This document shows positions 1 to 64,000 of a stretch of 64,000 bases of DNA, in pieces (position 1 is the first letter of the stretch; every line of letters begins with the position of its first letter). The position numbers and the translations under genes are program-made. The notes below the pieces were generated by a model. That model did not search any database, was not told where the DNA came from, and saw only the letters and a list, made by a program, of their open reading frames with translations. Source of the stretch: Tolypothrix carrinoi HA7290-LM1. Lineage in GTDB: Bacteria > Cyanobacteriota > Cyanobacteriia > Cyanobacteriales > Nostocaceae. The stretch is from positions 1-64,000 of the forward strand of contig JAHHIK010000012.1 in the NCBI GenBank assembly GCA_019358935.1. The letters are read 5' to 3'.

Positions 1-80
1 TTCTGGGGGGCTTTTTAATTTTTGGTCATTGGTCATTGGTCATTGGACGCCATCGCATAACAGATTGCGACGCACCCATC

Positions 81-117
81 AAAAAACCGCCCTTACCTTT
101 GCAGGCAGGACGGTTTT
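81..117 (-). terminator. Intrinsic terminator after the minus-strand ORFs at 116-526
   Basis: Minus strand reads ACCGUCCU-GCCU-GCAA-AGGU-A-AGGGCGGU-UUUUU: a GNRA-capped stem followed by a U tract. Confidence 0.75.
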
Positions 118-526
118 ATTCAGGTTCCTTTGCACCTTTATCAGAAATCAATTGCAGGATCTGACCTTCAAGCTCTTGGATGGCTTTTTTGAAGTCGTTT
201 TCACTTTCCTTACTTTCGTCAAGTCTGGTGATGAGCCGTTGCTGGTGTGACCTGACATAAGAAAGATGCTTTTCTTCAATTAGCTTGAGGGCTTCTAGAA
301 TTTCCCCAGGATTTGAACTTCTGGATTGGCTAGACTTACACCTACTTCCCCTGATGCTAGACCCCTGATCATCTGGGACGTGTCCTTGTATCCCATTGAC
401 TTGGCTTTGCTTAGTAGGGCATCCCTCTGTTCCGGAGAAAGCCTTACCGATAATCTCGCCTCTTGGTTTGGCAATGTTTTCGGGCGTCCGGGCTTTTGTG
501 GCGTTGTCATTGTTGCTTTCACTCAT
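116..526 (-). CDS. Hypothetical protein, disordered N-terminus and coiled-coil C-terminus
   Basis: 136-aa ORF with AAGG upstream of the ATG; heptad-like C-terminal half (ILEALKLIEEKHLSYVRSHQQRLITRLDES); terminator directly after the stop. Confidence 0.6.
   Translation of the reverse strand: MSESNNDNATKARTPENIAKPRGEIIGKAFSGTEGCPTKQSQVNGIQGHVPDDQGSSIRGSRCKSSQSRSSNPGEILEALKLIEEKHLSYVRSHQQRLITRLDESKESENDFKKAIQELEGQILQLISDKGAKEPE
295..510 (-). CDS. Ribbon-helix-helix (CopG/MobC-like) DNA-binding protein, in an alternative frame overlapping 116-526
   Basis: PGRPK followed by RLSVRLSPEQRDALLSKAKSMG..TSQMIR, which fits the RHH strand-helix-helix pattern. Confidence 0.6.
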   Translation of the reverse strand: MTTPQKPGRPKTLPNQEARLSVRLSPEQRDALLSKAKSMGYKDTSQMIRGLASGEVGVSLANPEVQILGKF

Positions 527-546
527 ATACCTTTTCTCTATTGTAA

Positions 547-633
547 TTTTGTCAGCACAAAAAGTTTTGTGTTCACACTTGACTTATAATTTGGGGTGTA
601 CGATTATGTTAACAGAGTTTTGTGAAAACAAAA
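547..633. promoter_or_regulatory. Two candidate operator palindromes TTTTGT-N4-ACAAAA in a divergent promoter region
   Basis: Copies at 547-562 and 618-633; TTGACT at 579-584 and TATAAT at 585-590 lie between them. Confidence 0.5.
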
Positions 634-855
634 TTATAGAAAGCTCCCTCCCCACATTTGCCTAGTGCCCGTGGGGACACACCAATAAACCGGAGCAAAT
701 CACCCGCGCCTAGACCTTGCGCGGAGACACCCTAAAACGCGATCGACAGTCACATAAAAATTTGCCCCCGAACAAAAGCTTTCATCGTTTCGCAGGAGGA
801 TACCAAAGACGAAGATCACAAAACACAAAATACTAGCATTTACCTTTTTTAAACC

Positions 856-905
856 TGCCAGCAGTAACTGTGAGTATTGTTGTTGCGGCGCTGCTGGCAT
901 TTTTT
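856..905 (+). terminator. Terminator-like hairpin in the rightward leader
   Basis: TGCCAGCAG (856-864) / CTGCTGGCA (891-899) followed by TTTTTT. Confidence 0.5.
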
Positions 906-1023
906 GCACGCCCTTTAATTGCAAGGAGTGTGGGCGTGTAAATTATCCACATATATATGAGGAAATGCCTATGCAGCAATAGTCACGACTACTTCTATGC
1001 ACTCCAATTTCCAATGACGTAAA

Positions 1024-1064
1024 ACACCAGCACTACGCTTGTGGCTTTATGCTGGTGTCTTTTT
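1024..1064 (+). terminator. Second terminator-like hairpin, upstream of ORF 1086
   Basis: ACACCAGCA / TGCTGGTGT followed by CTTTTT. Confidence 0.55.
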
Positions 1065-1085
1065 AATCCAACTTGAAAACTTGAT

Positions 1086-1277
1086 ATGCAATCAAACCAC
1101 AAACCCAACATCAACCCGTGGGCAATTTTTCGCTGCTTTGAACCTACCCGCCAGGTGTGCGTAGCTCGATTTCGTCGGCGCTCTGAAGCTGACGGACACA
1201 TCAAAACTCTACGGCGGATGATTCCGCAGGGACGTTTTGAAGTGCTTTTTGACCTAGGGGAGAAGGTCGCAGAATAA
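1086..1277 (+). CDS. Small conserved cyanobacterial hypothetical protein
   Basis: PW.I.R...VARFRRRSEADGH...LRR.IP...FEV.FD motif, recalled as a widespread small cyanobacterial family. Confidence 0.7.
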   Translation: MQSNHKPNINPWAIFRCFEPTRQVCVARFRRRSEADGHIKTLRRMIPQGRFEVLFDLGEKVAE

Positions 1278-1428
1278 GGATAGCTTAATTTTAAAGGCGA
1301 TGCCGAGTACGGCAACGCTTCCGCAGAGCGGACGAGGGGCGCGAACGCGAACGCGCTTTGTGTGTGCAGAGTGCGATCGCCCTTGGATAGTTAAGCCATG
1401 TGTATTTTATCACCGAGGCTGAAATTAA

Positions 1429-1632
1429 ATGAATTACAAAACCATTACTTATCAAAGGGTAAAAAACCTTGGTAATTACGAAAGTGAACGACTAGAAATG
1501 ACCATTGAACTAAATGAAGGTGAGAACCCTTTGACTTGTGCAGACGCTTTAAGGCTAGATGTAAATTACATTTTAAATCAGACTGTTCCAGATCCAAAGC
1601 CATTGTCCAAAAAAGTAGAAGAGGGGTTTTAA
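1429..1632 (+). CDS. Phage-like small hypothetical protein (NLGNYES motif)
   Basis: 67 aa; GAGG upstream; KNLGNYESERLEMTIELNEGE. Confidence 0.7.
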   Translation: MNYKTITYQRVKNLGNYESERLEMTIELNEGENPLTCADALRLDVNYILNQTVPDPKPLSKKVEEGF

Positions 1633-1635
1633 ACC

Positions 1636-2037
1636 ATGAAAATTAAAAGATTACACGCACATTTTCTGATTTCAACTGGTAGTTACAACAACGAAAGAAT
1701 TGGATTTTCTGTTGAATTAAACGAGGGAGAATCTGTCGAAGAAATTGTAACTAATTTGAGATAAAAAGCAATAACTATTATTGGAGGAACAGCACAAGAG
1801 TATTACGACCGGATAAGAGAATTTAAACGCGAATGCCTTCAACTGGAAGAAAAATTAAATAAACTACGCAAGGAATGGGACGCAACAGCAGCATTTTTAA
1901 AAGCTCAAGGCTTAAATCCAGAAGCCCCATCAATGCCTCAGTTTCGCAACTTGCTTGAAGCTGTAACCGTACAGTCTGAAGTTGTCACAGAAGATGAGGA
2001 CGACGAGGAGGACGACGACGATGACGACGATTATTAA
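1636..2037 (+). pseudogene. Paralog of 1429-1632 with coiled coil and acidic tail, interrupted by an in-frame TAA at 1762-1764
   Basis: Manual translation: MKIKRLHAHFLISTGSYNNERIGFSVELNEGESVEEIVTNLR*KAITIIGG...EDEDDEEDDDDDDDY*; the frame stays open after the internal stop. Confidence 0.7.
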
Positions 2038-2038
2038 A

Positions 2039-2095
2039 CCGCCTGATGAGCTGGACTAAAAAAGCCGGCGAAACTCCCCCACAAGGGAGTCGCGG
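2039..2095 (+). ncRNA. Type I hammerhead ribozyme, predicted cleavage after C2091
   Basis: Stem I CCGC/GCGG; core CUGAUGA (2043-2049); stem II GCUGG/CCGGC; GAAA (2070-2073); stem III CUCCC/GGGAG; GUC triplet at 2089-2091. Confidence 0.9.
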
Positions 2096-2315
2096 ATCGA
2101 GTCCAAATCATTCGCCTGTAAACAGTGCAGTAATTTAGGGCTTTTCAGTGGAATCAAGCATCACTGCTTTTAATTATTTCATAAGCTCGGTTACTGCACT
2201 TTCTACAGTTTCCCTCGTAGTGCCATGCGGCACAGCCTTGAGAGTGAGTTAGGCTCCGTGCCTTTGGGTGATTCGCAGGCTTTTATACGGGGCTAGTAAC
2301 CAACAACCACACCCA
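2092..2315 (+). ncRNA. Structured non-coding RNA upstream of the IS110 recombinase (candidate bridge/guide RNA)
   Basis: Long stem AGUGCAGUAA/UUACUGCACU with inner CAGUG/CACUG; second domain closed by CCUCGUA/UACGGGG containing three hairpins; position 5' of the recombinase gene. Confidence 0.55.
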
Positions 2316-3515
2316 ATGCATATGAATAAAAGAATTTTGGGACTTGATATTAGCAAGTCCTCAGTTTCTATGTGCTTACTTGAAAGCAAGCCAAACGATC
2401 CACGTCAATTTTATTATGAATGTCCGTTTATGTTGTTTAGCGCCAACAGTGAGGGGATAAAAGCACTGTTGGCGCTAAAACCGGACATCGCAATTATGGA
2501 ACCGACCGGTGTTAATTACTCAAAGCTTTGGGGAACACACTTAGCCCGTGCCGGGGTCGAGGTCAGGCTTGTGGGACACAAAGAATTGAGGAATTACCGC
2601 TCGTCACATCTAAGTTTACCGGATAAGGATGATGATGCCGATGCCCTAGCACTGGCTTGTTACTACTTTGATTACTTCGATTCTCCCAGGCGCTTTGTCC
2701 AAATTCGGGACTTCACCACAACCCGCATCCGAGAACTGGTGCTGAGATTGGCTCACCTCAACCGGGTGCAATCGCCGATCGTCAATCGCTTACGTCAAGA
2801 TTTGGCGTGGCAGTTCCCGGAAATCGCACATGTAAATTCCCGGCGGGGAATTGATGGGGATGTGCCTTTATTGTGGGGTTGGTTGTGTGGGGAACGTAAA
2901 AGCAAACGATATGATAATTTGCGCGATCGCTCTATTGGGCTGGGAGTCACCGACACGGTTCGGCATCACGCCAGCCGTCTGTGTGACTTGCAACGAGAGG
3001 AACACAGCATTGAAACCGAGTTACACCAGCTTCTGGCTGACTCAAAGTTTACCGCTTACCGCCAGGTTTTCAAAAGCTTTGGTTTTGGGCTGCGCTTGGA
3101 GTCAATCATCCTCTCCCAAATTTACCCTATTGAGAATTACTTCGGTGCTGACGGTAAGCCAGAGGTGAGGATTCGTAAGGGTCGAAAGTCTGGAAAGCCA
3201 ACTAAACGTTACCTGTCACTACGTCGATTCCAGAAATCTCTAGGGCTTGCACCGTCCTTAGAAGCGTCCGGTGATAAAAGTAAAATTAAGATCCAAGGCG
3301 GTTCTGATTTGTGCCGTATTGCCTTCTGGCAATGGGTTTTTACTCGCATCGAGGTTAAGCGCTGCCGTCTAAATAACGAGATTGGGGAAATACTCGGCGC
3401 TCAGTTCGATACTGAAAAGGCAGCGGGGCGTCCAGTGAGGTTGGTGCGATCGCGCATTAGTGCCAAAGCTGCAAAGTTACTATTTCGGGAATTGGTAAAG
3501 GCAATTGTACAGTGA
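2316..3515 (+). CDS. IS110-family transposase/recombinase (DEDD RuvC-like domain plus Tnp domain)
   Basis: ILGLDISK, IMEPTG, KDDDADA (equivalent to KTDxxDA) and GLAPSLEASG with the catalytic Ser are all present; likely start ATG 2316 or 2322. Confidence 0.9.
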   Translation: MHMNKRILGLDISKSSVSMCLLESKPNDPRQFYYECPFMLFSANSEGIKALLALKPDIAIMEPTGVNYSKLWGTHLARAGVEVRLVGHKELRNYRSSHLSLPDKDDDADALALACYYFDYFDSPRRFVQIRDFTTTRIRELVLRLAHLNRVQSPIVNRLRQDLAWQFPEIAHVNSRRGIDGDVPLLWGWLCGERKSKRYDNLRDRSIGLGVTDTVRHHASRLCDLQREEHSIETELHQLLADSKFTAYRQVFKSFGFGLRLESIILSQIYPIENYFGADGKPEVRIRKGRKSGKPTKRYLSLRRFQKSLGLAPSLEASGDKSKIKIQGGSDLCRIAFWQWVFTRIEVKRCRLNNEIGEILGAQFDTEKAAGRPVRLVRSRISAKAAKLLFRELVKAIVQ

Positions 3516-3715
3516 CTAACAGAAACGATTCTTTTTCCCCTTGTCCTAATTGCCACTGTAACGCTTACGGACTATTCCCGTATTGGATCTTACGTGCCAA
3601 CCTAGAACAAGTGCGGGTTCGCTTATTCCACTGTGTTAACTGCGGTTACGAGCCAGAAGTTAAAGAAGCTAACTTAGTAGATCCAACTCAACGGGACAAA
3701 AGGACAAATAGGTAG
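3512..3715 (+). CDS. Small zinc-ribbon protein, translationally coupled to the IS110 gene
   Basis: CPNC...CVNC pairs; GTGA start/stop overlap. Confidence 0.6.
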   Translation: MTNRNDSFSPCPNCHCNAYGLFPYWILRANLEQVRVRLFHCVNCGYEPEVKEANLVDPTQRDKRTNR

Positions 3716-3802
3716 AATTATATTTGGTCAAACCTGCGGAGATGGGGGTCAGCTGTAAGGGCAGGTGTCGCTGTCCCAACCTCCTTTATAACTAACTAGA
3801 GT

Positions 3803-3988
3803 GAAATATTAAGCGAAACTCACTATCAACAACTTCCAGAAAAAGCGATTCAACGCTTGGGTATGCAACTCCATCAGAAAAATCTCTTGGTGCGGATGAC
3901 TTTACGGAGTTTGCACGCATCAATTACGAATCAACACGCTAATATCTTACGCGATTTAGTTTACCAGCGAATTCATCAAGGTGAATAA
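3803..3988 (+). pseudogene. Orphan C-terminal fragment of a PheS-related ligase (SrmL-like, ferredoxin-fold anticodon-binding-like domain)
   Basis: EILSETHYQQLPEKAIQRLGMQLHQKNLLVRMTLRSLHASITNQHANILRDLVYQRIHQGE*; in-frame TAG at 3797; family recalled, not searched. Confidence 0.55.
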
Positions 3989-4014
3989 CGCAAGTAGAAA
4001 GATACTCTCGTTCT

Positions 4015-4122
4015 CTCGTTCCCAGGTTCCACCTGGGAATGCCTACAAGTGGGCTGCTGCCTTTTGTATGCTAGAGGCAGAGCCTCTAAGAATCTGTTCC
4101 CAGGCTTCAGCCTGGGAACGAG
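4015..4122. repeat. REP/MITE-like inverted repeat
   Basis: CTCGTTCCCAGG...CCTGGGAACGAG ends with internal palindromes. Confidence 0.7.
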
Positions 4123-4145
4123 TGAGAACTCCTAACTCCTAACTT

Positions 4146-5405
4146 TTAACTTTTAACTTTCTCCACTCCTCGCATCGCTAAAAGCGCTGTCCCATACGCT
4201 GCCTGCGTATTTACAGGATGCGGCATGTCAACTTGCAAACACTTTGCTCTCATCGCTCCCCAAGTGTCATTCACCGCACCACCTCCAGCGGTGTAAACAC
4301 GCTTTAACTTATCTGCTCCAAGCCGCTGTAGTAATTCATACCCTCGATACTCTATCCGTGCCATACTTTCCAGCAACCCGTGTAAAAATTCCACAGGATT
4401 ATCTGGACGCGGTTCTAATCGCGGTGGTAAATTTGGGTCATTAATTGGAAAGCGATCGCCAATTTTCAACAACGGATAATAATCTAACCCGCAATATTTG
4501 CTTACATCAATTTCACGACTGTATTTTTCTAACTCAGCATCCGTGAAAAATTGCCGCAACACTGCACCCCCAGTATTAGAAGCACCCCCAGTTAACCACA
4601 AATCGCCTAAACGGTGGCTGTAAATTCCATACCTTGCATCTTCCACGCGGGTACGACTCAACAGCTTTAACACCAGCGTCGAACCCAGAGAAGTCACCGC
4701 ATCACCGGGTAATTTTGCACCACTGGCGATAAAAGCGGCGATACTATCAGTTGTACCCGCACACACTAAGCAATCTTTAAGGAAACCGAATTTAGCCGCA
4801 ATTTCTGGAAGTAATTGAGCGATCGCACTCCCAGGAGTTACTACTTTTGGTAGATGAATTCGTATTTGCAGTTCTTCTAGCCATTCCGGGTATCGAAAAT
4901 TTTCCACGTCATAACCCAACTTCAAAGCGTTGTGGTAATCGCTTATACCCAATTTTCCATGCAATAAAAACGCCAGCCAATCTGCCTGATGCATGAAATA
5001 TTTAGCTTCTGCGAAAGATGGTTGTAAGGACATCCACAGAAGTTTAACTAAGCTGGAAGTAGCGCTTAATACGGTATGATTTGCGGGTGCGACATTTTGC
5101 AAGCGTTCCAACATGACTGCACCCCGCGCATCATTGTACAACAGCGGTGCGTCTACAAGCTCTCCAGCGGCATCGCACAGCATGACGGTAGAGGAAGTTC
5201 CATTGATGGCGATCGCCTTTATTTTAAGGCGCAATTCTGAGGGGATTTGTTCTAACAAGGTAAACAAAGCCGTTTGCCAGCAAGTTGTCTTACCTTCATT
5301 TGACATGGACCAAGGATACCGCACCTCTGAAAGTATATTCCCTTCAAAGTCAATCACCACACCCCTAGCACCAGAAGTCCCAAAATCTATACCCAGATAA
5401 AACAT
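4146..5405 (-). CDS. FGGY-family carbohydrate (pentulose) kinase
   Basis: LGIDFGTSG, GTTDSIAA, SLGSTLV and TAGGGA motifs. Confidence 0.9.
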   Translation of the reverse strand: MFYLGIDFGTSGARGVVIDFEGNILSEVRYPWSMSNEGKTTCWQTALFTLLEQIPSELRLKIKAIAINGTSSTVMLCDAAGELVDAPLLYNDARGAVMLERLQNVAPANHTVLSATSSLVKLLWMSLQPSFAEAKYFMHQADWLAFLLHGKLGISDYHNALKLGYDVENFRYPEWLEELQIRIHLPKVVTPGSAIAQLLPEIAAKFGFLKDCLVCAGTTDSIAAFIASGAKLPGDAVTSLGSTLVLKLLSRTRVEDARYGIYSHRLGDLWLTGGASNTGGAVLRQFFTDAELEKYSREIDVSKYCGLDYYPLLKIGDRFPINDPNLPPRLEPRPDNPVEFLHGLLESMARIEYRGYELLQRLGADKLKRVYTAGGGAVNDTWGAMRAKCLQVDMPHPVNTQAAYGTALLAMRGVEKVKS

Positions 5406-5580
5406 ATATTAATTTTTTCTAAAAAAGCTTGACAAATAACCAATGCCCCATGCCCCATGCCCCATGCCCCATACCCAATAATTGCTTTTTGTAACAAGTT
5501 ATTCCCCAATCTTGGCAAAACAGGGAAAAGTAGTAAACGAACCGATGAAAATTCCGATTCTATTTGGAGGATTCGCTTTT

Positions 5581-5679
5581 ATGCATATATCTGATACTCA
5601 AGTCTTCATAGCTCTGGTTGTGGCGCTAATTCCAGGGATTCTGGCTTTGCGTTTAACAACAGAACTTTACAAATCTTAA
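5581..5679 (+). CDS. psaM: Photosystem I subunit XII
   Basis: [36 protein letters not shown] ribosome-binding site upstream. Confidence 0.92.
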
Positions 5680-5986
5680 GTTGCCTGATATTGGGACTGT
5701 AAATTAGGGATTAAGAAAAAATACCATAAGTTTTTCATCATTAATCCCTAATCGCTAATATCCCCATCTGCCATCCCAGGCAAAGTATCAAAAAGCTAAT
5801 AATCCTGGCAGTACGAAAGCAGTTTCCATCTTGCGGCTTGATACCGTGGATTGTCGGCAACTGACTACTTACGTTTGCCAGGTTTATTTTTAACTATTAA
5901 CATACGTGTAGCAATCTCGAAAAAATGAAGTAATATGACAGCTAAATAAAACCGTAATTAGTCTTGGTTAGATTTTTACGGTCAGT

Positions 5987-6427
5987 ATGACAGCAGTTCG
6001 CGAGGTTATTTTTAATACTATGAATGCATTTCAACCTTCCAGACCCCCACTAGAACCTATACAAAAACGTCGGGTTGCTCCAAGACCACGCCGACATCTA
6101 AGACAACGTTCTTATCAGGTAATGGCATTGGAAACTACGGTAAAAATAGGGGTTAATGTTGTCATTTCAGTCGCCGCAGCATCTGCCTTGGTACAACTTT
6201 TGCCTTACCATTGGTTACAGCAAGACAAATTAAGAGAAATTGGCACTGAAGTCAAGTTGATGGAAGTACGTGTCAACACTTTAAACACAAAATTTAGCCG
6301 TAACTTCGATCCACGCGAAAATAAAACTATTATGCAACAACAATCTTATCGATTTGACCCCAGCCAGCGTCAGGTCGTGATTATAAATAAAGATGGCTCA
6401 GAAGTCGAACAATTACCTGATCGCTAA
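5987..6427 (+). CDS. Conserved cyanobacterial membrane protein with coiled coil (slr1601-like); probable start 6020
   Basis: Basic N-terminus, one transmembrane helix, coiled coil, FDP motif. Confidence 0.7.
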   Translation: MTAVREVIFNTMNAFQPSRPPLEPIQKRRVAPRPRRHLRQRSYQVMALETTVKIGVNVVISVAAASALVQLLPYHWLQQDKLREIGTEVKLMEVRVNTLNTKFSRNFDPRENKTIMQQQSYRFDPSQRQVVIINKDGSEVEQLPDR

Positions 6428-6649
6428 TCACCAACAGTTAATAGTTAATAGCTATTGGTTTTAAAACTATATAGTTATTATCTATTAGCTGTTAGTTCAA
6501 TATTATTGCTTTGTTATTATTAAAAATTAGCTTATTTTTGGAAATTACTTGCACCCACATCAACTTATTTTTTCTTTCACAAGCAAACGCAATTTAAGTA
6601 TAATATGCTATGCGACGTGCTTTGAAAATTAATAGATTTTTGAAATACA

Positions 6650-6870
6650 CGTAGGGTCCGGCTTAAAGGGGTGTGGATGTTCCTCCCCCTTTAGAGTCCG
6701 TTGTGTTAGGACGAAGTCCGTAACGCACCAAGAGCTATTGATGGTGCGTTAGGCTCCGAAGAGGGCACCCAACAAGACTACTAAGTATAATATGCGACGT
6801 GCGGCAAAATGAATAGACACGCTCTATTAGACATAAAAGTCGTAGGGACAATTCATGAATTGTCCCTATA
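6650..6870. repeat. Cluster of REP-like palindromes
   Basis: GTAGGGACAATTCATGAATTGTCCCTA and TAACGCACC...GGTGCGTTA. Confidence 0.6.
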
Positions 6871-7047
6871 AAGGAATTCGGGCAACGCATAATTGTTTTC
6901 CACGACGTTTGTCTATTGCACTTCGGTCTCATCTAAAACGATCGCAACCCAGCAATCCCTAGCATAAAGCGATCGCTACTGCCCTAAACATCGCATATTT
7001 ACATCATTTTACAATTTCGGTTGCATCTTGCGGTTTGTTAGTTAGAA

Positions 7048-7062
7048 TGATAACCGTTATCA
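7048..7062. promoter_or_regulatory. Zur (FurB) box
   Basis: Perfect 7-1-7 palindrome TGATAAC-C-GTTATCA upstream of the COG0523 gene. Confidence 0.85.
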
Positions 7063-7169
7063 TATAATATAGGCATTCGCTTTTGCAATGAGCGATTGAT
7101 GAAAAGACTTGTTTATCACTTCCAGAGTACGAATTTAACTCACTACACCTAAAGGAAAAAGCAGGAAAT

Positions 7170-8183
7170 ATGACTAACACAGCGATTAAAAGTCAAACCA
7201 CCACTGAAGTACTCGACATTCCTAAACAGGGAATGCCAGTCACAATTATTACAGGATTTTTAGGAAGCGGTAAAACCACGCTGCTTAACCAAATTCTCAA
7301 GAATAAGCATGACTTAAAAGTTGCTGTCCTTGTTAACGAATTTGGGGACATTAATATAGACAGTCAGTTGCTCGTATCAATGGATGAAGATATGGTAGAA
7401 CTGAGCAATGGCTGTATTTGTTGCACAATTAATGATGGCTTAGTTGATGCTGTTTATCGAGTTTTAGAGCGAGAAGATAACATCGATTATTTGGTAATTG
7501 AAACTACTGGTATTGCCGATCCACTGCCGATTATCCTTACCTTTCTCGGTACAGAACTTCGAGATTTAACTAAAATCGATTCTATCATAACTGTGGTAGA
7601 TTCAGAGGCGTTTACCCCGGAACATTACGAAAGTGATGCAGCATTAAAACAAATAACTTATGCAGATGTGATTCTGCTGAATAAAACTGACCTCGCAACT
7701 CCAGAAAAGTTGGAGGAATTAGAAGCTTATATTCAGGATGTGAAAGGGGGAACCAGAATTTTGCATACTAGATATGGGGAAGTAGCGTTACCTTTAATTT
7801 TAGATGTGCAGTTGACTCCAATAGATGAGTATACTTCTAAAGTGTCAGAAGATACTCACGAGCATCATCACCATCATGAGCATCACTCCAATCATTTAGA
7901 AAATGATGGATTTGTATCTGTATCTTTTGAAAGCGATCGCTCTTTTGATATCCACAAATTTCAAACATTTCTTACCGAACATTTGCCAGAAAATGTCTTT
8001 CGCGCTAAAGGTCTACTTTGGTTCAGCGACAGCAACTTAAGACATATTTTTCAACTTAGCGGACCGCGTTATCAATTAGATGCAGATGAATGGAAAACTC
8101 AGCCGAAAAATCAATTGGTTTTGATTGGTAAGCATCTGGATAATAGCAAAATTCACTCTTTACTAAACGAATGTTTAGTATAA
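7170..8183 (+). CDS. COG0523 (CobW/ZigA-like) G3E GTPase metallochaperone
   Basis: GFLGSGKTT, GCICC, ETTG, NKTD, His-rich tract and C-terminal FRAKG. Confidence 0.93.
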   Translation: MTNTAIKSQTTTEVLDIPKQGMPVTIITGFLGSGKTTLLNQILKNKHDLKVAVLVNEFGDINIDSQLLVSMDEDMVELSNGCICCTINDGLVDAVYRVLEREDNIDYLVIETTGIADPLPIILTFLGTELRDLTKIDSIITVVDSEAFTPEHYESDAALKQITYADVILLNKTDLATPEKLEELEAYIQDVKGGTRILHTRYGEVALPLILDVQLTPIDEYTSKVSEDTHEHHHHHEHHSNHLENDGFVSVSFESDRSFDIHKFQTFLTEHLPENVFRAKGLLWFSDSNLRHIFQLSGPRYQLDADEWKTQPKNQLVLIGKHLDNSKIHSLLNECLV

Positions 8184-8191
8184 CCTTGAAA

Positions 8192-8206
8192 TGATTATCA
8201 TTATCT
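8192..8206. promoter_or_regulatory. Zur-like box
   Basis: TGATTATCATTATCT just before ATG 8211. Confidence 0.6.
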
Positions 8207-8210
8207 TAAA

Positions 8211-9452
8211 ATGGAAAATACTCCGCCCTCCTTACCGAATAAAATTGACCTAGCAATTATTGGTGCAGGTCCTCATGCATTAACATTAGTAACTCACTTG
8301 CTGCAAAAGCGGCAAAGTATGCAGGGTAAGTTTCTCGTGTTTGACCCTAGTGGTAAGTGGATGAGTCGCTGGAATCAACAATTTGCGGCTTTGGAAATTC
8401 CCCATTTGCGATCGCCTGCCGTTCATCATCCCGACCCAAATCATTTTGGCTTGCGTAAATTTGCTGAGAATCGCTCAACTGAATTACACGTACCTTATGA
8501 TTTACCGGGAACTCAGCTATTTGCAGATTTTTGTCAGGATGTAATTCATCGCTTTGCATTGCAGCAGCAAGTAATTCCCGGTTTGGTAACTCGCATTGAA
8601 CCTTTGCCTCACCTAATTCATCCTCGCTTGCGTTTGTGGTTGCAAGATGGACAATCAATTATTGCACGGCGGGTGGTATTGGCAACAAATAGCGCTAAAA
8701 TTCAGATACCCGATTGGGTAAACCAGATTGAGTCAGCGTATCCTGAAGATAGACTTTGCCACTCTAGCACCGTAGATTTACGTAAAATAGCCTTAACGGG
8801 TGAAAAAGTATTAATTGTCGGTGGTGGGTTAACCAGTGGACACTTGGCTGTAGGTGCCATTTCTCGTGGTGCAAAAGTTCACTTGATGATTCGCCGACAG
8901 TTGCAAGAAAAATTATTCGATGCCGAACCGGGTTGGTTGGGACCGAAGTATCTCAAGGGATTTTTTGCCGAACAAGACTATCAGAAGCGCTTTGAGATGA
9001 TTGTGCAAGCGCGTAACGGTGGTTCCATGACACCAGAAACGGGAATGCAGTTGCGCCGACAAGTACATAGTGGTAATCTGAAGATTGGCGAAAACTGTCA
9101 AATTGTCAAAGCTTCCTTCGTTGGTGAAAATTGGCGAGTCGAATGCAGTGATGGTAGTCAACATGAATGCAGTAGAATTTGGCTTTCCACCGGCACTAAA
9201 TTTGATGCCACATCTGAAGCTTTATTAAAAGAAGTTTTCGCAGCTTATCCAATCAAGATAGTTAATAATTTGCCGATTCTAGATGAACATTTGCGCGTTC
9301 CGGGTTGTGAATTATTTCTGATGGGTGGGTTAGCAGCTTTACAAGTCGGACCAACTGCGCGGAATTTATCTGGTGCGAGAATGGCAAGTGAAAAGATTGT
9401 ACCAGCAATTGTTAAATCAAGTCTCGCACTTTCACAGCTTAGAAGTGCTTGA
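8211..9452 (+). CDS. FAD/NAD(P)-dependent oxidoreductase
   Basis: IIGAGP, HLRSPAVHHP and IVGGGLTS motifs. Confidence 0.85.
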   Translation: MENTPPSLPNKIDLAIIGAGPHALTLVTHLLQKRQSMQGKFLVFDPSGKWMSRWNQQFAALEIPHLRSPAVHHPDPNHFGLRKFAENRSTELHVPYDLPGTQLFADFCQDVIHRFALQQQVIPGLVTRIEPLPHLIHPRLRLWLQDGQSIIARRVVLATNSAKIQIPDWVNQIESAYPEDRLCHSSTVDLRKIALTGEKVLIVGGGLTSGHLAVGAISRGAKVHLMIRRQLQEKLFDAEPGWLGPKYLKGFFAEQDYQKRFEMIVQARNGGSMTPETGMQLRRQVHSGNLKIGENCQIVKASFVGENWRVECSDGSQHECSRIWLSTGTKFDATSEALLKEVFAAYPIKIVNNLPILDEHLRVPGCELFLMGGLAALQVGPTARNLSGARMASEKIVPAIVKSSLALSQLRSA

Positions 9453-9468
9453 TTTGACTGCCTAAGAA

Positions 9469-9483
9469 TGATTATCATTATGA
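9469..9483. promoter_or_regulatory. Zur-like box
   Basis: TGATTATCATTATGA just before ATG 9485. Confidence 0.6.
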
Positions 9484-9484
9484 T

Positions 9485-10279
9485 ATGTTGCCAATAATTA
9501 CCGTCGTTGCCGGTTCGGTCGGCTGTGGCAAAACTACTTGGATTTCCCAACAGCTGGCTTTAAGAGAGGATGAAAACGTATTATATTTTAGTCCTGGTAC
9601 TGGCACTGTTCCCATTGACCAGACACGCATCGCTGCTCAATTTCCTACAGCTAAAGTCTTCAATGACACTCAACAAGCTGAGTTTATCAAGCAACTCGCT
9701 TCTTCGGATGCTGTCTACATAGAATTGGGGTTTTATTTGGAATTAAGCGCAGTAGGGCAAATATTAAATAATTTATCGTATCGAGCGATAGCGAAGCGCT
9801 GCTGCCTTCGGCAGATCGCCATCCTACCACCACACCTAAAAGATTCTGAATGGCATTCCTGGGCAAACGAAATTATACCAGGAGTTGATATTCAAACTAT
9901 GACACCAGGTAAATTGTGGCGTTTTTCCTGCACTGGTGAAGTTGTCGAGGAAAACAGCTTAGAAGAGTTTTGGTATGAAATAACACACGGCGCTTATCAA
10001 ACAGTCAACCGTGCTAAAGGCATTTTTAATGTCGATGATGGACGGTATCTCTACGCTGATTTTACTGCTGGTGTTAGCAAAAGTGATTTTATCGAATTAA
10101 ATTCACCCCGTCATTTAGAAGGTAGACCACAACGTTTTAGTGGGTTAGAAATTTTTGCCGAAAACTTAGATGAAGTCAACTTCAGGCAAACATTGCAAGA
10201 TTGCTATTTATCTGAATCCGCCATTTTATATTACCAAGAACAGGCGAAACAATTACTTACAGAGGAGATTCAAGCGTGA
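9485..10279 (+). CDS. Divergent COG0523-like protein (Walker A plus CobW C-terminal domain)
   Basis: GSVGCGKTT and VNRAKG are present; no CXCC or NKxD visible. Confidence 0.75.
   Translation: MLPIITVVAGSVGCGKTTWISQQLALREDENVLYFSPGTGTVPIDQTRIAAQFPTAKVFNDTQQAEFIKQLASSDAVYIELGFYLELSAVGQILNNLSYRAIAKRCCLRQIAILPPHLKDSEWHSWANEIIPGVDIQTMTPGKLWRFSCTGEVVEENSLEEFWYEITHGAYQTVNRAKGIFNVDDGRYLYADFTAGVSKSDFIELNSPRHLEGRPQRFSGLEIFAENLDEVNFRQTLQDCYLSESAILYYQEQAKQLLTEEIQA
9785..9819. repeat. 27-nt small dispersed repeat (SDR5-like) inserted in frame into a HIP1 site
   Basis: GCGAT-AGCGAAGCGCTGCTGCCTTCGGCA-GATCGC. Confidence 0.65.
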
Positions 10280-11085
10280 AAATAGCGGTTATATCATGTA
10301 TTCATGGCAACTATGAAGCCTTTGATGCTGTCTTGCTAGATATCGACAAACACTCATGCGAAAAAATCTATTGTCTCGGTGATTTGGTGGGATACGGTCC
10401 TCATCCAAATGCAGTTATTGCCCAAATTCGTTCTTTAGATATTCCCACTTGCGTTGGTTGTTGGGATGAAGATGTTGTTGAGGGATTGAACGCTTGCGAA
10501 TGCAGTTATCCTTCATTGTTAGCAGAGAAACGCGGACATTTAGCTCACGAATGGACAAATAAAGAAATTCATCCAGAAAACCGTACCTTCCTAGCACAAT
10601 TACCTTACAGTTTGCGTGAGGAAAATTTAGCTTTCGTTCACGGTAGTCCTCACAGCAACCACGAATATTTATTACCAGAACTCGATTCTTTTGTAGCGTT
10701 AGAACGAGTACTTTCTACAGGGGCAGATGTACTATTTTGCGGTCATACTCATGTGCCTTATGTGCGTACTTTAGATGCCGGAAACTTACAAATTCGTGTT
10801 AAAAGTAACAGCAAAGAACAGGAGATTAGTTTTAATGCATCTTTAAAGCGAATTGTCAACGTTGGTTCAGTGGGAGAACCCAGACATGGGCGATCGCACG
10901 CAACTTATGTTATTTATGACACCGAATCTCAACAAGTAACCCTGCGAGAAGTTCCTTACGACTACCAAAAAACTTGTGCAGCGATTATCGAAAAAGGCTT
11001 ACCAGCAATTTTCGCATGGCGTTTAGCGCAAGGATTGGAATATGCAGAAAAAGCTGACGATCCGACTCATGTTTGTATGAGATGA
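10276..11085 (+). CDS. Calcineurin-like metallophosphoesterase
   Basis: SCIHGN, LGDLVGYG, HGSP, GHTH and NVGSVG motifs. Confidence 0.88.
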   Translation: MKIAVISCIHGNYEAFDAVLLDIDKHSCEKIYCLGDLVGYGPHPNAVIAQIRSLDIPTCVGCWDEDVVEGLNACECSYPSLLAEKRGHLAHEWTNKEIHPENRTFLAQLPYSLREENLAFVHGSPHSNHEYLLPELDSFVALERVLSTGADVLFCGHTHVPYVRTLDAGNLQIRVKSNSKEQEISFNASLKRIVNVGSVGEPRHGRSHATYVIYDTESQQVTLREVPYDYQKTCAAIIEKGLPAIFAWRLAQGLEYAEKADDPTHVCMR

Positions 11086-11087
11086 GG

Positions 11088-11240
11088 AGTTAGTGGTTAG
11101 TGGTTAGTGGTTAGTGGTTAGTAGTATTTTGACAACTATCAACCATCAACCAACAACTATCAACCATCAACCATCAACTATCAACTATCAACCATCAACC
11201 ATCAACCATCAACCATCAACTATCAACCATCAACTATCAA
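11088..11240. repeat. Heptamer STRR-type tandem repeats (TAGTGGT / CAACYAT)
   Basis: Directly visible tandem 7-mers. Confidence 0.9.
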
Positions 11241-11246
11241 AATCAT

Positions 11247-11996
11247 ATGAAATGGGCTATTTTAAGTGGAATCGAAGGTAATCTAGCGGCTTATGAAGCT
11301 GTGCTGGCAGATATTAAGCGTCAAAGTCGCTCGATAGAAGCATTGTATATTCTTGGTGATTTAGTCGGACCAACACGAGAATCTGAAAAATTGGTAGAAC
11401 GGGTGCGTAAACCCTTCAGGGGAGAATTAGAACCCCTCGTTTGTAAGGGATGGTGGGAGGAGCAATGTTTAATTTTACACGGTCTTGGTGCTAACGGTGA
11501 ACCGACTGAGTTGATAGAGAAATATGGAGGAGAAACGGTAAAATTATTGTGGGAATCTGTTTCTCGTCAGACAGTGCAATGGATTAGAAACTTGGATTTT
11601 GGCTTCTTTGAACTGGATTGTTTGTTAATTCACGGAACAAGCGTATCTGTGAGCGAAAAATTAACACCTGAAACTTCGCCAATTATTATGTGCGATCGCC
11701 TCTCCCGAATGCAAGCCAATAACTTATTCTGTGGTCGTTCTGGTTTATCCTTTCAATACCAACTACAAGCAGGTTCCATCACCACAGCAGTCACCACCCT
11801 CGATAGTCAAGCTTATAATAATACCATCAAAATGACCCCAAGTCAAATTATTGGCGTAGGTAACGTAGGACGCACTCCCGGAGAAGCAACCTACACCCTC
11901 TACAACCCAAACGCAAATCAAGTCGAATTCAAAACTGTCCGCTACGGACAAAGCAAAGGTTTTGCAGTCCACAAAATTAAAGCTATTTCAAATTAG
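11247..11996 (+). CDS. Degenerate metallophosphoesterase paralog
   Basis: SGIEGN, LGDLVG, KGWWEE, CGRSG: metal ligands are altered. Confidence 0.8.
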   Translation: MKWAILSGIEGNLAAYEAVLADIKRQSRSIEALYILGDLVGPTRESEKLVERVRKPFRGELEPLVCKGWWEEQCLILHGLGANGEPTELIEKYGGETVKLLWESVSRQTVQWIRNLDFGFFELDCLLIHGTSVSVSEKLTPETSPIIMCDRLSRMQANNLFCGRSGLSFQYQLQAGSITTAVTTLDSQAYNNTIKMTPSQIIGVGNVGRTPGEATYTLYNPNANQVEFKTVRYGQSKGFAVHKIKAISN

Positions 11997-12134
11997 ATAC
12001 AAATAATTAGTTATAGCAATGCAAAATGATTCCTGATACTCTCTATATCTTTCTTTTCTTAGCGTCCTTCGTGTCTTCGTGGTTCGTTTTTCCGTTACCT
12101 GTGCGTAAGTCTTAAGTGCAAATCCGACAAACAC

Positions 12135-12668
12135 CTAAATAGTACAACGACAACTATCTAAAAGTGCGTTGAGTTTCCTTTTCACTTTCTGTGGATTTCG
12201 ACCTATCAGCAAAGCCACAATCACCGCTTCATCAGGATTTCTCCCAGTCCGCTTCACAGAAGCGATCGCATCAAAATTACATAACCCTCGACTGTAGACT
12301 AACCAAGCAGCAAGTACATGTCCCGTGCGTCCAACTCCACCAGAACAATGGACAACTACTTTCTCATTCTGTTGATTTGCGATCGCTAAAAATGGTAAGA
12401 TTTTCTCAGTCAAAGTTTCCAACTCAGCAAGCTGAAAATCCTCAATTGGTGCCCAACATACTCGCTCCATACCAAATTCCGACTGATATATCTCTAGCAA
12501 ATTTTCATAACGAGCCAACTGAGAATCAGAAAGCAAACAACAAACTCGTTGAATGCCTTGTTGCTTCATAAAATTTATCCAATCATAAACTTGCTGTCGA
12601 GATTTTCCAGGTTTTGCTGCACCGAATACAATCATTTCATTCTCGTCAGCCGCAGCAAATTTGTACAT
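12135..12668 (-). CDS. Dual-specificity/tyrosine protein phosphatase
   Basis: VHCSGGVGRTG (CX5R motif); probable start MYKF at 12668. Confidence 0.9.
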   Translation of the reverse strand: MYKFAAADENEMIVFGAAKPGKSRQQVYDWINFMKQQGIQRVCCLLSDSQLARYENLLEIYQSEFGMERVCWAPIEDFQLAELETLTEKILPFLAIANQQNEKVVVHCSGGVGRTGHVLAAWLVYSRGLCNFDAIASVKRTGRNPDEAVIVALLIGRNPQKVKRKLNALLDSCRCTI

Positions 12669-12692
12669 ATTGTGCATTCACATTTCCAACAA

Positions 12693-12970
12693 TCATCCTT
12701 CTTTGTAGATGCGACCTGCACCGAATCGACGAACATAGCGATCGCCAATTTTCAAGAGACCTGATTTGTGCATCTGGACACCGAGCTTCAAGACGCATCG
12801 AGGCACTGACTTCATTGATGTCCATTTCCCATGCACCCGTCTCAATGTCGATCGCCACAATTTTACCATAATTGCCTGCAACAAATGCGCGATCGCACCC
12901 TCGAAAAGTAGATTTCGTCACCGCGTCTCGCAAATTCTTCTTTACTGTAGTGGGGTTGTCGTACTGCCAT
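12693..12970 (-). pseudogene. Doubly frameshifted small protein of the 'GKIVAIDIETG' family
   Basis: MAVRQPHYSKEEFARRGDEIY... / VAGNYGKIVAIDIETG... / LLKIGDRYVRRFG lie in three successive frames. Confidence 0.65.
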
Positions 12971-13053
12971 AATCTTGTTCGGTTAAGCATGAATGGCATC
13001 AAAATTACTTCTATTTTATTTCATGCTCCTAACTGAAACCAAAAAATATTCAT

Positions 13054-13068
13054 TAATAACGATTATTA
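13054..13068. promoter_or_regulatory. Zur/Fur-like box upstream of the riboswitch
   Basis: TAATAACGATTATTA, a near-palindrome. Confidence 0.45.
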
Positions 13069-13161
13069 TTATTTTTACCTAACGCGAAGGGCGATCGCCA
13101 AATATTAAAAAATGTAATGTAAATGTTAATAAAATGGTAAAAGTGGTAAGCTACTTTAATG

Positions 13162-13282
13162 CGATCGGTTCTGATGGAAAGCCATCAGACGCAAGGGGGA
13201 AAGTTCGGTGTAAATCCGGCACTGTCCCGCAACTGTGATGAGACGTGGAATCTAGTCTCAGAGTCAGAATGCCCGCCGATAG
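13162..13282 (+). ncRNA. Cobalamin riboswitch
   Basis: GGGAAAGTTCGGTGTAAATCCGGCACTGTCCCGCAACTGTGA...AGTCAGAATGCCCGCCGAT (B12 box) upstream of a TonB receptor gene. Confidence 0.92.
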
Positions 13283-13645
13283 TAACATTAAACACCCATC
13301 TGCGAGGTACGGATGATACATCAGAATTTTCATGTCAGCTACAGATATAAGTTGCAATTCGTGCATTACTTCCAATCAAATACTGTTCTTATTTGTTAAT
13401 AATTATTCTCATTAATTATTTAGTGTCTTGGTAGTTTTGCTTTGAAAGCATTAAGACACTAACGGTCTTCATCGTCATAAGTCTGCTTTCGATAAAGCAG
13501 ATAGGAATGAGCGCAAAATCTCTCTTAAACTCTGTGTCCTCTGCGATCTGGTGCGGTTCGTCCCGTCCGTAAAGGAGTGCGTAAGTCCTGGCAGATTTAA
13601 ATTTTGTTTGCGGAATAAACGAATTAACTCACAGCGACAAGTCTT

Positions 13646-15694
13646 ATGTATACTTTTCGTGCAAGTATTTATTGGCAATTTTTCTTAATTGTCAACTTGA
13701 TAGCTATATCTACAATATTCAATGCGGGAAAGGTTTCTGCACAGAATACCCCATCAAATGAAATACCGACACCGGAAAAAGAAGCAGACATCGAATTAAA
13801 CGTCATCGACAAGCTACTGAATCAACCAGTCTTCTCTCCCTTTCGTACTGAAGGGACAGTGAAAGACTCAACCCGTCCTGTCTACGTGATTACAGGTGAA
13901 GAAATCGAAGCGCAAGGAGCTAGAAATGTCCGAGAAGCGATACGATTTCTTCCCGGAGTTCTTCCTGATGGAACTACTGGTACGGAAGTTCAAGCATTAA
14001 GCGGTCAATTCATTCGCGGTTCTAACAGCAGTCAAGTCTTGATTCTGTTGGATGGTAAACCGATTAACAACCTGGGTTCGGGTGGGTTTGACTTGTCAGA
14101 AATTCCCAGCAATATCATCGAACGCATCGAAGTATTACCGGGTGGTGGTTCTACCTTGTATGGTTCTGGTGCGATCGGTGGGGTAATCAATATCATCACC
14201 CGTCGTCCGACAGACAAACCCACTACTAAAGTGGAGGTGATTGCTGGTGCTTATGGATTGAACCAGCAGAGTATCCAAACTACCGGAAAAGCTGGAAATC
14301 TGGGATATTCTATCGGGTATAACCGCATTCAAGCTGAATACAATTATCCTTATTCGATTCCGGAAGCAAATTTTGAGGGAACAAGAAAGAATAATGATGT
14401 TCTTGCTAACAACTTCAACCTCAAACTCCAAGCAGATTTAGATAAGCGCAATACCCTGACATTTTCCGCACTTTATTTGGGTAAAGAACAGGGAGTTCCC
14501 GGAGGTGTCCCCATTCCCCTACCTGAATTTGGTCAGGGATATTTTAACAGCTTGACTGATAATAATCGCAAATACACCGACCAAGTACTCACAGATTTAA
14601 CTTGGAATTCTAAACTTGGACAAGGTGAAGATTCGTTACTTACCGCCAAATTTTACGCTGATTTTCTCAACACTAAATTTGAGAATCTGACACTACCAGC
14701 TTCATCACAGAGGTTTGACAATCAGCAAGATTCTTATGGAGTTCAAGTCAACCACAACTGGAAATTTGCCAGAAATCAAACTTTAACTTATGGCTTTGAT
14801 TATCGCAGCGTTGCCGCAAAAAATAGCACCTTCAATTATTCCACAAATCTCAACAGCATTACCTACGACGATAGTATTCAGCAAGGTGCAATCTTCGCTC
14901 GCTATGAAGTAGATTTAACGCCAAGTTTTAGTTTAAACCTTGGTTTACGACAAGATTTTAACAGCTTAACTAACGGTTCATTTACCTCGCCATCTGTCGG
15001 TACTAAACTTGCACTTTCTGACTCTACCACCATCCGCGCTAACTATATTAGAAATTTTCAAGCCCCCAACCTTTTCAACTTATACGCAAACGGTGGTACT
15101 TATGTAGGCAATCCCAATCTTAAACCGGAAAAAGGTGATAGTTACGATGTTGGAATTGACCAAAAATTAGGTACATTTGGCTTATTGCGTTTGACTTATT
15201 TCAACAACACCATCTCTGACTTAATCGCTTATAACTTCGCAGTTCCCGTAGCGACTTACGAAAATATTGGCTTAGTCCGCACACAAGGAATTGAGGCTTC
15301 ATTAAATCTCCAATTAGCCAATAATATCTACGCATTTGTGAATTATACGGCAAATGACCCCCGGATTCTCGAAAGTACAAATTCTGCGGAGGAAGATAAA
15401 GAATTAAGATTTGCCGGTGCAGATAGTATCAACGCGGGTATTTCCTATGAGAATTATAAAGGTTTATATGCAGGGTTCCTCATGCACTCATTAGGTGGAT
15501 ATCCTACAAATAATACCAATACGGAATCACTACCTGGTTACACAATATTTGATATAAAATTGCGAATACCTTTGAGTGAGCAATTAACAATTAATGGTAG
15601 CGTAGATAATATCCTTGACCAAAGATATCAGCTATTTGCAGGCTATCCTGATGCCGGGAGAGTTTTTCAAGTCGGATTGAACTGGAAATTTTAA
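13646..15694 (+). CDS. TonB-dependent outer-membrane receptor, probably for cobalamin (BtuB-like)
   Basis: Plug motif IERIEVLPGGGSTLYGSGAIGGVINIIT, NPNLKPE, terminal F; riboswitch upstream. Confidence 0.9.
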   Translation: MYTFRASIYWQFFLIVNLIAISTIFNAGKVSAQNTPSNEIPTPEKEADIELNVIDKLLNQPVFSPFRTEGTVKDSTRPVYVITGEEIEAQGARNVREAIRFLPGVLPDGTTGTEVQALSGQFIRGSNSSQVLILLDGKPINNLGSGGFDLSEIPSNIIERIEVLPGGGSTLYGSGAIGGVINIITRRPTDKPTTKVEVIAGAYGLNQQSIQTTGKAGNLGYSIGYNRIQAEYNYPYSIPEANFEGTRKNNDVLANNFNLKLQADLDKRNTLTFSALYLGKEQGVPGGVPIPLPEFGQGYFNSLTDNNRKYTDQVLTDLTWNSKLGQGEDSLLTAKFYADFLNTKFENLTLPASSQRFDNQQDSYGVQVNHNWKFARNQTLTYGFDYRSVAAKNSTFNYSTNLNSITYDDSIQQGAIFARYEVDLTPSFSLNLGLRQDFNSLTNGSFTSPSVGTKLALSDSTTIRANYIRNFQAPNLFNLYANGGTYVGNPNLKPEKGDSYDVGIDQKLGTFGLLRLTYFNNTISDLIAYNFAVPVATYENIGLVRTQGIEASLNLQLANNIYAFVNYTANDPRILESTNSAEEDKELRFAGADSINAGISYENYKGLYAGFLMHSLGGYPTNNTNTESLPGYTIFDIKLRIPLSEQLTINGSVDNILDQRYQLFAGYPDAGRVFQVGLNWKF

Positions 15695-15815
15695 GTTTTT
15701 TGTGATTTTTGTAATATTTGAGCGAAGAATATGTAAAACTTGTCATAAAAACTCCGCGTTACTTTGCGCTTACCTTAGCGTTTCTCTGCGTTTAAATTTC
15801 CTCCTTGAAAAAATC

Positions 15816-16688
15816 ATGAATGAATTTCAATCCTGGGTAACACCATTAAATCGCATCGTCACTGAAACTACTTTGACTGGTTGGAAAATTGAATACGAAC
15901 ATTTTGATTGCAACAGTGATACTCTCGCTTGTTTACTTTACACTTTATTCCAAGAAAATTGGCATCAAGTAGGGTTAGGACATATCGAACAAGGTAGCGT
16001 ATTAGAATTAGAATTTCACGAAGCACCAAAAAAATGCGTTCTTTACGATGGATATCTGACAATCATCGCTAAGGATTGGCACTTTCATTTATGTATTGAA
16101 GAAAATTTAGGTGGTCCTAATTCGGAAACACCTATAGAACTACGACAACAACGTTTAATTAATAAAGGTGCATTTTATCGTCGTCTTAATCCAGAAGGAA
16201 CACCAAAAACATGGGGAATTCAACTTTGGAATGGTGCGGGAGAACAAGCGATGACAATTTTCTTACCCAATCCTTACGTTGAAGATGAAAATCTATTACC
16301 TGAAGGGAAAGCTAATTTTACTAAATTAGAACTTTATCACGAACTTAGGGACATTTATGTATTAGGTAAAAAATCGATACCATTTGCTAAAAATCCCCTC
16401 AAATGTCCTTATATTGCAGTTTGTACTTCCGGACGCTGTTACCCGTCCCGAAATTGGCAACCTATATTTGAAGCGTTAAAATCAGCAGTAACCAAAGCAA
16501 AGTTAGATATTGATGTGAGAACTTCTGGTTGTTTAGAAGTTTGTAAACTTGGTCCTGTAGTTTATCATTCAGTTGATAGAACTTGGTACACTTGCGTTAA
16601 ACCAGAAGTAGCAGAAAGAATTGTTAATGAACATTTAGTTCAAGGTAATAAAGTTACTCAACATATATATCCATCAGACTCGGTTTAG
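15816..16688 (+). CDS. Putative HemS/ChuX-like domain fused to a thioredoxin-like [2Fe-2S] ferredoxin
   Basis: C-terminal VCTSGRC...SGCLEVCKLGP...WY; N-terminal WHFHLC...WGIQLWN; the N-terminal fold is inferred. Confidence 0.7.
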   Translation: MNEFQSWVTPLNRIVTETTLTGWKIEYEHFDCNSDTLACLLYTLFQENWHQVGLGHIEQGSVLELEFHEAPKKCVLYDGYLTIIAKDWHFHLCIEENLGGPNSETPIELRQQRLINKGAFYRRLNPEGTPKTWGIQLWNGAGEQAMTIFLPNPYVEDENLLPEGKANFTKLELYHELRDIYVLGKKSIPFAKNPLKCPYIAVCTSGRCYPSRNWQPIFEALKSAVTKAKLDIDVRTSGCLEVCKLGPVVYHSVDRTWYTCVKPEVAERIVNEHLVQGNKVTQHIYPSDSV

Positions 16689-16767
16689 GAATTATCTCAC
16701 GCAAAGTTTCTTCAACTTTTAGTGTTGAAAGCGGGAGAATTTTTTACTTAGTACATTCTTTCATATA

Positions 16768-17979
16768 ATGACTTTAAAAATACGCCTAGGTCAATGGAGC
16801 ATCTTTTTTTCTTTAATTTTCTGTGTAGCTACTTTCATCGTCTCATGTAACAATATAATCTCTCCTCCTCAGAAATTAGCAGATGCAAAAACTTGCCTGC
16901 AAAACTATAATCCAAATATTGATTACTTCCCAAAAAAGTTGACAGTCAATTACGCCATCGGTTTTACTGTAGAATATCAGAAAAACTATAAAGTTATCAC
17001 CGTAAAAAATCCTTGGCGCGATGCTAAAACTAGTTTTCAATATGTTTTAGTAAAATGTGGGACACCTGTACCAGCAGGGTTTGATAAAAGTCAAATAATT
17101 ACTGTTCCCGTGAATTCGGCTATCTCGCTTTCCACAACTCATTTACCTCACTTTGCTAAATTAGGAATAACCGATAAACTACTTGCTGTCAGCGATACTA
17201 AAAAAGTGAATACACAAGCAGTAGTTGAAAATATAAAAGCAGGAAAAATTGCTGAAGTCGAGAGTAATGGTAATTTGAATATTGAGCGAGTTTTAGAACT
17301 TAACCCTGATGTAGTGATAACGTATGGTACAGGGAATCCTCAAACAGATAGTCATCCCAAATTGTTAGAAGCAGGTTTAAAAGTAGCGATAAATGCTGAG
17401 TATATGGAAACTTCTCCGTTGGGACATGCGGAATGGTTAAAGTTTACGGCTTTATTGTTTAATAAAGATGAGATTGCAGAGAAAGTTTTTCAGGAGACAT
17501 CGCAAAAATACAAAACTGTAGCTGCAAAAGTAAAATCTCTCAAAAAACGTCCCACCGTCTTTACTGGATTTAACTTTAAAGGGACTTGGTATGCACCAGG
17601 ATGTAAAAGTTATGTAGCCAAATATTTAACTGATGCAGGTGCTGATTATCTTTGTGTAGATAATTTCTCTGGTAGTATACCTTTATCGTTTGAAGATGTA
17701 TTTGCACGCGCTATCAAAGCAGATTATTGGTTAAATGTTAGTCAGTCATGGCAAAGTTTAAAAGATGCAATAAGCGAAGATAATCGCTATGGAGAATTCA
17801 ACGCAGTTAAAAAGGGTAATGTTTATAATAATAACCTTCGCGTGAATTCTAATGGGGGTAATGACTATTGGGAAAGTGGAACCAGTAACCCCGATGTAGT
17901 TTTATCCGATTTAGTCAAAATTATGCATCCAGAACTATTACCAAATCATCAACTAATTTATTACCAAAAGCTGAATTAA
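16768..17979 (+). CDS. ABC transporter substrate-binding lipoprotein (BtuF/iron-chelate class)
   Basis: Lipobox VSC; EYMETSPLGHAEWLK; NDYWESG. Confidence 0.88.
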   Translation: MTLKIRLGQWSIFFSLIFCVATFIVSCNNIISPPQKLADAKTCLQNYNPNIDYFPKKLTVNYAIGFTVEYQKNYKVITVKNPWRDAKTSFQYVLVKCGTPVPAGFDKSQIITVPVNSAISLSTTHLPHFAKLGITDKLLAVSDTKKVNTQAVVENIKAGKIAEVESNGNLNIERVLELNPDVVITYGTGNPQTDSHPKLLEAGLKVAINAEYMETSPLGHAEWLKFTALLFNKDEIAEKVFQETSQKYKTVAAKVKSLKKRPTVFTGFNFKGTWYAPGCKSYVAKYLTDAGADYLCVDNFSGSIPLSFEDVFARAIKADYWLNVSQSWQSLKDAISEDNRYGEFNAVKKGNVYNNNLRVNSNGGNDYWESGTSNPDVVLSDLVKIMHPELLPNHQLIYYQKLN

Positions 17980-18065
17980 CTCTCTTCTCTGCGTTCTCCG
18001 CGTCCTCTGCGGTAGCCTGCGGCAAGCCACTTTGTGTCTACGTTTTCCTAATTATCAACAACTCA

Positions 18066-19136
18066 ATGACGAAAATAAATAAGAAAATAAAAAATAACTT
18101 TCAAACCCATATCCCTTTAATATTTATCACTTTAACTGCCATATTAATTCTTGCCTTTCTACTCGATATTGCCTTTGGTTCCGTCCAAATTCCGCTCAAA
18201 GAAGTCATCACCATCTTACTTGGTGGAGAAACTTCCCAACCCACCTGGACAAATATTATCCTCAAATTTCGTTTACCTAAAGCATTAACTGCAACCTGTT
18301 CTGGTGCTGCTTTAGGTGTCAGCGGTTTACAAATGCAAACATTATTTAGAAATCCATTAGCTGGACCATTCATATTAGGAATTAGTTCTGGTGCTTCCTT
18401 GGGAGTCGCTTTAGTTCTCCTCACCGTTAGCGCAACTGGTGGAGGTTTATTATTCAAAAATTCCGGGATACTCGGTGATTTAAGTTTAGTAATAGCTGCT
18501 TCTTTTGGTGCTGCTGTCGTGTTGGGAATGGTGTTAATTGTCTCCCAGCGGGTATCAGATACAATGACGTTATTAATTTTAGGATTATTATTTGGTTACG
18601 CAACTTCTGCCATTGTGAACATCTTACTAAATTTTAGCGATCGCACTCAAATTCAAAGCTACTTAATCTGGACTTTTGGTAGTTTTTCCGGTGTCACTTG
18701 GAGACAACTAACAATCCTTATACCCATAATCATTTTCGGTTTATTAATAGCATTATTGCTATCTAAACCTTTGAATGTTCTAATTTTAGGCGATACCCAT
18801 GCTCTCACTCTCGGTTTAACTGTCCAACAAGCACGATTCTGGATTATTACCAGTGCCTCTATCTTAGCAGGAGCGATTACCGCTTTTTGCGGTCCTGTGG
18901 CATTTTTAGGTGTAGCTGTTCCTCACTTATGTCGCAGTCTATTAAATACTTTAGACCATCGGGTGTTGGTTCCAGCAGTCACAATTATGGGTGCAATTTT
19001 AGCATTAATTGCAGATTTACTAACGCAATTTCCCGGAAGTCAAACAGTTTTACCTTTGAATTCAGTTACTGCTTTAATTGGTACACCAGTAGTAACGTGG
19101 GTGATTTTGCATCGTAATTCGCGATCGCACTTGTGA
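18066..19136 (+). CDS. FecCD/BtuC-family ABC permease
   Basis: RLPKA, MQTLFRNPLAGP and FCGPVAFLG motifs. Confidence 0.9.
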   Translation: MTKINKKIKNNFQTHIPLIFITLTAILILAFLLDIAFGSVQIPLKEVITILLGGETSQPTWTNIILKFRLPKALTATCSGAALGVSGLQMQTLFRNPLAGPFILGISSGASLGVALVLLTVSATGGGLLFKNSGILGDLSLVIAASFGAAVVLGMVLIVSQRVSDTMTLLILGLLFGYATSAIVNILLNFSDRTQIQSYLIWTFGSFSGVTWRQLTILIPIIIFGLLIALLLSKPLNVLILGDTHALTLGLTVQQARFWIITSASILAGAITAFCGPVAFLGVAVPHLCRSLLNTLDHRVLVPAVTIMGAILALIADLLTQFPGSQTVLPLNSVTALIGTPVVTWVILHRNSRSHL

Positions 19137-19336
19137 ATTATATAAGTTAGGACTTACGCTGTTAGACCTCTCAAAATCTTATTCCTTCGTGTCTTTCGTG
19201 TCTTCGTGGTTCGTTACTTCCTGAAGGAGTGCGTAAGTCCTATAAGTAATAATATTGCAAATTATAAGAAGATTATTAATGGTGCGTTAAACTACCCTTC
19301 GGGAACGCTAAGAGCGAACGTTATAACGCACCCTAC

Positions 19337-20215
19337 TTATTCTCCTCGTTTTAAAGACCGAAAAATTCTTGCGGAATTCCTGACAGTATTTGGACGAGTC
19401 AAAATTCCTTGAGAGGGACTCAATAGCAACGCTAGAACAAATAAACTAGAAACGACTAATACAATCGCTGCTCCTGATGGCACATTTAAATAGTAGCTGA
19501 TATACATCCCCGCTATACTGCTAATTATACCAATAATTGCTCCTAACATCATCATTTGGTGTAATTCTTTAACTAATAAATAAGCTGTGATAGCTGGACC
19601 AATTAACAAGGAAACTACCAACACCACACCCACAGCTTGCATACTCGCAATGATAGTCAGGGTGATGGCAGAAATTAAACCAACGTGAATTAAGTTTACG
19701 GGTAATCCGATAGCTTGAGCGGCTAAAGAGTCGAAAGTGTAAAATAGCAACTCTTTGTAAAATAAGTTAACGCCCAGCAAAACGATCGCAGTAATAATTA
19801 AAGTCCGCCAAACATCAGATTCAGTAACTCCTAAAATATCACCAAAGAGAAAGTGATGTAAATCAAGTTTGCTTTTTAAGAGAGTAATTAGCATAATTCC
19901 CAATGCCAAAAACCCAGAGAAAACCATTGCCATCGCGACATCTACTTTGACACGCGATTGAGATTGAATCCAAGCAATAATCAAAGTACTAAGTGTACCG
20001 GAAATGAACGCACCCAGGAAAATATCAACACCGAAAAAAAAGGCGATCGCTAAACCTGGTAAAACTGCATGAGCAATTACATCTCCCAGCAATCCCATGC
20101 GTTGCACAATCAAATAACTACCGACAACTGAACACAAAATCCCCAACATAATCGCTGTAAATAGCGCATTCCGCATAAACTCAAAATCAAGCGGTTCTAA
20201 CAGCAAATTAAACAT
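19337..20215 (-). CDS. znuB: Zn/Mn ABC permease
   Basis: GDVIAHAVLPG, FLFGDIL; divergent from a Zur box. Confidence 0.85.
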   Translation of the reverse strand: MFNLLLEPLDFEFMRNALFTAIMLGILCSVVGSYLIVQRMGLLGDVIAHAVLPGLAIAFFFGVDIFLGAFISGTLSTLIIAWIQSQSRVKVDVAMAMVFSGFLALGIMLITLLKSKLDLHHFLFGDILGVTESDVWRTLIITAIVLLGVNLFYKELLFYTFDSLAAQAIGLPVNLIHVGLISAITLTIIASMQAVGVVLVVSLLIGPAITAYLLVKELHQMMMLGAIIGIISSIAGMYISYYLNVPSGAAIVLVVSSLFVLALLLSPSQGILTRPNTVRNSARIFRSLKRGE

Positions 20216-20413
20216 AAAATTAACCCTCTATAAAGTACATTTATATTAGATAAAACATCTTTTGCACCACACCACCGTCACCCTATAAGGGTGCGGCTAA
20301 ACGAACGAAGTCCGCGATTAGGCGGACTACAGAAAATTGAACGTTTTGAAGCCTGCGCTCGTCTGGCTTTGTACGTATAGCCCCAGGCTTCCAGCCTGAA
20401 GGCGATTTTTTGC

Positions 20414-21142
20414 TCAAGTTATTTCCCGTTGTAGCAAAAATACTCCATCTCCATAAGCTTCTTGAATATTATTAGTAGTAATTACCTCAGCGCGAGAACC
20501 ATCAGCAATAAGGGTTTTATTTAATAATAAAAATCTGTCATATCTTCGCGAAGTTTCACCTAAATCATGACCGATAACTAGCAAAGTTTTACCTTCAGAT
20601 TTCAATTCGTTAAAAACTTCAAAAATTATCGCTTCAGTTTTTTTGTCAACTCCGACGAATGGCTCATCAAAAAAGAATAACTCAGCTTGTTGAGCAAGCG
20701 ATCGCCCTAAAAATACTCGTTGCTGCTGTCCCCCCGACAACTCCCCAATTTGACGCTTTCGCAACTCCCACATCCCAACTCGCTCTAAAGCTGCTCTCAC
20801 TATTTCTTCAGATTGACGAGAGTGCGAGCGAAACCAACCTGTATGACGAGTCCGAGACATCATCACCACATTCTGCACTGTTATCGGATAGTCCCAGTCA
20901 ATTTGACTTCTCTGAGGTACATAAGCAACTTGTGCCAGATGCTGTTTCAAAGAACCGTTACGAAACTTAACTATTCCACTTTCACAGGGAATCAAGCCCA
21001 GAATTGCCTTTACCATCGTGCTTTTACCCGCACCATTCGGACCTATCACACCGACGATTTGCCCAGGTTCCAAGCGAAAACTGACATCAGAAACCGCAGA
21101 AACCCCTCTGTAGTTGACAGCTAGATGACGAACTTCTAACAT
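20414..21142 (-). CDS. znuC: Zn/Mn ABC ATPase
   Basis: GPNGAGKST, LSGGQQQR, DEPF. Confidence 0.85.
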   Translation of the reverse strand: MLEVRHLAVNYRGVSAVSDVSFRLEPGQIVGVIGPNGAGKSTMVKAILGLIPCESGIVKFRNGSLKQHLAQVAYVPQRSQIDWDYPITVQNVVMMSRTRHTGWFRSHSRQSEEIVRAALERVGMWELRKRQIGELSGGQQQRVFLGRSLAQQAELFFFDEPFVGVDKKTEAIIFEVFNELKSEGKTLLVIGHDLGETSRRYDRFLLLNKTLIADGSRAEVITTNNIQEAYGDGVFLLQREIT

Positions 21143-21157
21143 GATTATCCATGTGCA

Positions 21158-21172
21158 TGATAATCATTATCA
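21158..21172. promoter_or_regulatory. Zur box
   Basis: Perfect TGATAATCATTATCA between divergent znuC and znuA. Confidence 0.9.
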
Positions 21173-21204
21173 TAAACTCAAAAAATCGTCTACTGGCATC
21201 AAAA

Positions 21205-22215
21205 ATGTTAAAAAATCTACACATGAAAAGCATTGCTGTCTTGGCACTTAGCCTCGGCTTACTTGGATGCGAAGCTACACCGCCAACAAGTCAACAGAAT
21301 ACCACATCTGGTGATAACGCTTCTAGTGTTACCACATCCACCCCAGCATCTACATCTAGCGAACTTCCGTTAGTTGTGGCAACTAACACTGTAGTGTGTG
21401 ACTTAACCAAACAAATTGCTGCCGCTACCGTTAATCTCAAATGCTTGATTGACCCTGGTTCTGACCCCCATGTTTACCAGCCCAAACCAGGCGATCGCAA
21501 AGCAATAGAACAAGCTAAGTTGATTGTATACGGCGGCTATGACTTTGAACCTGAGTTGATTAAGTTAATTAAAGCAACTTCCAACCCAGCTACGAAAGTC
21601 GCAGTCGATGAACTTGCGGTTCCCAATCCGCAAAAGTTTGAGGAAGACGGCAAAACTGTCACCGACCCGCACGTTTGGCACAATGCCCAGAATGGGGCAG
21701 CGATGGCAAAAGTGATTGGTGACAACTTGAGTATATTAAAAACGGAAAATACTCAAATTTATAGTAATAATACGCAAAAGATTCTCGGAGAAATTAGCCA
21801 AATAGACACTTGGATTAAATCGCAAGTTGCCACAATTCCCCAGAAATCACGCAAGCTGATAACTACTCACGATGCTTTAGGTTATTACGCTTCATCTTAC
21901 GGAATTCCTGTAGAACAAGCCCTAGGAGGCATTAGTACTGAAGAAGCACCAACAGCAGCACGAGTAAGCGGATTAGTAAAAGACATCCAAAAAACTGGTG
22001 TACCAACGATTTTCGCGGAAACAACAATTAATCCCAAGCTAATTACAGCGGTAGCCAAAAACGCGAATGTTAAGGTTTCACCACGAGAACTATACGCCGA
22101 TGGTTTGGGTGAAAAGGGCAGTGAGGGCGAAACTTACCAAAAAATGTTGATTGCCAATACCCAAACGATTGTTGAGGGGTTGGGAGGCAAATACACCCCG
22201 TTTGCAGCGAAGTAA
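21205..22215 (+). CDS. znuA: Zn/Mn ABC substrate-binding lipoprotein
   Basis: LLGC lipobox, DPHVY, DPHVW, THDA. Confidence 0.85.
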   Translation: MLKNLHMKSIAVLALSLGLLGCEATPPTSQQNTTSGDNASSVTTSTPASTSSELPLVVATNTVVCDLTKQIAAATVNLKCLIDPGSDPHVYQPKPGDRKAIEQAKLIVYGGYDFEPELIKLIKATSNPATKVAVDELAVPNPQKFEEDGKTVTDPHVWHNAQNGAAMAKVIGDNLSILKTENTQIYSNNTQKILGEISQIDTWIKSQVATIPQKSRKLITTHDALGYYASSYGIPVEQALGGISTEEAPTAARVSGLVKDIQKTGVPTIFAETTINPKLITAVAKNANVKVSPRELYADGLGEKGSEGETYQKMLIANTQTIVEGLGGKYTPFAAK

Positions 22216-22271
22216 TTTGTAGTAAGCACTCGTGTGTGCTTAAAATAGGCGTTAAAACGCCTACTACGAAT

Positions 22272-23060
22272 TTAAGAACACAGCAACTCACCCAACCAAT
22301 TTTCGACTTTTAAACGCAAACGCGAGCTACGTTCATCCTTACGAGTGCTTAGGAGTGGTAGTTGATTTAAAGCACGGCGATAATCAGCGATCGCATAATT
22401 CCAATCGCCCCACAGATGATAAGTTCTGCCTCGTTCAGCTAAAATATGGTCTTCGAGTTGACCGAAAAGTAGTGCTATCTCAAAAGCGTCAATTGCTTCT
22501 TCGTATTGTCCCAAATCACGTAAGGTAATGCCTCGGTTAATTTGTGCCCGGACATGGCTGGGGTGCAAATCAATCGCCCGATCGTAGTCGGCGATCGCCG
22601 ATGTTAATTCTCCACAAGCTGCGTAGTAATTTGCGCGATTGTTATAAGCGCTAGCTAACTTGGGGTTGAGATGTAGTGCTTTGTTGTAATCCCAGAAGGC
22701 TTTTTGTCTTTCACCACTTTGAAAATAAATCAGCCCCCGGTTATTGTAGTCTACGGCATTGTGGGGATGACGGTTGATTAGTTGACTTAACAGGGCGATC
22801 GCTTCGGTGTAATCTCCGATTTGGGCTAATCTCAAAGCACAAGAGCGTAAGTAACTGTCTTTATTAGCAGATTCCCCGCTACTGTTAGCCTGATGCTGTT
22901 GAGCATAAATTGTGTTTTTTAAAACAGCTTTATTTAAGTAAGTTTGCTCACTATCAGATGCTAAAAATGGGTTTGTATTCATATTTTCCTGCCTGAGCCT
23001 CTTGCTCTGTAAGATCAACTTATAATTTTCTTGTGAAGAGTGGTTTCGTCCCTGTGTCAC
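22272..23060 (-). CDS. TPR-repeat protein
   Basis: Repeated AYNNRG...AIADY motifs. Confidence 0.85.
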   Translation of the reverse strand: MTQGRNHSSQENYKLILQSKRLRQENMNTNPFLASDSEQTYLNKAVLKNTIYAQQHQANSSGESANKDSYLRSCALRLAQIGDYTEAIALLSQLINRHPHNAVDYNNRGLIYFQSGERQKAFWDYNKALHLNPKLASAYNNRANYYAACGELTSAIADYDRAIDLHPSHVRAQINRGITLRDLGQYEEAIDAFEIALLFGQLEDHILAERGRTYHLWGDWNYAIADYRRALNQLPLLSTRKDERSSRLRLKVENWLGELLCS

Positions 23061-23482
23061 TTGTTAAGGTGTCTATGAGTACTTGGGTACAAGTATCTTT
23101 GAACAGGTGGGAGTGTTCGCCCTATACCAATAATTGATGCTTCAACCTGATAATAGATACGTCATCCCCTAGTCCAATTCCAGAAACAGCTTTCTATCAA
23201 TCCAATAGACTAGTCAACAAGTGAGAGCGACAACTTGGTAGAATGCCAACAAGCCATTCCGGTGGGACTGGCGGGTACTGGGGAATGTGAAAACTCCGAA
23301 TCGAACTTAAGAACCCTTCTTTTTCAACGGCTTTAGGCGAACCTAAAAACCTCGACGGTTTATTATTCCCAGAAAATTTGCGATCGTTCACATCAATGAA
23401 GAAATTTTTGCCAGAAAAGTAGAATTTTCTTTCCAGTACCCCATTTCTGAATCTGACTTTTAAGTTTTGAGAAGATTTTCTT

Positions 23483-23947
23483 ATGACAACTGCAATTTCC
23501 TACGCCAACGCTCCCGATTTAGTCGGTGATGATTACATCGTTATCGGCTTGGCTACGTGCTTCATCAAAGAAGATGGAGAAGTTCATCAAGTCGAAGTTA
23601 TAGAACCTATTCCCTCTGCGGCTTTAGAAGCGATTTTTAAAGGTATTCCCACTTCCTATAAGTTGGCTTGCGGAACAACTTTGGCATCTGTGTTAGACCA
23701 AGATACGCAATATTTACCAGATGGCTTTCCAGCCAACGCTCAATTTGGAGAGGAATTTGTGCCCAGAGCGTTTGCAGCTGCTCGCACTTACAAGCGTCGC
23801 GAAACCGCAAAATCCCTGATTCCTCTAGGTACAACTTATACAGAGTTCAAGTATTCCACCGAGCGGAAGCGGGTACTAAATGCCAAACGAGTTGTTAACA
23901 AGGAAGATAACGTTAAACAACATTCCCACACGCACAAAGTTCTTTAA
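23483..23947 (+). CDS. Conserved cyanobacterial hypothetical protein
   Basis: DDY.VIGLATCF...EPIPSA...DNVKQH; protein-like composition. Confidence 0.75.
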   Translation: MTTAISYANAPDLVGDDYIVIGLATCFIKEDGEVHQVEVIEPIPSAALEAIFKGIPTSYKLACGTTLASVLDQDTQYLPDGFPANAQFGEEFVPRAFAAARTYKRRETAKSLIPLGTTYTEFKYSTERKRVLNAKRVVNKEDNVKQHSHTHKVL

Positions 23948-23959
23948 TTTTTGGTGATT

Positions 23960-24512
23960 ATGTTGAAGCTTTACGGTGGCGATCGCAGTCGCGCATCAAT
24001 TGTCAAGTGGTATCTAGAAGAATTAGGTGTTCCCTACGAATTTGTCAAGCTTGATATGCAAGCTGGAGAACACCGTCAGCTTTGAATTTCTCGCAATCAA
24101 TCCGATGGGCAAAGTCCCGGCAATTGTAGACGGAGATTTTCAGCTTTGGGAATCAGGAGCAATTTTGCTGTATCTCGCCGAAAAGTATGGCAAGCCACCT
24201 TCAGTAGAGGAACGCGCAATAATTGCCCAGTGGGTGTTATTTGCTAATTCCAGCTTGTTTGCAGGAGTTTTTGTCGAAGCTAATCGAGAGCGAGAAATGC
24301 CGCGCTTGATGACTCCCCTGAATCAAATTCTAGAGCAGCAACCTTTCATACTAGGTAACGAATTCACCGTTGCTGATGTAGCAGTCGGTTCTATTCTGGG
24401 TTACATTCCCATGATGCTCAAATTAGATTTGAGCGCTTACCCAGCTGTATTGAACTACATCAAGCAGATAAACGAACGTCCAGCATTTCAAAAAAGCATC
24501 GGGGGTGGATAG
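23960..24512 (+). pseudogene. Glutathione S-transferase with a +1 frameshift near 24081-24083
   Basis: MLKLYGGDRSRASIVKWYLEELG...EHRQ continues as EFLAINPMGKVP in another frame; may be a sequencing error. Confidence 0.8.
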
Positions 24513-24626
24513 TGGTTAGTTGTTAGTGGTTAGTTGTTATTGGGAGCGTGGGAGCGTTGCGAAAATTTACCACTGCCCACTATCCACTAACTACTATCTA
24601 CGCTCCCACGCTCCTCCCAACTTTAT

Positions 24627-25118
24627 TTACCGATAGTTCGTAAATTGTAGAGCCACCGGGTAGTCTTCTTGCTTCAAGCGCTGAATCACTGTTTGCAAGT
24701 CATCTTTATTTTTAGCGCTAACTCGTACAGCGTCACCTTGAATTGACGCTTGTACTTTTTTGAATTCGTCACGAATCAATTTAGAAATTTGCTTGGCAAT
24801 TTCCTGGCTAATGCCTTTTTGGAGTTTGATTTCTTGACGGACGCGGTTTCCGCTGGCTGATTCAACTTTGCCAAAATCAAAGATTTTTTGAGAGAGACTG
24901 CGCTTGGCGGCTTTTTCGCGCAGGATGGTGTGTACAGACTCTAAGGTAAACTCGCTGTCGGTGCCGATGGTAATGTTGTCTTCGTTCAATTCGACAGTAG
25001 TTTGAGAGTCTTTAAGATCGTAACGGCTTTTAACATCTCGGACAACTTGATCGACGGCGTTGACCAATTCTTGTCTGTCAAAATCGCTGACAATATCAAA
25101 GGAATAGGTAGAAGCCAT
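24627..25118 (-). CDS. yajQ: YajQ-family nucleotide-binding protein
   Basis: SFDIVS...NAVDQ...[11 protein letters not shown]...LQFTNYR. Confidence 0.92.
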
Positions 25119-25127
25119 AGAACATTT

Positions 25128-25280
25128 TGGATTGGGAATTGGTAATTGGGCATGGGACATTGGGCATGGGGCATTGGGCAATGGGCATTGTGAATTGGGC
25201 ATTGGGCATTATGAATTGGTAAGAAGAGAAATTCTTTCCATGCCCCATGCCCCATGCCCCATGCCCCATTACCCATTACC
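25128..25280. repeat. STRR heptamer repeats (GGGCATT / CCCCATG)
   Basis: Directly visible; similar tracts near 5445-5475, 25670-25730, 31043-31092, 34000-34155 and 58968-59220. Confidence 0.9.
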
Positions 25281-25671
25281 CATTAACTTGAATGATGCTG
25301 AGGGCGAAAAGAGTACCCCAGCTGAGGGAGCCAACAGCAAACATGAGCGATCGCATTAGGGGTATATTCAAAATATAAAAGATTGAGTATAGCAACCGAG
25401 CCGCAACAAAGGCGATCGCTGCGACTACTGCGATAGGAGAATTCACACCCGTTACGTATGCCATCAAAGCTGCGGCAGCAAAAATCATAAATCCTTCAAA
25501 AGAATTTTGATGTGCCCAAGTAGCTCTTTGTCCGTAGGGTGGTAGTTTGTCAAACATAGCGCGGGGAGCAGATTGATCGTATCCCACACGCATACGAGCA
25601 TAACCCACTACCAAAAACGGCAGATAAATTAGCACCGCAGCGGCTGCGATAGAGTACAAAAAAATAGTCAT
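25276..25671 (-). CDS. MAPEG-family membrane protein
   Basis: RATWAHQNSFE; several transmembrane helices. Confidence 0.88.
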   Translation of the reverse strand: MTIFLYSIAAAAVLIYLPFLVVGYARMRVGYDQSAPRAMFDKLPPYGQRATWAHQNSFEGFMIFAAAALMAYVTGVNSPIAVVAAIAFVAARLLYSIFYILNIPLMRSLMFAVGSLSWGTLFALSIIQVNG

Positions 25672-25767
25672 TGGTTATTGGTCAATGGGCAATGGTCATT
25701 AGTCATTCGTCAATGGTCATTGGTCAAAAACAAACATACCAACGACACTTGTACAAATAACTAATGA

Positions 25768-26271
25768 CTAATCAAAGTAGAACAGCGTCACCACTTTTCT
25801 TTGTTCTTCTGCTTCACCACAAGTTTGCAACAAAGTGCGACTGTCGTGAAAAGCAAAACAAATTAATTGTTGGCAACGAGAAACTATTTCCTTGTTACAC
25901 AAGTAACTAGCTTCAGCAAGAGACAGATGATCGTTACTGGGATTTTCAACCAGATGCATTACCTGTTCTAATTGCTGTCGCGATTCATTGGGCTGGCGTT
26001 CCAAGCTTTGGGGTAGAATCACCGTTAATAAATTAGCATCAGCCCGCATTGCTCCCCGGATGGCAGCTGAATTTGTACCTGTAGCACCAGATGTGATGAT
26101 GCGATTCCCTGTTAAAACCAGGGCATAGGTCATCATCTCAATTAGGTTCTGATGCGTAATTGGGACGTGGCGAGAACCAAGCAAGGCGATTCGTTTAGAA
26201 CCTGTTTGCTGGATAGTTGCCAGTTCTTGGGCTAATGTATCGAGGTTAATAAGGTCTATGGACTGACTCAA
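25768..26271 (-). CDS. DprA/Smf-like Rossmann-fold (SLOG) protein
   Basis: IALLGSR, ITSGATG, CNKEIVSRCQQLICFAFHDS. Confidence 0.8.
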   Translation of the reverse strand: MSQSIDLINLDTLAQELATIQQTGSKRIALLGSRHVPITHQNLIEMMTYALVLTGNRIITSGATGTNSAAIRGAMRADANLLTVILPQSLERQPNESRQQLEQVMHLVENPSNDHLSLAEASYLCNKEIVSRCQQLICFAFHDSRTLLQTCGEAEEQRKVVTLFYFD

Positions 26272-26489
26272 AGATGGACAGAATCAGATTAAACAACCCA
26301 GATATTCTACCAAACAGAGTGTAGATACGAATCGGCTTGTGGTGAAACATTAATACAATTTTTTGCTTGCTGAATTTAATAGCTGGATGGTTTGGGTTCC
26401 CAGATCATCCTCAATACTTCATAGACAACGCCATTCAGGAGGATTTTACCTTCACTGCATTTACTCCTTGCTGACAAATTACACTAGTT

Positions 26490-27584
26490 TCACTGGATAG
26501 CCACTGCGGGATTTAAGCCGAGTTGAGACAACAAGCGGTTAATATCGAAATGTTCAGCCATCAATTGGCTAATGCAGTGAACTTTAATCGGTTCGTGGAC
26601 GCGCACTTGACCGAAAGTGCGATCAACAATTTCTACAGTGGTGAGGGTATCCAAATCAACTGACAAAATGGGGATTTCTAGTTCTTCAGCGCGATTGAGG
26701 ATGAAAGGGGGAGGTGGGAGTTGTCCGGTAAGGATAAGACATTGAGTGGAAGTTTCCAAAGCAGCTTGTTGAATTTCCACACGATCGCCTCCTGTAACTA
26801 CCGCCATATTTCGCCGTTTGCGGAAATACTTCACCGCCGAGTTGACATTCATCGCTCCAATTGCTAAACTCTCAACCATTAAATCTAGGCGATCGCGACC
26901 ACAAAGAACTTGGGCATTTAACTGCTTTACCAATTCGCCAACGCTAACACTGCGTAGCAAGTCGTTTTTCGGCAACATTCCCAGTACGGGAATACCTTGT
27001 TGTTCCAAAAACGGACGCAACTGAGCATCAACTTCTTCTATTTGGGTTCCGGGGATATCGTTGAGGACAACACCAATTAAGCGATCGCCTACACGCTGTT
27101 TCGCTCCTAACAGTGCCTCAACTGAAAGCAGCGATTTATAACGACATACCAACAACACAGCTGCATCAACAACATCAGCCACTTGCAGCAAAGACAAGTC
27201 AAATAAATTACCTTCTGACAAATTGCCAGGACCTTCCAACAATACCAAATCGCCGCCGAAAATTGGTAAATATTGCTGTGCTAAAGTGGCACGATAATCA
27301 GTTTTGTCTTCTCCACGCAAGCGTTTTTGTATAGCTACTTCATCTAAAGCAAGCATTGTCGGTGCAATTCGGTTTGAAGGTAAATTGAGGCTGTTGGCAA
27401 TAAATTGCACATCTTCCTCAACTACGCTTCCTTCAAATTCACTCAAACTTGTACCTAACGGTTTACCGTAGGCAATATCCAGTCCTTTTTGCTTTAGCAG
27501 ATGCGACAAACCTAAAACTGTGGCAGATTTGCCACTGTAACTTTCAGTTGAGCCAATGAGCAAATACTTAGCAGATTTTGGCAC
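26490..27584 (-). CDS. Phosphotransacetylase N-terminal (BioD-like/DRTGG) protein
   Basis: SGKSA, YGKP, VTGGDR, LILTG. Confidence 0.88.
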   Translation of the reverse strand: MPKSAKYLLIGSTESYSGKSATVLGLSHLLKQKGLDIAYGKPLGTSLSEFEGSVVEEDVQFIANSLNLPSNRIAPTMLALDEVAIQKRLRGEDKTDYRATLAQQYLPIFGGDLVLLEGPGNLSEGNLFDLSLLQVADVVDAAVLLVCRYKSLLSVEALLGAKQRVGDRLIGVVLNDIPGTQIEEVDAQLRPFLEQQGIPVLGMLPKNDLLRSVSVGELVKQLNAQVLCGRDRLDLMVESLAIGAMNVNSAVKYFRKRRNMAVVTGGDRVEIQQAALETSTQCLILTGQLPPPPFILNRAEELEIPILSVDLDTLTTVEIVDRTFGQVRVHEPIKVHCISQLMAEHFDINRLLSQLGLNPAVAIQ

Positions 27585-27791
27585 ACATGCACTCCTTATT
27601 TCAAAAGAAAGTAGAACCGAGCTAGATCCTAATTCTAGGTCGAAGTTCGCACTTCCCGGTTGCTACCAAACTCGTTGACTGAAGCGATCGCCCAAATTTA
27701 AAGGATACTTTCTAGCTTGAAATCCTACCTTTTTTGGGCGAAGTTGCTAAAACCGAGAATTATTGAATTATATTTAAGCGCTTTGCTTTGT

Positions 27792-28166
27792 TTATTCCTC
27801 TACACGCAGCAGTTTGCGGTAAAATGCTTGTGAAAAATCAGTTATGCGATAGCGCTTATAATTTTCCATCAGTTCAATTAAAAAATTAATAAACTCGAAA
27901 CTTGCCATCATCAGTTCATAACTTAACTCCGCGTCGCCATCAAACTGCAATCGGCAACGAGTTAAGTCTGAGGGTAACGTGGCAATATTCCAAGTAGCGA
28001 CAAAGGGAACGTGTTCGCTGCCTTCTATTTTGCGTTTTCCCTCCAAAACGCCTTTTTGATAAAGACCAATGGCATAACGCAAAAAATCGCGTTTGCTGCC
28101 TTGAACGTAAGGTAAGTAGACGCTTGCTTGTTGTTGAGTCGCTGGCTGGAGTTGCTCAAAAGACAT
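27792..28166 (-). CDS. ebsA: Type IV pilus/secretion protein EbsA
   Basis: VYLPY...LEG.R.IEG...LPSDLTRC...DFSQAFYRKLL. Confidence 0.8.
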   Translation of the reverse strand: MSFEQLQPATQQQASVYLPYVQGSKRDFLRYAIGLYQKGVLEGKRKIEGSEHVPFVATWNIATLPSDLTRCRLQFDGDAELSYELMMASFEFINFLIELMENYKRYRITDFSQAFYRKLLRVEE

Positions 28167-28457
28167 AATTTAATACTCCTCAAGTTAGTTGACAACCGGG
28201 GATTTAGGTAACTTTGAATAGTGTTCCCAAAAAAATGTCATGGTTCACACTTTGGGAGGATGGGGGAGAGGGGGGAGATAAGGGAGATGGGGGAGATGGG
28301 GAGATGGAAAGATGAGGGGACTAACTCGTACAGACGCGATACCCTTGCGTCTCTACTCTTGACTTTTGACTCCTCAGCACTTAGCGCTCAAAATAGTTGA
28401 CTGTTGGTTAACTACGTTTAAAGATGTCTTAAGGAAAACTTTTAGTGGGTTTACACT

Positions 28458-29432
28458 ATGGCTCCGCTGGTTGCAAATTATTACTTGACGTATCGCTGTA
28501 ATGCCCGCTGTCACTTTTGCAACATTTGGGCATTAGAACCGGGCAAAGAAGCTGATTTGGAAACGATTAAGCGTAATTTAGAAGATTTACGCCGTTTGGG
28601 GACTAAATATGTAGATTTTACGGGTGGCGAACCTTTATTACGACATGATGTCGGGGAGATTTATACCGAGGCAAAACGGCTGGGTTTTTATACCAGCATG
28701 ACGACGAATACAATTTTGTATCCGAAGAAAGCTAAGGAAATTCAAGGTTTAGTAGACTTTTTGAATTTTTCCTTGGATGGTGCGGATGCGGAAACTCACG
28801 ATCACTCGCGTGGTGTGAAGATTTTTGACAATTTGGTAGAGTCGGTAGCGATCGCTCAATCTTTAGGAGAGTACCCGGTACTAAATCATACCGTTACTGC
28901 CCAAAATTACGATCGCATTCAAGAAGTCGCAGCATTAGGACAAAAACTAGGTGTGCGCGTCTGGCTAAACCCTGCCTTTACCGCTTATGACCAATACAAC
29001 TCTAATAAGAACCCTACCCCGGAAATGGTAGCGGCAATCGAAGCTGCTGCGAGGAAATATAAAAATGTCGGCTACAATAAGGCTGCATTGGCTTTTATCG
29101 AAGCTGGGGGCAATGACACCAAAAATCCCCGTTGTAAAGCGGTGGATGCCGTGATTGCGATTTCTCCCAATGACGAGCTGCTACTACCTTGTTACCATTT
29201 TGCCCAAACCGGAGTTCCGATTAACGGGCGACTTTACGACCTCTATCGTGAGTCTGAAGAAGTGGAAAAGTATCGCCAATCTCAAGGTAAGCTAAAAGTG
29301 TGTGAAGGTTGCACAGTTTGGTGTTACCTGATACCCAGCTTCTTTATGGGTGTAGACAAATACTGGTTATTGAATCAAGTAACTTATGCCAGCGAATTCC
29401 TGGCCCGAAAACGATTCTTACAACGAGCTTGA
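28458..29432 (+). CDS. Radical SAM protein
   Basis: CNARCHFC, TGGEP, C-terminal CEGC. Confidence 0.9.
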   Translation: MAPLVANYYLTYRCNARCHFCNIWALEPGKEADLETIKRNLEDLRRLGTKYVDFTGGEPLLRHDVGEIYTEAKRLGFYTSMTTNTILYPKKAKEIQGLVDFLNFSLDGADAETHDHSRGVKIFDNLVESVAIAQSLGEYPVLNHTVTAQNYDRIQEVAALGQKLGVRVWLNPAFTAYDQYNSNKNPTPEMVAAIEAAARKYKNVGYNKAALAFIEAGGNDTKNPRCKAVDAVIAISPNDELLLPCYHFAQTGVPINGRLYDLYRESEEVEKYRQSQGKLKVCEGCTVWCYLIPSFFMGVDKYWLLNQVTYASEFLARKRFLQRA

Positions 29433-30840
29433 TCCGCTCAACTCTTTATTTTCTGACCTATCGGGAGATGATGAGTTGGAGATAGAAGAGGTAGAAACCG
29501 ATCCTGTGTTTCTACCATCCCGGTTTCAAGGTCGGAGAAAAAAAGCCGCTCTAGTTTTGACTGTTGTCTGGAGCGGCACGATCGCTTTACATTTAGTTTC
29601 TTGGGGTTCTATTTTTATCCTAGGATTGACCACTATCCTAGGAATTCACGCCCTGAGGATCGTGTTTGCTAGACCGGGCAAAGAACACTTGGTAGGGGAA
29701 AGTAATTTCTTACCCTACCAAGAGGAAATGCTGGGTGATTTACCAAAAGTATCTGTATTAGTGGCGGCTAAAAATGAAGAAGCAGTTATTGCCAATTTAG
29801 TCAAGAATCTTTGTAGTCTAAAATACCCGCAAGGTAATTACGAAGTCTGGATAATTGACGATAACAGCAGCGACACAACGCCGCAGGTATTAGCACAACT
29901 AACGGAAAAATACAATAACCTAAAAGTATTAAGACGTTCAGCAGAAGCGAGTGGCGGTAAGTCAGGGGCATTAAATCAAGTTTTGCCACTGACGCAAGGG
30001 GAAATTATAGCGGTGTTTGACGCTGATGCGATTGTGTCGCCAGACTTGCTGCTGCGGGTGATACCCTTGTTTGCTAAAGAAAAGCTGGGCGCGGTGCAGG
30101 TGCGAAAAGCGATCGCCAACGCGAAAGAAAACTTTTGGACAAAAGGTCAAATGGCGGAAATGGCAGTTGATGCCGTTTTCCAAAAGCGGCGGATTGCCAT
30201 TGGTGGAATCGGCGAACTGCGAGGAAATGGTCAATTTGTCCGGCGCGAAGCTTTGGAATGCTGCGGGGGCTGGAATGAAGAAACCATCACCGATGACTTG
30301 GATTTGACATTCCGCCTGCATTTAAACGACTGGGATATTGATTGTGCTTTTAATTCAGCGGTGGAAGAAGAGGGCGTGACGAATGCGATCGCTCTTTGGC
30401 ATCAGCGCAACCGTTGGGCAGAAGGCGGATATCAGCGCTATTTAGATTACTGGGATTTGATTCTTCGCAACCGCATGGGGAGAAGTAAAACCTGGGATTT
30501 GCTGATGTTTTTGCTGATTATGTATATTTTACCGACAGCAGCAGTACCAGATTTATTGATGGCGATCGCTCGGCACCGTCCACCAATATTAAGTCCAGTC
30601 AGCGGCTTGACAGTCACCATGTCAATGGCGGGTATGTTCGCAGGTCTAAAGCGGATACGTCAAGATAAAGAGAAAAAATTTCGCGTTTCTAGCTACTTTG
30701 TCCCCCTGCTTCAGACATTACGCGGAATTATATACATGTTCCACTGGTTTGTAGTCATGAGCAGCGCTACTGCCCGCGTGTCAGTCAGACCAAAGCGGTT
30801 GAAATGGGTGAAAACAGTGCATCAGGGGACTGGGGACTAG
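29386..30840 (+). CDS. mgdA: GT2 monoglucosyldiacylglycerol synthase
   Basis: DDNS, GKSGALN, DAD, TDDLD, QRNRW; N-terminus typical of the cyanobacterial enzyme. Confidence 0.8.
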   Translation: MPANSWPENDSYNELDPLNSLFSDLSGDDELEIEEVETDPVFLPSRFQGRRKKAALVLTVVWSGTIALHLVSWGSIFILGLTTILGIHALRIVFARPGKEHLVGESNFLPYQEEMLGDLPKVSVLVAAKNEEAVIANLVKNLCSLKYPQGNYEVWIIDDNSSDTTPQVLAQLTEKYNNLKVLRRSAEASGGKSGALNQVLPLTQGEIIAVFDADAIVSPDLLLRVIPLFAKEKLGAVQVRKAIANAKENFWTKGQMAEMAVDAVFQKRRIAIGGIGELRGNGQFVRREALECCGGWNEETITDDLDLTFRLHLNDWDIDCAFNSAVEEEGVTNAIALWHQRNRWAEGGYQRYLDYWDLILRNRMGRSKTWDLLMFLLIMYILPTAAVPDLLMAIARHRPPILSPVSGLTVTMSMAGMFAGLKRIRQDKEKKFRVSSYFVPLLQTLRGIIYMFHWFVVMSSATARVSVRPKRLKWVKTVHQGTGD

Positions 30841-30940
30841 GGACTAGGGACTGGGGACTGGGGACAAGGGAGACAAGGGAGACAAGGGGGACAAGGGAGA
30901 CAGGGGGGCAGGGGGGCAGGGGAGCAGGGGGGCAGGGGGA
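30826..30940. repeat. STRR and 9-nt tandem repeats (GGGGACT, GGAGACAAG, GGGGGCAG)
   Basis: Directly visible. Confidence 0.9.
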
Positions 30941-31091
30941 GCTGAAGAATTAATTCTTTCCCCTTTCACGGCAGGTGCTCGACTTGGGGAGACCCCAAGA
31001 CCGCACTGCCTCCCCTTTTCCCTTTCCCCCTCTTAAAAAAGCCCATTACCAATTACCCATTACCCATTCCCAATTACCCATTCCCAATTCC

Positions 31092-32987
31092 CTAATCTTC
31101 TTCCGCTTCTTCTAACAAATCAGGTGCAGTTGTATCTGACACTTCTACAGCTTCTTCTGTGAAGCGGATAATTTGACCATCAAAAAATTTCGCGAGACTT
31201 CGAGCTGCGATCGCCACTTGATCGGCATTTTCCATATCAGCGACCCAGAAAGGTGGTGCAGGCGATCGCGGTGGAGGCATTTGCACTTTTTGCGGAACTG
31301 AGGGAGATTCCGTTCTTGCGGATCGGTTTTTTGCTTGCTGGGAAACTTCTGGTGGCGGGGTTATATTATCGCTTTGATTATTAATTTGAGAACTCGGCGG
31401 AGGTTGCGCTTTTACGCCGTTAGGCTTTGGGGGAGTAGAAGGTGGTGACGACCCGCTGATTAATTCTAGATTTACTTTTATCTGACGCTGAAAAGCCTTT
31501 TCAAAGGCTGTGGCAATTATCGGCTGCTCTGTCTGAAGCCTTTTATACCAAGCTGGCGATTTAATTCCAATTCGGGCAAGATTACCATCAAACTCAATCA
31601 GATGGCACATTTGACGCAGCAATGAACCTGTAGAAACTGGTAGGTAAGTCACTACCTTTTGCCAAATTTCTGCAAGTGAAGCATCGTTGGATTCTGGAGG
31701 GGTTTCCGGTGGAGGAGTGGGGGAAGCGTGATGTGGGGGAGATGGGGGAGTTGAGGGAGTGGGGGGAGATGGGGGAGTGGGGGGAGATGGGGGAGGTGGG
31801 GGAGATGGGGGAGATGGGGGAGTGGGGGGACGATGATTGGTTGGCGATGCTGTTGGGGTAGTGATGGGTGCTAGGCTTGGGGCTGCGGATTGGGTGCCGT
31901 GGCTGGGTAATAAGCCTAGCAATGTGACTTCTAACCACAAACGCGGCTGAGTGGTGTTTTTGATTTGCACTTCAGCGGTTCGCAGGTGTTGCTGTCCTGT
32001 CAAGATTGTAGTTATGTCTAACTGTTGGGCGAACTCAACGATCGCTTTCCAAGTTTGGTCTGTACAAGTAACTAAATCTTGGCGTTTGGGCGCAGTTTTA
32101 GCGATGAGTAAATCGCGGTAGAATGCAGCAAGATTCTGGAGAATAGTTAAAGGTTCGCGACCACGGTCAAGGATTTTGCGGGTGCTGTCAAGAACCGCTT
32201 CGGGATTATTTTGAGCGATCGCGTTCACCAATACAAGCATTTCTTGTTCGCTTACCGAACCGACTAAATCCCAAACTCGCTCTGGTGTCACTTCACCGGC
32301 TAATAGTGCTAATTGGTCGAGCAAACTTTCTGCATCGCGCAATCCACCTTGAGCAATTTGGGCAACTAATTTTACAGCGTCATCAGAAATATTGATATTT
32401 TCTCGGCTGGCGATCACTTTCAAATGCTTCACCATTGCCTCTATCTGAATTCGTCTAAAATCAAACCTTTGACAGCGAGAAATAATCGTTGGTAAAACTC
32501 TTTGCGGGTCTGTTGTCGCCAAGACAAAGACAACGTGTCTCGGTGGTTCTTCTAATGTCTTTAGTAGCGAATTAAATGCCGCATTACTGAGCATGTGACA
32601 CTCATCAATCACATAAACCTTATAGCGACATTGAACCGGGGCAAACTGCGCCTTTTCAATGAGTTCCCGGATATTATCGACACCAGTATTGCTGGCGGCA
32701 TCGATTTCTATTACATCTAGAGAATAGCCTTTAGTGATTCCCTGACATACATCGCAGATGCCGCAAGGTTTTGCTGTGGGTTTGTCACTATTAAGACAAT
32801 TGAGGGATTTGGCGAGAATTCTCGCACTAGAGGTTTTCCCTGTACCTCTAGGACCAGTAAATAAATATGCTGGGGCTATTTTAGCTGTGCGAATAGCGTT
32901 AGTGAGAGTCAAGGCGATCGCCTCTTGACCCACCAATTCAGCAAAACTCTTTGGGCGATACTTGTGGTGCAGCGGTTCGTAAGACAT
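31092..32987 (-). CDS. dnaX: DNA polymerase III subunit gamma/tau (no intein)
   Basis: KYRP, GPRGTGKT, IDECH, SRC; Pro-rich linker. Confidence 0.95.
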   Translation of the reverse strand: MSYEPLHHKYRPKSFAELVGQEAIALTLTNAIRTAKIAPAYLFTGPRGTGKTSSARILAKSLNCLNSDKPTAKPCGICDVCQGITKGYSLDVIEIDAASNTGVDNIRELIEKAQFAPVQCRYKVYVIDECHMLSNAAFNSLLKTLEEPPRHVVFVLATTDPQRVLPTIISRCQRFDFRRIQIEAMVKHLKVIASRENINISDDAVKLVAQIAQGGLRDAESLLDQLALLAGEVTPERVWDLVGSVSEQEMLVLVNAIAQNNPEAVLDSTRKILDRGREPLTILQNLAAFYRDLLIAKTAPKRQDLVTCTDQTWKAIVEFAQQLDITTILTGQQHLRTAEVQIKNTTQPRLWLEVTLLGLLPSHGTQSAAPSLAPITTPTASPTNHRPPTPPSPPSPPPPPSPPTPPSPPTPSTPPSPPHHASPTPPPETPPESNDASLAEIWQKVVTYLPVSTGSLLRQMCHLIEFDGNLARIGIKSPAWYKRLQTEQPIIATAFEKAFQRQIKVNLELISGSSPPSTPPKPNGVKAQPPPSSQINNQSDNITPPPEVSQQAKNRSARTESPSVPQKVQMPPPRSPAPPFWVADMENADQVAIAARSLAKFFDGQIIRFTEEAVEVSDTTAPDLLEEAEED

Positions 32988-33272
32988 GGAATTGAAACGT
33001 CAATGCCAAGAAGATTGGTTAATTAGTAGCACTCAAAAGAGTTTGCCATGAAACTATTTTAAACTTACCGCCTTTTATTGTGGATAGCGAAATTGCCGCT
33101 TCTAATTGTCTTCCTTCTAATGGTTGATTTTCTCGTCTACATCAACATAAAAATTCATATAGACTGTTAAAATTTATTAATTTTTAATTTATAATTCCTA
33201 ATTCGCAAAGCGCTTAAGCGATCGAGTGTATCGTAGACATCGCTACAATCTTAAAATAACCAACACTCAGGG

Positions 33273-33998
33273 GTGCAGCAGATGCTCAATAGGCTCCTTC
33301 ACTGGCTTAAAAGGTTTTTTCAACGCTTGTTTGGTAAAAAACAGACTTCATCTTCATCAGTGGGTAATGTTCAAAAAGAACCTGCTCCACCCCTGACAGA
33401 TACGGATCTGGAATTTCTCTTCAGCGAACTTTTAGAAGGAGTACATCAAGCACGAGGGCAAGCTTGGGCGCTGAAGTGGCTGCATAATATTGAACATCGC
33501 ATCTCAACTCAACGTTGGCTGGAATGGTTACAGCGCTTTAGTGAAAAATTGTTAGCATCATCAGCACCTAATAATGAATTAGCATCCCGGATGGTGGATC
33601 TGGGTGAGTTGGAAGTCGGCGAAGTCGGCGATGCTGCCTATGATATTGGAATGCGACTGTTGACACGCAATGTCAGCGAACCAGTATGGGAGTATGAGGG
33701 ACCAGATGCTGTCAAGACCACTCCTGAACCCGAACAAATGAATAAAGCAACAGCACCAGCAGCAGAGTTAGAAAACCCGCCCAAAAAAGAATTATCAACC
33801 GATCCTGCACCCGCAGCAGAGTCAGAAACTGTGCCGGAGGAAGAATTGCAAACCGTCACCCTAGACGAGTTGTTTGTGATGTTGCAGCAGGATGAAAGCT
33901 TACGCCAGCAAATTTCCCAACAGTTAGGAATTGAGACAGACGATCCGCAATTGATTGTCCAGGAATTGTTTAATCAATTTCAAGCTGCGAATCAATAA
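33273..33998 (+). CDS. Hypothetical protein sharing its N-terminal domain with the downstream TPR-CHAT protein
   Basis: LT..DLE.L...LLEGV.QARGQ.WA...EKLLAS.APNN occurs in both proteins. Confidence 0.8.
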   Translation: MQQMLNRLLHWLKRFFQRLFGKKQTSSSSVGNVQKEPAPPLTDTDLEFLFSELLEGVHQARGQAWALKWLHNIEHRISTQRWLEWLQRFSEKLLASSAPNNELASRMVDLGELEVGEVGDAAYDIGMRLLTRNVSEPVWEYEGPDAVKTTPEPEQMNKATAPAAELENPPKKELSTDPAPAAESETVPEEELQTVTLDELFVMLQQDESLRQQISQQLGIETDDPQLIVQELFNQFQAANQ

Positions 33999-34237
33999 AA
34001 ATGGGGAATTGGGCAATGGGTAATGGGTAATGGGTAATGGGTAATAGAAAGAAATTGTCTCCCTTGTCTCCCTTGTCTCCCTTGTCTCCCTTGTCTCCCT
34101 TGTCTCCCTTGTCTCCCTTGTCCCCCCATTCCCCATTCCCCATTCCCCATTCCCCTTGATAATCTACTAGGTTTTTAAGTAATGCTTACTTTTTTTAACA
34201 CAGCGCTCGTTAAAATCTATGAGAAACAACATCCAGA

Positions 34238-37200
34238 GTGCGGCAGATGCTCAAGCGGCTAGTTCAGTGGCTTAATAAATTTTGGAAACGCGTCTTTGGC
34301 ACGAAACGGACTCGTTCTCAAAACCGTATAAAAAGACAAAATGTGGTGCATCAAGCACCGGAATTAACAAACGCCGATCTTGAAGTTTTGTATAACCAAC
34401 TGCTAGAAGGCGTATATCAGGCACGAGGACAACAGTGGGCGCAGAAATATCTGCAACGAATGGAAAATCGGATTAGCGTTGACCGCTGGCTTGATTGGTT
34501 GCTGAGTTTTGGCGAAAAATTGTTAGCATCACCCGCACCGAATAATCAGTTAGCAACGCGAATGGTGCAACTGGGTGAACTTGGTGTCGGCATAATTGGC
34601 GATCTTTCTTATGACATTGGTATCCGGTTGTTGACGCGGAATTTAGGAGAAATTTATTGGGACGAAAACGAGGAAAATGTTGAACATACAACGTCTACAG
34701 CAATTCTCACCTCTATTGAAATTGGGGATGCGGAAAACTTTGAAGAACTCGAATGGCAGTATGAAGCGCCAGAAACTGAAACTAGTACTCAGGATGTGCC
34801 AAGCGCTTCCGCAAATGGGGAAATACAAAACGGCGAATTAGTATGGGAGTTTCAAGCGCCAGAAGCTGAAAGTATAACGCCTGCACCAGAGGAAACTCAA
34901 AGCGAAGAAGAGTTGATACAGAACTTGGGCGAACTGGTATGGGAGTTTCAAGCGCCAGAAGCTGAAAGTATAACGCCTGTTGTGGAAGAGGTATTACCCG
35001 TTAGCCTTATGTCTGTTGGCGAAACGTTGGTCGAAAACAGCCCAGAAGCATCTACACAAACAACTTGGGATGAGTCGCTGGCAAATTTAGAACCAGATGT
35101 AGCCCAGACGCTGGATGAGTTGTTGGTGAGGTTAGATCAAAGTACCAGCTTAGTTCAGCAACTCGCTTCCGGACTGGCAATTCCAAAGACTGAACCACCA
35201 CAACTAGTTAGTACTGATACTCAGGCACAAGAATGGTTTTATCAAGGACTTCAACAAGCCAAGACTGGTGATTTGTCAGGGGCGATCGCTTCTTACAATC
35301 AAGCTTTACAAATTAACCCGTCTATGTATGAAGTTTGGTTTAACCGAGGTTTGACATTATTTCACTTAGGACACTTCTCTGATGCGATCGCCTCTTATGA
35401 CAGAGCGTTAGAACTTAAACAAGACTCTCCTAAAGCTTGGTACAATCGAGGCGGCATCTTAGGCGAATTAGGACACTTTTCTGAAGCGATCGCCTCTTTC
35501 GATGTCGCACTGGAAATTCAGCCAGACTACGAAGAAGCTTGGTCTAGCCGGGGTTTCGCCCTGCTGAAATTAGGAAGGCTAGACCAAGCCGTTTTTAGTT
35601 ACGACAAAGCACTGGAATTGCAACCAGAGGACCCGCAAAACTGGTATTACCGAGGAATTGCACTCGCCGTAGATCAACGAAACTCGGAAGCGATCGCCTC
35701 TTACGACAATGCATTAGAAATTTATCCAGATTATCCCGAAGTTTGGATCGACCGAGGCGTAGTGTTAGGACAATTAGGACAATGGTCAGAAGCAATTGAG
35801 TCTTGGGATAAAGCTTTAGAAATTCAACCGCATTTTTACTTAACTTGGTTCAATATAGGTATCGCCTTAGACAACTTAAATCGGCGAACAGAAGCGATCG
35901 CCTCTTATGACAAAGCGATAGAAATCAATCCGGAATTTCACTTAGCTTGGTACAACCAAGCTTCTTCGCTGTTTCATATCGGAGAATTTGTAGAAGCGAT
36001 CAAAGCTTATGATGGTGCTTTGCAACTTCAACCAGATTATTGGGAAGCTTGGATTGGTCGAGGTACATCCGCTGGAATGGCAGTAAATCCGCTTTTGAAA
36101 GAAGGCGATTATGATGCAAAATTGATCAGCTATGAAGCCGGATTGGACTATGTTCGCCAAGATACACACCAAGAAGGTTGGGGGAGATTGCATTTAGCGA
36201 TCGCCAACGCACATTACGACCGAGGAAAAAGACATCCCGCACCCCACTATTATTGGCATCAAGCCGTATCTGAGTACAATCAGGCGCTTTTAACCCTCAC
36301 ACAAGAAGACTTTCCCCAACTGCATCTAGAAGTATTGCAAAACTTTATCAAAGCGCTTTTAGGTTTGGGGGAAATCACACTAGCCCAAGAATTATTACAA
36401 CACGCTACAGATGCATGGCAACGTTTATTAAATGAACCAAGTTCTGAAGAAAGTAAAAAACAACTAGCTTTGAAATTTGCTGGTTTTGGACAGTTAGCAG
36501 TTGATTTAGCCATACAATCTGGCGAATGGCGACAAGCTTTAGAAATCGCCGAATACAACAAAAATGCTTGTTTAACTTGGCTGATTTTTGGTTGGACTGA
36601 TGACATCTCTTCACCTAATTATCCAGAAATTCAACAACTTATTAATCCGACAACCGCAATCATTTACTGGCACATCAGCCCTTACGCTTTACGCACCTTC
36701 ATAATCAAAGATAATGCCCCAGAACCCATCCCCGTCTTTACACCCATAATTAGTGCCGCAGTCAGTGATGAATTTCCCCTACCTGAAGCCGTGCAAATTC
36801 TGGTGGAATTAGAAGATTGGCTAGACGATTGGAATCAACAATATCAGGAATATCGCAGCTTAGATCAAGACAAACAAAGCAAAGATAATCATTCCTGGTT
36901 AGTGGATATGGAACAGAGGCTTTTGCATCTGAAAAATATCCTTAATATTTCCACAATTGAGGACGAACTTGAAGGCATCAACCAATTAATTTTAATTCCC
37001 CACCGCGACTTACACAGATTTCCTCTTCATGCCCTTTTCAATATTTCTTCTCAGGAAGAATCGCCGAACGATACAAATTACACAATTACCTATTTGCCAA
37101 GCGCTCAAATCGGCTTATCTCTAAATTCCCAACTAGAACCCCAGGCAAATGAAGAAAAATTATTAAGTATTGAACATCCCAACAGTACAGATTATCCGCC

Positions 37201-37927
37201 ACTCAAATTTGCCAAATTTGAATCAGAAACTATTAGCCAAATGTTCGATAATCCCAAACGATACCAAGGAGCGCAAGCGACAAAAAATGTAGTGGAATAT
37301 GCCTTATCTTGTGATTACAATATATTTCATTTTACAGGTCATGGAATCGACAATTTTATTGAGCCGAAAAAATCACAACTGGTATTATCAGGTGAAGATA
37401 AACTAACCTTAGAAGAAATCTACCAAAAGACACTTACAAATTATAACTTAGTTACTCTTTCAGCTTGCGAAACTGCTATTACTAGCAAGCAAACTATCAG
37501 CAGCGAGTATCTAGGTTTAGCGAGTGGTTTTTTAAGTCGTGGTTCTGCTCATGTAGTTAGTACCTTGTGGACTGTAGAATCAACTGCAAATGCCTTATTG
37601 ATGATTGAGTTTTATCGACGACGACAGCCACACAAATTAGAAGCCGCAGCCTTAGCAGAAGCCACAAAATGGCTAAAAGAACTAACAGTTGGAGACTTGA
37701 ATAAATGGTATGAAGATTTGCTAAACACTTTGCCTGCCGATGAATTCAGAATTAAGGCGTATTTAGCAACAGAAATGTATAGAACTAGAAAACTCGCAGC
37801 CGATGAAAAGCTTTACAATCACCCTTACTATTGGGCAGCATTCACAATTGCAGGTAAACTAATTGCCAAAGCAAAATCAGACGATCTAGAAAATTTTTAC
37901 ACCCTAATACTCGATCAAGAATTTTAA
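34238..37927 (+). CDS. TPR-repeat plus CHAT (caspase-like) protease protein
   Basis: Multiple TPRs; FHFTGHG and LSACET catalytic dyad; HPYYWAAF. Confidence 0.9.
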   Translation: MRQMLKRLVQWLNKFWKRVFGTKRTRSQNRIKRQNVVHQAPELTNADLEVLYNQLLEGVYQARGQQWAQKYLQRMENRISVDRWLDWLLSFGEKLLASPAPNNQLATRMVQLGELGVGIIGDLSYDIGIRLLTRNLGEIYWDENEENVEHTTSTAILTSIEIGDAENFEELEWQYEAPETETSTQDVPSASANGEIQNGELVWEFQAPEAESITPAPEETQSEEELIQNLGELVWEFQAPEAESITPVVEEVLPVSLMSVGETLVENSPEASTQTTWDESLANLEPDVAQTLDELLVRLDQSTSLVQQLASGLAIPKTEPPQLVSTDTQAQEWFYQGLQQAKTGDLSGAIASYNQALQINPSMYEVWFNRGLTLFHLGHFSDAIASYDRALELKQDSPKAWYNRGGILGELGHFSEAIASFDVALEIQPDYEEAWSSRGFALLKLGRLDQAVFSYDKALELQPEDPQNWYYRGIALAVDQRNSEAIASYDNALEIYPDYPEVWIDRGVVLGQLGQWSEAIESWDKALEIQPHFYLTWFNIGIALDNLNRRTEAIASYDKAIEINPEFHLAWYNQASSLFHIGEFVEAIKAYDGALQLQPDYWEAWIGRGTSAGMAVNPLLKEGDYDAKLISYEAGLDYVRQDTHQEGWGRLHLAIANAHYDRGKRHPAPHYYWHQAVSEYNQALLTLTQEDFPQLHLEVLQNFIKALLGLGEITLAQELLQHATDAWQRLLNEPSSEESKKQLALKFAGFGQLAVDLAIQSGEWRQALEIAEYNKNACLTWLIFGWTDDISSPNYPEIQQLINPTTAIIYWHISPYALRTFIIKDNAPEPIPVFTPIISAAVSDEFPLPEAVQILVELEDWLDDWNQQYQEYRSLDQDKQSKDNHSWLVDMEQRLLHLKNILNISTIEDELEGINQLILIPHRDLHRFPLHALFNISSQEESPNDTNYTITYLPSAQIGLSLNSQLEPQANEEKLLSIEHPNSTDYPPLKFAKFESETISQMFDNPKRYQGAQATKNVVEYALSCDYNIFHFTGHGIDNFIEPKKSQLVLSGEDKLTLEEIYQKTLTNYNLVTLSACETAITSKQTISSEYLGLASGFLSRGSAHVVSTLWTVESTANALLMIEFYRRRQPHKLEAAALAEATKWLKELTVGDLNKWYEDLLNTLPADEFRIKAYLATEMYRTRKLAADEKLYNHPYYWAAFTIAGKLIAKAKSDDLENFYTLILDQEF

Positions 37928-38008
37928 GAATTTCTTCTTCGTAGTGAGCGATGAATCGCTCAATCGCTCATTACAAGATTAAATTATTGATGCTAGAAGA
38001 ACCGAGTT

Positions 38009-39418
38009 ATGAGTCAAGTAGCTACATACCACATTCCAGATTTTCATTTCGACTATTACAGCATTATTCCCCATAAAACCCAGCCGCAACTATTAATGGT
38101 ATCTAATGAAAATGGCTGGTCTTTGCCTCATTTTGTTCCTTACGAGCATCACTTTGGGATTGTAGACCACATTAATCAAGAAATCAAAGTGCAACTAGGA
38201 TTAAATGTCACGACATTGCGTTGCTTTCATGAAGATTACAGTCGAGAAACCAAAACTGGGTGTAGGGTGTATGCAATGGAAAATCATTCTCCGCAATGGA
38301 CACTTCCGACAAATGCACGTTGGATAGAGTTTCATGAATTAGATAGTCTGATATTTGCAATGCCTAAACTACGCCACATTTCAAAATCTTGGTTTGCTGA
38401 AATTATCAGCAATAACATACCAAAATTGCGAGTTCCTTGGGCAAGAATTGGATGGTTTGAAAAAGCTGTGGTTTGGATTAATCTACAACTTAATAATTTC
38501 AGCTTGAGTGCTACTACTCCTATCATACAAGTGAAAAACTGGGAAATTTCTAGTTTATTAAAAGTGAATACAACATCTGGAAATTTTTACTTAAAAGCAG
38601 CGCCTACTACTTTTGCTAATGAACCTAAATTAACTTATTTACTCAGTAAAATGTATCCTAATTACGTTCCTAAATTACTGGCTGTGGATACAGAAGAGCA
38701 GTGGATGTTAATGCGGGATTTTGGTGGAGAGCATCTTGCAAAAATTACGGATATTTTCCAATGGGAAGCAGCACTTCGCTTGTTTGCCGAAATGCAAATT
38801 CAGGCTGTTGAACAAGTAGATAAATTACTTATTTTGGGCTTTCCTGACAGACAGGTAGATCGACTAGCTAGCCAAATTGATCCACTGTTTGCAGACACCT
38901 CAGCGTTAGTACCGCAAACCGACTCAGGTCTTTCTGAAACTGAAATAGAAACATTGCGCTCTTTGACTTCTCATCTCAAGGAAATGTGCCGTGAGTTAGC
39001 TGTTTGTGGTATACCGTCAACGCTAATACACGGTGATTTGCACCCGCAAAATGTGGTTGTGACTGATGGAAAGCATATCTATTTTGACTGGTCTGATGCA
39101 GCGATATCTCATCCCTTTTTCGATATAGTTAACTTTTTGCAAAAGATTGAAGAGGAACTTCCGGACGTTGCAGATATACGAATCCGTTTACGCAATGTTT
39201 ACTTAGAAAGTTGGACAATCTATCTACCGATGGAACAATTGATTTCACTTTTTGAGAAAACGCAACCTTTGGCGGCTCTTTACAATGCCATTGTCTATTC
39301 CGAAATAACTCAAAATTTGGAAGCTTCTCAAAAATGGCAAATGGCAGGAGCTGTTCCTTTTTTCCTCAAAACACTAATAAAAAAAATTCACTGTGTAACG
39401 CACCTTACAAGCTTATGA
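38009..39418 (+). CDS. Aminoglycoside phosphotransferase-like kinase
   Basis: YLKA, HGDLHPQN, FDWSD. Confidence 0.82.
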   Translation: MSQVATYHIPDFHFDYYSIIPHKTQPQLLMVSNENGWSLPHFVPYEHHFGIVDHINQEIKVQLGLNVTTLRCFHEDYSRETKTGCRVYAMENHSPQWTLPTNARWIEFHELDSLIFAMPKLRHISKSWFAEIISNNIPKLRVPWARIGWFEKAVVWINLQLNNFSLSATTPIIQVKNWEISSLLKVNTTSGNFYLKAAPTTFANEPKLTYLLSKMYPNYVPKLLAVDTEEQWMLMRDFGGEHLAKITDIFQWEAALRLFAEMQIQAVEQVDKLLILGFPDRQVDRLASQIDPLFADTSALVPQTDSGLSETEIETLRSLTSHLKEMCRELAVCGIPSTLIHGDLHPQNVVVTDGKHIYFDWSDAAISHPFFDIVNFLQKIEEELPDVADIRIRLRNVYLESWTIYLPMEQLISLFEKTQPLAALYNAIVYSEITQNLEASQKWQMAGAVPFFLKTLIKKIHCVTHLTSL

Positions 39419-39442
39419 ATTTTATCTTGACTTTTTCTAACA

Positions 39443-39877
39443 ATGCAAAAAAGTGTAAACAGCCTAATTCTGACAAGCTTACTTTTTCTTGCCCCTATTC
39501 ACATAAATACATTTGTTCGCGCTCAGTCACCACAAACATCTACTCAAAATTCCAGTGAAAAGATTTTCACAAAAGATGAGTTGTACTTTGGCTTATCCAA
39601 ATTAGGAGGAGATACAATATCTGAGCTTGAATGGCAGCTATTTTTGAACCGTGTAGTTACACCCCGCTTTCGTGAAGGATTAACTGTAATAGATGCATAC
39701 GGGCAATATTTAAATAGTTATGGTATGACCAGAGAAAAGACCAAGATAGTAATTTTGATTTACGAAAATAGTCGCACTAAAAATCAGATGATTGAAGAGG
39801 TGATAGCAAGTTATAAGCGAAAATTTCAGCAGGAATCTGTTTTGCGCGTAACTAGCACTGTTAAGGTATCTTTCTAA
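39443..39877 (+). CDS. DUF3574-like secreted protein
   Basis: ELYFG...VTPRF.EGLTV.DA.GQ...FQQESVLRV. Confidence 0.8.
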   Translation: MQKSVNSLILTSLLFLAPIHINTFVRAQSPQTSTQNSSEKIFTKDELYFGLSKLGGDTISELEWQLFLNRVVTPRFREGLTVIDAYGQYLNSYGMTREKTKIVILIYENSRTKNQMIEEVIASYKRKFQQESVLRVTSTVKVSF

Positions 39878-40518
39878 TGATATTCCCAAAAATTTTAACT
39901 GAGGATAATTTTGCTGACGGGTTGAACTTTCTGATATCACGAGATCCAGACTTGGCGGAAATTTTCACTCGCTTTGGTACACCACCGCTTTGGGTACGCG
40001 AACCCGGTTTTTCCACACTTATTCAAATTATTTTAGAACAACAAGTTTCTCTCGCATCGGCAAAAGCAGTTTATACTCGTTTGCAAGCAGCTATATCTCC
40101 AATTACTCCAGAGTTATTTCTGCAACTTGATGATGTGGAAATCAAACGAATAGGATTTAGTCGGCAAAAAACTCTTTATGCACGCACATTAGCACAATCT
40201 ATCATTGCAGGGCAGCTTGATTTATCTAGTCTCAGCACGATGGATGATGAAGAAGTACGCAGTATCCTGAAAAAGCTCAAAGGTATCGGCGATTGGACAG
40301 TTGATATATATTTAATGATGGCACTCAGGCGATCGGATAGTTTACCCAAAGGTGACTTGGGGTTAATATTAGCAATACAGAAAGTTAAACGATTAGAACA
40401 TCGACCCTCAGCAGCAGAAATTGTAGCGATCGCTGAAATTTGGCGTCCTTGGAGAGCAGTAGCCACGCGCTTATTATGGCATTATTATCTCAGTGAGCGA
40501 TTACTCCGACAGAAATAA
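39877..40518 (+). CDS. DNA-3-methyladenine glycosylase (AlkA/HhH-GPD family)
   Basis: QQVS, LKGIGDWT, GDLG, WRPWR. Confidence 0.88.
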   Translation: MIFPKILTEDNFADGLNFLISRDPDLAEIFTRFGTPPLWVREPGFSTLIQIILEQQVSLASAKAVYTRLQAAISPITPELFLQLDDVEIKRIGFSRQKTLYARTLAQSIIAGQLDLSSLSTMDDEEVRSILKKLKGIGDWTVDIYLMMALRRSDSLPKGDLGLILAIQKVKRLEHRPSAAEIVAIAEIWRPWRAVATRLLWHYYLSERLLRQK

Positions 40519-40537
40519 AATTTTACTCATCCTGAAG

Positions 40538-41257
40538 CTAACGCTTCTGGCAAATATACTCAGCATATTCAGTTGTTGGGTAATCTTTTTCTATAATCTC
40601 AAAGCCACTTCGCGTTAACATACTTTCTAGAATCCAAGCAAAAGTGCTGTTTTCCTCACGCACATGCATTTCAAAGTCTGCTTTAGTGAAACCTTCACCC
40701 GCAGGTTTTGCTACACGATTTATCCAAGCGTCGATACTTGAACAATACTCGTTAGGTTCAAAAGAAAAAACTACATCTCGCAGATACAGCACTCCTCCCG
40801 GTTTCAACATTGACTGCATCCGCAACAATCCCACCATCTTCCAAAAATCGGGCAAGTGATGAAAGGCAAACTTCGTTACAATATAATCAACTTGTTCGCC
40901 TTGGTGTTCGTAAGTGAGAAAACCAGCACGATAAAACTCGATATTTTCAGCATTGGCAGCACTGGCTTTGTGTCGAGCATAAGATAACATAGCATCAGAC
41001 ACATCCACAGCATATACGTAAGCCCCTGCAACTGCTGCTTGAATGGCAAAAGTAGCCGTTCCTGTTCCTATTTCAATTACAGTATGCTCTTTTGAAATGC
41101 CCAGACGTTGAATTAATGCCTGATTGACTTCGGGAGTATTTGATGTTTGTTTGCGATCGTAGGACTGCACTTGTGCAGCATCCTCAAAATCAACGCCTAT
41201 CTGTTGCAATTCATCATAATACCACCCAGGAATCATAGTCATTTGACTGCACCGCAT
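40538..41257 (-). CDS. Class I SAM-dependent methyltransferase
   Basis: EIGTGTA, AFHHL, LKPGG. Confidence 0.88.
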   Translation of the reverse strand: MRCSQMTMIPGWYYDELQQIGVDFEDAAQVQSYDRKQTSNTPEVNQALIQRLGISKEHTVIEIGTGTATFAIQAAVAGAYVYAVDVSDAMLSYARHKASAANAENIEFYRAGFLTYEHQGEQVDYIVTKFAFHHLPDFWKMVGLLRMQSMLKPGGVLYLRDVVFSFEPNEYCSSIDAWINRVAKPAGEGFTKADFEMHVREENSTFAWILESMLTRSGFEIIEKDYPTTEYAEYICQKR

Positions 41258-41363
41258 TTTTTAATAGGTTTGGCATTCTCACCCTAATAACCGTCTTCAG
41301 GGCAAGTAAATAGCAGTCTACAATAGTAGCCTAAAGAAGGATTATGCCCAACCACGTAATTAT

Positions 41364-42839
41364 ATGACTTCATCTGCTCTTGTAAAAACTGAGTACGAAG
41401 CGATTATTGGTTTAGAAACCCATTGTCAGCTCAGTACTAACACCAAGATTTTCTCTAATAGTTCTACGGCTTTTGGTGCCGACCCCAATACTAACATTGA
41501 CCCGGTTTGTATGGGTCTACCTGGGGTATTACCCGTACTCAACGAAAAAGTATTAGAATACGCTGTGAAAGCGGGTTTAGCCCTAAATTGCCAAATCGCT
41601 AAATATAGCAAGTTTGACCGCAAACAGTATTTTTATCCGGATTTACCGAAAAATTACCAAATTTCTCAATACGACTTACCGATCGCTGAACATGGCTGGT
41701 TAGAAATTGAGTTAGTCGATGCTGATGGTAATCCGCTGCGGAAAAAAATCGGCATCACTCGTCTGCACATGGAAGAAGATGCGGGAAAATTAGTTCACGC
41801 GGGAAGCGATCGCCTTAGTGGTTCTACTTATTCTCTGGTAGACTACAATCGAGCAGGTGTGCCTTTGGTAGAAATTGTCTCCGAACCAGATTTGCGTTCC
41901 GGACAAGAAGCTGCTGAATATGCTCAAGAATTACGCCGCATTGTCCGCTATATCGGCGTGAGTGATGGTAACATGCAAGAAGGTTCTCTCCGCTGTGATG
42001 TCAACATCTCTGTGCGTCCGATTGGACAAAAAGAGTTTGGCACGAAGGTGGAAATTAAAAACATGAACTCTTTCAATGCGATCCAAAGAGCGATAGAATA
42101 CGAAATTGAACGCCAAATAGCCGCAGTAGAAGCTGGCGATCGCATTATCCAAGAAACTCGTCTTTGGGAAGAAACTTCTCAACGCACTATTAGTATGCGC
42201 GTTAAAGAAGGAAGCAGCGATTATCGCTATTTCCCAGAACCAGATTTAGCACCGATTGAGGTAACAAACGAACAATTAGCCAATTGGCGCAGTACACTAC
42301 CAGAATTACCAGCAGAAAAACGTCATCGTTATGAATCTGATTTGGGACTTTCACCTTACGATGCGCGGGTGTTAACTGAGGAAAGCAATGTAGCTGCGTA
42401 TTTTGAAGAAGCGATCGCACTTGGTGCAAATCCCAAACAAGCTGCTAACTGGATTATGGGCGATATCGCCGCATACCTCAACAAGCAAAAACTCAGCATC
42501 ACCGAAATTGCCCTTACTCCTACCAACTTAGCAAAAGTTATCACTCTCATTGAAAAGGGTACCATCGGCAGTAACAAAGCAAAAGAAAAATTACCAGAGT
42601 TGCTAGCTGGTAATTCTCCCGATGAAGTATTCAAAGGTGAAGAAAAAATCTCTGACGCTAGCGTACTCGAACCCATTATCGACCAAATCATCGCCGCCAA
42701 TCCCAAAGAACTAGAAAAATACAAAAGCGGTAAAACCAATCTCAAAGGCTTCTTTGTTGGACAAGTTCTCAAACAAACTGGTGGACGTGCCGATCCAAAA
42801 CTGACTAACGAATTAGTAGACCAAAAGTTGAACGCTTAG
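41364..42839 (+). CDS. gatB: Asp/Glu-tRNA amidotransferase subunit B
   Basis: IGLETH, FYPDLPKNYQISQ, YRYFPEPDL. Confidence 0.97.
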   Translation: MTSSALVKTEYEAIIGLETHCQLSTNTKIFSNSSTAFGADPNTNIDPVCMGLPGVLPVLNEKVLEYAVKAGLALNCQIAKYSKFDRKQYFYPDLPKNYQISQYDLPIAEHGWLEIELVDADGNPLRKKIGITRLHMEEDAGKLVHAGSDRLSGSTYSLVDYNRAGVPLVEIVSEPDLRSGQEAAEYAQELRRIVRYIGVSDGNMQEGSLRCDVNISVRPIGQKEFGTKVEIKNMNSFNAIQRAIEYEIERQIAAVEAGDRIIQETRLWEETSQRTISMRVKEGSSDYRYFPEPDLAPIEVTNEQLANWRSTLPELPAEKRHRYESDLGLSPYDARVLTEESNVAAYFEEAIALGANPKQAANWIMGDIAAYLNKQKLSITEIALTPTNLAKVITLIEKGTIGSNKAKEKLPELLAGNSPDEVFKGEEKISDASVLEPIIDQIIAANPKELEKYKSGKTNLKGFFVGQVLKQTGGRADPKLTNELVDQKLNA

Positions 42840-42847
42840 AGAAGAAG

Positions 42848-43090
42848 ACAGGGGGACAAGGAGACAGGGGGACAAGGGGGACAAGGGGGACAAGGAGGAC
42901 AAGGAGGACAAGGAGGACAAGGAGGACAAGGAGGACAAGGAGGACAAGGAGGACAAGGGGGACAAGGGGGACAGGGAGACAAGGAGGACAAGGAAGCATC
43001 TTTTCTCCCTTGTCTCCCTTGTCTCCCCCCTCCCCCCCTCTCCCTTGTCTCCCTTGTCTCCCCCCTCCCCCCCCTCTCCCCATCTCCCCC
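42848..43090. repeat. 9-nt tandem repeats (GGAGGACAA) and inverted counterpart
   Basis: Directly visible. Confidence 0.9.
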
Positions 43091-43190
43091 TCTTGACTGT
43101 ATTTTCCCCGATACTTCTTCACAATAACTTGATAAAACATACATTAAAGATGGGTGCAACACCTCAGTCCAAAAATGCTATACTGTGATA

Positions 43191-43241
43191 ATTAGATGCA
43201 CCCTGATGATCTGGAGAGCTGCCCAAGTGGCTCTCCTTTTT
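43191..43241 (+). ncRNA. Candidate sRNA copy 1 (NsiR1-like 5' motif)
   Basis: Extended -10 TGcTATACT (hexamer 43179-43184); TAGATGCACCCTGATGATCT; GGAGAGC/GCTCTCC stem followed by T5. Confidence 0.65.
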
Positions 43242-43339
43242 CGTTTTTAGAATTCTGGGAGAAATTGCGTCGAACTGATTTTCCGAAAAAACTTGTTAGG
43301 GGGTATTGCACCTCACCCCAGATGTGATAGTATATGTTA

Positions 43340-43390
43340 AGTAGATGCACCCTGATGATCTGGAGAGCCACCCAAGTAGCTCTCCTTTTT
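43340..43390 (+). ncRNA. Candidate sRNA copy 2
   Basis: TTGCAC-16 nt-TAGTAT promoter; same motif and terminator as copy 1. Confidence 0.7.
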
Positions 43391-43574
43391 CATTTTTATG
43401 GTTGCCAAAGAAATTGCTTACAGTCATATCTTGCACATACCACAGTCAACGCAGAAAATAGAAAGTGGTCTAATCGGTGTATGTGAAAACCACTGTAATC
43501 CAAAATCTCAAATCAAAAATAAAAAACTTGTTAGGGGGTATTGCACCTCACCCCAGATGTGATAGTATATGTTA

Positions 43575-43625
43575 AGTAGATGCACCCTGATGATCTGGAG
43601 AGCCACCCAAGTAGCTCTCCTTTTT
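43575..43625 (+). ncRNA. Candidate sRNA copy 3
   Basis: 43521-43626 is identical to 43286-43391. Confidence 0.7.
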
Positions 43626-43765
43626 CGTTTTTGTCCTAAATTTGCCTAGACAAGCGTTTCAAATAGGCAAGTTATTAATAACTAACAAATTATCACTCTT
43701 TGGGTAACGAAGACTTGATATAATCGCCCCTCAAGCAAAGAGTAATAGTTGAAGGGATACGAATA

Positions 43766-45079
43766 ATGAATGACTGGCAGGAAATTACTGGTGGTGTGAC
43801 AGCACCTAGAGGTTATCGGGCAGCAGGAATTACCGCAGGGTTAAAACCTTCGGGATTGCCGGATTTGGCTTTGATAGTATCAGATGTAGAGGCGATCGCA
43901 GCTGGTGTATTCACCACTTGCCAAGTAAAAGCCGCGTGTGTAGATTATTGTCGCCAACGTTTGCTCTCAAAGCATAGCGCTCGTGCTATTCTCTGCAACG
44001 CGGGACAAGCAAATGCAGCAACGGGTAACGAAGGCTGGTTAGATGCTTTAGAATGTGCGATGCTATTAGGGCAAGAGCTAAATATGCCTTCAGAATCGAT
44101 TCTGCTTGCTTCTACAGGTGTAATCGGTCAAAGAATTAAGATGGAACCTTTACGCAGTGGGATTCCCAAGCTGGTGGCAGCATTATCAGAAACAGGTTCA
44201 GATGCAGCAGCTGGGGCGATTATTACTACCGATTTAGTCACAAAATCCATTGCATTAGAAACAAGTATAGGCGATCGCCCGGTGCGAATTGGTGGCATTG
44301 CCAAAGGTTCGGGGATGATTCATCCGAATATGGCAACGATGTTAGCATTTGTTACTTGTGATGCCGCAGTTGCACCTACTCTGTGGCAACAAATGTTAAG
44401 TCGCGCAGCTGATAGAAGCTTTAATTCGATTACCGTGGATGGTGATACTAGTACCAATGATAGCTTGATAGCGCTTGCTAACGGTCAATCTCGCACCCCA
44501 GCAATTACAGAAATGGGTGCAGAAGCGGAAAAATTAGAAGCGATGTTAACAGCAGTATGCCAGCATTTAGCGAAAGCGATCGCTCGTGATGGTGAAGGTG
44601 CAACTTGTCTGATTGAAGTGCAAGTTAGTGGGGCAACCGATGAACAAGCAGCTAATCAAATCGCTAAAACCATCGCCGGCTCATCTTTAGTTAAGTCTGC
44701 CATATTTGGACGCGATCCAAACTGGGGACGCATCGCTGCTGCTGCTGGACGTGCAGGTATTCCTTTTGAGCAAGAAAACCTGCAAATTAAATTAGGGGAT
44801 TTCTTGATGATGGAGAATGGTCAACCAATACCATTTGATCGCAAAGCAGCGAGTGCTTATTTAAAACAAGCAGCAGCGAATGCTTCTAAACCACAAGATA
44901 TGATGGCTACGGATATGAGCAATGATTTGTCGGGGGATAGAAGTACAATCAAGGCTCAAAGTTTAGATAATCCGGTGATAATTGCAGTCAGCGTTGGTAA
45001 TGGACACGGTTCGGGTAAAGCTTGGGGTTGTGATTTGAGTTACGACTATGTGAAAATTAACGCCGAGTATACAACTTAA
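43766..45079 (+). CDS. argJ: Bifunctional ornithine acetyltransferase/N-acetylglutamate synthase
   Basis: KGSGMIHPNMATML, DTSTND, DGEGAT, YVKINAEYTT. Confidence 0.96.
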   Translation: MNDWQEITGGVTAPRGYRAAGITAGLKPSGLPDLALIVSDVEAIAAGVFTTCQVKAACVDYCRQRLLSKHSARAILCNAGQANAATGNEGWLDALECAMLLGQELNMPSESILLASTGVIGQRIKMEPLRSGIPKLVAALSETGSDAAAGAIITTDLVTKSIALETSIGDRPVRIGGIAKGSGMIHPNMATMLAFVTCDAAVAPTLWQQMLSRAADRSFNSITVDGDTSTNDSLIALANGQSRTPAITEMGAEAEKLEAMLTAVCQHLAKAIARDGEGATCLIEVQVSGATDEQAANQIAKTIAGSSLVKSAIFGRDPNWGRIAAAAGRAGIPFEQENLQIKLGDFLMMENGQPIPFDRKAASAYLKQAAANASKPQDMMATDMSNDLSGDRSTIKAQSLDNPVIIAVSVGNGHGSGKAWGCDLSYDYVKINAEYTT

Positions 45080-45144
45080 GAATAACGAACCGCGTTCGCC
45101 CTTGGCGTCTCCGAAGGAGAAGACGCGAAGAGCGCTAAGAAAAG

Positions 45145-45996
45145 ATGGCTAAAGTAGCAGATATCGGTGGGAAGCGTTTAATTAGTTTAGCTCCAGATGC
45201 TTGGGTAAAATGGGTAACGCAGTCCCCCGATGTCTTGGCTAGAGAAATTCTGGCTTCGGAATTTCAGTGGATTAGCCGAGAAAGCGATGTTGTAGTTAAA
45301 GCTTACCATCCGCAAATCGGGGATTTTTTGGTGTTGAACGAGTTGCAATTGCGTTACAACACCCGCTTACCTCGACGAATGCGTGCTTATGCGGCACTGG
45401 CAGAGGAACGCTACAATTTACCAGTTTACCCGGTACTGATTAATATTTTGCCTCCACCGGAGACAATGGAAATAGTCAGCAATTATGAATCCCAGGTTTT
45501 AGGGTTACAAGCGCGTCAAGATTATCGGGTGATTAATTTGTGGGAAGTTGACGCACAGATTGTTTTTCAACAACCTCTACCATCCTTACTTCCTTTTGTA
45601 CCTGTGTTGAAAGGTGGGGATGAAATCGCGGTGGTACAGCTTGCTGTACAAGCTTTACGTGCTGATGAACAGTTAAATGAATTAGAACCGCTATTAGCCT
45701 TTTTTGCTAGCTTTGTATTGTCTAGTCGTTTAGTGCAGCAAATTATGAGGTGGGATATGGCTGTGTTACAAGAATCTCCCTGGTATCAAGAAATTTTGCA
45801 GCAAGGAGAAACACGAGGTTTACTTTCTGGTATTGAATTGGGTTTGGAACTAAAATTTGGTGCTGAAGGGTTACAGTTAATGCCAGAAATCTCGCAAATT
45901 ACCGATTTAGATGTGTTAAAGACGATTCGCGAAGGATTGCGGACAATGAATTCTCTAGAGGAAATTAGGCAAATTTATACAATAAATGAAACATGA
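45145..45996 (+). CDS. Rpn/DUF4351-like recombination-promoting nuclease family protein
   Basis: SRESDV...NELQ...RMRAY...VINLWE...ESPWYQEI. Confidence 0.8.
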   Translation: MAKVADIGGKRLISLAPDAWVKWVTQSPDVLAREILASEFQWISRESDVVVKAYHPQIGDFLVLNELQLRYNTRLPRRMRAYAALAEERYNLPVYPVLINILPPPETMEIVSNYESQVLGLQARQDYRVINLWEVDAQIVFQQPLPSLLPFVPVLKGGDEIAVVQLAVQALRADEQLNELEPLLAFFASFVLSSRLVQQIMRWDMAVLQESPWYQEILQQGETRGLLSGIELGLELKFGAEGLQLMPEISQITDLDVLKTIREGLRTMNSLEEIRQIYTINET

Positions 45997-46609
45997 ATTT
46001 TCTCGAAATCCCTTCTCCTTCAAAGACGCTCCGCGAACGGGTTCGCCACTTCGACGGGACGGTACAGGCAACCGCCGAGTGGACTCACCGCAACGCATTT
46101 CTGTAGTTGGGACTAGTGGTTGTGGTAAGACGACTTTGGCGAAGCAAATTTCGCAGCGTCTTACCATTCCTCATGTAGAACTAGATTATCTGCACTGGCA
46201 ACCGAATTGGGTGGAAGTGCCGAATGATGTGATGAGAGAAAAAGTTTCTCAAGCGCTGTCGGGCAATGCTTGGGTAGTAGATGGAAATTATAGCATGGTG
46301 CGCGATATTGTTTGGGGAAAAGCTGATACAATTGTCTGGTTAGATTATTCTTTGTCGGTGGTGATGAGTCGTATAGTTTGGCGGACATTTCAACGGGTGG
46401 TGAAGCAACAAGAAGTCTGCAATGGCAACCGTGAAACTTGGAAAACTACTTTCAGCCGTGATTCAATAATTTTATGGGCGCTTCAAACTTATCATAAAAA
46501 TCGCAGGCAATATGCGCTGCTATTGCAAAAACCTGAGTATGCACATCTTAATATAGTGCATTTGCGATCGCCTGCATCTGCACAAAGTTGGTTGTCACTA
46601 ATTCATTAG
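45986..46609 (+). CDS. Adenylate kinase-like P-loop protein with an N-terminal repeat insertion
   Basis: GTSGCGKTT, ELD, WVVDGNY. Confidence 0.82.
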   Translation: MKHEFSRNPFSFKDAPRTGSPLRRDGTGNRRVDSPQRISVVGTSGCGKTTLAKQISQRLTIPHVELDYLHWQPNWVEVPNDVMREKVSQALSGNAWVVDGNYSMVRDIVWGKADTIVWLDYSLSVVMSRIVWRTFQRVVKQQEVCNGNRETWKTTFSRDSIILWALQTYHKNRRQYALLLQKPEYAHLNIVHLRSPASAQSWLSLIH

Positions 46610-46613
46610 TATT

Positions 46614-47255
46614 ATGAGTAACTTACAAACCAAAATACCGACTGATACATGGATACCCGCAACGTGGGATGAATACATCCAAGAAATTGAAAATCCGGCA
46701 CGCGAAAAAGCCAAGGGTTACTACTACAACGGCAAAATGAGGATTGAAATCTACGCAATAGGTAATGACCACGCTAGCGACCATACAATAGTTATCCTTG
46801 CTGCTAGCAGCTACGCAGCTATCAAAAACATTCCCATGAATGGCAATGATAACTGCACTTACCGAAAAATAGGCTTTAATGAGGCGCAACCTGATGTATC
46901 TTACTACATTGGTGAAAATGCTGATGTAATTCCTTGGGGAACTTCCATTATCAACCTCGATAACTATCCACCGCCAAATTTAGTGATTGAAGTTGCAAAT
47001 ACTTCTTTAGCAGATGATAAAGGTGAAAAACGTCTGCTGTATGAAGAATTAGGAGTAGATGAATACTGGATTATAGATGTGCGGAATGTCCAAGTTATTG
47101 CTTTTGCCGTAGAAAATAACGGTAGTCGCAAAATTACTCAATCTCTGGTTTTACCTGGTTTAGCAATTTCTGTTTTAGAAGAAGCTTTCCGACGTACTCG
47201 ACAAATGAATCAAAGCCAAGTTGTAGCTTGGTTATTATCGCAATTTCAGCAATAA
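46614..47255 (+). CDS. Uma2-family endonuclease-like protein
   Basis: QPD...PPNLVIEVA...K..LY...GVDEYWIID. Confidence 0.9.
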   Translation: MSNLQTKIPTDTWIPATWDEYIQEIENPAREKAKGYYYNGKMRIEIYAIGNDHASDHTIVILAASSYAAIKNIPMNGNDNCTYRKIGFNEAQPDVSYYIGENADVIPWGTSIINLDNYPPPNLVIEVANTSLADDKGEKRLLYEELGVDEYWIIDVRNVQVIAFAVENNGSRKITQSLVLPGLAISVLEEAFRRTRQMNQSQVVAWLLSQFQQ

Positions 47256-47302
47256 TATCATTAAAACAGAAAAAGAGGCAATAAACCCCTTTTTCATCAT
47301 CT

Positions 47303-47989
47303 TTACAATCGTTGCAGCAGACTTAAACCGTGGGTATCAGTACCACAAGTGTTGTAAAGATTAAATTCATTAGCTAGCTGTTTTACCTGTTCTGATTCTA
47401 AGACACTTGCTCGCCAAGGATTAGGATTATTGTAGGCGTAATACGTTTCCACACCATCAATACCAGCCTCAGCAGCAGCGGGAATCAAGTCGAAATGCGA
47501 TCGCCTATAACGAGCTGGATGAGCGAGTACCGCTAATCCCCCAGCATTGTGAATCGCTGCAATCACATTAGCTATCTGATAATCTTCGCCAGTAGCAATC
47601 TTTCTTTGCAGATAGCGTTTTATACTGGGATGTTCTGGTTCAAAAGCATAACCCAAAATGTGGACTTCCACATTTAAAAGGTTGGCATGAATTTCTACAC
47701 CACTCCACAGGTGAGGAGAATTTGCACCTGGGTTGTTCCACTTCCAGTCTTCTAACCAAGTTTGTGCTGCTTGGTAGCCGTTAATACTATGATGGTCTGT
47801 GATGGCAAATCCTTTTAAACCAATAGCGATCGCCTGTTCCATCAATGCAGCCGGCTGCAACCTGCCATCAGAATGGACAGTATGCATGTGAAAGTTAAAA
47901 CACCTCGGACAGCTTTGTGCGTCGATGTTCTGGAATACTTCTTTTAAAAGTTCCTTGGAAGTAGAAGTCCGGGCAAAATTTACAGCCAT
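47303..47989 (-). CDS. PHP-domain phosphoesterase
   Basis: HMHTVHSDG, ITDHH, LAHP, GTDTHG. Confidence 0.9.
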   Translation of the reverse strand: MAVNFARTSTSKELLKEVFQNIDAQSCPRCFNFHMHTVHSDGRLQPAALMEQAIAIGLKGFAITDHHSINGYQAAQTWLEDWKWNNPGANSPHLWSGVEIHANLLNVEVHILGYAFEPEHPSIKRYLQRKIATGEDYQIANVIAAIHNAGGLAVLAHPARYRRSHFDLIPAAAEAGIDGVETYYAYNNPNPWRASVLESEQVKQLANEFNLYNTCGTDTHGLSLLQRL

Positions 47990-48314
47990 AACCCCCTCTG
48001 AAAAGTATGCAATCTAACACTCCAACAAGATAGATTTACAGATGACAAATACCAGCACTGTAAATCAGTGTTGGAGCCGCTATTTTTTCAGCTTCATCAG
48101 CAAATTTTTTCAATATGTTAAGACTACGTTAGCAAATTCAAAGGCTGACGGTCATGAGTATTTTCGATGGTAGTTAGGAATATAAGTAACAAATAGAGCA
48201 AGTAATAACCGTAAAAACCGCAGGTAATATCGAGCGGGAATTGTACTTTTGTATAGAGAGAAGCTCTACAACTAAGAAAAAAGTAATCAGTATATAGACA
48301 GAAAATCCTATATT

Positions 48315-49343
48315 TTAGTATGGTAATTCTAATAATTCGCCATTACCAGCAATTACTTGTGCGATCGCATGAGCCGAAATATCCTGTGATTTCAAGTAAT
48401 TAATCGTCACATCTACTTGATTTGGTGGAACTAGCAACACAAATCCAATCCCCATATTGAAAGTGTTATACATCGCTTCGGAACTAACTGAACCAGTTTC
48501 AGCTAGCCACTGAAATACAGGAGGAATAGTCCAACTATCAGGGTTAATTTTAATCGCTTGATTTTTCCCCAAGCATCGCGGTAGATTTTCTGGTAATCCA
48601 CCACCAGTAATATGTGCCATACCGTGAATTTCTAAGCCTGCTTGACGCGCAGCAAGAACCGGTTTGACGTAAATGCGGGTAGGTGTGAGAAAAGTTTCGC
48701 CTAAAGATTGACCGTTGAGTAATTCGGGGCGATCGCTCCAAGATAAATTGCGTTCATTGATAATCTTTCTCACCAAACTAAAGCCATTGCTGTGAACACC
48801 ACTGCTAGGGAGTGCGATCGCTACATCTCCTATTTGCACCTGAGAACCATCTAGCATCTGGCTTTTTTCGACAATTCCCACACAAAAGCCAGCCAAGTCA
48901 TACTCACCCAAAGAGTAAAAACCTGGCATTTCTGCGGTTTCTCCTCCCAGCAAAGCACAACCAGCCAGCTTACACCCAGAAGCTATACCCGCAACCACCT
49001 GAGTTAATTGCTCTTTTTCTAACTTACCTGTAGCGACATAATCTAAAAAAAACAGCGGTTCGGCGCCAGATGTCAGCACATCATTAACGCACATCGCCAC
49101 CAAATCAATACCAACAGTATCATGGCGATTAACAGCAGAAGCGATTTTCAGCTTTGTACCCACACCATCCGTCCCAGAAACCAATACCGGTTCCTTGAAA
49201 CCCCCCGGTAGTTGAAAGCAGCCACCAAAGCCACCCAATCCGCCAATTACTTCCGGTCGAAAGGTGCTGTGAACCAAATTGCGAATTTGATCTACAAAAG
49301 CTCGACCAGCCTCTACATCAACTCCTGCATCCCGATAATCCAT
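48315..49343 (-). CDS. purM: Phosphoribosylformylglycinamidine cyclo-ligase
   Basis: [30 protein letters not shown]. Confidence 0.97.
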
Positions 49344-49555
49344 AACACTTAGTCAATAGTCACTGTTTCCACAGTAGATGAGTATAGAGTCAAAAGTACA
49401 TAGTTGGTGAGTTTTTGACTAAGTAGATGGGCATAAATAAACGCTTCGTCAGGTAGTATGGAAAAAGTCCAATGATTCAATAGTTAGGCTGCTTCAGGTT
49501 ACTGCTGAGACATTACTTGGAGGCTCCGCCGGTGAGGTGATTGATCCCTAACTGC

Positions 49556-50464
49556 TCACGTATCATCACGATTTAACTCGCATTGTGTCGTCTTCCGCGC
49601 CAAGTTGAGAAATGCGCTGATGACTGGTGAGGAATCATGCTGCCGCCAAGCCAGATAAAGTCCGGTTTTAGGTATCTGCTCTTGTAAGGGTCTGTAAATG
49701 ACTCCGCTTCTGTGGAAGTTTTGCAAGGAGGCGGGAACGATCGCAATGCCCAGTCCTGCCGCAACTAAGCCGATGATCGTCTGCATCTGAACTGCCTCTT
49801 GAGCCACTTTCGGACGAAATCCAGCTTGTTGACAAATGGTAATAATCTGCTCGTAAAAGACGGGTCCCATTTTGGCAGGAAATAGGATAAATAATTCCGA
49901 AGCCAATGTGGAGAGCGACACTTGAGTCTGGGCAGACAACGGATGGGTTTCTGGCAACGCCAAGACCAATGATTCTGGCAAAAGGCACTCCACACTCAAA
50001 CCTGGTTCGCTGATAGCAGAACGAACAATGCCGATATCAACCTGTTTGTGATGCAGCGCTTGAATCTGTTGAGCAGTCGTCAGTTCATGCAATCGCAGTT
50101 CTACCGCCGGAAACTGTTCTCGAAAGACCCTTACAATCTCTGGTAGTAACGTATACATTGCAGAGTCAACAAAGCCGATCGCCAACCGTCCAACCTCACC
50201 CCGTCCTATCCGTTGTGTCACTGCGATCGCCTGTTCAAGTTGCGCTAACACCAGGTAGGAGCGCTCTAAAAACACTTTGCCTGCTTCGGTAAGCTGCACG
50301 TGTCGCTTCGTTCGTTCAAACAGCTTGACTCCTAGTTCATCTTCCAAACTGCGAATCTGCTGGCTAAGTGGGGGCTGGGAAATGCACAACCGCTCTGCTG
50401 CTCGACTAAAGTGTAGTTCCTCAGCCACCGCGATGAAATAGTGCAGGTGCCGTAGTTCCATCAC
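49556..50464 (-). CDS. LysR-family transcriptional regulator
   Basis: AEELHFSRAAERLCISQPPLSQQIR helix-turn-helix. Confidence 0.95.
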   Translation of the reverse strand: MMELRHLHYFIAVAEELHFSRAAERLCISQPPLSQQIRSLEDELGVKLFERTKRHVQLTEAGKVFLERSYLVLAQLEQAIAVTQRIGRGEVGRLAIGFVDSAMYTLLPEIVRVFREQFPAVELRLHELTTAQQIQALHHKQVDIGIVRSAISEPGLSVECLLPESLVLALPETHPLSAQTQVSLSTLASELFILFPAKMGPVFYEQIITICQQAGFRPKVAQEAVQMQTIIGLVAAGLGIAIVPASLQNFHRSGVIYRPLQEQIPKTGLYLAWRQHDSSPVISAFLNLARKTTQCELNRDDT

Positions 50465-50579
50465 ACTTATATGTCTAACCTATTAATCTTAGTCAAATAT
50501 ATATTGGACAGTCGCATGGCTGTCTTCTACCGTAAGAAATATGAAGCGTGTCTCACCGTATTTGTATTGGAGAAAACAA

Positions 50580-51461
50580 ATGAACTCAGACAAAAATTGT
50601 GTCGCTCCTAAAGTTTGGTTAATTACAGGATGCTCAACAGGATTCGGACGTGCCCTAGCAGAAGCTGTGTTGAAGAAGGGCGACGAAGTGCTTGCTACTG
50701 CTCGCAAACCAGAGCAACTTCGCGCTTTGATTGAGCACTATCCAGAGACCGCAAAGGCTGTACGTCTAGATGTAACGTTATCCCAAGACACACAAGCAGC
50801 CGTTGATACAGCAATCGCCACATTTGGTCGAATTGATGTGCTGGTCAATAATGCTGGCTATGGACTGATTGGTGCACTCGAAGAAGTCAGTGATGCTGAT
50901 ATTCGCCAACAGTTTGAAACCAACTTCTTTGGGGCACTCCGTCTGATCCGAACTGTCTTGCCTGTGATGCGTCAGCAAGGCAGCGGTCACATTGTGAATA
51001 TGTCATCCACAGCAGGATTAGTGGGATTTGGTGGAAGCAGTATCTACTGTGGCACTAAATTTGCCCTGGAAGGCACATCTGAAGCCCTGGCTAAGGAGGT
51101 TGAATCTCTTGGAATTAAAGTCACTTTAATTGAACCTGGGGCATTTCGCACAGACTTCAACGGACGCTCTCTGGCAGCAGCCGAACAATCCATTGATGCC
51201 TATGTTCCGGTGAGCGGGGCTTCATTGCAGTGGTTCAAAGATATGGATGGTCAGCAACCTGGCAATCCACGATCAGCGGCGCAAGCCATCGTTCAAGCTG
51301 TGGAAAGTCCTCATCCACCGATGCGACTGGTATTAGGCACGGATGCTATGAGCCTGATTCATGAAAAACTGGAATGGATCAAAACGGATTTGGATGTTTG
51401 GCAGCAGGTGACTGTAAGTACGGATTATACAGATAGTAACAGTGAGGTAATAGTTGGGTAG
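50580..51461 (+). CDS. SDR-family oxidoreductase
   Basis: TGCSTGFG, NNAG, YCGTK. Confidence 0.92.
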   Translation: MNSDKNCVAPKVWLITGCSTGFGRALAEAVLKKGDEVLATARKPEQLRALIEHYPETAKAVRLDVTLSQDTQAAVDTAIATFGRIDVLVNNAGYGLIGALEEVSDADIRQQFETNFFGALRLIRTVLPVMRQQGSGHIVNMSSTAGLVGFGGSSIYCGTKFALEGTSEALAKEVESLGIKVTLIEPGAFRTDFNGRSLAAAEQSIDAYVPVSGASLQWFKDMDGQQPGNPRSAAQAIVQAVESPHPPMRLVLGTDAMSLIHEKLEWIKTDLDVWQQVTVSTDYTDSNSEVIVG

Positions 51462-51730
51462 CTAATACCAGTTCTCTTTGAAGGCGCACAGAATCGTAGG
51501 TTGGGGAGCCACTTGCATGGGCGGGTTTCCCGACTTGAGCAAAGTGGCGTTTGAACGGCGTGAAACCCAACGAGTGCTGGATTTTGTTGGGTTTCGTTTG
51601 ACTCAACCCAACCTACAGTTATATGCAAGTCTAAAGAGACTTTCAACTCAACTAGGCGCGATCGCCCCAACGGTTCGGAAGATAGATAGAGCCAGTCTAC
51701 CCTCTACCCTTTAGCCTCTACCCTTTAGGA

Positions 51731-51886
51731 TGTTATGCAGAAACTTTCGACCTATCCACCCAAATGAGCGTATTATGCGGAAAGATTCGGCTTAAACAGC
51801 GGCTTTGGAGTATTATACAGAAACTTTCTGTCTATCCGCCCACTGCGGATCTTAGGCGGAAACTTTCTGTCTATCAATTGTTAGAC
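51731..51886 (+). repeat. Four ~26-nt repeats at a 39-40 bp period ending in a GTTAGAC core (attI-like)
   Basis: Units at 51731, 51771, 51811 and 51850; 13-14 nt non-identical spacers; GTTAGAC at 51880-51886. Confidence 0.7.
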
Positions 51887-51940
51887 AGCTTTAAGTGATC
51901 TGTGAGGACATATTTCAAAGTTGTCGTGAGGTTGCAACAA

Positions 51941-52699
51941 TCAGTTTCGTCCTGCGGTTATGCCACCATCGACGGGCAAGACAACTCCGGTGATCCAACT
52001 GGAACAAGCATCATCAGCTAAAAATAGAATTGCTGCTGTTGTATCCTTGACCTGCCCATTTCGCCCTAACGGATGAAAAGCGTTGAACGACGCAAGTTGT
52101 TCTGGTGTCAGCAAAGGGTCAAATAAAGGGGTTTCAACCACAGCAGGCGCGATCGCATTCACGCGAATCTTGTCGGGTGCAAATTCGATTGCCAGGTTAC
52201 GAGTCAGGGCGTGAACTCCACCCTTCGCTGTTGAAGATCCACTACAGGGCGTTGCGGCGATCGCATGATTTGACCACATCGACCCAATATTCACGATCGC
52301 GCCACTGCCCCGTTGCCGCATTTGAGCGATCGCAGCCTGGGACATGAAAAAGTAGCCCTTCAGTAAGTTCAAATAACTGTCGAGGTCTTCTTCAGTGTGA
52401 TCAAGGAAGGGTTTTGGTTGAAAAACGCCTGCATTGTTGAGCAGCACATCGACACCCCCAAATTGTTCGACGGCTAGATTCACGATGCTCTGACTCGTCT
52501 GAGGGTGTCCAATGTCACCTGCCACGTAGACAACTCTTTCCTCAGTTGGGTCAATAGCATTAGCTGTTTGCGACAATAAATTTTCGCGCCGCCCATTGAG
52601 CACAATTTTCGCTCCCGCCTTGTAGAAGGCGTGTGCCACATCTGCACCAATGCCACTCCCGCCTCCGGTAACTAATACAACTTTGTCTCTCAAACTCAT
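51941..52699 (-). CDS. SDR-family oxidoreductase (catalytic Tyr replaced: SSTAK)
   Basis: TGGGSGIG, NNAG, IRVNAIAP. Confidence 0.9.
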   Translation of the reverse strand: MSLRDKVVLVTGGGSGIGADVAHAFYKAGAKIVLNGRRENLLSQTANAIDPTEERVVYVAGDIGHPQTSQSIVNLAVEQFGGVDVLLNNAGVFQPKPFLDHTEEDLDSYLNLLKGYFFMSQAAIAQMRQRGSGAIVNIGSMWSNHAIAATPCSGSSTAKGGVHALTRNLAIEFAPDKIRVNAIAPAVVETPLFDPLLTPEQLASFNAFHPLGRNGQVKDTTAAILFLADDACSSWITGVVLPVDGGITAGRN

Positions 52700-52797
52700 G
52701 ACCCTCTCCTAAATTGTTTATGCTTTAGCAATCAAGAGCATAGGAGATGGCGCAAATGCCCGCAAGCAGGCACAATTTTGTCAGGTAGGGTACTTTT

Positions 52798-53160
52798 ATG
52801 AAAGAAATGCAGTCGTTCCAAGACCTAAACGTTTCGGAAAACGTGCGGGATGTTGCCGAGGTTGTTGAGGCAGTATTTGGCTGTAAATGGTCGCTGCGAA
52901 TTTTAGGGTTGATTCGACGAGGGATCTGTCGCCCTGGTGCGATCGAGCGAGAGTTGACAGGCTTAACCCCTAAAGTTCGGAATTACTATTTTCGACGGAT
53001 GATCAAGTTAGGCATTCTGGAACGAGTAGTGTATCCAGCAGTTCCGCCTCATGTAGAGTACAAACTCACGCATTTTGGGCTACGGTTCATGCCGATTTTA
53101 GATTCCATTGAAGCGTTACAGCGTGAACTTGAGGTAGACAGTAAGAAGCAAGGTTTGTAG
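52798..53160 (+). CDS. HxlR-family winged-helix regulator
   Basis: GCKWSLRIL...YPAVPPHVEYKLT..G. Confidence 0.9.
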   Translation: MKEMQSFQDLNVSENVRDVAEVVEAVFGCKWSLRILGLIRRGICRPGAIERELTGLTPKVRNYYFRRMIKLGILERVVYPAVPPHVEYKLTHFGLRFMPILDSIEALQRELEVDSKKQGL

Positions 53161-53174
53161 GGTGTTTAACCGCT

Positions 53175-53262
53175 GTCGAACAACCGTGTTGCAGCGGAAC
53201 GTACCAGCCTTCTTCGTTGAGTTGCAAAGGCGATCTGCGTCCGCTGAACACGACCGTTAGGC
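53175..53262 (+). mobile_element. Integron attC site 1
   Basis: GTCGAAC...CGTGTT(G)CAGCGGA / TCCGCTGAACACG...GTTAGGC with an extrahelical G. Confidence 0.8.
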
Positions 53263-53291
53263 CCTACTGCGTATCCTTCACCACACCGCTT

Positions 53292-53675
53292 ATGCCAGAT
53301 CAACCTGCACTCCTAATCGAACTGCTCCGCGCGGCCTACGCGGCCTTTAACGCGCGAGACATTGACGCTGCCCTTGCCCTCATGACTCCGGACGTGGTTT
53401 GGCCGAGAGCATTCAAAGGCGGTTTTGTCCGTGGACCTGAAGAAGTCCGCGCTTACTGGACGGAGCAATGGAGCGAGATCAACGGGCACGTGGAGCCGGT
53501 GACTTTTCACCCGGAGGAGTCCGGACGTATCTTGGTCGAAGTGCATCAGGTCGTGCGCGACCTAGCTGGAGCCGTTCTTGCCGATGAGCACGTCGGTCAT
53601 CGTTTCACCATTGCGCAGGGCTTGATTCAAGCCATGGAAGTCTGTCCGCTTCCATCGTCCGGCCACACAGCCTAA
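53292..53675 (+). CDS. SnoaL/NTF2-like protein carried as a gene cassette
   Basis: AYAAFNARDIDAALALM.PDV.WP; visibly GC-rich; the stop TAA lies inside GCCTAAC. Confidence 0.85.
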   Translation: MPDQPALLIELLRAAYAAFNARDIDAALALMTPDVVWPRAFKGGFVRGPEEVRAYWTEQWSEINGHVEPVTFHPEESGRILVEVHQVVRDLAGAVLADEHVGHRFTIAQGLIQAMEVCPLPSSGHTA

Positions 53676-53772
53676 CACGGCGCTCGAGCGAACGCTTCAG
53701 GGCGGCCACCCCGGTTCCGTTCTTCACACCAACAGGCGCCCTGAAGCGTCGCTCAGCTTTGATCCGTTAGCT
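53670..53772 (+). mobile_element. Integron attC site 2
   Basis: GCCTAAC...GAGCGAACGCTTCAGGGCG / CGCCCTGAAGCGTCGCTC...GTTAGCT. Confidence 0.8.
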
Positions 53773-53858
53773 CACGTTAAGAAGTAACCTCCAGATTTTG
53801 ATGAACGTCGTAAATCCATTCCAAGCAAGATAGGGGAGCAACCAACGAAACGCCATTT

Positions 53859-54372
53859 TTGACGCATGCCATCAGTATTAATTTAGAAGCACCAACATGG
53901 CTGGCTCAAGCTGCCTTTCCGATTATGAAGCGACAAAACTACGGACGGATTGTGCTTACGACTTCAGATAGAGCTATTTATCAGCAATATGCACTCAGTG
54001 GTCTCGCCCCTTATGCTATGGGAAAAATGGCACAGATAGGTCTGATGAATGTGCTCGCGGTTGAAGGCAAAGAGCATGGAATTCTCGTTAATGCGATTTC
54101 GCCGGTAGCCAAAACGCGGATGTGGAACGTACACTCCAAAGCCAGAGGATTTGCGACCCGATCAAGTAGCCCCTGGAGTGTTATACCTCGCTTCTTTTGA
54201 ATGCCGAGAGTCTGGATTTATATTAAGGGCAAGCAATGGTCAATTCACAGCCGCGCGCTGGATCGAGCGAAACAACGTGGACTATCCGTTAAACCTTGCC
54301 GCTGTTGAAAGTTCTACTGCGGAGGATTTGGCTACTCGCTGGCAGGAAATTGCTGCGGATGTTGCGTTTTAA
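53859..54372 (+). pseudogene. 5'-truncated, frameshifted SDR fragment
   Basis: YAMGK...VNAISPVAKTRM continues as RPDQVAPGVLYLAS in another frame; no N-terminal Gly-rich motif. Confidence 0.75.
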
Positions 54373-54517
54373 GGACTAGGCTTGTACTTCGAGATGGTCT
54401 GTAGGGAAATCGAGATTATTGGTGGGAGAGTAGTTGAAAGAATGTGGGTAAGGGGCGATCGCTTTTCTCCCCAACGCCTTCGGTGAATGAGAGCAATTGC
54501 GAAATCTAGAATCATTG

Positions 54518-55249
54518 TTGATAAATGATTTATTTCATCAAATCGGGATGAGCCTCAAATAAATGAGTGATTCTACTGAATATCTTTTAGACTCTTTTCC
54601 CGTGCCAATGTGTGATAATATCCGGATATTCAATGTAAAATTAATCAAGTCAGAAGAGTACAGAGGTTAGATTGCATCGAAAAAACGCTATTTTTACGGG
54701 GTTCGAGTTCAGTTATTAACGATTAAAAGTGGTGTCCCAGTTGAGTTTGTCTTCATGCCTGGTAGCGCTGCTGATGTGCGGGCATTAAATGCGTTACCGT
54801 TAAATCTGCCACCAGGTAGTGAAATTTATACTGACTCCGCATACACTGATTATACTTCGGAAGATGACCTGAGAAAGACGAGTCAAATTGAGTTGAAAGT
54901 GATGCGTAAAAAGAACTCTAAGCGTAAAGATGAGCCGTGGAATCAATACATTAAACAATCTACTCGGCATTACCCAATCGACTGTGTTCAGCGCGATTAC
55001 TTGTGTTTTCCCTAAATCGATTCATGCAGTCACATATAGAGGGTTTTTACTGAAACTCGAAGCATTTATTTTTGCCTTTACTCTTCAACAAGCATTTAGA
55101 GAATGAGTTAAATATAATACTTGAATTTGATTCAAGACTTGCACTTTTGATTGAGTCAAAGTCGCGGAGTCGCGGCGGCGCTACCGCCTACTTGTCGTGC
55201 GGTAACGCTCAAAGTAGTACACTTGTATTTAATAACCTGCAACTTGGGT
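54518..55249 (+). mobile_element. IS982-family transposase remnant
   Basis: DSFPVPMC...ASKKRYFYG...DSAY...RKKNSK with stops and a frameshift; ends GCAACTTGGGT (ACCC-type inverted repeat). Confidence 0.75.
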
Positions 55250-55294
55250 TAGTAAGGGATAGAGCCGCTTAAAACCTTTATATTTGAGCGGTAA

Positions 55295-55685
55295 ACCGCT
55301 CACCCTTCTCTATGAGACCAAGGCGAACGGGTTAGCCAGTCGCTCATGGGGAGCCAGTGCGTTGGGGAGGACACCTGCGTGGGCGGGTTTCCCGACTTGA
55401 GCAGTGTGTCCGTTGAGGCAGTGCGGTCTTGGGGTTTCACGCCACTCCCCTCAAGTCGGGAAACCCTTCCTGTGGGGGTGGCTCCCCAAGTGGAGGAGGC
55501 AGTGCGGTCTTGGGAGCAAATCGCCACTTGCGCGTCTGCCGGGAAACCCGTCCAACGCAGTGGCTCCCCAAGTGAAGCACCTGCCGTCATCTGCCGTCGG
55601 CTCTGCCGACTTGTTCGCGCAGCGTCTCCGCATCTGAGAAGCACCTGGCGTGGAGACCCCCTGTTCTGCGCGCTGGCTCACTACG
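55295..55685. repeat. Nested cluster of dispersed GC-rich repeats
   Basis: GGGCGGGTTTCCCGACTTGAGCA (also near 51519) and GAGGCAGTGCGGTCTTGGG (also near 30990, inverted). Confidence 0.7.
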
Positions 55686-55749
55686 AACTAAGAAATTATT
55701 TTACGTTTAATTTCGCCTACTTCCTTATTGACTCCTAACTTCTAACTAA

Positions 55750-55956
55750 TCAAAATACCTCATTTTCAATACCGCGCCACCATTCCCCCAAATTCATCAA
55801 ATCTTCGTGTATGTCTGCTAATTCACCGGCGTAGTCATTTTCTGAAAGCGTCGCTTGACGTTCTTTGAGCTTTTTCAGTCGCAGTTGCACCAACAGCCAA
55901 GGTTTAGTGATGCTATTCGTGGCTTCGATGTATTCCGCTAGTTCTTTGCTATTCAT
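55750..55956 (-). CDS. Small conserved hypothetical protein
   Basis: KPWLLVQLRL...MNLGEWWRGIE. Confidence 0.7.
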   Translation of the reverse strand: MNSKELAEYIEATNSITKPWLLVQLRLKKLKERQATLSENDYAGELADIHEDLMNLGEWWRGIENEVF

Positions 55957-56131
55957 AAATTTTGATTTTTATTGCACTACCTTTTAAGATACAAGTTATG
56001 TAGCAATCCGTTTATAATTCGTGAAAAACAAGATACCCGACTTCTTTAAGAAGTCGGGTATCTGAGCCGGAAAAACAGCCACGAAAGAAAAATGTTTTCC
56101 GCGTTACAGTGCTGACAAAAAAAGCAGATAA

Positions 56132-56734
56132 TTAAGCCTTAGCTAAATTTTGTGCAACAAAATCCCAGTTTACCAACTGATCTAAGAAGTTCTTGATAAA
56201 GGCAGGACGAGCATTGCGGAAGTCAATGTAGTAAGCATGTTCCCAAACGTCTAGAGTTAGGAGTGCTTTCTGACCATGAGCTAGAGGGTTCTCTGCATTC
56301 GGTGTTTTCGTCACCTTCAGCGTACCATTATCATCAATCAACCAAGCCCATCCGCTGCCAAACTGCGTTGTAGCCGCGTTAGAAAACTCTTCTTTGAATT
56401 TATCAAAGCTACCAAAATCTTTGTCAATTTTAGCAGCTAAATCACCGCTTGGTGTACCGCCGCCTGCTGGCTTCAAAGAATTCCAAAAGAAAGTATGATT
56501 CCAAACTTGAGCCGCGTTGTTGAAAACTCCTGTTAAAGAGGGGTCTTTAAAAGAAATTTTGATCACCTCTTCTAGAGGTTTATCTGCGAGGTCTTTACCT
56601 TCAACGAGCTTGTTAAGGTTATCTACATAAGCTTTATGATGCTTGCCATAGTGATACTCGAAAGTCTCAGCTTTCATGCCATATGGCTCTAAAGCGTTAA
56701 AGTCAAAGGGTAGGGGGTCTTGTGTAAATGCCAT
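56132..56734 (-). CDS. sodB: Fe superoxide dismutase
   Basis: HYGKHH, FNNAAQVWNH (Fe-type), DVWEHAYY. Confidence 0.95.
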   Translation of the reverse strand: MAFTQDPLPFDFNALEPYGMKAETFEYHYGKHHKAYVDNLNKLVEGKDLADKPLEEVIKISFKDPSLTGVFNNAAQVWNHTFFWNSLKPAGGGTPSGDLAAKIDKDFGSFDKFKEEFSNAATTQFGSGWAWLIDDNGTLKVTKTPNAENPLAHGQKALLTLDVWEHAYYIDFRNARPAFIKNFLDQLVNWDFVAQNLAKA

Positions 56735-57298
56735 GAGTGTGAAATCCTCTCTTTACCGTTTTCCAGTTTAAAGCTAATGCTACAGCTTTGGAAATTACAG
56801 GTTTTGTGTTGAGCAATTGAAGATGCTGAACACTGTAAAATAAAACTTTACATTGTTATTTTACTACCAAAGGCAGGATTCAGACAAAGTGGTTTTGTCA
56901 CAATTGAGGTCAAATCTACCTAAATGAATACACAATAAGTAAGAGATTATGCCGATTATGTCTCGATAGATATATTTTGTAATCAAGTAATTTTAATATA
57001 AAATGATCATCTATAGCAATCCGCTCATAAGAGCGTAAACAACAAGATTCCCGACTTATTAAAGAAGTCACCGAATCTGAATCAATGGATTTTTACAAAG
57101 TAATAACTCTAAAAGATAATTATTTTTTCATAAGTCTAATTTTAATAATGGTGAGTAAATGCTCACCATTATATTTAACTAATAACTAACAGTAGATTGT
57201 ATTAACTTAAGGCGAGACAAAGAGCCGGAGTGAATTTTTTAGGATATGTCCCGGCTTAAGTTGAGTAGCGCAGCAATTTGTGTTAATTACAATTGAGA

Positions 57299-58891
57299 TT
57301 ACCTTTGCTGGTAGAAGTCAACAATTTTTGCCGTGACTTCTGAAATTGAGAGACCATCGGTTTGTATTTCAATTGCATCTGCTGCTTTCTGCAAGGGGGA
57401 AACTTTGCGGGTGCTATCTTTCCAGTCGCGTTCTGCGATGTCTTTTTCCAGCTGCTCTAAACTGACTTCGGGTTGACCTTGTTTTTTAAAGTCTTGCTGA
57501 CGACGCCGTGCGCGTTCGCTAACCGAAGCGGTTAAAAAGATTTTGACTTCAGCATCGGGAAAAACGTGAGTACCGATATCCCGTCCTTCAGCAACTAAAC
57601 CACCTTTTTTACCCCAGTTCTGCTGTTGTTTAACTAATGCTTCACGTACAGCGCTTTGTGCGGCTATGGCGGATACTTTTGATGTTACTCCTGGCGTGCG
57701 AATTACCTGAGTAACATCAGTATGATTAATCCAGACTCGCACAGGAGATTGTAAATTTTCGCCTTGAGTCAGTTCAATGACACACAGGTTAGCTAATTCA
57801 GCGATCGCACACTCATCATCCAAAGCAATTTCTTCTTGCAACACTAGCCAGGTGAAAGCTCGGTACATTGCGCCAGTATCTAAATATACTAGACCCAAGT
57901 TCGCTGCCACTTGACGAGCCACCGTTGATTTACCAGCACCAGCCGGTCCATCAATGGCGATGACGGGAGAGCGATCGCGCAGGATGGTATTATCAATCAA
58001 ACGTGTAGAACCAAGACGAGCTGCGATCGCAAGCATTCCTTCCTCCTTAACTTCCTCTAAAGACATCAACGTAGTCGGTTCAACCAATTCAATATATTCC
58101 ACTAAAACAGTAGTGACCATTGCTAGTTCTTGCTCCACCACCGCTATAAGAGTGCTGGTGTTACGAACGCCCGCTTTAAATGCTGCTTCAGCTTGCCGCA
58201 AGCCGCGATATAATGCCGCTGCCTGCTGCTTTTGCGTTGCAGTCAAATATTGATTGCGGGAACTCAAGGCAAGCCCCGATGCTTCGCGCACCGTTGGACA
58301 AGCAACAATTTCTGTCGGCAAATTCAAATCAGCTACTAGCTTTCTAATAATTGCCAGTTGCTGACCATCCTTTTGACCGAAATAGGCTCGATCGGGCTGT
58401 ACCAAGTTTAAAAGCTTGGTAACAATCGTAGCCACACCCTGAAAGTGACCTAGCCGAGAACGACCACACAAGCGTGATATCATAGCAGATGGAGGGATAA
58501 CTTGTGTAACAATTGAATCTTGTATACTCTTCTGCGGAACTCCTAATTCCTCCGGAGAAGGCGCAAAAATCGCATCCACACCAGCTTGTTCACAAAATTG
58601 CCCATCTGCCTTCAAAGTTCGAGGATAGCGTTGAAAATCCTCATTGGGACCAAATTGCAGGGGATTGACGAATATACTGACGATTACCGTGGCGTTTTCT
58701 CGCCGTGCCCGTTCTATCAAGCTTAAATGACCTTGATGCAAAGCCCCCATCGTCGGAACCAGACCAACTGGTGTTTGATACCAGCTGGTTGCCTCATTTG
58801 ATAGCAGTTCCTCCGACTGGCAAAGCTGATTTTCCGAACGACGTTTAGCTAAATAACAGCGTAAAGCTGCAACTGTTGTCAGCAGGCGCAC
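57299..58891 (-). CDS. panC/cmk: Bifunctional pantoate-beta-alanine ligase/cytidylate kinase
   Basis: PTMGALH, FGQKD, SSRN; IDGPAGAGKST, EGRDIG. Confidence 0.95.
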   Translation of the reverse strand: MRLLTTVAALRCYLAKRRSENQLCQSEELLSNEATSWYQTPVGLVPTMGALHQGHLSLIERARRENATVIVSIFVNPLQFGPNEDFQRYPRTLKADGQFCEQAGVDAIFAPSPEELGVPQKSIQDSIVTQVIPPSAMISRLCGRSRLGHFQGVATIVTKLLNLVQPDRAYFGQKDGQQLAIIRKLVADLNLPTEIVACPTVREASGLALSSRNQYLTATQKQQAAALYRGLRQAEAAFKAGVRNTSTLIAVVEQELAMVTTVLVEYIELVEPTTLMSLEEVKEEGMLAIAARLGSTRLIDNTILRDRSPVIAIDGPAGAGKSTVARQVAANLGLVYLDTGAMYRAFTWLVLQEEIALDDECAIAELANLCVIELTQGENLQSPVRVWINHTDVTQVIRTPGVTSKVSAIAAQSAVREALVKQQQNWGKKGGLVAEGRDIGTHVFPDAEVKIFLTASVSERARRRQQDFKKQGQPEVSLEQLEKDIAERDWKDSTRKVSPLQKAADAIEIQTDGLSISEVTAKIVDFYQQR

Positions 58892-59216
58892 AAAATACCC
58901 CTAGTTCTTCTTGAGCCTCTCCCCCGTTAGTTTATATCTGAATTCGGGGGAAAAACGAATGAACTAGGGGAAATGGGGAATGGGGCATTGGGCATGGGGC
59001 ATGGGGGAGGCAGTGCGTTGCGGAGGTCACGAACGTTGTAGCACCTGCCGTCATGGGGCATTGGGCATGGGGCAGGAGGAAGGGGGAAGGGGAAAAGGGG
59101 AAGGGGGAAAGGGAAAATATTTCTTCTTTCTTGTCCTTTACCCAAAACCCTTTACCCAAAACCCCTCTTCTAATCCCCATTGCCCAATGCGATAGGGCCC
59201 AATGCCCAATTACCAA

Positions 59217-60332
59217 TTACCTTCCTAAGACTTCAATCCGCACTGGTGCTACACCACTGCCCATCATTCCTAAAACGCGGGCAGCGGCAACAGAAAGGTC
59301 AATTACTCGACCGCGAATGAATGGACCGCGATCGTTAATTCGCACTACTACAGAACGACCGTTGCGGGTGTTGGTGACGCGGACTCGCGTACCAAAGGGT
59401 AAATGGCGATGGGCAGCTGTTAGTTTTTCTGGATTAAATCTCTGACCGCTGGCGGTGCGATTGCCGGAACCATCATAGCCATAATAAGAAGCTACTCCCC
59501 TGAGGGAGACTTTCACAGGTCCGACATTAATCTCTGATGGCAATTTTGGTATTGATAGTGGCGATCGCGTCGGTAAGTTAAGAATCTGGTTTAGGGGAGA
59601 AGCATTGCCTAGTAATCTCCGCAAGCGATTGGTGGCTTGCAATGCGTCTTGTGCCAGATTATTGGTTGTGTCTGGCGATCGCGTTTGATCGTTGATTTCG
59701 ACCAATTCTTCGTTATTGACTTTGATGATATAGCGATCGCTCGATGTTTGGTCAGCAGAGACACTTTTATTTTGTGCTTGATTTGTTGTCGCGCTAACAG
59801 CTTTCCAACTGACGATTATTTGACTGGCGTCTACATTTTCCCGGCTTAACTGGTTTATCTTCGCTGCTACTACACCAGCTCTTTGAACCGGGTCATCATC
59901 GCCAATGTTTGTTTGGTTACTAACAAAAGTTATAGTTTCAACACTGGCTTCTTTTACAGAAGTGTCAGCAACAGCATTGTTTGACTGTGTACTTTGAGTA
60001 TCACCACCAGTTACACCAACTTTGGTATCTACTTTGGTTTCTTCGCTCTTGACTGGTGTAGAACTGACAAAGGTGAGAACAGGAATTTTGCGAATAAATA
60101 GCGTTGCAGCTTGACGACCTCCAATATTGTGAGGATGAATTTCCGTAATTACGGCATCCGAGGTAAGGTTCCCTGCTGAGGATTGATACTCTCCCACCTT
60201 GACGATATCGGCTGAAGGTGTTTTTTGGGAAGCGGTATCCGTTTCCTTGGCTGTTTGAGCGCGACCGATTGAGGGCATTCCCAAAACAGTCATAAACAGG
60301 GTGACAATAGTCCACAAATGTCTTTGATTCAT
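59217..60332 (-). CDS. rlpA: RlpA-family septal lytic transglycosylase
   Basis: ASYYG...TASG...TAAHR.LPFGT...RINDRGPF. Confidence 0.9.
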
Positions 60333-61258
60333 GCGTCCGTTTTTAAAGCGTGTTAAGAACTGAAGGTTTATCTTTCGTGAGATTTTGCACCACAATCATG
60401 TAAAATGCCCCAAAAATTTAAACTCATTCCCATGAACACTTTTTGTTTATAACTGCAACAGATTAACATGAACCTTTTGCCTAGGGGATCAGGGTTGTAT
60501 CGTAACTCTTGGTAAATTTATCAAATTTAAATTTCAATTTTCAGCACAAAACCTTTCCCAAAAGCGGATTTTGGCTGTTTAATAGTTGTCTGGAAAATTA
60601 AAATTTTTCTTAGGGAAACTTAACAATATTTAGTGGATAAATTGGTTTGGATAGTGTCTCCAACCGCTCATCAAGCTAATTGCTGTATGTGTAATATCGA
60701 AAGCAAAAGTTAATGCACAAAATCGCTTAAAAAACAATAGTATTAACTTTAAAATTTTAAATATAAATACTGATATTTTATTAGATTAATCAATTGATTG
60801 CCTTTCATCTCAGAGTATCTGCAAAACTTGAGATTAATTATCTTTTTCAAATAGTTTGATTCTATACAAACCACGAACCACACAGTCTTAACCGATGTTT
60901 GAGAATTTGTCAAATAAGCCTAGCAGTAATTATGAGTACCAATGAAGTTATAATTTTTTATCGTTAGAGAAAAATGAATAATGAGAAAATTAACCAGAGT
61001 TAATTGGCAAATTTTCACTTTATTTGCCGATATAGCGAAAAACTACGGAAAAGTTTCCCCTACGCTAAAACTGGACAAAAAAGGATGCGCCTTCATCCGA
61101 GGCGGCGGTTCGCGCTCCCAGAATCTTCTGTCCGGCGACACGCCTTTGACTGGTGGGGTGTTGAGGATCTTTAAAACAAGGCTGTCCAATTTTGTCTGAC
61201 TTTTTGGAACCCCGCATCGCCTTTTTCTAGCCTAATTTTTACTCTTTCAGCTGCACTT

Positions 61259-62226
61259 GTGATGGGACAAGAAAATTTAGAAGCTGTTCTCAACGACTTG
61301 CATTGCAAATACAAGTCACTGCAAGATGGTGCAGTAGCTAAATATATACCGGAATTGGCAAAGGTGAATCCGGAGTTGTTTAGCATCTGCGTTGTAACTG
61401 TTGATGGTGAGGTTTACCAAGTTGGTGATGACAAACAGTTATTTACAATCCAGTCGATTTCCAAGGTGTTTGCATATGGACTTGCGCTTGAGGATCATGG
61501 ACGGGATTATGTTTTAACTAGGGTTGGGGTGGAACCGACGGGAGATGCATTTAATGCAATTATTCTAGATGAGCAATCAAATCGACCATTAAATCCAATG
61601 GTAAATGCGCTCCGCGATCGCCACCACCAGTTTAATCAAGGGTAATGGTGCAACCGAACGTCTCAATCGAATGTTGAATATGTTTCGCGGATACATCGGT
61701 CATGATGTATTCGTTGACATCTCCGTATTTACCTCAGAGCGCTCCACCGGACATCGCAACCGGGCAATGGCGCACTTAATGCTAAACTTTGGCATGATCG
61801 ATCCTAACATTGAAGAATCGCTGGATTTGTACTTCCAGCAATGCGCGGTGATGGTAAATTGCTACGACTTAGCAGTTATGGCAGCTACTTTGGCGAAACA
61901 TTGGTATCAATCCGGTTACAAAAGAGCGTGCCGTGAATAGCAGTTATATAAAAGACATTTTGAGCGTCATGTATACCTGCGGCATGTATAATTTTGCCGG
62001 GGAATGGGCTTATAAAATCGGTATTCCTGCGAAAAGCGGTGTTTGTGGTGGAATTATCGCTATAGTACCAAATAAGATGGGAATCGGAGTATTTTCGCCG
62101 CGTCTTGATGCGCGTGGTAACAGTGTTCTGTCGTTGAAGGTGTGTGAAGAACTTTCCCAGCAGTTAGGCTTACATCTATTTGAGTGTTCGCGCAATAATT
62201 TCAAGTCGGGAGATTTATGTAATTAA
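61259..62226 (+). pseudogene. glsA: Glutaminase with two frameshifts (near 61610 and 61896)
   Basis: YIPEL, QSISK, NPMVNA / AIATTS / KSGVCGG lie in three frames. Confidence 0.85.
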
Positions 62227-62544
62227 ATTTTATTTTTCTTAAGTAATAATAACCAGAGATTTGGCAATACAAAAAACCGAATTTCCCCTAATTTATTATC
62301 ATTAGATGAGCCTTTAGGAAGAGTAAATTGTATTTGAAATATTTTATAATTATATAAGGAATGCTTAATGCCCGTTATTCAGATTAAAAAAACTAATAGA
62401 ACGAACATGGGAAATAAGGTTATTAACCTTTATTACCTTGATGTTGACTGTTAAAGCATTGAGTACGAACAAGTTAAAATATTTGAGATTCAATCATAGC
62501 ATCTATATTAGCAAATTTTTCAGATTTGGCAAATTAATAATGTA

Positions 62545-64000
62545 ATGTTGTATTTAGCTACAGTCCTGACAGCTAACTTTGATATACGCCTGATTGTCCT
62601 TTCAATTGCTATTGCCATAATTGGTTCATGCATTGCCTTAGATATAGCTGAACAAATCTCGCTTGCTCAAAAATCCAGTCGGCTGTGGTGGGTGACGGGT
62701 AGCGCACTTACCTTAGGAATTACTATCTGGGTAATGCACTTTATTGGCATTCTTTCATATCGACTGCCGATACGAGTTGAATATGATTATACTATCGTCT
62801 TAATTTCAATGGTAGTAGCAATTGTCGGTTCAGCAATAGGATTTTTTATTATTAGCTGTCAGCCGAAAGTGGGTAACGTAACGTTATTAGTTGGGAGCTT
62901 TTTTGTAGCAGGTGCAATTTATGGAATGCACTATACGGCAATGTTAGCACTGAAAGTTTCTGCCGAGCCGGTGCATGACTTAAAGTTAATTCCTCTGAGT
63001 GCTGGAGTAACGATTGGTAATGCATTAAGCGCTTTCTGGCTAACTTTTCATCCCTTTAAAGAGAAGATTGTATCAACAGAAGTGCGAAAGTTTTACACTG
63101 CTTTGCTGATGGGAGGTGCAATTTGTGGAATGCACTACATGGCAATGGCAGGCATTAAGTTTAAGGTGAAAAATGTTTCAGCCTTGTTAGATGTTCCCGG
63201 AGATAATACCGTATTAATAATTGCAATTAGCATTGGGACTTTAATTATTTTAACATTAGGACAACTGGCTGCTTTTTATGGTCGGCGTTTGAGTGCTGAA
63301 TTGGCAACAACAGAAGCTTTGCGTCAAAGCGAAGAACGGCTAGAAGAATTGGTAAAAGAACGCACTCAAGAATTAGAAGCGGCAAAAATGATTGCCGAAG
63401 CTGCCAACCGTACAAAGTCAGAATTTCTAGCTAATATGAATCATGAATTACGAACACCACTAACTGCAATAATTGGGTTTTCGAGCGTACTTTTACAGAA
63501 AGTCTTTGGTCCGTTGAACGACAAACAAGAACAGTATGTTAAGGGAATCAATAAGTGCGGATATCAACAGTTAAATCTGATTAATGACTTGTTGGATTTA
63601 GCTAAAATTGAGGCAGGACGAGAAGAATTAGATATCGTCACTTTAGCAGTAGAACCTATTTGTCAAGACTGTCTTGCGGTGATTCGCGAACAAGCGATCG
63701 CTCGTGGTTTAGATTTATTATTAGAAATTGCGCCAGATGTTACGATTTGTAATGCTGACGATCGCCGATTGCGGCAGATATTATTAAATTTACTTTCAAA
63801 TGCTGTCAAGTTTACCGAATGCGGCTTTGTGAAACTAAAAGTTGAGAAAAAGTCTGGCTTTATTAACTTTGCGGTAATCGATACTGGTATCGGTATTGCC
63901 CCAGAGGATCAACAAAAGCTTTTTCAAACATTTCAGCAAGTCGGTAGCGATCGCGATCGCCAACGTCAAGGTACAGGATTGGGTCTTGCTTTGTCAAAAA
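62545..64000 (+). CDS. MHYT-domain sensor histidine kinase (runs off the window end)
   Basis: Manual translation: IWVMHFIG, GMHYT, GMHYM, FLANMNHELRTPL, NLLSNAVKFT, DTGIG, GTGLGL. Confidence 0.9.
   Translation, partial: MLYLATVLTANFDIRLIVLSIAIAIIGSCIALDIAEQISLAQKSSRLWWVTGSALTLGITIWVMHFIGILSYRLPIRVEYDYTIVLISMVVAIVGSAIGFFIISCQPKVGNVTLLVGSFFVAGAIYGMHYTAMLALKVSAEPVHDLKLIPLSAGVTIGNALSAFWLTFHPFKEKIVSTEVRKFYTALLMGGAICGMHYMAMAGIKFKVKNVSALLDVPGDNTVLIIAISIGTLIILTLGQLAAFYGRRLSAELATTEALRQSEERLEELVKERTQELEAAKMIAEAANRTKSEFLANMNHELRTPLTAIIGFSSVLLQKVFGPLNDKQEQYVKGINKCGYQQLNLINDLLDLAKIEAGREELDIVTLAVEPICQDCLAVIREQAIARGLDLLLEIAPDVTICNADDRRLRQILLNLLSNAVKFTECGFVKLKVEKKSGFINFAVIDTGIGIAPEDQQKLFQTFQQVGSDRDRQRQGTGLGLALSK

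Follow-up and report, generated by a model that had tools for sequence, protein, structure and literature searches.

A hammerhead ribozyme precedes the predicted bridge RNA of a cargo-carrying IS110-type element in Tolypothrix carrinoi and its cyanobacterial relatives

Results

Organization of the locus

The window (the whole stretch of 64,000 nucleotides of Tolypothrix carrinoi HA7290-LM1 DNA that was analysed) holds not a 1.7-kb IS but the right-hand part of an IS110-type element that carries cargo. From left to right, the order of the parts of this element is: left end – cargo – last cargo ORF – hammerhead – bridge RNA – recombinase – Zn-ribbon ORF – right end. The features in the window are the following:

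1636..2037, + strand: last cargo reading frame, with an acidic C-terminal tail; its stop codon TAA (2035-2037) lies two bases before stem I of the ribozyme
2039..2095, + strand: type I hammerhead ribozyme, with a predicted cut after C2091
2096..2115, + strand: 3' tail and hairpin after stem I, the pseudoknot partner and refolding strand
2092..2286, + strand: predicted bridge RNA, with a 5' stem-loop, target-binding loop, variable hairpin and donor-binding loop
2146..2153, + strand: left target guide CAGUGGAA, identical to the left flank of the insertion site plus the core
2175..2180, + strand: right target guide UAUUUC, reverse complement of the core GAA plus the right-flank ATA
2240..2248, + strand: left donor guide GAGAGUGAG, corresponding to the right end ...AGAGTGA(A)
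2266..2274, + strand: right donor guide GGGUGAUUC, near reverse complement of the core plus left end, GAA/TCCCC
2316..3515, + strand: 399-aa IS110-family DEDD recombinase, the genome's sole intact copy, the others being broken
3512..3715, + strand: small cysteine-rich zinc-ribbon-like ORF in the interval between recombinase and right end, found in no copies other than those of the window and of contig C98
3796..3805, + strand: right end CTAGAGTGAA, including the core (G)AA, with unrelated host DNA from 3806

The recombinase matches PF01548 with 31.5 bits (cut-off 29), as do all members of its family (23/23). Its match to PF02371, the C-terminal Tnp domain with the conserved serine, reaches 17.1 bits and is thus below the cut-off of 21.3; 9 of the 23 family members match this domain at E<=0.01. 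A single-sequence search of the PDB with the window recombinase gave no match; the family profile matches the ISCro4 transposase 9t56_A (E 1.5e-7). Residues D11, E62, D106, D109 and S318 are invariant in the family, as is the pair S318-G319, which in a weak second stretch of this alignment falls on the SG of ISCro4.

The last cargo reading frame ends where the earlier note had placed its stop, two bases before the ribozyme, but it is not the uninterrupted frame that was described there: an in-frame TAA (1762-1764) had been missed and divides it into parts of 42 and 90 aa. The homologue in C98 is open, as an ORF of 206 aa. This last cargo ORF has no family match in Pfam or PHROG. Elsewhere in the cargo, Pfam, PHROGs and PADLOC yield a weak P-loop ATPase, an Xre-type repressor and a weak HTH/excisionase-like protein, and an 854-aa ORF is without a match in any of the three. 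The label "phage-like" that the operon had been given is therefore only loosely supported. One related unit (L197) lies on an IMG/VR contig. The C98 homologue of the zinc-ribbon-like ORF has weak Pfam matches to Cas12f1-like_TNB (E 1.9e-4) and Zn_ribbon_IS1595.

Boundaries of the element

Empty sites in three sister genomes, G001, G003 and G005, read ...GTCAGTGGAA/ATATTAAG, and the left junction of the window element was located at G000:C47:58833, where the left end reads GAA/TCCCCAG... on that other contig. Of the 56 sources scanned, 50 have a single right-end motif, situated downstream of the recombinase, and the flank that follows it differs at every locus. Two complete elements measure 7,831 bp and 19,017 bp, with a second copy of ~19 kb in the genome of the latter; the window element is at least 4.2 kb long. 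Upstream of the hammerhead, the distance to the left end is 6.3 kb in G004:C45, 17.5 kb in G170 and more than 2 kb for the window element, whose left end is on the other contig. As for a join between contigs C47 and C12, neither 31-nt end word is shared, that of C47 occurring only in C47 and C59 and that of C12 only in C12. In the five genomes of the named loci, the left-end pattern retrieved other copies only and no match to the left guides of L021, L023 or L056.

Several simpler descriptions of the locus were considered and rejected. The hammerhead is not the insertion target of a small IS: the empty sites of G001, G003 and G005 have no hammerhead, and the junctions lie at 3805/3806 and on contig C47. 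A left end situated just upstream of the hammerhead is ruled out for all four elements with a located left junction, and the finding of left ends kilobases upstream also eliminates a compact IS110 of 1-2.5 kb with a terminal bridge RNA and a circle-junction promoter. Where the earlier note saw an IS110 unit beside a separate phage-like operon, these boundaries require instead that operon, ribozyme, bridge RNA and recombinase be parts of one larger element whose left end is kilobases upstream.

The hammerhead ribozyme

The components of the ribozyme in the window are:

2039-2042 (CCGC) with 2092-2095 (GCGG): stem I
2043-2049: core CUGAUGA
2050-2054 (GCUGG) with 2065-2069 (CCGGC): stem II
2070-2072: core GAA
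2073-2078 (ACUCCC) with 2085-2090 (GGGAGU): stem III
2091: cleavage-site base C17

The letter-by-letter reading of the earlier note is an exact match to the window sequence, and sequence comparison confirms 2039-2095 as a complete type I hammerhead. The predicted fold of 2036-2099 is a three-way junction of -21.9 kcal/mol. Stem I, of 4 bp in the window, is 2 bp long in C98 and 3 bp in C102. The search pattern CTGANGAG-N8-30-CGAAAC-N8-30-GTC has a single match in the 64-kb window as compared to none in any of 100 dinucleotide shuffles. Across the whole 7.96-Mb genome there are five matches, and in four of them an IS110-like recombinase follows 225-245 nt downstream (reversed-sequence control: 1+1 matches). 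The Rfam models, proposed in the earlier note as a check, do not call the ribozyme. At gathering thresholds no hammerhead was found, nor was one on a 501-nt stretch at E<=10. On a 91-nt stretch the whole core was aligned by both Hammerhead_1 (RF00163) and RAGATH-1-hammerhead (RF03152), with scores far below the cut-offs (12.7 bits against 34 and 14.4 bits against 56.3, respectively).

The stems are well supported by comparison with the relatives. In a MAFFT alignment of 25 canonical copies, 91% of the cells are paired versus 77.5% after shuffling (none of 500 shuffles was as high) and 27-41% when the partner strand is slid; compensatory changes on both sides affect three of five pairs in stem II and six of eight in stem III. 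With 60 distinct copies fitted to our hammerhead model R1, the paired cells amount to 95.9% (73.7% shuffled), the covariation score is 0.555 versus 0.153, and both-side changes are found in four of five pairs of stem II and five of six of stem III. Stem I is nearly invariant among the 60 copies and hence carries little information for or against its pairing.

The catalytic core is conserved as well. G12, A13, A14 and the A15.1-U16.1 pair are kept in 61/61 copies; the closing pair G10.1-C11.1 is G-C in 55 of 60, and A15.1-U16.1 is A-U in 60/60. At H17, 57 copies have C, two A and one U, and G is absent, while N7 is the sole core base that varies freely (U 38, C 14, A 2, G 1). Core changes in several copies are U4C (L023, L048 and L056), C3U (L046) and G10.1A (L022). 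Many of the core-mutated copies reside in elements with broken recombinases; in L046 and L048, also core-mutated, the bridge RNA guides still match the flanks. One sub-lineage has a hammerhead interrupted between A9 and G10.1 by two hairpins (30-60 nt), as in the L028 and L274 types; at least two unrelated lineages have retained this form.

The loop II-tail pseudoknot

The earlier note had also proposed a loop-tail contact, UGGACU (2052-2057) being complementary to AGUCCA (2100-2105), and this contact covaries as a pseudoknot: complementarity of at least 5 bp between loop II and the 3' tail is found in 29 of 54 copies, above every one of 1000 permutations (mean 11.1, maximum 20). The words involved vary by lineage (GACTC, GACACA, GAAGC, GATCC, TGGAATC, AACCCA). 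These values come from scoring each sequence separately, which replaced a column-wise count of the kissing pairs in the 25-sequence alignment that was weak (74% paired, one compensatory cell). In the window, AGUCC (2100-2104) pairs as pseudoknot partner with GGACU (2053-2057), that is, with stem II and loop II; where loop II is ACUAAAAAA(G), as in the window, C127, L022 and L045, the pseudoknot must borrow two stem II bases. When 2100-2125 is present, a competing fold of UGGACU with AGUCCA reaches -29.1 kcal/mol, about 6 kcal/mol below the -23.3 of the hammerhead. The bases that this competing fold engages are those of the covarying pseudoknot, so that it may simply be the tertiary contact as seen by a secondary-structure program. 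The predicted 3' cleavage product folds a 5' hairpin, in which GCGGAU (2092-2097) can pair with AUUCGC (2110-2115).

The bridge RNA and its guides

The non-coding region between ribozyme and recombinase, taken by the earlier note for a guide RNA, can be accepted as a genuine bridge RNA because its guides match target and donor DNA. Its consensus fold consists of two stem-loops with internal loops, with 43 pairs in total, of which 15 show compensatory changes. At all of the located left junctions (4/4), the left flank reads the same as the left target guide, with matches of 8 nt for window/C47, 8 nt for C127/C59, 10 nt for G004:C45 and 8 nt for G170; the match of the window's left guide to the C47 junction was found independently, by way of the empty sites. 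All five of the first flank bases are matched by the right target guide in 17 of 28 loci, whereas 2000 permutations average 0.67 such loci and never exceed 4; in the window itself three flank bases match contiguously. The donor guides match the invariant ends of the element. Judged by these correspondences, the RNA at 2092-2286 is a real bridge RNA. The distance from the cleavage site to the stems of the bridge RNA is nearly constant, while that to the start codon is not.

Conservation of the order hammerhead – bridge RNA – recombinase

An association preserved among homologues of the recombinase, on which the interpretation in the earlier note depended, is indeed found and speaks in favour of that interpretation: a hammerhead stands about 180-290 nt upstream in 31 of 51 loci, and in an order-wide sample 24 of 28 evaluable recombinase loci carry one. 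Looked at from the opposite direction, 20 of the 26 order-wide hammerhead loci have a recombinase 117-291 nt downstream, and one more is detected by profile. Six further loci all have the same hammerhead-recombinase order (6/6), three of them from other orders, and in the own genome all four R1-model matches precede recombinases, at the junction of cargo and bridge RNA. Hammerhead, bridge RNA and recombinase are thus linked in several orders of cyanobacteria, even where protein identity is as low as about 28%. Sequence comparison establishes this order of parts, as it does the ribozyme fold, the guide logic and the element boundaries.

The ribozyme is not indispensable for the persistence of the element, since four of the 28 clade loci with open recombinase frames (L264, L272, L276 and L283) have an absent or degenerate hammerhead. 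A full-length relative of 51% identity, L053, has a working-looking bridge RNA and no hammerhead; a left-end-like TAGA/TTCCCCC is situated about 60 nt before this bridge RNA, and the flank there has no left-guide match.

On the upstream side, a same-strand frame of at least 40 codons ends no more than 38 nt from the core in 34 of 58 loci, compared to 19% of background positions, and in many loci the stop codon is 1-5 nt before stem I. A consensus scan of the + strand from 640 to 2316 gave no sigma-70-like site; a promoter inside the upstream ORF may exist, being compatible with such a scan.

Discussion

We consider, with a probability of roughly 0.7, that the hammerhead is the 5'-processing device of the bridge RNA in a cargo-carrying IS110-type element. 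The bridge RNA would be transcribed as the tail of the cargo operon, and the hammerhead would fold once 2036-2099 had been made and then cut after C2091. The resulting 3' product would begin at G2092, the base of the bridge RNA's 5' stem-loop, and so have a defined 5' end, after which the stem I strand GCGG(AU) could re-pair with AUUCGC and disfavour religation. We infer that the operon is co-transcribed, that cleavage occurs in vivo and that the defined 5' end is of benefit. In IS621-type elements, as described by Durrant et al. 2024 (PMC11208160), a sigma-70 promoter rebuilt across the RE-LE junction of the circular form drives the bridge RNA. In the cyanobacterial elements 2-17 kb separate the left end from the bridge RNA, which is therefore out of reach of a promoter of this kind; release by the ribozyme would take that promoter's place.

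Ribozyme and bridge RNA are structurally interlocked, because the tail and hairpin that serve as pseudoknot partner belong to the bridge RNA. A more ambitious version of the processing model, possible but in our opinion doubtful, would have ribozyme and guide RNA constitute one co-evolved maturation switch that combines hairpin pseudoknot, cut-driven refolding and ribosome timing. The 5' hairpin of the bridge RNA would supply the hammerhead's pseudoknot partner; the stem I strand would snap into the 5' stem-loop of the bridge RNA, making the cut irreversible and licensing guide folding; and the terminating ribosome on the last cargo ORF would set the time of cleavage. Were this true, operon induction, and not circle formation, would decide when the recombinase is armed.

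It seems rather unlikely that the ribozyme is a generic punctuation of the operon, with the cut providing the recombinase with its own mRNA of independent stability or translation, and with the bridge RNA an incidental passenger in the leader. The same CGCCUGANGA...GAAAC...GUCGCGG ribozyme does occur on more than 123 stretches of viral contigs, up to six per contig and in most cases with a ribosome-binding site and ATG 20-45 nt downstream, and Perreault et al. 2011 (PMC3088659) described bacterial hammerheads that neighbour integrase genes and flank genes in prophages. A class so common between ordinary phage genes might be present here because such elements habitually carry it, and not because the bridge RNA needs it. 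However, the cyanobacterial elements have one hammerhead each, always at the cargo/bridge RNA junction (4/4 in the own genome); its cleavage site keeps its distance to the bridge RNA stems and not to the start codon, and both pseudoknot partner and refolding hairpin are parts of the bridge RNA, all of which argues against generic punctuation.

Much less probable is a regulatory switch or insulator in which cleavage would be tied to the speed of transcription or to the translation of the last cargo ORF, and would either gate the supply of guide and recombinase or form the 3' end of the cargo mRNA. The abutment of stop codon and stem I in many loci and the greater stability of the alternative fold once 2100-2125 is present would fit such a device; nevertheless, the alternative pairing shares its bases with the covarying pseudoknot and may be just that tertiary contact, and there is no conserved ligand-binding or sensor element. 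Least probable of all is a decaying or neutral passenger, inherited from a phage-like ancestor and without present function: some copies with open recombinase frames do have core mutations or have lost the ribozyme, but the core is invariant and compensatory changes are many among recombinases of about 90% to about 28% identity in several orders, and many of the mutated hammerheads belong to elements whose recombinase is broken.

These elements have much in common with IS621 and ISCro4 (PMC11208160; PDB 9t56): a DEDD RuvC-like recombinase with scarless site-specific integration; upstream of the recombinase gene, a non-coding RNA that forms a 5' stem-loop and two internal loops; left guides that read as the top strand and right guides as the reverse complement, the core taking part in all four pairings. 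They differ in having a (G)AA core in place of CT, a bridge RNA that stands behind 2-17 kb of cargo and not at the left end, a preceding hammerhead, an extra variable hairpin between the two loops and a C-terminal domain that is only weakly recognisable.

Bacterial hammerheads have been catalogued by the thousand. The pseudoknot hammerheads of prophages and phages (PMC3088659; RF00163, RF03152) share with the present ones the catalytic core, the short stem I CGC/GCG[G] and the loop II-tail contact, and also (PMC3088659) their sites between the genes of mobile-element operons and their proximity to integrase genes. The copies reported here are set apart from the Rfam families by scores below the cut-offs and by the A9/G10.1 insertion of one sub-lineage. 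According to Perreault et al. 2011 (PMC3088659), the role of hammerheads in phage and prophage operons is still unproven; there the product of the cut is an mRNA leader, whereas here it would be a guide RNA of known function. Because the downstream RNA is a guide with a known function and a required architecture, the purpose of the cut is directly testable.

Cargo-carrying IS110 elements have already been reported by Hu et al. 2026 (bioRxiv 10.64898/2026.08.14.744561), and there too an IS110 recombinase and its bridge RNA move kilobases of cargo, with half-matches between guides and flanks. The cargo in that study is plasmid-derived and resistance DNA, whereas the cyanobacterial cargo is mostly without assigned function; the main text of the study does not contain "ribozyme", "promoter" or "cyanobacteri".

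With engineered ribozyme-flanked guides, the present elements would share a self-cleaving ribozyme that sets the exact end of a guide independently of any promoter. One such design is the hammerhead-guide-HDV guide RNA. An HDV ribozyme has also been placed after bridge or seek RNAs in the expression constructs of PMC11208160 and PMC11187229. These are laboratory designs that mostly act at the 3' end, while ours is a natural 5' hammerhead that shares structure with its guide.

In R2 and other non-LTR retrotransposons, an HDV-like ribozyme at the 5' end frees the RNA from a co-transcript initiated at an upstream promoter. IStrons unite a group I intron with a TnpB guide RNA (compare PMC13521648). 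Both resemble the arrangement proposed here in that the mobile element's own ribozyme frees its RNA from a co-transcript, and both differ from it in ribozyme class, element class and fate of the RNA.

The earlier note knew of no ribozyme-processed IS110 guide system, and neither such a system nor any natural ribozyme joined to a bridge RNA could be found in the main texts of the IS110, bridge RNA and hammerhead literature searched. The novelty lies in that link and not in the ribozyme, whose class is already common between the genes of phage contigs, as Perreault et al. 2011 (PMC3088659) reported for prophages. Prophage-operon hammerheads and cargo-carrying IS110s are each known; we could not find a hammerhead fused to a bridge RNA, which seems undescribed.

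For the bridge recombinases, this arrangement would be a natural way of obtaining an exact guide RNA out of a long transcript when the guide has no promoter of its own. It also illustrates how cargo can come to lie between the left end and the guide of IS110-type elements. Moreover, it defines a cyanobacterial family, widespread and easy to recognise, of RNA-guided integrative elements whose target code can be read.

Ribozyme of the window

The earlier note had described a complete hammerhead ribozyme directly in front of an IS110 recombinase, and when window positions 1500-4200 were re-read each of its bases was confirmed.

2039-2042 with 2092-2095, + strand: stem I, CCGC with GCGG, read from sequence
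2043-2049, + strand: hammerhead core CUGAUGA, read from sequence
2050-2054 with 2065-2069, + strand: stem II, GCUGG with CCGGC, read from sequence
2070-2072, + strand: hammerhead GAA, read from sequence
2073-2078 with 2085-2090, + strand: stem III, ACUCCC with GGGAGU, read from sequence
2091, + strand: C2091, predicted cleavage-site base
2316-3515, + strand: recombinase, 399 aa, Pfam DEDD_Tnp_IS110

The window contains a single match to the hammerhead pattern, and 100 shuffles contain no match; genome-wide the pattern has five matches, four of them 225-245 nt 5' of an IS110-like recombinase (control scan, read backwards: 1+1 matches). Rfam makes no hammerhead call at its gathering scores, nor any match at E≤10 on 501 nt; on 91 nt the whole core is aligned at sub-threshold scores (Hammerhead_1, 12.7 bits, cut-off 34; RAGATH-1-hammerhead, 14.4 bits, cut-off 56.3). 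Just upstream, the supposed ORF 1636-2037 does end at TAA 2035-2037, but its frame is not unbroken: an in-frame TAA at 1762-1764 divides this last cargo ORF into 42 + 90 codons, while the homologue on contig C98 is open (a 206-aa ORF). The split frame represents a pseudogene or, alternatively, a pair of small genes.

The complementarity between UGGACU and AGUCCA noticed at first reading is real, and ViennaRNA includes the pairing in its minimum-energy fold of 2030-2115; because loop II is ACUAAAAAAG, the window pseudoknot must take two stem II bases. Across the family, loop II is complementary to the tail 5-20 nt 3' of stem I through differing words (GACUC/GAGUC, GACACA/UGUGUC, GAAGC/GCUUC, GAUCC/GGAUC, UGGAAUC/GAUUCCA, AACCCA/UGGGUU). 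Of 54 distinct copies, 29 have at least five contiguous loop II-tail pairs; with tails permuted among copies (1000 trials) the average is 11.1 and the highest count 20. The contact is of the pseudoknot type that was detected in each of the three hammerhead topologies and shown to be required at physiological Mg2+ (Perreault et al. 2011, PMC3088659).

Conservation, covariation and distribution

Paralogous copies in the window's own genome are 80-84% identical, and the ribozyme is retained in two, where N7 has gone from U to C and stem II has changed with its pairing intact; a fourth copy, on contig C102, is far more divergent and has other stems II and III, likewise 5' of an IS110-like gene. 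Recombinase relatives, one genome per species, gave 51 loci, all cyanobacterial and mostly titled Nostocales, and 31 of these carry the ribozyme (22 canonical, nine with an insertion). Among the 20 ribozyme-less loci, the matched stretch of 17 does not include the recombinase N-terminus, two (L052 and L069) are broken copies, and L053 is full-length without a hammerhead, showing that a relative can do without one.

When 25 canonical copies are aligned with MAFFT, 91% of cells are paired, compared with 77.5% for shuffled partners (none of 500 shuffles is as high) and 27-41% for slid ones, and two-sided changes affect three of five stem II pairs and six of eight stem III pairs; stem I is so short and nearly invariant that covariation is uninformative on it. 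A covariance model from this alignment gathered 61 copies (60 distinct) with 95.9% of cells paired versus 73.7% shuffled and a covariation score of 0.555 versus 0.153, in an alignment biased towards the model to which it was fitted. All 61 copies have G12, A13, A14 and the A15.1-U16.1 pair; the base at H17 is C in 57 copies, A in two, U in one and never G, and N7 is unconstrained: for the predicted core, this conservation pattern is that of a textbook hammerhead.

In a variant form (L026-L032, L037, L062, L274, L275 and L280; for example L028:2658-2781), an insertion of 30-60 nt separates A9 of CUGAUGA from the first stem II pair, usually as two hairpins containing GCGATCGC, and the remaining core and covarying stems are retained. 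Its occurrence in Nostoc-titled loci and, with an unrelated insert, in another family of the same order suggests a tolerated or functional architecture.

R1, the covariance model built on the 25 canonical copies, matches 21 of 151 genomes (17 of 81 genera) in the order. An IS110-like recombinase (27-73% identity) lies 117-291 nt 3' at 20 of the 26 new loci, and a further one, at L103, was recognised by profile; the L107 sequence ends 194 nt past the ribozyme, and no recombinase was found downstream at L102, L110 and L124. L115 was rejected, not being a hammerhead. Conversely, the recombinase profile matches 29 of the same 151 genomes, and at 24 of the 28 loci judged among the 30 best the expected upstream hammerhead is conserved, 21 times in canonical and three times in variant form (L274, L275, L280), being absent or degenerate at L264, L272, L276 and L283. 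At phylum level there were matches in 12 of 151 genomes, three of them from other orders of the class, with the recombinase 192-216 nt 3' at all six new loci; in this sample R1 had no match among the searched genomes of the families forming most of the remainder. Since some copies have lost the putative ribozyme or carry core mutations, it is dispensable for the persistence of a copy.

Recombinase and bridge RNA

The recombinase passes the DEDD_Tnp_IS110 cut-off (31.5 bits against 29) and stays below that of Transposase_20 (17.1 against 21.3); a profile of 23 family members matches the ISCro4 transposase chain 9t56_A (E 1.5e-7), and D11, E62, D106, D109 and S318 are invariant. It is the sole intact copy in its genome, those on C98 and C127 having the same frameshift and those on C102 and C49 having stops. 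A 67-aa cysteine-rich ORF (3512-3715), present between recombinase and right end in some family members only, overlaps the recombinase stop; its C98 homologue has weak Pfam matches to Cas12f1-like TNB and IS1595 zinc ribbons.

The guide RNA that the earlier note had placed in the non-coding region is indeed there, as a bridge RNA whose guides match target flanks and element ends.

2146-2153, + strand: left target guide, first variable segment plus GAA = CAGUGGAA, identical to left flank plus core
2175-2180, + strand: right target guide UAUUUC, reverse complement of GAA|ATA

The 220 nt from ribozyme to start codon are more conserved than the coding region. The alignment of 31 loci resolves two modules, target, UUAGGGCUUUU-[~6 variable nt]-GAA-(U/A)CAAGC...GCUUU(U/C)-[5 variable nt]-UUC-(A/G)UAAGCUCGG, and donor, ...CCUU-GAGAGUGA(A/G)-...-GGGUGAUUC-GCAGGC, the latter invariant. 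Applied to 30 sequences, RNAalifold predicts 43 pairs, of which 15 show compensatory changes, in a fold comprising outer and inner stems of both modules and a variable hairpin in between.

At 17 of 28 loci the second variable segment, once reverse-complemented, is identical to the five bases with which the flank begins (permuted mean 0.67, maximum 4; 2000 permutations); the 11 misses are the window (3/6), C98, L023, L030 (whose flank is truncated), L031, L033, L035, L040, L045, L049 and L056. At each of the four left junctions that were located, the left guide equals the left flank (window/C47, 8 nt; C127/C59, 8 nt; G004:C45, 10 nt; G170, 8 nt), of which window/C47 alone was located independently of element motifs, the other three having used them. 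Donor GAGAGUGA(A/G) corresponds to the right end ...AGAGTGAA, and donor GGGUGAUUC, but for a single mismatch, is the reverse complement of GAA|TCCCC. The core shared by element ends and target is (G)AA in this family, and the guide logic is that described for the IS621 bridge RNAs (Durrant et al. 2024, PMC11208160).

L071 (the C98 copy) and L072 (the C127 copy) have near-identical bridge RNAs besides their common recombinase frameshift, and different hammerheads and flanks, and the C98 guide mismatches the right flank of its own copy, a pattern suggestive of gene conversion between copies.

Element boundaries and cargo

An invariant CTAGAGTGAA occurs once, 3' of the recombinase, in 50 of 56 sources scanned (48 listed), and the DNA beyond it is different at every locus; it is therefore the right end. 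The right flank of the window copy (from 3806) is uninterrupted in three sister genomes (...TTAGAGTCAGTGGAA|ATATTAAGCG...), and the matching left junction lies on a separate contig, C47, of the window's own genome (...GTCAGTGGAA|TCCCCAGACTTC...). At least 12 further left ends exist in that genome. For the four elements with a located left junction, a left end adjoining the ribozyme was ruled out.

The G004:C45 element, of 7,831 bp, carries on its sense strand, in order, a 124-aa ORF, a 419-aa P-loop ATPase, a 117-aa ORF, hammerhead, bridge RNA and recombinase, and on the opposite strand an 854-aa ORF and small ORFs. That of G170, a single-contig genome, measures 19,017 bp, and a second, similarly sized copy shares 88% identity with it at the left and matches it exactly in the ribozyme stretch. 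Upstream of the C98 and C127 copies are same-strand small ORFs, a P-loop ATPase, an HTH/excisionase-like protein and a divergent Xre-type repressor. Cargo-carrying IS110 elements of up to ~100 kb were reported in August 2026; the available text of that report mentions neither ribozymes nor promoters (bioRxiv 10.64898/2026.08.14.744561).

The 854-aa ORF (L093:5532-8096, + strand) has no match in Pfam or PADLOC; the 419-aa ATPase, which lies beside the hammerhead-proximal ORF, is found again in the C98 copy, with a weak PADLOC mad8 match. The left end occurs twice in succession at G000:C47:58834-58971 and G000:C59:51561-51698, where a 138-bp unit that begins with TCCCCAGAC... and closes with ...ACAGTGAA precedes a second GAA|TCCCCAGAGCG. 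This unit has the look of a fossil RE-LE junction, or of a miniature derivative, at the full element's left end. Many decayed copies keep only left end, recombinase 3' part and right end (G000:C21:45871-47548, C145:5098-6399, C178:9366-9904; G009:C16, C17, C48), and at the window's own target site G009 has only the final ~60 nt of the recombinase and CTAGAGTGAA. Short palindromic or repeated segments at window 4005-4126 and 4127-4160, recurring on many contigs of this genome and relatives, look like MITE-type repeats just beyond the element. Farther on are a CobW-type GTPase gene (7170-8183) and a cobalamin riboswitch (13149-13294; Rfam RF00174, 54.3 bits).

Proposed release of the bridge RNA, and related ribozymes in viral contigs

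In IS621-type elements the bridge RNA is transcribed from a sigma-70 promoter rebuilt over the RE-LE junction of the excised circle (Durrant et al. 2024, PMC11208160), whereas here kilobases of cargo, partly on the opposite strand, separate left end and bridge RNA. At 34 of 58 loci, against 19% of background positions, an open frame of 40 codons or more on the same strand ends within 38 nt 5' of the ribozyme, its stop codon often 1-5 nt 5' of stem I, and a consensus scan, a weak test, found no + strand promoter-like site within 640-2316. Alone, 2036-2099 folds to a three-way junction (-21.9 kcal/mol); with 2100-2125 added a competing fold is preferred (-29.1 versus -23.3 with the hammerhead enforced). 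The predicted 3' product begins with a GCGGAU...AUUCGC hairpin, followed by the target and donor modules.

Given the intervening cargo, the upstream frame and these predicted folds, we consider it probable (roughly 70%) that the hammerhead is a device releasing the bridge RNA and recombinase message from the operon transcript. The ribozyme would be transcribed behind the cargo frame as part of that transcript, and the cut, leaving a 5'-OH end at G2092, would free the bridge RNA, and the recombinase message with it. The earlier note's observation is confirmed and its interpretation supported at the level of sequence, with two corrections: operon, ribozyme, guide and recombinase are one large element, and the ribozyme class is shared with phages. 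Its author knew of no ribozyme-processed IS110 guide system; likewise, in the full text available to our literature search, we found no paper in which a naturally occurring ribozyme is connected with a bridge RNA or seek RNA.

Among the matches listed for a pattern including the stem I sequence there are more than 123 viral-contig stretches. These hammerheads, of which a contig may carry up to six, typically lie 20-45 nt 5' of a ribosome-binding site and ATG and have a loop II-tail contact of their own, UGGC/GCCA. L211/L212 (one IMG/VR contig), L195 and L165 have 3-6 same-class hammerheads per few kilobases, each just 5' of a gene start. Generic punctuation, with the window's hammerhead cutting a long transcript for the downstream gene as between phage genes, is an unlikely reading that stays compatible with the sequence. 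Only one of the 80 viral loci examined among these matches (L197) has an IS110-like gene downstream; its contig carries 16 copies of GCGATCGC, a palindrome we take to be typical of cyanobacteria, within 5 kb. The number of viral stretches and the single IS110-like gene therefore mark the class as a general tool of phage-like elements, of which the putative bridge RNA-releasing hammerhead, fused to its guide, is a special case.

What the first reader, a model, noticed from the sequence alone, without database searches (positions are those of the whole stretch)
2092..2315. Two-domain structured RNA between the ribozyme and the IS110 gene: candidate atypical bridge RNA
Seen: domain 1 (~2126-2208) is a long helix CUGUA..AGUGCAGUAA/UUACUGCACU..UACAG, extended by GGGCUU/AAGCUC, enclosing CAGUG/CACUG and a large AU-rich bulge. 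Domain 2 (~2213-2292) is closed by CCUCGUA/UACGGGG and holds hairpins GUGCC/GGCAC, AGCCU/AGGCU and GCCU/AGGC. Known: IS621-type bridge RNAs have separate target- and donor-binding loops. Inference: this is the guide, but the multi-way junction differs from the symmetric internal loops I would expect, so it may be a distinct architecture.
Basis: partly seen in the sequence, partly recalled or inferred. Interest (0 to 1): 0.75.

Follow-up and report, generated by a model that had tools for sequence, protein, structure and literature searches.

The report
Ribozyme-released guide RNA steering provirus-like integration
This folded RNA is the guide that tells a DNA-splicing enzyme where to insert a roughly 15,000-base virus-like element into cyanobacterial chromosomes; a self-cutting RNA motif sits directly in front of it and probably frees it, and almost every copy carries its own address matching its own insertion site.

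Summary
The RNA is a real bridge RNA with the canonical two internal loops, not an atypical multi-way one. The variable loop's 5-nt guides match each element's own flanks: right 53 of 73 perfect (shuffled mean 0.9), left 23 of 26. The constant loop matches the element ends and co-varies with them (14 of 14 variants). The surprise is the context. The IS110 gene ends a 7.8-17.1 kb syntenic, prophage-like element (27 complete copies). The window holds its right 3.8 kb; the left end is on contig C47, and three relatives hold the empty site. A type I hammerhead sits at the RNA's 5' end in 78 of 86 homologues, predicted to cut after 2091. Target guides are nearly private (69 distinct of 70) and differ at 125 of 190 positions against 55 expected at the silent rate. 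Cleavage, expression, recombinase activity and virion formation are untested.

The parts
1..3805 (+). Right 3.8 kb of a large integrative (prophage-like) element; the contig starts inside it. Left end on G000:C47:58831-59194
116..526 (-). Element ORF (136 aa; family present in 8 of 27 complete elements); an overlapping frame at about 298-489 matches a small family present in 18 of 27
1086..1277 (+). Small right-arm ORF (family in 9 of 27 elements)
1429..1632 (+). Small right-arm ORF, 67 aa (family in 9 of 27 elements)
1636..2037 (+). Paralogous ORF with acidic tail, broken here by an in-frame TAA (open in copy C98); its stop lies a few bases before the hammerhead
2038..2104 (+). Type I hammerhead ribozyme: core CUGAUGA 2043-2049, stem II 2050-2069, GAAA 2070-2073, stem III 2074-2089, GUC 2089-2091 with predicted cut after 2091, stem I 2038-2042/2092-2096, pseudoknot 2053-2057/2100-2104
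   Evidence: no Rfam match; cleavage not tested
2116..2208 (+). Bridge RNA domain 1: basal helix plus target-binding loop
2146..2153 (+). Left target guide CAGUG plus core GAA; matches the left flank on C47
2172..2180 (+). Right target guide AAUUAU plus UUC; 6 nt instead of the usual 5; matches the right flank (3806-3810) if one U is bulged
2213..2292 (+). Bridge RNA domain 2: closing stem, optional accessory hairpin 2220-2233, nested donor-binding loop 2235-2280 (outer 2235-2238/2277-2280, inner 2251-2254/2260-2263)
2241..2248 (+). Left donor guide AGAGU plus core (GAG here and in 9 of 79; GAA in 70 of 79); matches the element's right end
2266..2274 (+). Right donor guide GGGUGA plus UUC; pairs with the element's left end GAATCCCC if its U is bulged
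2322..3515 (+). IS110-family recombinase, 397 aa (alternative ATG at 2316); D9, E60, D104, D107 and S316 invariant in 69 of 69 intact homologues; NCBIfam NF051857 570 bits (cut-off 180)
3512..3715 (+). Variable zinc-ribbon-like passenger ORF between recombinase and right end
3797..3805 (+). Element right end TAGAGT plus core GAA; host DNA resumes at 3806
   Evidence: a contig of run X2 matches from 3803 onward

Best explanation
2092-~2295 is the bridge RNA of an IS110 recombinase that serves as the integrase of a ~14.5 kb prophage-like element of cyanobacteria. Shown by comparison: the target is T-N5-GAA-N5, read by loop 1; the donor is the joined element ends TAGAGT-GAA-TCCCC, read by loop 2; integration splits the target at the GAA core without further duplication. 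Inferred: the left end is about 13 kb away, so the IS621 route (a promoter formed across the circle junction) cannot make this RNA. It is more likely transcribed as part of the right-arm operon, and the type I hammerhead cuts after 2091 to give it a defined 5' end and detach it from the upstream genes; how the 3' end is made is unknown. Inferred: insertion destroys the target and perfect 14-bp sites are rare, so new guides are favoured. Point mutation, slippage in the U runs and recombination between co-resident copies supply guides, and those with a matching site integrate, which explains near-private, fast-evolving guides. The element is probably a temperate virus of an unclassified kind (my estimate ~0.55).
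For: Right guide vs right flank 5/5 in 53 of 73 (10,000 shuffles: mean 0.92, max 7). Left guide vs left flank 5/5 in 23 of 26 (shuffled mean 0.98, max 7). Donor guide matches own right end in 74 of 75, and all 14 variant guides are matched by variant ends. Fresh set of 12 loci, incl. a 35-37% identity clade: 8 of 8 left ends found match 5/5; right 8 of 10 at 5/5 and 2 at 4/5 (read by eye). Empty site in G168, G183, G206. The predicted donor junction exists in DNA: tandem dimer on G037:C10 and metagenome contigs of 12.7 and 16.0 kb, L278 and L280. Hammerhead in 78 of 86, control 2 of 276; a co-oriented ORF ends within -12..60 nt of it in 57 of 77. Catalytic DEDD and Ser invariant. Only 8 of 74 foreign guides have a perfect site in G000, 69 of 74 have a one-mismatch site. 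Phage-like cargo: amidase in 3 and GH108 in 3 of 27, collagen repeats in 9 of 27, Cro/CI-type HTH, a beta-sandwich protein in 17 of 27 whose top fold hit is an STIV turret domain (Z 9.0, rmsd 2.6, 83 aligned; tied with an unrelated fold at Z 8.9).
Against: No RNA data and no assay: cleavage, expression and activity are inferred. 20 of 73 right guides are imperfect. 8 of 86 lack a parsable hammerhead, and L329 has matching flanks but no hammerhead motif in the 330 nt printed, so the ribozyme may not be essential. A 193-aa tyrosine recombinase is present in 26 of 27 elements with an unknown role. No capsid, terminase or relaxase family was identified among the representatives scanned. This window's copy may be decaying: 6-nt right guide, a stop in the upstream ORF, and its left arm is not assembled. 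Elements are mosaic, so CDS silent divergence is an imperfect clock for the guide segment.
Confidence: 0.85

Rival explanations
1. Atypical multi-way-junction guide RNA as the reader drew it (two small hairpins in domain 2, CAGUG/CACUG hairpin in domain 1).
For: These pairings are possible in this one sequence; the single-sequence fold contains the CAGUG/CACUG-type helix.
Against: Anchor-only counts 40 of 83 and 39 of 83 vs 75 of 83 and 80 of 83.
Confidence: 0.03
2. A dedicated mechanism rewrites or hypermutates the target guide (e.g. copying the new flank into the guide, or recombinase-driven half-guide swapping).
For: Guides differ at 125 of 190 positions vs 55 expected from four-fold sites in 19 disjoint close pairs, donor guides at 1 of 190. 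L091/L092 differ at 5 sites in about 1,480 nt, 2 of them adjacent inside the right guide. Three same-genome pairs share the whole left guide but not the right. Perfect sites are rare yet most insertions are perfect.
Against: Two near-identical copies in G427 keep identical guides at a perfect and a 4/5 site. L140 sits in a site that matches L138's guide while its own guide differs at 6 of 10. L137's flanks match co-resident L004's guide at 9 of 10. So guides are not reset to the flank on insertion; trans-mobilisation and recombination explain mismatches. No reverse transcriptase among the representatives scanned.
Confidence: 0.2
3. An ordinary IS110 that grew by accreting neighbouring DNA (the expanded IS110 loci of Hu et al. 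2026); the hammerhead is an incidental prophage ribozyme.
For: Large cargo-bearing IS110 loci are reported; hammerheads are common near integrases in prophages (Perreault 2011).
Against: Both ends are full donor matches, sizes cluster (median 14.5 kb), gene order is conserved across 27 elements and in a clade whose recombinase is only 35-37% identical. The hammerhead keeps its place 129-286 nt before the start codon while upstream genes change.
Confidence: 0.1
4. The tyrosine recombinase integrates the element and the IS110 module is a passenger.
For: PF00589 protein in 26 of 27 elements.
Against: Flanks share only T and GAA, differ between elements, and are predicted by each element's RNA loop; ends co-vary with the donor loop.
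Confidence: 0.03

Closest known systems
IS621 bridge RNA / IS110 recombinase (Durrant 2024, PMC11208160; Hiraizumi 2024, PMC11208158)
   Same: RNA upstream of the CDS; variable first loop and conserved second loop; four guides, each including the core, with the same strand polarity; a discontinuous right donor guide; DEDD plus Ser.
   Different: 3-nt GAA core with 5+5 guides and a fixed T at -6; element ~14.5 kb rather than ~1.3 kb; RNA ~13 kb from the left end, so no junction promoter can drive it; hammerhead at the 5' end; no separate 5' stem-loop before the target loop, an optional hairpin between the loops instead; a different target for nearly every copy rather than a repeated REP target.
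Expanded cargo-bearing IS110 loci (Hu et al., bioRxiv 10.64898/2026.08.14.744561)
   Same: IS110 with bridge RNA bounds elements far larger than 2.5 kb; circles and tandem copies occur.
   Different: There: stepwise accretion of plasmid-derived and resistance DNA, usually one half-matched donor arm; the terms cyanobact, Nostoc and ribozyme have 0 occurrences in its main text. Here: a fixed syntenic phage-like backbone with two full donor ends.
Neisseria filamentous prophages with ISNgo2 (discussed in PMC3454330)
   Same: A transposase of the prophage proposed to act as its integrase through a circular intermediate (that ISNgo2/Piv is IS110-family is recalled, not taken from a call).
   Different: Those are ssDNA filamentous phages; no ribozyme or guide variation in the passages read; this element carries lysis-type and fibre-like genes and no recognised inovirus markers.
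Type I hammerhead ribozymes with pseudoknot in prophages (Perreault 2011, PMC3088659)
   Same: Core CUGANGA/GAAA/NUH, stem I open, loop II-3' tail pseudoknot, location near an integrase.
   Different: Here it is fixed to the 5' end of a guide RNA; below all Rfam thresholds.

Membership tests
IS110 bridge RNA system | DEDD RuvC-like domain plus Tnp domain with catalytic Ser | tested here: met
   PF01548 31.5 bits (cut-off 29), PF02371 17.1 (below cut-off 21.3); NF051857 570 bits; residues invariant in 69 of 69
IS110 bridge RNA system | Two internal loops, first variable and second conserved | tested here: met
IS110 bridge RNA system | Target-loop guides co-vary with insertion-site flanks | tested here: met
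   53 of 73 and 23 of 26 perfect vs shuffled ~1
IS110 bridge RNA system | Donor-loop guides match the joined element ends | tested here: met
   74 of 75; 14 of 14 variants; junction seen in 3 contigs
IS110 bridge RNA system | Insertion around a short shared core, verified by empty site | tested here: met
   empty site in 3 of 10 other genomes of the genus, a related element at the same site in 1
IS110 bridge RNA system | RNA required for and able to reprogram recombination | not testable with these tools
   needs assay
IS621-like compact IS | ~1.5 kb element with RNA in the left end driven by a junction promoter | tested here: not met
   27 complete elements are 7.8-17.1 kb with the RNA near the right end
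Type I hammerhead ribozyme | CUGANGA, GAAA, NUH and three stems, stem I open | tested here: met
   window and 78 of 86 elements; control 2 of 276
Type I hammerhead ribozyme | Score above an Rfam hammerhead model threshold | tested here: not met
   no hammerhead match at gathering or E<=10; divergent hammerheads below threshold are reported
Type I hammerhead ribozyme | Self-cleavage | not testable with these tools
   no assay, no RNA reads
Temperate bacteriophage | Recognisable major capsid or packaging gene | tested here: inconclusive
   none named among representatives scanned; one beta-sandwich model ties STIV A223 with unrelated folds; second model low confidence
Temperate bacteriophage | Lysis genes, repressor, fibre-like genes, circular form | tested here: inconclusive
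   amidase 3 of 27, GH108 3 of 27, collagen 9 of 27, HTH_3; end-joined junctions, which may be circles or tandems
Temperate bacteriophage | Particle production | not testable with these tools
   needs induction and microscopy

The most novel reading that the evidence does not exclude
An unclassified family of small temperate cyanobacterial viruses uses an RNA-guided IS110 recombinase as its integrase, matures the guide with a hammerhead, and diversifies the 10-nt target address by a dedicated mechanism, so the attachment site is reprogrammed in nature from lineage to lineage.
Probability: 0.2. Interest if true: 0.93.

Novelty: new variant of a known kind. Interest (0 to 1): 0.8.

Why it matters
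It gives a natural example of a bridge recombinase moving ~15 kb as a unit, with dozens of naturally reprogrammed guide-target pairs that define the rules of a new scaffold (T-N5-GAA-N5, tolerated one-base bulges, variable donor arms). It suggests how a bridge RNA can be made without a junction promoter, by ribozyme release from an operon, which is directly usable in expression designs. It also makes testable how RNA-guided elements find new targets: guides here change faster than silent sites. Finally it points to a widespread, unannotated prophage-like family: 129 of 301 sampled genomes of the family carry a recombinase match, and 28 of 301 across the phylum.

Tried and rejected
Rfam: no match in 1900-2500 above noise. 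First guess for the left end (GAATCACC, read straight from the guide) failed; the real end is GAATCCCCA, which needs a bulged U. One search aligned the wrong coordinates (script bug; it shows only the hammerhead and upstream DNA) and one search had a parsing bug; neither is used for counts. The constrained nested fold returned the unconstrained structure and is not used. A stricter hammerhead parser found 46 of 86 because of lazy matching (control 0 of 146) and was replaced; the pseudoknot count (67 of 78) has no control. Viral collections: no recombinase relative in IMG/VR or among the 80 listed pattern loci, no relative of family A4, none in INPHARED; A3 could not be searched. No PDB sequence match for the recombinase or for A3 and A5; ESM Atlas blank for two cargo proteins; A4 vs A5 not similar; viral fold searches weak. 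No RNA holder listed; four DNA runs laid. Promoter scan at chance level (6 vs 4.8). A preference for inserting into genes was not seen: 5 of 25 sites lie in an open frame of 120 codons or more. Obligate rewriting of the guide to the flank was rejected. Literature searches found no paper linking IS110 or bridge RNA to a ribozyme or to such cyanobacterial elements; the library lacks most subscription papers, and I read no supplements (those of bioRxiv are closed), where this family could be tabulated.

Full report
Observation. Downstream lies a 397-aa IS110-family recombinase (PF01548; NCBIfam NF051857 at 570 bits) whose D9, E60, D104, D107 and S316 are invariant in 69 of 69 intact homologues, matching the DEDD-plus-Ser arrangement of IS621 (PMC11208158, passages). 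Rfam has no match here. The closest named relatives are in Tolypothrix, Hassallia and Nostoc.

Structure. I collected homologous loci and kept 90-91 de-duplicated elements; a general parser resolved both loops in 79 of 90. In a 49-sequence alignment (those with about 69% or more protein identity; one with a long insert left out) the basal helix co-varies, the GGGCUU/AAGCUC stem and AAGC/GCUU cap are 100% paired, and domain 2 is nested (99.5% and 100% paired, with 3 and 11 two-sided changes; RNAalifold agrees). Both loops follow one template. The closing stem and accessory hairpin are real, but the hairpin varies in length and the loop spacing ranges from 59 to 151 nt.

Loop 1 reads the target. 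Nearly every recombinase gene is followed within 2.5 kb by T, five bases, GAA. The five bases after it equal the reverse complement of the right guide in 53 of 73 elements (7 at 4/5, 13 at 3/5 or less; shuffled mean 0.92, max 7). Left out of that count were the tandem junction L147, the two guides that are not 5 nt long (this window, L070), and loci without an end in range. An earlier, stricter parse gave 39 of 60. Left ends (GAATCCCCA) lie 6.6-15.6 kb upstream; of 33 loci with 11 kb or more upstream, 26 had the motif and 23 matched the left guide 5/5 (shuffled mean 0.98). The base at -6 was T in 24 of 24. For this window the left junction is on contig C47, 364 nt from its end, and G168, G183 and G206 hold the uninterrupted site with 90-95% left-flank identity. 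The site lies in a 231-aa host ORF. The window's right guide has six bases and fits the flank if one U is bulged, at the position where the donor guide always has a bulge; in the distant clade the left donor guide also carries one extra base.

Loop 2 reads the element's own ends. The left donor guide is AGAGU in 65, AGACU in 11, AGGCU in 2 and AGAAU in 1 of 79, and all 14 variants are matched by the same variant at the right end. The predicted end-to-end junction exists in a tandem dimer on G037:C10 and in two metagenome contigs of 12.7 and 16.0 kb, where left-arm genes follow it. A fresh set of 12 loci confirmed the rules, also in a clade with 35-37% recombinase identity: 8 of 8 left ends found, right 8 of 10 perfect and 2 at 4/5; one 30% relative did not parse, three had no left end in range, one no right end by my pattern (read by eye).

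The element. 27 copies with both ends span 7.8-17.1 kb (median 14.5) with conserved order: a leftward arm of unknown genes including a long coiled-coil or collagen protein (26 of 27) and a beta-sandwich protein (17 of 27), a 193-aa tyrosine recombinase (26 of 27), regulators, then a rightward arm of small genes ending in hammerhead, bridge RNA and recombinase. Cell-wall hydrolases occur in a minority (amidase 3, GH108 3 of 27). No capsid, terminase or relaxase family was named among the 53, 42 and 20 representatives scanned. The beta-sandwich model (pLDDT 83) has STIV turret A223 as top hit at Z 9.0, tied with unrelated folds. I call it prophage-like, not a proven virus.

The ribozyme. A complete type I hammerhead was parsed in 78 of 86 elements and 2 of 276 control segments; the cut site is GUC in 72 and GUA in 6. 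A co-oriented ORF ends right at the ribozyme in 57 of 77 and no promoter stands out. In IS621 the RNA is driven by a promoter formed across the circle junction (PMC11208160, passages and section 7); that cannot apply at 13 kb distance, so release from the right-arm transcript is the simplest reading. This step is inferred.

Guide turnover. 69 of 70 guide pairs are distinct. In 19 disjoint close pairs the target guides differ at 125 of 190 positions against 55 expected at the four-fold rate, the donor guides at 1; kinship and mosaicism make the nominal p value too small. Only 8 of 74 foreign guides have a perfect site in this genome. For an active mechanism: two adjacent changes in the right guide among five differences in about 1,480 nt, and shared half-guides in three same-genome pairs. 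Against resetting to the flank: identical guides at a perfect and a 4/5 site in G427, L140 and L137 sitting in sites that fit another element's guide, and C98 and C127 sharing one guide that fits only C127's right flank. IS621 excision is reported not to need target match (10.64898/2026.08.31.748434, abstract and outline only), so perfect matches probably reflect selection at integration. I favour diversifying selection plus recombination.

Comparison. It is a member of the IS110 bridge-RNA systems on every feature testable here, and not an IS621-like compact IS. Large IS110 loci are in print (10.64898/2026.08.14.744561: abstract, first 2 of 7 parts, discussion and a term search) but as accreted plasmid cargo. 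Transposase-mediated prophage integration is proposed in Neisseria (PMC3454330, passages). Prophage hammerheads are known (PMC3088659, passages). The COMPASS preprint (10.64898/2026.10.21.760802, passages and sections 8 and 9) treats bridge RNAs and hammerheads separately in what I read, and its empty-site search extends only 1 kb around the gene. Ten searches found no report of this combination; unread supplements may list the family, whose protein already has an NCBIfam model.

Verdict. Observation partly confirmed; guide yes, atypical fold no. New variant of a known kind: a ribozyme-fronted bridge RNA serving as the programmable attachment system of a widespread prophage-like element. Interest 0.8.

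Noticed in passing
G000:C47:58831 and 58969; also C59, C21, C120: Left ends often hold a second GAATCCCCA 66-138 nt inside the first (nested ends), perhaps from stepwise capture of flank or stacked insertion.
   Followed up: no
G000:C101:26778-26863, C33:4520-4803, C145, C21: Short non-autonomous derivatives with both ends (86 bp, 284 bp, 1.4-1.8 kb); likely mobilised in trans.
   Followed up: partly
G000:C102:~4990-6703: A 35%-identity paralogous system with its own hammerhead and bridge RNA; right guide fits its flank 4/5, and a left end on C52 fits its left guide.
   Followed up: partly
window 2181-2182 and 2275-2276: The two bases after UUC in both loops are mostly purine-pyrimidine and could pair with the GT before the core, and the two after GAA in loop 1 are often UC like the donor; this resembles handshake guides.
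   Followed up: no
L103 (G025:C48): A related, internally deleted element sits at exactly the same host site as the window's element.
   Followed up: partly
L104:988-1683: Host ORF split by the insertion; resembles a phenylalanyl-tRNA-synthetase-like protein (recalled, not searched).
   Followed up: no
window 13149-13294: Cobalamin riboswitch (RF00174, 54.3 bits); ORFs at 7170-11996 look like a metal-chaperone GTPase and metallophosphoesterase cluster (recalled from the translations).
   Followed up: no
L331 (G334:C1): A 30%-identity recombinase with hammerhead and element core genes but a differently built downstream RNA.
   Followed up: no
L087:3565-4143, L084:17278-17652, L122:15877-16731: Interchangeable left-arm modules (one 193-aa plus one 87-aa gene, or two to three ~120-aa paralogues with basic tails) and a 280-aa family; candidate virion proteins without any family or fold match found.
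   Followed up: partly
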